UHGV virus genome: UHGV-2134446
Length of the DNA: 41,941 bases
DNA from: a virus
Reading direction: 5' to 3' (one strand)
Shown: in pieces, positions 1-41,941 of the stretch
How positions within the stretch are numbered: the first letter of the stretch is position 1
Layout of the letters: every line of letters starts with the position of its first letter
Translations under genes and position numbers: made by a program
Notes under the pieces: generated by a model
Seen by the model: only the letters and a program-made list of their open reading frames with translations
The model's database searches: none
Told to the model about the DNA's origin: nothing

Positions 1-135
1 TTTTTCAAGGCGCACGTTTGCTAAATCACCGTTGACCCATCTATCTAATTCCAACTTACTCTTGTTAAGATTCCATTTCATGAAGAGTATTTGTTCTTCT
101 AAGTCTTGGTAGTTTTTAAGCCATTGAAATCTCAC
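1..135 (-). CDS. N-terminal part of ArpU/RinA-like late transcriptional activator (continues in frame at 41941..41606)
   Basis: GTG 135..133 preceded by SD-like aaaggggtgg; frame stays open to a codon boundary exactly at position 1; translation VRFQWLKNYQDLEEQILFMKWNLNKSKLELDRWVNGDLANVRLEK. Confidence 0.5.
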   Translation of the reverse strand, partial: MRFQWLKNYQDLEEQILFMKWNLNKSKLELDRWVNGDLANVRLEK

Positions 136-316
136 AAACGCCACCCCTTTATGGTAAAATAGTCTTGTCACAGGTCACTTACCCAAAAGGTAGTGGCTTT
201 TTTATTTATCAAAATGTGAGCCATGTTGATGTTCTTCATCAATGATCAAACTCTTCAATGTCTTACCAAGAACTTTTTTATTTATGGTTCCGTTCGCCTT
301 GGCTTTTTCTAGTAAC

Positions 317-454
317 TTACGCTTCTTCTTTTTTACTTTCGATTTTTTCTTTGGCAATGGCTTGCTTCTCCTTTTCATCTAATTCTTTACCGAAAATCAC
401 ACTTGCGAATACTGTGGCAAAAAGTACCACGGCTACTAACACTGCAAAGTCCAT
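317..454 (-). CDS. Small single-TM membrane protein (45 aa), not in ORF track
   Basis: ATG 454..452 preceded by AGGAGG-ataa; translation MDFAVLVAVVLFATVFASVIFGKELDEKEKQAIAKEKIESKKEEA. Confidence 0.45.
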   Translation of the reverse strand: MDFAVLVAVVLFATVFASVIFGKELDEKEKQAIAKEKIESKKEEA

Positions 455-457
455 CAT

Positions 458-667
458 TTATCCTCCTGCTTCCATCGCATCCCTGACTAGCGGATCATTG
501 ATAATAATCTTGTACTTTATCTGCTCATACTGCAGTTGCTGTTCTAGCTTCACGATCTGCTTTTGCTGGTCAATTATTGTATAGGATAGCCAACTTAGGC
601 CTGCGATTGTCAGCAGTATTATGATGATTGAGTGGCTAGTTTTCATTGGCTTGCACCACAACGCCAT
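458..667 (-). CDS. Small membrane/coiled-coil protein (69 aa)
   Basis: ORF with hydrophobic segment IIIILLTIAGLSWLSYTII followed by Q/K-rich helix; co-oriented with early operon. Confidence 0.4.
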   Translation of the reverse strand: MALWCKPMKTSHSIIIILLTIAGLSWLSYTIIDQQKQIVKLEQQLQYEQIKYKIIINDPLVRDAMEAGG

Positions 668-1094
668 CAGATGTGCTAAAGTATTCTTTTTCTAACAATT
701 TTTGATGTTGATAAATATTTCCTACTACCTCTATTCTGCTTCTAGCACCCATCAAATCTGTATCATAAATATGCTTGCCTTTGATTCTATACGCCCCGTT
801 ATCCATTCGGTATGCTTGTACATAGCTATGCCAGTAAGTATCACTGTAATTAACGGATGAACTTGTATGCAAAAGAACATCCCCCTCGAAAATTTCCACG
901 CCGTTCTTGTCTTTTAAACCAGTGGATTGCATGAGGAATGAATCAGTTGCTGGAAAAGTATGATCTTCTGGATAATCTCCGCTTACATCAAGTATGTTTA
1001 TACCGTCATCATCTAACTCAAAACAAACGCCTTCTGTACTTGGATAAATCATTCTGTCATTTTCTTTATCCCAACATCTAAATTTTGGTTCCAT
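636..1094 (-). CDS. YopX-family phage protein (start at internal ATG 1094, SD GGAGGG)
   Basis: MEPKFRCWDKENDRMIY..., KDKNGVEIFEGDVL..., IEVVGNIYQHQKLL match YopX family hallmarks; the longer ORF-track N-terminus lacks an SD. Confidence 0.75.
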   Translation of the reverse strand: MEPKFRCWDKENDRMIYPSTEGVCFELDDDGINILDVSGDYPEDHTFPATDSFLMQSTGLKDKNGVEIFEGDVLLHTSSSVNYSDTYWHSYVQAYRMDNGAYRIKGKHIYDTDLMGARSRIEVVGNIYQHQKLLEKEYFSTSDGVVVQANEN

Positions 1095-1106
1095 CTTATC
1101 CCTCCA

Positions 1107-1138
1107 TTCATGATATAATCGCCATAGGAGGCGATCAT
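1107..1138 (+). promoter_or_regulatory. Copy 1 of duplicated 44-bp module: extended -10 TGATATAAT (1111-1119) plus hairpin aTCGCC-atagga-GGCGAt holding SD AGGAGG
   Basis: Near-identical to 1826..1858; perfect extended -10 and perfect SD 8 nt before ATG 1139. Confidence 0.5.
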
Positions 1139-1228
1139 ATGAAAAATAAAACATTCAGAAATGTAATTATTTTTATATTAGGTATTCTTGCTGGTATTCT
1201 ATTGAGTTCTATATTCAGATTTTTTTGA
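1139..1228 (+). CDS. Tiny hydrophobic peptide (29 aa) MKNKTFRNVIIFILGILAGILLSSIFRFF
   Basis: ATG 8 nt after AGGAGG, single predicted TM helix, antisense to flanking early genes. Confidence 0.45.
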   Translation: MKNKTFRNVIIFILGILAGILLSSIFRFF

Positions 1229-1248
1229 TTTCAAACCCTTTACAATAA

Positions 1249-1812
1249 TTAATTATCTACTCCTCTATCGCAATTGTTAGTGGATTTCATCACTGTTCCG
1301 TTAACAATTTTTGCAAAGGCTTCTGCTATTTCGATGTCATTGAAGGTAGTTGCCTCTATTCGGTTTTCTGTAAAACTGGCAAGCCAGTTATTCCGTTTTG
1401 CGGCTCCACTTATAGATATATCTTCCAAAAAAGTATTCTCTGTTTGCGATGCTACATAATAGACTGTATCTTTTTCGATTTCATACCCAAATAGCTTCAT
1501 TCTTACCAATGTTTCAATTGGATAATTAGTGGTGTCGACAAGCCAATCTTGAAAATCATCTCTCTCTTCTCTGCCCACTTTGAAAGCTTCTGTTAAAGCA
1601 CCGCTAAGGTCCCAATCTAACTCCTCGAATAAGCCCTCTTCGAACCAATCCGCTACAAACTGTGGAACAATTTCTTTTGACTGTTCAAATGCTTTTTCCA
1701 CACAACTTATGGCAATTCTTAGCCCTTCATTGATGCCTCCAGTGTATTCAGACTCAATTCGATCCTTAATTTGATTTTGCTTTATTTTTTCAATCAATTC
1801 TTGTTTCATCAA
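1249..1812 (-). CDS. Hypothetical early protein (187 aa, acidic)
   Basis: Long ORF with SD GGAGGGG before ATG 1812. Confidence 0.6.
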   Translation of the reverse strand: MMKQELIEKIKQNQIKDRIESEYTGGINEGLRIAISCVEKAFEQSKEIVPQFVADWFEEGLFEELDWDLSGALTEAFKVGREERDDFQDWLVDTTNYPIETLVRMKLFGYEIEKDTVYYVASQTENTFLEDISISGAAKRNNWLASFTENRIEATTFNDIEIAEAFAKIVNGTVMKSTNNCDRGVDN

Positions 1813-1825
1813 AATTATCCCCTCC

Positions 1826-1858
1826 GTTCATGATATAATCGCCATAGGAGGCGATCGT
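1826..1858 (+). promoter_or_regulatory. Copy 2 of duplicated module: extended -10 TGATATAAT (1831-1839) plus SD-containing hairpin
   Basis: Same 44-bp sequence as at 1101-1144 with 2 substitutions. Confidence 0.5.
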
Positions 1859-1996
1859 ATGAAATTTCATAATTATAATGATGCAGATAAAACTTACCTT
1901 GGTATAGCTGTAGCTTTTTTTATACTAGGACTAGGCTCAAAGTTCTATTGGATTCCAGCTGTTTTATTTTTATTAGTTGCTTTCCTAAAAGATTAG
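1859..1996 (+). CDS. Small hydrophobic peptide (45 aa) MKFHNYNDADKTYLGIAVAFFILGLGSKFYWIPAVLFLLVAFLKD
   Basis: ATG 8 nt after AGGAGG; one or two TM segments; followed by intrinsic terminator. Confidence 0.5.
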   Translation: MKFHNYNDADKTYLGIAVAFFILGLGSKFYWIPAVLFLLVAFLKD

Positions 1997-2017
1997 ATAC
2001 TTAGGTATCTTTTTTTC
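1995..2017 (+). terminator. Rho-independent terminator (agatac-ttag-gtatct then T7)
   Basis: Perfect 6-bp stem followed by ttttttt directly after stop of the 45-aa peptide ORF. Confidence 0.6.
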
Positions 2018-2160
2018 GTTATCGCTGACTATTCTTTACTGTGTTTAATGAAATGACAATTCACTTTATTTACCGTTTCTAGCGCTAATTATTTACCAAG
2101 TTATTTCATTATGCTATCCTTAATTCAACATAAAAGCTTTTATATGAGGAGAATAAACTT

Positions 2161-2634
2161 ATGAAAAAGTCATTTTTTATTTTAGGCTGTGTTCTGGTAC
2201 TATCTGGATGTTCTAACAAAACGTCCGTCAGCACTGCTTCCGATTCGTCTGATACTTTAAAAACATCTTCGACAACAATGGTTTCTTCTGCAACAGAATC
2301 ACACGAAAATACTACTGAAGATTCTCTCGATAAATATCAATCCATATCGGAATCACAAGATAACACTCTAGAAAGTAGTTTTATTGAAAACTCTAGCAAC
2401 CAAGAAACTTCAGTCCCTATGACAAATAAAGAAGATGAATACTATCAACAAATTAAAGATGCTTGGCAAAAAGAGAAAGATTATATAGACTCTGTCACTG
2501 ACCCAAAAGTAAAACAATCTTTACAAACTCCTTTTGCTGCTGCTAATGCCAAAGCAACTGAATTGGTAATGAATAATCCATCAGATGAAACAATTATTAT
2601 GAACGCTTTGAAAAAAGTTGTAGATGATCAATAA
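2161..2634 (+). CDS. Secreted lipoprotein (157 aa), lipobox LSGC, Ser/Thr-rich linker
   Basis: MKKSFFILGCVLVLSGCSNK signal peptide with lipobox; SD gaggag; opposite strand to surrounding early genes. Confidence 0.8.
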   Translation: MKKSFFILGCVLVLSGCSNKTSVSTASDSSDTLKTSSTTMVSSATESHENTTEDSLDKYQSISESQDNTLESSFIENSSNQETSVPMTNKEDEYYQQIKDAWQKEKDYIDSVTDPKVKQSLQTPFAAANAKATELVMNNPSDETIIMNALKKVVDDQ

Positions 2635-2660
2635 CGTTGTAAATAGTCCTTATGAAACTT

Positions 2661-2688
2661 AAACTAGTTTTCGAACTAGTTTTTTTAT
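2661..2688 (+). terminator. Rho-independent terminator (palindromic aactagtt stem, ttcg loop, T-run)
   Basis: aaactagttttcgaactagttttttt immediately after the lipoprotein stop. Confidence 0.7.
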
Positions 2689-2704
2689 TTCGTCGGATAG
2701 TGGA

Positions 2705-2884
2705 CTAGTAAACACCAACTGCTTTTCCATAGCAGTAGCGATCACATGCTCCATTCATCATCTGCCATTTGTTGTTGTAATCTAATTTATCGCTACAATT
2801 CAAACAGTACATTTTCCCATCGGCACTATACCCTGCTTTGATTAACCATTTCTTAGCAAGCTTCTTTTTTTGTCTTTTGTTCAC
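2705..2884 (-). CDS. Possible small Cys-rich protein (59 aa, GTG start overlapping upstream stop as GTGA)
   Basis: Open frame VNKRQKKKLAKKWLIKAGYSADGKMYCLNCSDKLDYNNKWQMMNGACDRYCYGKAVGVY; start/stop overlap suggests coupling but no clear SD. Confidence 0.2.
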   Translation of the reverse strand: MNKRQKKKLAKKWLIKAGYSADGKMYCLNCSDKLDYNNKWQMMNGACDRYCYGKAVGVY

Positions 2885-3099
2885 TCGATCTTACCTTCCA
2901 ATCTAACTGCCAGCGTCCTAGCTCTTTGTGATGTTGCCTTTTTTAGTCGACTTATGTCATCAACTGCTTGACGCTCATTCCAGTATTCTTGTGCAAGCTT
3001 TTTATCTGAGAATTCTGGCACATTTCCATGCCATTTTTTGAAATAAACTTTTTTAAATGACTGGTCAGTTAAATCAAATAGATGGAAAGCTATTCTCAT
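2881..3099 (-). CDS. Hypothetical early protein (72 aa)
   Basis: ORF in early operon orientation. Confidence 0.45.
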   Translation of the reverse strand: MRIAFHLFDLTDQSFKKVYFKKWHGNVPEFSDKKLAQEYWNERQAVDDISRLKKATSQRARTLAVRLEGKIE

Positions 3100-3127
3100 A
3101 TCATTCCCTCCTAGTTGTTTATATCTG

Positions 3128-3424
3128 TCACTTACTTCTTTCTTTTGCTATCCCCATATCAATGATTTGCTTAAAAAGATCCCACTCTTCAAATGTCATA
3201 GAAATATCATGCTGCTTAATAGCGTGCTGATCCACCGTTGTGAAATAAATGAAGCCTGTGCCTACATCCGCAAACAATTCATGTGTGTCGTTGGTATGAT
3301 TATCGACAACAGTCAAATCTTTAACGTCCGCTGATAATGCCATTTCTTTCCATCCTCCTGTTCCGTTATCTCTTCCAATTACTGACTCAGTCCACCTGCT
3401 CAAATAAAATGGCGTAATCATCAA
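3128..3424 (-). CDS. Hypothetical early protein (98 aa)
   Basis: ORF in early operon orientation. Confidence 0.5.
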   Translation of the reverse strand: MMITPFYLSRWTESVIGRDNGTGGWKEMALSADVKDLTVVDNHTNDTHELFADVGTGFIYFTTVDQHAIKQHDISMTFEEWDLFKQIIDMGIAKERSK

Positions 3425-3584
3425 TATCTAAATTTCCAGCAATCTCCTGTATTTTTTTCAAAGTAACATTTGCTGTTTTATTTTTAGCCGCTTTTGCATT
3501 TCCGCCCATCAATTCAGCAATCTTAATATTTTTATTTTCTGCATGCCAATGAACGTTTGTCCAAAATACTTCGAGAATGTCCAT
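3387..3584 (-). CDS. Hypothetical early protein (start moved to ATG 3584 with SD aaggagtgggg)
   Basis: Internal Met MDILEVFWTNVHWH... has a good SD; longer ORF-track start lacks one. Confidence 0.45.
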   Translation of the reverse strand: MDILEVFWTNVHWHAENKNIKIAELMGGNAKAAKNKTANVTLKKIQEIAGNLDIDDYAILFEQVD

Positions 3585-3717
3585 TTCCCCACTCCTTCGT
3601 TTCTTTACGAACAGCAACACCATCTTTATTACAGACCGGACAGTTGATTGCTACTGCCCGGCCAAACATATCTTTTCCCCAAATAATCCTTTCGCCTTTA
3701 CATCGATTGCATTTCAT
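3532..3717 (-). CDS. Small C4 zinc-ribbon protein (61 aa)
   Basis: CNRC...CPVC motif. Confidence 0.5.
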   Translation of the reverse strand: MKCNRCKGERIIWGKDMFGRAVAINCPVCNKDGVAVRKETKEWGNGHSRSILDKRSLACRK

Positions 3718-3725
3718 GGGATCAC

Positions 3726-3929
3726 CTACTTAATCTTGTTATTTTCCAACAAGTTAAGGTACAATAAACCAACATCGATCAATTTCTCATTCATGATTTG
3801 AGCAACTTCGCTAGGCTTAAACCCTTTAACAAAGAGATCTTTTGCTTGGTTAATAACGCCAACGCTCCAATAGAATTTTGCATCTTCCAGAATAATTATT
3901 TTGCCGTCACTCTTCCCCATCCGAATCAC
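3726..3929 (-). CDS. Hypothetical early protein (67 aa)
   Basis: ORF in early operon. Confidence 0.45.
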   Translation of the reverse strand: MIRMGKSDGKIIILEDAKFYWSVGVINQAKDLFVKGFKPSEVAQIMNEKLIDVGLLYLNLLENNKIK

Positions 3930-4503
3930 CTGATAATTCTTTGAAGATCACTTCATCTTTTTTCTTGCTCCAAGTATCAGCGAATGGTGCGAAGTACTGA
4001 CGAGAGATCTCAATCTGATCAATCAATGCATCTTCAGACATTTCATAAACAGCAGCTACTTCGGTAATTTTCTCGCCTTCTTCAATTTGAATTAATACAT
4101 CACGAGGATTGATTGTGATGCTGTCTGGTAACGGCAATGAGGTAGCGGTTTTGATGAATTCATCAATGGTTTCTTTGGAAACTTGAATCTCAACCATTTC
4201 AATTTCTTCGACACCATCACCAACATCTAATGAAGTTTGTTCTTCTTTCAAGACTTCAATTGTTCCATCGCTATTTACTGCATAATTGACGTTCGGACGT
4301 TTAGTCTGTTTATTGATAGGAAGCGTGTAGCCGACTGTTTCAGGTTGGATCGTAACTGATACCGTCTTGCCTAAAAAGTCGCTCAGATCGTCATAGCGGC
4401 CTTTCAGTGATCCATTGTTTACCACTAGTAGCACTTCTACATTTCCGTTAGATTTTGATGTAGCCTTTTTTACCTCTGGTCGAAAGTTTACTTGTTTAGT
4501 CAT
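3907..4503 (-). CDS. Hypothetical acidic early protein (198 aa)
   Basis: Long ORF, acidic C-terminal tail SGDSDGEE. Confidence 0.55.
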   Translation of the reverse strand: MTKQVNFRPEVKKATSKSNGNVEVLLVVNNGSLKGRYDDLSDFLGKTVSVTIQPETVGYTLPINKQTKRPNVNYAVNSDGTIEVLKEEQTSLDVGDGVEEIEMVEIQVSKETIDEFIKTATSLPLPDSITINPRDVLIQIEEGEKITEVAAVYEMSEDALIDQIEISRQYFAPFADTWSKKKDEVIFKELSGDSDGEE

Positions 4504-4840
4504 TTTTGTTTTCCTCCAATTTGTTTTTTATTAAGACAAAGTAACGTCCTTTGCTGTCTTTGATTCCTGATTTAAGTCTGCATGTCACTTCATACTTCGA
4601 TATGTCACAAAACTCCGCTACGGCTCTCTTATTGCCCTCAAAAGCGATTTTGTTATCTTCTATGACTTGGATTCTTAAACCTTTACGCCCTGATTTTGTG
4701 ACAGCTGTTTCACTTCTGAGTCGTTTCAATTCTTGCTGTACTACTTTATTGGTCTCAAAGTCGTCACGCTCGGCAAGGTAAACCATTCGGGCAAGTCTGG
4801 CACGCTTTAGCGCTCGCCGTCCTTGTTTACTTGTAACCAT
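4496..4840 (-). CDS. Hypothetical basic protein (114 aa), possibly DNA-binding
   Basis: Arg/Lys-rich N-terminus RRALKRARLARMVYLAERDD. Confidence 0.5.
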   Translation of the reverse strand: MVTSKQGRRALKRARLARMVYLAERDDFETNKVVQQELKRLRSETAVTKSGRKGLRIQVIEDNKIAFEGNKRAVAEFCDISKYEVTCRLKSGIKDSKGRYFVLIKNKLEENKND

Positions 4841-4850
4841 ATAAGCCCAC

Positions 4851-5339
4851 CTATCTTTCGATAATCGAATTGCGTTTATCTTTTAGTCGTTCCAGCTGAT
4901 ATTCAAGTGATTTGATTTCACTATCTACTTGATAAAGCTGCCGCTCTTTATCTGGTGATGCTGTTTTTTTAACAAAATATTTCGGATATTTTCTGCCGCC
5001 CGAATCACATGCAACACAAAATCGATCATCGTTTAAATATTCCTGATAGGTGGTTTGATCCACTTCCCGAACATCGCTATAATCAAAAATCAGCGTAAAG
5101 TCATTGATGTTTTCATTGTCCAGGACGTATGAAATACTGTCCTGATAACTTTTATAATAGCTATCAACCAGCATTATTTTGTTTTCGCTGATCCGAGGAA
5201 CGAACGTCCAATTCGTACACCAATAAGGATCGGAACTGCCCCCTCGACGTGTTCTTTCGTCAATCTCTCTTGCGTACAGTCCGGTAGGGATAATCTTTAA
5301 CCTGTTTTCTGCTGATAACATTTTCGCCCTCCTTGTCAT
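4851..5339 (-). CDS. Hypothetical early protein (162 aa)
   Basis: Long ORF, tightly packed with neighbours. Confidence 0.55.
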   Translation of the reverse strand: MTRRAKMLSAENRLKIIPTGLYAREIDERTRRGGSSDPYWCTNWTFVPRISENKIMLVDSYYKSYQDSISYVLDNENINDFTLIFDYSDVREVDQTTYQEYLNDDRFCVACDSGGRKYPKYFVKKTASPDKERQLYQVDSEIKSLEYQLERLKDKRNSIIER

Positions 5340-5542
5340 AAGTGCCTCATTGATCGGACAGCAATCGGTGTTGAATTTTTCTTGCTACTCCGTTCATTCG
5401 CCGGTCGTGTTCGCCACATCTGTTCTAGCTTTCGAACAAGTTTCACTGCTTTTGATTCTGTACAAGTTTGGCTGATTTGATATTTCACATCGCCGTTTAC
5501 GTCCAGAAATTGAACATTCCATTCTTTAGACTTCTCCATCAC
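5336..5542 (-). CDS. Hypothetical small protein (68 aa)
   Basis: ORF with start/stop overlaps to neighbours (ATGA). Confidence 0.45.
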   Translation of the reverse strand: MMEKSKEWNVQFLDVNGDVKYQISQTCTESKAVKLVRKLEQMWRTRPANERSSKKNSTPIAVRSMRHL

Positions 5543-6000
5543 TTGGTTCCCTCCAACTTTCTCTTGCGGCGAACGCTTGCTCTTTTACGCTGCTGACGAG
5601 CTGATTCAAAGCAACTCATTTCCTCAAATCTATTTGTTTTAGAATTGAACTTTGCAAATGTCACTGGGAACCCATAGCGGTTAGCAAACATCTTCATTTT
5701 CAACATTGAGATTGCATCTTGATATCCTTTGACATCGACTACTTTAACCAGCTTGCCTTCTTCATAAATGACGAAATCCGCTCGATAATGTATTGGAGCT
5801 ACCTTCAAACCATCGCTATAAAACCCTTCTTGCAAGATAATATTTTTTTGCATTTCGCAAAAATTATCTGATATTGGTAGAAAGCTCATCCCTTTTTGTT
5901 TCAAGATTTTGTAGTATCTGGCTTCGGCTTTTGAATCAAAGAGAATGCCATCTACTTCATGTTTAGTATTTCCGTACTTACTTCTAGTTTTTGTAACCAA
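5539..6000 (-). CDS. DUF1064-family protein (phage PD-(D/E)XK-like, resolvase-like)
   Basis: SKYGNTKHEVDGILFDSKAEARYYKIL ... YRADFVIYEEGKLVKVVDVKG resembles DUF1064 signature. Confidence 0.55.
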   Translation of the reverse strand: MVTKTRSKYGNTKHEVDGILFDSKAEARYYKILKQKGMSFLPISDNFCEMQKNIILQEGFYSDGLKVAPIHYRADFVIYEEGKLVKVVDVKGYQDAISMLKMKMFANRYGFPVTFAKFNSKTNRFEEMSCFESARQQRKRASVRRKRKLEGTK

Positions 6001-6003
6001 TAG

Positions 6004-6843
6004 CTACACCGCCCTTAATCGTTTATCTGCTGTAGTTACGAACTTAAATGCGAATCCTTTTGAATTTTTGAATAATCGAGATACTATTCTTTCTCCATAT
6101 GCGTTCTTCATTTCTTTTCCAGTCAAATTTGTAGTTAAAATGATCGCCTGATTTTGACGAGCTTCTAAAATTGAGTTCAATGTGTCATTATTAAAATTCG
6201 TACTACTGCTATAGGTAGTTCCTCCTAGTTCAGACCCCAAATCATCGATCACCACAAGATCGGCTGTTTTAATGTCTTTCATAAGTGAACCTTGAATTTC
6301 CTTTCTCAATTGCTCGTCATTGAATGAATACTTGATTTGCTCCAACAATTCACGATAGCTAATAAACAGACATTTTTTGTCGTAATCTGACCGTTTAATA
6401 ATTTCCCAAGTAGCAGCCATGGCTAGATGACTTTTACCGCTACCTGGCTTTCCATTCAAGGCAAGGTGTTTGGGTTCACCACTCAGTACAGCTTCTACAA
6501 AACTTTTCGCGATATTAACAGCAGTCTCTGTTTCCACATCAATAATTTTGTAATTATCAAAAGAACAGTCAAACAAAGATTTGTCGGTAATCACTGAACC
6601 AAATTTAAAGAAATTGAGTGTTTTGCTTTTTAAACTATCGTTGTAGATCCGTTCGGTTTCTCGATCTTCTTTTCGCTGCATATCATAGTAACCGCAAGCC
6701 ATACAAAGTGGCGCACATCGGTCGGAACCGTCTTTGTTCTTCGCTTTGTACCCGTATAGCGGTTGTTGACATTTTGGACACTCGCCACTTACCACTAATA
6801 CCTTGTCAATTAAAGATTTCATTTCAACTGCTAGGCTCTTCAT
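6004..6843 (-). CDS. DnaC/IstB-like AAA+ helicase loader with N-terminal zinc finger
   Basis: Walker A GKPGSGKSHLAMA, Walker B VVIDDLG, N-terminal CPKC...CMAC. Confidence 0.8.
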   Translation of the reverse strand: MKSLAVEMKSLIDKVLVVSGECPKCQQPLYGYKAKNKDGSDRCAPLCMACGYYDMQRKEDRETERIYNDSLKSKTLNFFKFGSVITDKSLFDCSFDNYKIIDVETETAVNIAKSFVEAVLSGEPKHLALNGKPGSGKSHLAMAATWEIIKRSDYDKKCLFISYRELLEQIKYSFNDEQLRKEIQGSLMKDIKTADLVVIDDLGSELGGTTYSSSTNFNNDTLNSILEARQNQAIILTTNLTGKEMKNAYGERIVSRLFKNSKGFAFKFVTTADKRLRAV

Positions 6844-6855
6844 ATTTCACCTCCA

Positions 6856-7647
6856 CTAAATTGGTAAATCGTCATAATCATTAAAAGCTTCGCTCTCCAA
6901 ACGCCGCCCTCCATTTTTCTTGGTCGGGTTATTTCTTTGAGCCTTCATCTTGTCGTAATGTTTTCTCAAACTGGACGGTGATAAAATCACGCCACTCCAA
7001 AATTCATGTTGCGTTGCCCAGACAATCATTTCTTGAACTTCCTTACCTGATCGTTTGTCTGATTCGATTGTTAGGCGAATTGTATTCGCCCAATCATCAA
7101 GATTTGGTTCTTTGATGTCTTGGTTCTTTTTGATTAATTTGAAAAGAGTTTTTGCAAGAATTTTATTAGGGTCGTCGTCTGAGTAAACGCGCTTTTTGCG
7201 TTTCCCTGACGTAATATCTTTATTGTTATCATTGTTAATCATTGTTTTATCATTGTTGTTTGTGCTTTTCTGTGGCTTTTCAGTGTCACTTGAGTGGCTT
7301 TTTTTATTATCTTGATTCTGATAAATGTCATAATTAACAATGGTTATAACCGTCTTTTTACTGTCACTTTTTCTAACTAACATTCCATCTTTTTCCAGCA
7401 AGGTTAAAAAGTCAGTAACTTTTGTTCTAGACCATCGCCATCTTTCAGATAGTTGACGTATTGAAGTGATTTTCTGGCCACGTTCAACTTCAACTAATTT
7501 GCCATCAAACACAAACTTGTTTTGTTTATGATTGGCATCCATGACTAGGTCTAACCACGCTTCGTATTTAGAAAATACTCGTTTCTCTTGATAAAGCCAG
7601 TGATCTCTTATACTGCGGTGGATAGCAACCCAACCTTTGTCTGCCAT
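6856..7647 (-). CDS. Phage replisome organizer / DnaD-like replication initiation protein
   Basis: N-terminus MADKGWVAIHRSIRDHWLY typical of replisome-organizer N-domain; positioned directly upstream of DnaC-like loader. Confidence 0.6.
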   Translation of the reverse strand: MADKGWVAIHRSIRDHWLYQEKRVFSKYEAWLDLVMDANHKQNKFVFDGKLVEVERGQKITSIRQLSERWRWSRTKVTDFLTLLEKDGMLVRKSDSKKTVITIVNYDIYQNQDNKKSHSSDTEKPQKSTNNNDKTMINNDNNKDITSGKRKKRVYSDDDPNKILAKTLFKLIKKNQDIKEPNLDDWANTIRLTIESDKRSGKEVQEMIVWATQHEFWSGVILSPSSLRKHYDKMKAQRNNPTKKNGGRRLESEAFNDYDDLPI

Positions 7648-7660
7648 TTAAATCACCACC

Positions 7661-8533
7661 TTACAAGTCGTTCATACTTGTAAATCCGGTTATTCGTTGA
7701 TTCGCCCGGCAATACTCACAAGTTCCACAAGCTTCTGGTTTTTCTTCACCCATTTTTATCCGTTGAATACGATCGATGTTGTCTCTTAAGTCGATTAACT
7801 CGAACGACATTTTGTCCTCGTCCAGCGTGATCAACTTCGCTTCGCTTGGTGTCTGCTTAGAAACTGCAGCGATTATAGGAACGAAATCTTTTCCGTATTG
7901 TTGTTTGAGTAATTCGCAATAAACAGCCATCTGCAAGACGTACCCAAAATTCTCAATGAAGGTGCAGCGTTGACCGTAAACCTCGTTCCATTTTCTTTCA
8001 TGAATATCTTTACTTGTTTTGATATCTACGAAATAGTCATCTTCGAGATTTAAGCAATCAATTTTCCCCTTCCACTCGACACCAAATAGTTCCCCAGTTA
8101 CGATCACTTCTTTTTCACCTTGGTATAAATTCAGAAACGCATCTTCGACAATCAATCGGTCGATCATCTGTTCAGCGATCTTGAAATCTTTCAAAAGTCC
8201 ATAAGGTTTTCTAGAAGAAAACATCCTGTTTTTATTTTCTTCCTTGAATTTTTCATGAACCGTTAGATCCTCAAAATAAGAATGGACGTAGTTTCCAACT
8301 AGTAAGGCGATTGGATCAGATGACGGTTGCCAGTCACCTTTTAGTTTGGCTAAAGCAGCCGCAGGACATTTGAGAAAGTTTTTGTATTGAGATACCGACA
8401 TGTATTGCCAGTCCGCTTCATTGCCGTAGTAATTATCATCATTGAGCTTGATCTTAGAACGGGTAATCTTCTTCTGGGAGGATTCCTTCATCGTTGGCAC
8501 CTTCCTCTCTGTCAAAGTTAGGAATGATACCAA
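7661..8533 (-). CDS. PD-(D/E)XK (YqaJ/Cas4-like) recombination exonuclease with C-terminal Cys cluster
   Basis: D...EDDYFVDIKTSKD PD-(D/E)XK-like core; C-terminal C-x2-C-x2-C; adjacent to RecT-like gene. Confidence 0.55.
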   Translation of the reverse strand: MVSFLTLTERKVPTMKESSQKKITRSKIKLNDDNYYGNEADWQYMSVSQYKNFLKCPAAALAKLKGDWQPSSDPIALLVGNYVHSYFEDLTVHEKFKEENKNRMFSSRKPYGLLKDFKIAEQMIDRLIVEDAFLNLYQGEKEVIVTGELFGVEWKGKIDCLNLEDDYFVDIKTSKDIHERKWNEVYGQRCTFIENFGYVLQMAVYCELLKQQYGKDFVPIIAAVSKQTPSEAKLITLDEDKMSFELIDLRDNIDRIQRIKMGEEKPEACGTCEYCRANQRITGFTSMNDL

Positions 8534-23808: not shown

Positions 23809-25408
23809 TCGTTACGCTTTTTACACCACCAGCGTGTAGTGCATTCCATGCTTCATCTGGTGTTCCATCGCCATTTGTTTTTTTCCATTTAAATTGATTC
23901 GCATCTAATAAATCAGTAACGTCCTCATCACCTTTAAAAACAACTGCTTGAATGGCAGTTGACACCACCCCATTTTTAAAAAGAAGACCGTTGGAAGATA
24001 TGAGGACAACGTTATATGGACTCTTTCCTGGTTCTCCTTGTTGCCCATCGTCACCTTTTGACAGACTCCATGTGTAAACACTTGGATCACTCGGTTGCTG
24101 ATTCACTAAACTAACCGTTAAACCAGTATATTTCTTCCCTTGAGGATTCAGACTAAAACCAGTCCCTTTATCATCATCTGCATAAGCATAGAAAATGAAG
24201 TTGCTTACTCCATCTTTTCCTTTAAGCTTGTCTGCCATCGCTTGAATTTGTTCAGCGATTCCACTATCACGAATCAGATAATCTCCTAAAGTAATTTCAA
24301 AAGTGTCGTTACTCCTACTACGATCCGTTTTAAGAATACGTCCTTCTAGGTAAAGTTCATCTTTATCGTTGACGATCGAAACATAATCACCAGCTTTTAA
24401 GGTACGTGGAGCATCAATAACATCGACCTCGTAATTTACCTCTGGATAACCTGTCTTCTTTAACTGAAGAATGGTTTCGTTGGCCAAAGCATTCTGTGTT
24501 GTTGCTTCGCTGTTATAGATACCTGTGTAGTATCCCTCATCTTCGCCTTGTTCGTAGGGATTAAGATAGCGACTGTACTTAGCATTTGATTCGGTATCTT
24601 TCAAAATATTTCCACTCAGAACAAATCTTGCTTTGCCAGTTTCAGGATTAATTTCTTTTTGTGCGGTGGTCAGAGAGTAGCCGTTTAAAGTTATTGGATT
24701 TTCTTTTCCCTCAGGTGTCGCACCGTAACATCGATAAGCGTTAAACATGTTTGCTCGACTGCGCTTCATCCGGATATTTTTCACTTCACGATTCATCCGA
24801 AGCTCAATACCTGTATCATTTCCTCGTTTCTTTAGGATATCAATATACTTGTGTTTTAACTCAAGTGTGTTTTCATCAATATCAAAGCGAAATTGTAATT
24901 CTGCGTTGTCAAATTGCGTAAAAATAGACTGCAGTCGATTTAACCCAGTCGCTTCTCCATCCCACTCCAATGTTCGAGTCAGATTAGGAATCTCATTAAT
25001 TCCGATTTCAAATCCCGAATCTGCTGCTGCTCGTTCGATATAATAAACGATCGGTTTAGCACTACCCGGCGATCCCCACGCTGGGAGCATCTCATTAATA
25101 AGATCCATACCCGCATCTTCACCGTAAAAGTAGTGGAACATTGCTTCTTCATCTGATTCATCATCAATGACAGACCATAGTCTTCCATGGCCTTCCTGAT
25201 CAGTAGTGACAAAATACGTTGCTTCCTGACCATATGCTCGCACAATATTTCGATTTTCTTCGTCAAATCCCACATAGACTTCAAAAGTCGAAGTGCCAGT
25301 TTCGACATCTTCGACTTCGTGATCATCATAGTAAGTAACGCCTTTAGGCAGTTTTGCTGAGGCTTTTCCAAGAGGGTTCCAGAAACGATCGAAAAAAAAG
25401 ATAATCAT
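23750..25408 (-). CDS. Tail-associated protein Tal (prophage tail endopeptidase-type) (552 aa)
   Basis: Position immediately after Dit-like gene downstream of TMP; size and order typical of Tal. Confidence 0.65.
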   Translation of the reverse strand: MIIFFFDRFWNPLGKASAKLPKGVTYYDDHEVEDVETGTSTFEVYVGFDEENRNIVRAYGQEATYFVTTDQEGHGRLWSVIDDESDEEAMFHYFYGEDAGMDLINEMLPAWGSPGSAKPIVYYIERAAADSGFEIGINEIPNLTRTLEWDGEATGLNRLQSIFTQFDNAELQFRFDIDENTLELKHKYIDILKKRGNDTGIELRMNREVKNIRMKRSRANMFNAYRCYGATPEGKENPITLNGYSLTTAQKEINPETGKARFVLSGNILKDTESNAKYSRYLNPYEQGEDEGYYTGIYNSEATTQNALANETILQLKKTGYPEVNYEVDVIDAPRTLKAGDYVSIVNDKDELYLEGRILKTDRSRSNDTFEITLGDYLIRDSGIAEQIQAMADKLKGKDGVSNFIFYAYADDDKGTGFSLNPQGKKYTGLTVSLVNQQPSDPSVYTWSLSKGDDGQQGEPGKSPYNVVLISSNGLLFKNGVVSTAIQAVVFKGDEDVTDLLDANQFKWKKTNGDGTPDEAWNALHAGGVKSVTIGTDDVNKRATFSCDIVEI

Positions 25409-26910
25409 AAGTAAGCCTCCTGATTGTAAAGTTTAAAACTTGGCGCTTGTGCCCAAGAGGAATAAATACACTCGATTTGATTGATCCCAGGTTCTAAAAA
25501 GAATTCTTCCCAGTCATTCCCTAAACTGCCCAAGCCTTTTTGCTCGATTCCGTTTAGTGTGACAATTCCCGTACTACAATCTGCTCGCAGAACATCAGCT
25601 TCCCCAAAAAGATTCTTCACATCTCGAACCTTCTCAACTTTATCTTTTCGAAATGTGGAATGAGTGAGTTTCATATGTGATAGCGGTGTGCCATTTACAG
25701 GAACTCCCATATAGTAAACAACATCGGTCACTTCAATGTCTTTCAATTCATCTAATCGAATGGAATGGATAAAGCCGCCGTTGGCGACTCCCCCAACATG
25801 GAATCTCAACAAGTTCCCTTCTTTTACAATGGAAAACTCTCTGCCTTTCTTTGTATAGAAATTCCATGCAGTCGGTTGAAAGGACCATTCTTTCCAATTA
25901 CCTTTTACATTGATTCGAATCTTCGCATTATTATTTGAAGAAGAAAGTTTGTAAAATACGACTGAGCAGATCGCTTTTCCTGAAGCATCACGCAGTTCCA
26001 CAATGTAGATACCTGTTTGCCGAATATTTCCAGTTTCAAACCACACGCCATGACGAGACTCAAAATCTTTTGCCCCGACATGTCCTTGTGAATCAGGCGA
26101 CACCTTACGACCATACGTGATCCCTTTGAAGCCTTGTGTGCCAGTTCCGTAAGAATCCGGCGTTACAAATCCGTAGCCGCCATCTGATCCAAACTTTCTA
26201 GTACCGTTAGCATTTAGTTTTTCCGTTCCATTCCACAAACCGTCAAACTGGTATTCATTTGTTTTCCATCCCCTACTTGCTTCAGCAGAAGCAATCATGA
26301 CCGTATCCCAAATGACACGATCTGATTCAGTGTAACCAACTCCATCAGCTTCATCGGGATTACCAAATTGCAAGATTTTACCTCTATTGTTGATAAAAGC
26401 AACCACGCCATTGTCTCCTGGCATCGTTGCTTCTAAGATTGGATATGATTTGTATGTCCCTTTATTATTGACGGTGAATGTATCTGATTGAGTGGTATAG
26501 ATATCAGTCTTTGTAGCATGTGCGATTCCTTCTGGCACATAAAACGAAAGACTAATCCTCACTTGATTCTTATCATCCATTTCTCTGACAAACGATGATG
26601 AGCCATCAATAATAGCATTCCAATAACGATCTTTAAAAATTGAAATTTGCAACTGTTGGGGTGTTTCCTGATTAAGAATCACGGCTAGAGCATCACGATC
26701 AGCAATATAATCTTCGGAAGCCATCAGGAAGCTAAGAGGGATAGATTTCCCTTGATTTCGTTTGTACTTAAATTTTTTACCATCATTTTTGGTTTGTTCC
26801 TCATAGACATTCTCAACGTCCGGAAGTATGCCCCAATCAGGAGATTCATCTAAGTCCATTTTTTCTGTTAAATTTGATCCACTATAGATTATAGTTACAT
26901 CTGATATCAA
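25405..26910 (-). CDS. Distal tail protein Dit (extended form, 501 aa)
   Basis: Immediately follows TMP with 4-nt overlap. Confidence 0.65.
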   Translation of the reverse strand: MISDVTIIYSGSNLTEKMDLDESPDWGILPDVENVYEEQTKNDGKKFKYKRNQGKSIPLSFLMASEDYIADRDALAVILNQETPQQLQISIFKDRYWNAIIDGSSSFVREMDDKNQVRISLSFYVPEGIAHATKTDIYTTQSDTFTVNNKGTYKSYPILEATMPGDNGVVAFINNRGKILQFGNPDEADGVGYTESDRVIWDTVMIASAEASRGWKTNEYQFDGLWNGTEKLNANGTRKFGSDGGYGFVTPDSYGTGTQGFKGITYGRKVSPDSQGHVGAKDFESRHGVWFETGNIRQTGIYIVELRDASGKAICSVVFYKLSSSNNNAKIRINVKGNWKEWSFQPTAWNFYTKKGREFSIVKEGNLLRFHVGGVANGGFIHSIRLDELKDIEVTDVVYYMGVPVNGTPLSHMKLTHSTFRKDKVEKVRDVKNLFGEADVLRADCSTGIVTLNGIEQKGLGSLGNDWEEFFLEPGINQIECIYSSWAQAPSFKLYNQEAYL

Positions 26911-29900
26911 CCTCTTATCCCCCTTCCTCTGCTTTGTGTTCGTTCTCTTCGATTAGACTCCTCTATAATCACATCGCCTAAAACTCTACGATTCAGTTCA
27001 AATTTCACGTTTCGGAGATCCTTTCCAAAGGAAGACATTATGGCAATCAATTGATCAAGTTTGTCCGAATAGTCTTGCGTATTAACAATCGTAGTTGATG
27101 TTGGCTCTACAGATGGACTCATACTTCTCAAGTTCCGAACCAATGAGGAATCTTCCGGAATACCCACACCGTCAGCATACTTTGGAATGCCCAAGCGCCG
27201 CATGATCGATTTGGTGATACTAGCTCGAGCAACCTTCGTTCCTGCAGGAGCATTGGGAATATACACATTTCGACCTTGAGGTATAAATGGAGCCTGACCA
27301 GGAAACTGAACCAACTCTTTGTATAATGGTCCTGATTGATCATTTACGATCATATCTCCACCCGGGTGGTAATTTGTTCCTTTGGCATTTGGAATAGCTG
27401 TCTGTCCTGTTCTTCTCCCACGATACTCAACATCAATTACCACATTTTTGCTATAAACTTCAGCGATAGCATTTCTCGCTCTTTCTACCTCTCCGTAATC
27501 AGCAGTTGCATGAAGATGTTTCGCACCGACTTTGGTCTCGTTGTAAATATTGAGTTTGGTATTTGCTGCCCCTATATTTGTAACGGCGTTAGTGTTATTA
27601 GCGAGAAGTGTCTTGAAATCTTCATCAAGTTTATTGTAATCACTTAATGCCCTAGTAGTTTGTTCTACAGTTAATTTTGCTGGGTCATTAGCTAGCAATG
27701 TTTTTAATTCAGGAGAAAGTGAATTCCAGTCTAAAAGTTTACCTTGAGCATTCATCGTCTTCCAAATAGCATCCGCATTATCAACGCCTAATGTTTTTCT
27801 ATCGGCATTATATGCGTTCCACAAGCCCATTTCTTCTATAGTGTCGTATAAATCGACTTGAGCCTGATCACCATCAACTAGCAATAACTTCTCAGTCAAA
27901 TACAAATTGTTCCACTTGCCTGATTCGCCCATTGCAATGGCGATTTCTTCTTTTGCGTTTGTAGAAATATCAGCATTCTTAGCAATGAATTTGAGCTGTT
28001 GCCACCCTTCATCTGTTGAAGCCATTTCTTTCAAGACATCAGCCATGTTGGTTCTGACTTCGCCAGTTTTAGGATCAAGCGCCATCTGATTCCACTGGAT
28101 ATCAGCTTCCTCAGTCCCTTTAGCTAACATATCAAGATTTTTGGTAGTGTCATCTACGCTTGAATTGACAAGTTCGGCTACTTCATCGACTGTCCATCCA
28201 TACTGTTCCCAAACGGCAGACATTTGCTCTAAACTATAGCCTTGTTCCAAACGAAGCTTGGCCAATCCGAGAATCATAGACTCAGAACTATTTCTATGTT
28301 CCTTATCCAATTGGCTGAGTAATTCTGTTTGTCGCTGCACATTATTTTTTGTTCCTTCAATAATGGCTTCTCTTTCTTTTTCATACTTCGCTTGCTCTTC
28401 ATTTAGAGCCTTGCCTACACTGTTTGCACGATCCTCCAGTTGTTTATCGGTGAGTTTAGATAGGGTGTCTTGATACGCAGACTCAATAGCAATTCTCTGC
28501 TCAGCGTTAAGCCCTGCTAATTCCAATTGTTTATCAGATAGCTGATTGTAATTGGCTTCGATATATGATCTTTCTTGATCAGATAATTCACGATTATTTT
28601 TACTTGCCTCTGATAAAATTTTATTAATACGGTCGACTCTTTTTTTAGCCTGCTCAGCAAGTTGTTCTCCATATTTTTTATCATTTTCAGCTTGTTGTTC
28701 CAAACTGTTTCGAATGCTCTCGTTCTCAACTTTTTCGGCATTTTTTTTATTCCGCTCATATTCTTTCTCAATAGTCGCTTGAATAGAATCAACGATCGCA
28801 TTATTTGCTTCAATAGCCTTGTCAGCTGATACTTTAACGCCATCTGCATATTCATTTACGTATCCGACGGCTTTTTCTCTCAACTCATAGGACTTGGATA
28901 TAACCTTGTCCTGTTCTTCAGTTACAGCAGTTCCCCACTTGGCTCCGGCTAGTTGGTGCTCATCATAGGCTTTTTTACCAAGGTATACAGCCCCAGCAAC
29001 CGCTCCTAGGGCTGTTACTCCTATTGCGATTGGACCAGCTAAACCGGCAATCGCAGTCCCCAACCCCACTACTCCAGCTCCGCTTGCACCTGCAACGCCC
29101 ACACCAGATGCAGTAGTTGCAGCTGTACCAACGCCTAGTATATTTTTAGCTAAGAATGGTAAAGCTTTCTTTTCTGCCGAGGCTGCAGCGAGTTCTACAA
29201 TGCCATTGGACAATAGACCGACTGCTTTTCTTGTTTTGCCTATCACGGAGATACCCCCGCCAAGCAACTTGAGCGCTGGACCAGCAGCCGCAGCCATTAG
29301 GCCCCATTTGATAATATTTTGCTGTTGCTCTTTATCTAATGAACTAAACGACTTAGCCAGATCTCCTAAACTTGCAATAAAAGGCTTAGATGCTTCAAGA
29401 CCATCTCTTAAAGCATCAACTAAAGGCCCACCAAATTCTATCGCAGCATCTACAACTTCGTTTTTCAGCATTTTAAGCTTCGATTCAGTTGTTTCGTAAC
29501 GTTTGCCAGCTTCTTCAGCAAGTGCAGTATTTTCTCCGAATGCTTTGTTACCCATTTCTACTGCCCCAGCAAATACTCCGCTGGCATTAGCTGCACGCAG
29601 CAAACTGTCTCTTAGCCGAACTTCAGTTATACCCATGTCGTCCAACACACTAATTGCAGACGAACCTTGTTCTTCGGCTTTTCCCAATCCTTCGACAAAT
29701 TTCATAATTGCTTCAGATGGATTAGATTTGAACATTTCAGCAAATTTGTCACCTGTCATTCCGGCAACATCAGCAAACTGTTCCAAGCTAGTTTTCGAAT
29801 TGTCAGCTTCTTTATACATCTTTTTAAGTTCTGCAGATGTAAATCCCATTTCTTTGGAAACACCAGTTAGTTCTTTGCCGCCATTTCGCACCGCTGTTAC

Positions 29901-31058
29901 TAATCTTTCCCAAGAAACACCTTGATCCTCGGCATGTGCTTTCAACTCGTCAAATGAACCCGCTCCTTTTTCAACAGCTAATTGCATATTAACCATCACT
30001 TTAGAGAAGGCAGACCCACCAGCTTCCGCTTCAATACCAACAGAACTTAATGCCGCTGCAAATCCTAAAATGTCGCCTTCGGACATGCCAATTTGAGCAC
30101 CGGCACCTGCTAACCGTAATGCCATCGCCGATATTTCAGATTCTGTTGTTGCAAAGTTATTACCTAAGTCAACCAATGCAGATCCAAGGTTGCTAAATTT
30201 ATCTTGCGACATTTGAGTAATATTAGCAAAACGAGCCAACTCAGTAGCAGCTGTTTCAGCGCTCATGTTTGTTGACTCGCCTAGATCGATCATTACTTTA
30301 GTAAATGCAGAAACATTGTCTGTTTGAATCCCCAGCTGCCCTGCAGCTTCGGCCACAGCTGCAATTTCACTGTGTGTCGAAGGTAGTTCTTTTGCCAACC
30401 CTCTTAAACTAGCTTCCAGATCGTCATAAGAATAAACAACGTTGCCATTACTATCAACTACTTCATCTGAAGTCTTCTTAACACCTGCAAATGCTGATTC
30501 CCAGTCTATAGCAGCTTTAGTAACAGCTGTGGCACCAGCGACGATAGGTGCTGTTACACCGACCGTTAAAGCAGTCCCTGCTTTTGAAACCATGCCACCA
30601 AACTTTTGAATTTTTTCACCTTGTTTGATATAGGCATCACCGTGCTGTTTTAGCCAACCAGTCACACCTTGAGTTTCAACTTGTAGTCTAGCCATCTGAC
30701 CCGCTGTATTTTGCAGTTGTAGTTTATAGTTTGCCAATTTGCCGTTAGCATCTTGTAATTGGTTAGCTAGCCGTTTCGTGGAGTCTGTAGCTTTACCGTC
30801 AACAAACGAACCGTCATAAGCTTTCTTGAGGGCGGTCACTTGATTTTCTTGTGCTTTGATAATCTGTGTTAAACCATCGTATCGAGTGCCTAATTTGCCA
30901 AGTTTGTTCCCTGCCAAGTCAGCAACTTTCATATTTGCTTGCATTTCTTTCGCTAGGTATTGTACTTGCTTTTTAGAATTAGCAACGCCTTTCCCAAAAT
31001 CAGCATCATCCAAACCTAGCTTTATGACCATATTTCCTAATGGAGTTGCACCAGCCAA
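26907..31058 (-). CDS. Tail tape measure protein (1383 aa), TTG start
   Basis: Very long coiled-coil-rich protein with Gly/Ala-rich TM-like segment (GVGVAGASGAGVVGLGTAIAGLAGPIAIGVTALGAVAGAV); SD aaagggggcgga. Confidence 0.9.
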   Translation of the reverse strand: MAGATPLGNMVIKLGLDDADFGKGVANSKKQVQYLAKEMQANMKVADLAGNKLGKLGTRYDGLTQIIKAQENQVTALKKAYDGSFVDGKATDSTKRLANQLQDANGKLANYKLQLQNTAGQMARLQVETQGVTGWLKQHGDAYIKQGEKIQKFGGMVSKAGTALTVGVTAPIVAGATAVTKAAIDWESAFAGVKKTSDEVVDSNGNVVYSYDDLEASLRGLAKELPSTHSEIAAVAEAAGQLGIQTDNVSAFTKVMIDLGESTNMSAETAATELARFANITQMSQDKFSNLGSALVDLGNNFATTESEISAMALRLAGAGAQIGMSEGDILGFAAALSSVGIEAEAGGSAFSKVMVNMQLAVEKGAGSFDELKAHAEDQGVSWERLVTAVRNGGKELTGVSKEMGFTSAELKKMYKEADNSKTSLEQFADVAGMTGDKFAEMFKSNPSEAIMKFVEGLGKAEEQGSSAISVLDDMGITEVRLRDSLLRAANASGVFAGAVEMGNKAFGENTALAEEAGKRYETTESKLKMLKNEVVDAAIEFGGPLVDALRDGLEASKPFIASLGDLAKSFSSLDKEQQQNIIKWGLMAAAAGPALKLLGGGISVIGKTRKAVGLLSNGIVELAAASAEKKALPFLAKNILGVGTAATTASGVGVAGASGAGVVGLGTAIAGLAGPIAIGVTALGAVAGAVYLGKKAYDEHQLAGAKWGTAVTEEQDKVISKSYELREKAVGYVNEYADGVKVSADKAIEANNAIVDSIQATIEKEYERNKKNAEKVENESIRNSLEQQAENDKKYGEQLAEQAKKRVDRINKILSEASKNNRELSDQERSYIEANYNQLSDKQLELAGLNAEQRIAIESAYQDTLSKLTDKQLEDRANSVGKALNEEQAKYEKEREAIIEGTKNNVQRQTELLSQLDKEHRNSSESMILGLAKLRLEQGYSLEQMSAVWEQYGWTVDEVAELVNSSVDDTTKNLDMLAKGTEEADIQWNQMALDPKTGEVRTNMADVLKEMASTDEGWQQLKFIAKNADISTNAKEEIAIAMGESGKWNNLYLTEKLLLVDGDQAQVDLYDTIEEMGLWNAYNADRKTLGVDNADAIWKTMNAQGKLLDWNSLSPELKTLLANDPAKLTVEQTTRALSDYNKLDEDFKTLLANNTNAVTNIGAANTKLNIYNETKVGAKHLHATADYGEVERARNAIAEVYSKNVVIDVEYRGRRTGQTAIPNAKGTNYHPGGDMIVNDQSGPLYKELVQFPGQAPFIPQGRNVYIPNAPAGTKVARASITKSIMRRLGIPKYADGVGIPEDSSLVRNLRSMSPSVEPTSTTIVNTQDYSDKLDQLIAIMSSFGKDLRNVKFELNRRVLGDVIIEESNRRERTQSRGRGIRG

Positions 31059-31059
31059 A

Positions 31060-31646
31060 TCATCCGCCCCCTTTCCCTTTGACTAAATCAGCCAATGGCT
31101 TAATTTCTTTGCGTTTCTTGTTTTTCTTTCCTTTTGGCGTTTGTTTAAACATAATTTCATAAAGGTACAGCGTATCTGTATTCAGAACGTCATTGATTGT
31201 CCAACTGGGATAAATCTTCAATATAGATCTCACGACATCTAGCTGTAACTCATGATGATCGGACGGACTTATTTTCCGTCCTTTTTTCCTTTTGGGTCTT
31301 TCTTATCTGTTGGATCTGATTCTTCCACGTCTTTTTCGTAACCTAAGACACGATACATAATGATTTCCATGATCAAATCTCTGTCCCATGCATCGATACC
31401 ATCTAAAAGGACAGTTCCGGTTAAATCTTTATCATCAAACAAGCCGGCTACAAACTCAGCACGGAATTCAGTAAGCGCTCTGGCTGAAGGAGCAATATCA
31501 TTGCCTTCATCATCCTTCTTGAAAAGTTTTGCTTCACCATCCGTGTAATCTAAAGCTTTTGAATACGGTACGTGGCTTTGTGTGAAGGTCTTTCTTGTTC
31601 CATTGATCATTAAATCCAATCTGATTTCTTTTCCAATTTCTGACAT
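31060..31646 (-). CDS. Tail assembly chaperone -1 frameshift product (G-T-like fusion)
   Basis: Slippery heptamer A-AAA-AAG in zero-frame register at the end of the chaperone ORF; -1 frame stays open about 69 codons (KKGRKISPSDHHELQLDVVRSILKIYPSW...) to a TGA abutting the TMP start. Confidence 0.6.
31269..31646 (-). CDS. Tail assembly chaperone (gpG-like, 125 aa)
   Basis: Acidic small protein between major tail protein and TMP. Confidence 0.7.
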   Translation of the reverse strand: MSEIGKEIRLDLMINGTRKTFTQSHVPYSKALDYTDGEAKLFKKDDEGNDIAPSARALTEFRAEFVAGLFDDKDLTGTVLLDGIDAWDRDLIMEIIMYRVLGYEKDVEESDPTDKKDPKGKKDGK

Positions 31647-31708
31647 GTATAATTCCTCCTATTAATCAAAAATAAAAAGGCTAGTCCGAAGACTAACCTT
31701 TCCCTTCA

Positions 31709-32329
31709 TTATTCACCGCCGCCACTTGGAGGTGTAACTGGACCACCGAGAACAGCAGTTTTTAACGAAGCAACGTTTTCTGCACCAAATGCACGCAACA
31801 CTTTCATTTTCTCTGTTTTTTCACCGATTGTGATATCACGAGTTATAGCATTAAATACATATTCACCGGCTTCAGGCGTAAAATCTTCGTCATTCTTAGT
31901 AGCTAATGAATAGCCATCACGATTGAATTTACCCGCAAGCATTGCAAATGCGACTGGTTCGCCATATAGATCTTCAGCTTCAGCAACAGTTGCCACGTAT
32001 GGAGGCTCCGTTTTATCACCGAATCCATCAATACCGCCATCATCACCAAATGTAACTAAACCTAGCAACTCTTGTTCAATAGCAACTGGAACATCAAGCA
32101 AACCGAAGTTAGCGGCAACAGTTCCCGTACCTTTTGCAGCGATCCAGTACTCCCGATCCCCCGCGAAAACTTTTTGAACTTCTTTTGATAGACCAGTCAA
32201 ATCAAACGCTGTAGGTCCACCTTCTTTTTGTTTACCTTCAAGCACTCGAATTTGTTTTGATGTATCGGGTGTTAAATCTGTTTTCAAGACCCGTGTAGAT
32301 AAAGTGCTAAAACCATATGTTTCTGCCAT
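31709..32329 (-). CDS. Major tail protein (206 aa)
   Basis: Position and size; strong SD aggaggaatta. Confidence 0.7.
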   Translation of the reverse strand: MAETYGFSTLSTRVLKTDLTPDTSKQIRVLEGKQKEGGPTAFDLTGLSKEVQKVFAGDREYWIAAKGTGTVAANFGLLDVPVAIEQELLGLVTFGDDGGIDGFGDKTEPPYVATVAEAEDLYGEPVAFAMLAGKFNRDGYSLATKNDEDFTPEAGEYVFNAITRDITIGEKTEKMKVLRAFGAENVASLKTAVLGGPVTPPSGGGE

Positions 32330-32360
32330 TGTTAATTCCTCCTAATAAAATAGACACCGA

Positions 32361-32756
32361 TTAATAATCAGTATCATGAATTTGTGTGTTTTTTCGATAA
32401 CGCCTTGCATCCACAAAGCGTTTTGTTTCTGAGAAATATTCGTCAAGCCCACCACTTAACTGAGCATAACCAAATTTCCACATCGCAGCTTTCACTGCTT
32501 TAGCAATTTCTTTCGTCAAAATTCTTGATTGAGTTTCAACGTTAATTTGATAACTGAACGTTTGCGACATCTCTTTGTTGGCAGCATAGTACGCACTAGT
32601 TGGCGGTCCAAGTGGTGTATCGATTATAATAAAAGGTTTGGTCGAATCGAAGCTTTCAGGTACTTCATAGAATTTGATGTTCTTTGCAGTAACCTCTTTT
32701 GCAATCGTAGGATCAGCAGATAAAACGTTGTAGACTTCCATCATCATATCTTTCAT
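32361..32756 (-). CDS. Tail completion / tail terminator-like protein (131 aa)
   Basis: Head-tail joining gene block, 4-nt overlaps. Confidence 0.5.
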   Translation of the reverse strand: MKDMMMEVYNVLSADPTIAKEVTAKNIKFYEVPESFDSTKPFIIIDTPLGPPTSAYYAANKEMSQTFSYQINVETQSRILTKEIAKAVKAAMWKFGYAQLSGGLDEYFSETKRFVDARRYRKNTQIHDTDY

Positions 32757-33151
32757 CGTGCTAACTCCTCCAATTCTGACCGCATCTCTTCAAATGCAGA
32801 TCCTTCTGTTTTATCGACCACACCTTGTAATTTTCCCATCCCTCTAGGGCTAATGTACTTACCAAAGCGAGTATAGCCAAACTCACTCAAATGCACTAAG
32901 CGCCATCTTGAACCTTGACCCCAACCAACTTCGATCGTTTTAGGCGGTCCTTTTTTTACTCCGGAAACAATTACTGTGTCATGCGTTTCACCAGTATCCA
33001 TGTAACTGGATACCGCTTCTTGCACATCTTGTTGCAATTTTTTTCCATAGTTCTTAAGCGACTTATTCACAATCCGGTTCGTTCTTGCTGGACCTAGCTT
33101 GGCTTCAAGATTCTTTAGTATCTCATCCACGCCTTTAACTGAAACGCTCAT
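32753..33151 (-). CDS. HK97 gp10-like tail component (132 aa)
   Basis: Gene order in HK97-like connector block. Confidence 0.5.
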   Translation of the reverse strand: MSVSVKGVDEILKNLEAKLGPARTNRIVNKSLKNYGKKLQQDVQEAVSSYMDTGETHDTVIVSGVKKGPPKTIEVGWGQGSRWRLVHLSEFGYTRFGKYISPRGMGKLQGVVDKTEGSAFEEMRSELEELAR

Positions 33152-33528
33152 GAGGTCACCCCCAAGATGATTTTAAGAAAATCGTTATTCTCAACATCTG
33201 GCGCAAAATCTACAATATCCCACACATCATCTTTGTATCGGAAATCATCCAAGACTACTTTATGCGCATTGTTTGGCAAATAATCTGTGAATGGATCTCG
33301 AATCTTGATAGTGACAGCTTTCTTTGTTCCTTTACCGCTAAGAATATCCCTATCCTTAGAAGAAGGATTGTAGACTAAGCAAGTGCAGTAGTACAATTTC
33401 TTGTTGTCTTGTTCACCCGGTTCAGGCCCATCGTTTGGTTTTACTTCAAAAAAAGTAACCGGCGTATTTAAATCACCGGCTACAATTTCAGGTCTTTCAT
33501 ATTTTGTTTTAATCGGCAACTTGATCAC
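33148..33528 (-). CDS. Head closure / head-tail joining protein (126 aa)
   Basis: Gene order. Confidence 0.5.
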   Translation of the reverse strand: MIKLPIKTKYERPEIVAGDLNTPVTFFEVKPNDGPEPGEQDNKKLYYCTCLVYNPSSKDRDILSGKGTKKAVTIKIRDPFTDYLPNNAHKVVLDDFRYKDDVWDIVDFAPDVENNDFLKIILGVTS

Positions 33529-33787
33529 CTACCAAGTCAATTGAAGCATCCATGATCATCACTTGGAAATTGTCATAAAAGTATTCGAGTGCCTCGTTTC
33601 TTAAATAACGAGTACGCTCATAAACCAACTCTTTGCCCTTTTCATACTTTGTATGATCGAACTCTCCAATGATCGACTTGATATCGGCAAGCCCACTTTC
33701 CAGTTGCTTGCCAATACTTTCATCTTCGGATGAATGAAAAATACGAAAACGTTCCTTGAATTCATCAATAAACACTTGATCGTTCAT
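33509..33787 (-). CDS. Head-tail connector (gp6-like) protein (92 aa)
   Basis: Gene order, directly after capsid gene. Confidence 0.5.
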   Translation of the reverse strand: MNDQVFIDEFKERFRIFHSSEDESIGKQLESGLADIKSIIGEFDHTKYEKGKELVYERTRYLRNEALEYFYDNFQVMIMDASIDLVGDQVAD

Positions 33788-33930
33788 TCGTTATCCCTCC
33801 AATAGATCAATTAAATCTTGCTTCTTAGCGTTGCTTGCATAATCAATTGCACGCTCGTCTAACAACGCTTTTAGTTCTGGAACCGTAAGGCTAGAATAGT
33901 CTACAGTCGCCATACGAGCGTTAGGCGTTG

Positions 33931-41941: not shown

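Follow-up and report, generated by a model that had tools for sequence, protein, structure and literature searches.

The closest described relatives of the locus reported here are the morons of the HK97 gp15 type, in the definition given by Cumby, Davidson and Maxwell (2012, PMC3594210), who cite Juhala et al. (2000) for it, and the promoter-early stem-loop (PeSL) elements, which T4-type phages carry as mobile regulatory cassettes (Arbiol et al. 2010, PMC2839356; Comeau et al. 2014, PMC4122927). Two further systems have to be considered, namely the type I toxin-antitoxin systems of Firmicutes, such as Fst/par, bsrG/SR4, txpA/RatA and yonT/SR6 (reviewed in PMC8309996), and the excludons, a concept from Listeria for divergent or convergent transcription units that overlap (PMC4179725, PMC3377988).

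We analysed a repeated module in the early region of a temperate phage, UHGV virus genome UHGV-2134446, whose whole analysed stretch of 41,941 nucleotides is called the window below. The unit that begins with this module resembles a moron in being a putative independent transcription unit, with a predicted promoter and usually a predicted terminator of its own, between the genes of a phage operon, and in being present or absent at the same position among related phages, as seen in matched filled and empty linkers; its GC content is below that of its neighbours, the proteins it carries are small and in many cases membrane proteins, and it would be expected to be expressed from the repressed prophage. 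It differs from morons in that its ends are standardised and common to unrelated cargos, with one conserved linker as the landing site, and in that it runs against the operon and gives a Shine-Dalgarno (SD) sequence to the neighbour gene on the other strand.

Similar to PeSLs, the module combines a predicted sigma-70-type promoter, an SD, a start codon and a stem-loop that overlaps the -10 box or comes just behind it; small variable ORFans are found beside it, and between close relatives it coincides with points of indel or replacement. In the window a gene stands between two direct copies, and it is from such an arrangement that PeSL mini-circles arise. Unlike PeSLs, which occur in about 50 copies, concentrated in hyperplastic regions, in lytic T4-like myoviruses, it is found in one to three copies per genome in temperate Gram-positive siphophages, has no -35 box and no terminator features in its stem-loop, lies antisense to the surrounding operon and has a separate conserved 3' end. 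For lambdoid phages, it has also reportedly been suggested that linker or boundary sequences at gene junctions direct mosaic exchange. The linker described here is likewise a short conserved intergenic sequence that occurs between different gene pairs and coincides with mosaic joints, but it is in addition the place where an antisense expression cassette lands.

We propose that the repeat is the constant front of a moron-type, PeSL-like accessory-gene cassette which is exchanged by recombination at its conserved ends, and we put the probability of this reading at about 65%.

Layout of the locus

The features of the locus are as follows (position 1 is the first letter of the window).

636-1094, minus strand: YopX-family early gene, left of cassette 1 (Pfam YopX, E=3e-22; ATG at 1094-1092)
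1100-1105, minus strand: SD GGAGGG of the YopX gene, read from the sequence; left linker end, common to empty and filled sites
1100-1144, plus strand: module copy 1 (repeat search; 45 copies are 93-97% identical)
1111-1119, plus strand: predicted extended -10 TGaTATAAT without a -35 box, read from the sequence; invariant in the free scan
1118-1135, no strand assigned: palindrome ATCGCC-ATAGGA-GGCGAT, with an imperfect extension to 1113-1140 (folds); invariant when left free
1126-1131, plus strand: SD AGGAGG of the 29-aa ORF (sequence, folds); in the early mRNA it reads CCUCCU, an anti-SD
1139-1228, plus strand: cargo C, single-TM peptide of 29 aa, MKNKTFRNVIIFILGILAGILLSSIFRFF (ORF list)
1229-1279, plus strand: 3' tail of cassette 1, without a terminator; remnant of the right flank, TATCGC, at 1266-1271
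1249-1809, minus strand: DUF1642-family early gene between both cassettes (Pfam DUF1642, E=4e-15)
1819-1825, minus strand: SD GGAGGGG of the DUF1642-family gene, read from the sequence
1820-1864, plus strand: module copy 2 (extended -10 at 1831-1839, palindrome core at 1838-1855, SD at 1846-1851, ATG at 1859)
1859-1996, plus strand: cargo B, 45-aa peptide with two predicted hydrophobic helices (ORF list, AF2 model)
1995-2016, plus strand: weak putative intrinsic terminator AGATAC-TTAG-GTATCT followed by a T-run (folds)
2015-2032, no strand assigned: truncated right linker flank, with TATCGCTGAC at 2020-2029; the rest is replaced by a lipoprotein-gene region

A sequence-only reading of this stretch had described a 44-bp repeat at this place. 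Repeat search in the window confirmed it as a direct repeat of 45 nt (1100-1144 and 1820-1864), the copies being 720 bp apart and identical in 43/45 positions (96%); its 30-nt core has exactly two matches in the window, even with three mismatches allowed, and none in 100 dinucleotide shuffles. The same reading assigned to the minus strand of the repeat the SDs of the two flanking early genes, correctly according to the sequence and the ORF list: the YopX ATG (1094) has GGAGGG 5 nt in front of it, and for the DUF1642-family gene the distance is 9 nt from the ATG (1809) or 6 nt from the TTG at 1812.

The plus strand of the phage carries an XRE repressor, an ImmA-like peptidase and an integrase; the minus strand carries Cro-like, RecT, PD-(D/E)XK exonuclease and DnaC-like genes, YopX and further early genes. 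The cassettes have the orientation of the repressor and integrase genes, opposite to all lytic genes. Control of the cassette by the repressor through shared operators was considered and rejected: the three copies of the switch operators, TATAGAAAACTATA, are unrelated to the module palindrome, and for this reason such control is not predicted. GC content is 0.28-0.33 across 1100-1300 and 1800-2200 compared with about 0.38-0.42 in the flanking genes, a modest difference.

Promoter, palindrome and leader

In every copy the module has the same order, TGATATAAT, the 6-bp palindrome, AGGAGG, 7 nt and ATGAAA. The extended -10 TGaTATAAT that had been noticed at 1111-1119 and 1831-1839 is perfect, and it is invariant in 45/45 copies. 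No -35 box was found at the module, and the promoter prediction is a match to the extended -10 consensus without a -35 box, where a simple consensus promoter scan makes no call. The SD and start codon were also correctly read, AGGAGG at 1126-1131 and 1846-1851 being followed after a 7-nt spacer by ATG at 1139 and 1859, respectively.

The hairpin of the sequence-only reading is present but longer than was described, with a core of ATCGCC-N6-GGCGAT (1118-1135 and 1838-1855), and as an imperfect palindrome it reaches about 11 bp and takes in the -10 box itself. Neither strand has a U-run after the palindrome, and the sequence of the module palindrome shows none of the terminator or attenuator features expected of a PeSL stem-loop.

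Transcription normally starts 5-9 nt past the -10 hexamer. The 5' arm of the hairpin (1118-1123) is directly behind this hexamer (1114-1119) and should therefore fall outside the cassette mRNA. Folding of the two leaders from the predicted starts at 1126 and 1846 gave no significant structure (z -1.23 and +0.56, respectively). The suggestion of a leader that occludes the SD is not supported, as a transcript from about 1126 or 1846, which was the earlier reader's own estimate, is without the 5' arm and its folds are not significant; a structure that masks the ribosome-binding site (RBS), as in toxin mRNAs, is likewise not seen in arm position or leader folds. Nor would the peptide mRNAs start antisense to the initiation regions of the early genes, as had been claimed: because the predicted start is about 20 nt to the right of the left neighbour's SD and is directed away from it, there should be no overlap between the two. 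What is supported is a compact plus-strand module of predicted promoter, SD and start codon, antisense inside the early operon; a plus-strand ORF follows immediately in 45/45 copies.

In the minus-strand RNA the palindrome forms an 11-bp stem of -22.1 kcal/mol (z -3.2, 0/200 shuffles), and it more probably acts on the early mRNA or as DNA. These folds are where an excludon-like mutual antisense switch comes into consideration, as an addition to the moron-type reading and not as its replacement. The units on opposite strands overlap, as in excludons, so that expression of one can exclude the other. In the lysogen, the cassette transcripts, chiefly the unterminated one of the 29-aa peptide running across the DUF1642-family gene, would damp leaky early expression; after induction, strong early transcription would collide with the cassette promoter, pair with the cassette mRNAs and silence them, and CCUCC in the early mRNA, the complement of the cassette SD, could occlude GGAGG of the downstream early gene. 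The convergent, overlapping orientation and the missing terminator of the 29-aa cassette are consistent with this, and in filled linkers the minus-strand RNA folds either into the 11-bp hairpin or into CCUCC:GGAGG pairing over the early SD (-15 to -22 kcal/mol, z -1 to -3.2), while empty linkers have z about 0. The case is purely structural, however; the fold of the commonest variant has a modest z (-0.95 to -1.97), complementarity of CCUCC and GGAGG is an automatic by-product of two opposed SDs, the near-invariant module offers no covariation, and the predicted cassette mRNA does not overlap the initiation region of the left neighbour. In described excludons the regulator is a long antisense 5' or 3' UTR, whereas here the effect would follow from geometry only. 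We regard such a switch as a possible but rather unlikely addition.

A bolder version, which we hold to be distinctly unlikely, would make the module a two-faced portable lysis/lysogeny toggle, with initiation regions on both strands and mutually complementary SDs. In the lysogen the membrane peptides would then be expressed as new exclusion or host-modulating factors; on induction the early transcript would silence them, and the choice between hairpin and CCUCC:GGAGG pairing would tune translation of the downstream early gene. Linker and cassette together would in that version be a standardised plug-in socket for accessory genes of Gram-positive temperate phages.

The two peptides

Both peptide ORFs (29 aa, 1139-1228; 45 aa, 1859-1996) had been correctly delimited, and the description of both products as single-TM peptides fits the first but not the second, for which the AF2 model (pLDDT 79) predicts two hydrophobic helices, at residues 3-28 and 31-44. 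The 29-aa peptide (cargo C) is found in six copies with 4 variable sites, all synonymous in its frame and none (0) synonymous in the other two frames. The 45-aa peptide (cargo B), found in ten copies, has 5 distinct sequences of the same length; of the changes among them, 7 are synonymous and 11 conservative. Judged from sequence, both peptide ORFs evolve as coding sequence. The 45-aa peptide is an annotated CDS in phage EG-TP1, and it is always the sole plus-strand gene of the early operon, across phages with differing replication and packaging modules.

Folding gave no terminator after the 29-aa ORF; the tail of this cassette (1229-1279) is now within the 3' end of the DUF1642-family ORF, and an intact tail ending in CTCCTCTATCGCTGACGATTGCGGAAT is present in other copies of cargo C. 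As to the clean terminator that had been assigned to the second ORF, a hairpin and U-run are plausible there but weak, with a 6-bp stem containing 2 G-C pairs and about -8 kcal/mol.

Searches of Pfam, NCBIfam, PHROGs and PADLOC with both peptides and with the third cargo (cargo A, below) returned nothing significant, the best family match being Prli42 with 13 bits against a cut-off of 27.5, and Rfam over positions 1-5000 gave nothing relevant at permissive thresholds. Homologue searches with the 45-aa peptide and with the 86-aa cargo A retrieved only few clusters, from the same Enterococcus group.

The sequence-only reading had seen in this arrangement the hallmark of type I toxin-antitoxin systems, that is, of membrane toxins under antisense control whose translation is curbed by a structured leader and an antisense RNA. 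The peptides do share with such toxins that they are short (both <60 aa), hydrophobic, under purifying selection, carried by a prophage and, as predicted here, overlapped by antisense transcription, from an operon that would give a transcript complementary to them over their full length; Firmicutes do have systems of this type on prophages (PMC8309996), and weak promoter-like hexamers are found on the minus strand 3' of each ORF (2059-2031 and 1280-1252). These hexamers, however, are wholly or partly in flank specific to the window and are absent elsewhere, and promoter-like sites are not enriched (15 found compared with 15.4 expected from shuffles); among the module copies neither a promoter nor a terminator from which an antitoxin RNA could be made is conserved on the minus strand. 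No toxin family or antitoxin RNA was matched in Pfam, NCBIfam, PHROG, PADLOC or Rfam, and a dedicated antitoxin sRNA gene, a long structured 5' UTR and family homology, which the known systems have, are not seen here. The hairpin arm left untranscribed and the unstructured leader described above point in the same direction. The sole antisense partner is the early mRNA, made in lytic growth and absent in the lysogen, which is the reverse of the behaviour required of an antitoxin. Finally, in 29/45 copies the module would drive an acidic soluble protein, its commonest cargo. With these results the toxin-antitoxin interpretation becomes improbable.

Cassettes and empty linkers in related phages

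It had been proposed to look for the module in related phages, and we found 45 copies in phages and prophages of the E. casseliflavus/gallinarum group. Of these, 2 are those of the window, named phages account for 3 and IMG/VR for 23, and a further 4 come from genomes and 13 from metagenomes. Genomes related to the window, which itself has two copies, carry one to three, and linkers number one or two per early region; E. casseliflavus NBRC 100478 has three copies of the module. The arrangement had been called not an ordinary feature of phage early regions; according to our analysis the module belongs to a population-wide cassette in a widespread linker.

Behind the module are three unrelated kinds of cargo, all beginning with ATGAAA: A in 29/45 copies, B in 10/45 and C in 6/45. 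Cargo A is an acidic soluble protein of 86 aa without a sequence match in PDB, whose AF2 model of moderate quality (pLDDT 69) has no Foldseek match in PDB. At the end of most cassettes are a predicted terminator on the plus strand and another conserved sequence, TATCGCTGACGATTGCGGAAT. The plus-strand form of the terminator is the more stable one in 13/15 variants of cargo A and 3/4 variants of cargo B; that of cargo A has a 10-11 bp stem and U6 (about -13 kcal/mol), and that of cargo B a 6-bp stem with a U-run (-7 to -8 kcal/mol).

The full right flank TATCGCTGACGATTGCGGAAT is present in 61 viral contigs. In about 48 cases the linker is empty, a sequence of about 45 nt in which CCCTCC is directly joined to TATCGCTGACGATTGCGGAAT, with a 7-nt spacer. 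In one matched pair (L017 filled, L165 empty) the neighbours are the same and the insert is the only difference; in two contigs near-identical to the window (L015 and L079) cargo A stands where the window has B. Filled sites lie between at least 29 gene pairs and empty ones between at least 36, and the same neighbour genes are met both filled and empty. Other plus-strand inserts, for instance a PBECR4 nuclease gene, share the right junction. It was considered whether a linker stands at every early gene junction; this was rejected, a profile search finding one or two in each region and, in the window, no more than a remnant. The empty linker as a structured RNA element was rejected as well (fold z about 0).

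Conservation is concentrated in the ends. The module is 95% identical (93-97%) among the 45 copies, the cargo 67% and the left neighbour 61%; variable columns of the module are confined to gaps between the functional elements, the constant region stops exactly after ATG-AAA, and the -10 box and the stem showed no variation when each was left free in scans of the collections, which returned the same sequence only. This near-invariance could reflect recent spread and not selection.

The moron-type reading starts from the constant ends with three interchangeable cargos, the linker that occurs both empty and filled between the same and different gene pairs, the conservation of the ends, far better than that of cargo or neighbouring genes, and the coding-type evolution of both peptide ORFs.

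The same comparison bears on the idea that only the minus strand matters, the repeat being either a linker for recombination or, in the early mRNA, a hairpin with an RBS, and the plus-strand promoter and ORFs being incidental. The sequence-only reading had named a conserved module-exchange linker on the minus strand as its own counter-scenario, and this is in part what we see in the widespread linker. A linker found cassette-free at about 48 sites includes the left third of the repeat, and it is for the minus strand that the strongest structure is predicted. But wherever the remainder of the module occurs, a plus-strand ORF comes behind it, the constant region terminates exactly behind ATG-AAA, the ORFs show frame-specific synonymous change, U-run terminators are on the plus strand, and the empty linker serves the early genes without a hairpin or any significant fold. 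We find this idea very hard to maintain.

Equally little can be said for an autonomous ultra-small mobile element, inserted site-specifically by an enzyme acting in trans and not by general homologous recombination. The sharp constant ends in many gene contexts would suit it, as would ATCGC, which is present in the left junction (TAATCGCC) and again in the right one (TTATCGCT), but only once in the empty site. A target-site duplication was nevertheless rejected on the matched pair L017/L165, the 7-nt spacer being replaced and not duplicated; terminal inverted repeats were not found, and the cassette is without a recombinase gene. Exchange of cargo with both ends kept fits homologous exchange, and the phage encodes RecT and an exonuclease.

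On the moron-type reading the cassette, with a predicted extended -10 sigma-A promoter without -35, a small ORF beginning with ATG-AAA and usually a predicted plus-strand terminator, sits in a conserved intergenic linker of about 45 nt in the early lytic operon of temperate siphophages of the E. casseliflavus/gallinarum group. Host RNA polymerase would transcribe it from the repressed prophage, starting about 7 nt past the -10 at the consensus SD, and the membrane peptides may be accessory factors expressed by the lysogen, for instance in superinfection exclusion or membrane modulation. Spread and cargo swap may proceed by homologous recombination over the conserved ends of about 20-45 nt, probably assisted by the phage's own RecT and exonuclease. 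Insertion would leave the early gene with an RBS, because the left end retains the GGAGGG that it needs. Against this reading counts that the linker is found only once or twice per early region, which limits PeSL-style shuffling within a genome; the terminator stem of cargo A, with its upstream A-tract, might also attenuate early transcription and so make the insertion costly.

If the proposal is true, the linker of the early operon is a socket and the promoter/RBS/start module with its standard tail a plug, by which unrelated small genes are swapped through short-homology recombination while the downstream early gene retains its RBS, and the PeSL idea of T4 would hold, in antisense orientation, for temperate siphophages as well. 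The three lineage-specific and evidently selected small proteins, two membrane peptides and one acidic protein, are good candidates for phenotypes that prophages confer on E. casseliflavus and E. gallinarum, both of them commensals of the gut and opportunists. For the engineering of Enterococcus, the promoter/RBS core of only 34 nt would be a candidate expression element of very compact size. The TGATATAAT-N6-AGGAGG-N7-ATGAAA geometry also occurs at 75 unrelated Firmicutes loci, as found in a genome scan with both stem arms left free, which returned these 75 unrelated promoters and only 4 true module copies.

Results

A repeat search found a single pair of 45-nt direct repeats in the window, 43/45 identical and 720 bp apart, and the 30-nt core of this module has exactly two matches when up to three mismatches are allowed and none in 100 shuffles. 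The sequence-only reading, which had described a duplicated repeat with its -10 element, palindrome, SD, ORFs and minus-strand SDs, is confirmed here by the sequence, the repeat search and the ORF list.

Features of the window (module elements from the sequence; peptide ORFs from the ORF list; YopX and DUF1642 genes from the ORF list and family matches)
1100-1144 and 1820-1864, plus: module copies 1 and 2, each with CCCTCC as first element
1111-1119 and 1831-1839, plus: TGaTATAAT (predicted extended -10)
1118-1135 and 1838-1855, read on plus: palindrome ATCGCC-ATAGGA-GGCGAT, containing the SD AGGAGG, after which come a 7-nt spacer and ATG-AAA
1139-1228, plus: 29-aa ORF, opened by the ATG of copy 1
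1859-1996, plus: 45-aa ORF, opened by the ATG of copy 2
636-1094, minus: YopX-family gene
1249-1809, minus: DUF1642-family gene
11514-11825, plus: XRE-type repressor
plus: ImmA-like peptidase
13314-14468, plus: integrase
minus: Cro-like gene, RecT, PD-(D/E)XK exonuclease, DnaC-like loader, DUF1064 and further early genes, along with the DUF1642-family gene and YopX
minus: late genes, after the early genes in order
17827-18612, minus: endolysin (Amidase_5)

Because of this strand layout both peptide ORFs are co-oriented with the lysogeny genes and opposed to all lytic transcription. The complement of CCCTCC gives a minus-strand GGAGGG 5 nt upstream of the YopX-family ATG and a second one 9 nt upstream of the DUF1642-family ATG. 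The promoter claimed earlier stands as far as TGaTATAAT is present in both copies, but there is no -35 box at either and a consensus promoter scan calls nothing there. The 45-aa peptide, formerly taken to cross the membrane once, has two predicted hydrophobic helices, and the terminator of its gene, formerly called clean, is weak (a 6-bp stem with two G-C pairs and a U-run, about -8 kcal/mol); folding gives no terminator after the 29-aa ORF.

The nearest records to the window are the temperate Enterococcus gallinarum phages EG-TP1 and phiEG37K. It had been proposed to look for the same module in related phages, and a total of 45 copies came from three named phages and from scanning viral, genome and metagenome collections; among species-representative genomes true copies occur only in E. 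entomosocium and E. casseliflavus NBRC 100478, the latter with three, of which two show the same 720-bp spacing as the pair in the window. In 45/45 copies ATGAAA leads into an ORF of one of just three unrelated kinds: an acidic, soluble protein of 85-88 aa (cargo A, 29/45, some decayed), the 45-aa peptide (cargo B, 10/45) or the 29-aa peptide (cargo C, 6/45). A hairpin with a U-run is usually present 3' of the ORF in cargo A and B cassettes, and in most cassettes the far end is formed by another conserved sequence, (C/T)TATCGCTGACGATTGCGGAAT, that extends as far as the stop codon of the following minus-strand gene. In two phages almost identical to the window, L015 and the E. casseliflavus phage L079, cargo A sits exactly at the position of cargo B. 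The cassette has, then, constant ends and three interchangeable cargos. Gene maps of eight contigs always present the 45-aa gene as the sole plus-strand gene of an otherwise minus-strand early operon, and the phages concerned differ in replication and packaging modules.

In L007, L158 and L165 cargo A has decayed (9 codons lost in frame, reduction to 42 aa, a frameshift) below a module that is intact each time, and the cargo is therefore dispensable, at least in some hosts. At L005 (355-600), L015 (reverse strand, 6540-6795) and about 12 other loci the cargo A ORF is followed by a common ORF-free stretch of ~250 nt with two terminator-like hairpins upstream of the right flank (CCAGCAAC...GTTGTTGG and CCAGTACC...GGTGCTGG, each with a T-run), which may represent one or two small RNA genes. 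In phage EG-TP1 (L001) an unannotated 60-aa ORF with two hydrophobic segments (2985-3167, plus) is located 3' of the 45-aa cassette, and TCATGATATTTATAA upstream of it resembles a degenerate form of the module's TCATGATATAAT.

The 3' flank occurs on its own in 61 viral contigs, and in ~48 sites it is joined directly to CCCTCC, forming an empty linker that reads on the minus strand TAA-TTCCGCAATCGTCAGCGATA-(GCAAACA or AATGAA[T/C])-GGAGGG-ATAAG-ATG. At least 36 different gene pairs enclose an empty linker and at least 29 a filled one, with the same neighbour genes seen in both states; filled L017 and empty L165 share their neighbours on both sides, a 7-nt spacer is replaced by the insert and no target-site duplication is found at the insertion. 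Within the conserved linker the cassette is thus polymorphic for presence and absence. That the repeat is simply a minus-strand linker, the possibility left beside the promoter reading, is true of its left third, since empty linkers carry CCCTCC, but the other two thirds are found in cassettes only.

A profile search finds no intact linker in the window: the right flank of cassette 2 breaks off at 2029, at the start of a lipoprotein-gene region, and that of cassette 1 has become part of the DUF1642-family ORF at its 3' end. The lipoprotein gene, a third plus-strand gene (2161-2634) directly after cassette 2, encodes 157 aa (MKKSFFILGCVLVLSGC..., LPAM_1 match) with weak N-terminal similarity (E=0.005) to the PHROG 'Cor superinfection exclusion protein'; its terminator at ~2655-2690 (AAACTAGTT-TTCG-AACTAGTTT, then a T-run) is a good one. 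Its insertion cut off the right flank of the linker, and together with the two peptide genes it makes up a small antisense accessory-gene island.

Other plus-strand inserts at the same right junction include an ORF-free stretch with two terminator-like hairpins and a PBECR4-family nuclease gene. The latter (183 aa, Pfam E=6e-11) lies in the IMG/VR contigs L112 (8145-8694) and L127 (3173-3723), where the insert ends in a terminator and CCGT-TATCGCTGACGATTGCGGAAT, as the cassettes do; the GC-rich region of ~100 nt upstream of the gene is apparently structured and has no match in Rfam.

Between cassettes the module is 93-97% identical, as against 67% for cargo genes and 61% for left neighbours, and its variable columns fall only between functional elements. 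No variants were recovered with the -10 box or the stem left out of the search pattern, and this invariance ruled out a covariation test. Four sites vary in the 29-aa ORF, every one of them synonymous in the coding frame and none in either of the other two frames, and the 45-aa ORF keeps frame and length through 7 synonymous and 11 conservative changes; judged by these substitutions, both peptide ORFs are shown to be under coding-type constraint. The cassette terminators fold more stably on the plus strand in 13/15 variants of cargo A and 3/4 of cargo B. The geometry TGATATAAT-N6-AGGAGG-N7-ATGAAA is found in 75 unrelated Firmicutes loci (genome contigs, L026-L104), with less than one locus expected by chance according to our own base-composition estimate, and this excess suggests a recurrent working promoter/RBS design with the SD at or near the mRNA 5' end.

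Discussion

The feature is best read as a standardised antisense-oriented moron cassette of PeSL-like architecture, placed in a conserved linker of E. casseliflavus/gallinarum-group phages, and the interpretation offered earlier is partly supported. As a moron (defined in PMC3594210), it would be transcribed independently, from its own promoter to its own terminator, would spread horizontally and would be expressed from the prophage. Exchange would proceed by short-homology recombination at the conserved cassette ends, plausibly aided by the phage RecT and exonuclease, and the left end would keep the SD of the neighbouring early gene; during lytic growth convergent early transcription would probably override the cassette. 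Its interest, which we rate as moderate, lies in what it adds to phage genome evolution and in the three small proteins that it supplies, none with an assigned function.

An SD-occluding hairpin in the peptide leaders had also been suggested. The 5' arm of the palindrome shares its first two bases with the end of the -10 hexamer, and transcription by bacterial RNA polymerase normally begins 5-9 nt beyond that hexamer, which puts the predicted mRNA start at the SD, about 1125-1127 or 1845-1847; the cassette mRNA should therefore be without the 5' arm, and leaders folded from these starts are unremarkable (z +0.56 and -1.23). In the minus-strand early mRNA the palindrome of copy 1 extends to 11 bp (-22.1 kcal/mol, z -3.2, 0/200 shuffles). 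The commoner variant folds by pairing of CCUCC, which is complementary to the cassette SD, with the GGAGG that serves the early gene downstream (-15 to -17 kcal/mol, z -1 to -2). Empty linkers give no significant fold. The palindrome most probably works at the level of the early mRNA or of the DNA itself, and not on the peptide mRNA.

By analogy, the closest architecture is that of the PeSL cassettes of T4-type phages, in which promoter, SD and start codon come together with a stem-loop that overlaps the -10 box or lies close to it, and which flank ORFans and mediate shuffling (PMC2839356; PMC4122927). Our cassette differs from them in copy number and in a stem-loop that lacks terminator features, both of which fall outside the PeSL definition, and in being antisense to the operon around it.

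The antisense hydrophobic peptides had been read as the hallmark of type I toxin-antitoxin systems, which by definition need a small antisense RNA antitoxin and whose toxin mRNA often sequesters its RBS (PMC8309996). The peptides may have membrane-damaging activity, but no toxin-family or RNA-family match was obtained in Pfam, NCBIfam, PHROG, PADLOC or Rfam, the minus-strand promoter-like hexamers beside the ORFs belong to flanking sequence found only in the window and lack conservation, the occluding hairpin should be absent from the mRNA, and most module copies carry the soluble acidic protein. Moreover, only the early transcript could serve as antisense RNA, and it is missing from the lysogen, the very state in which an antitoxin would have to act. 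These points argue against a toxin-antitoxin pair.

Three TATAGAAAACTATA-type repeats (11294-11311, 11434-11451 and 11467-11484) in the 220 bp that separate the Cro-like gene from the repressor gene are probably operators of the lysogeny switch; sequence comparison found the palindrome unrelated to them. Just downstream of YopX, minus-strand ORFs at 317-457 (46 aa) and 458-667 (69 aa) each have a hydrophobic segment, and small membrane proteins are therefore encoded by the early operon as well. A block of plus-strand ORFs at 14795-17815, including a DUF6941 protein (16558-16971), lies between integrase and endolysin, a site typical of lysogenic-conversion or defence genes beside the attachment site.
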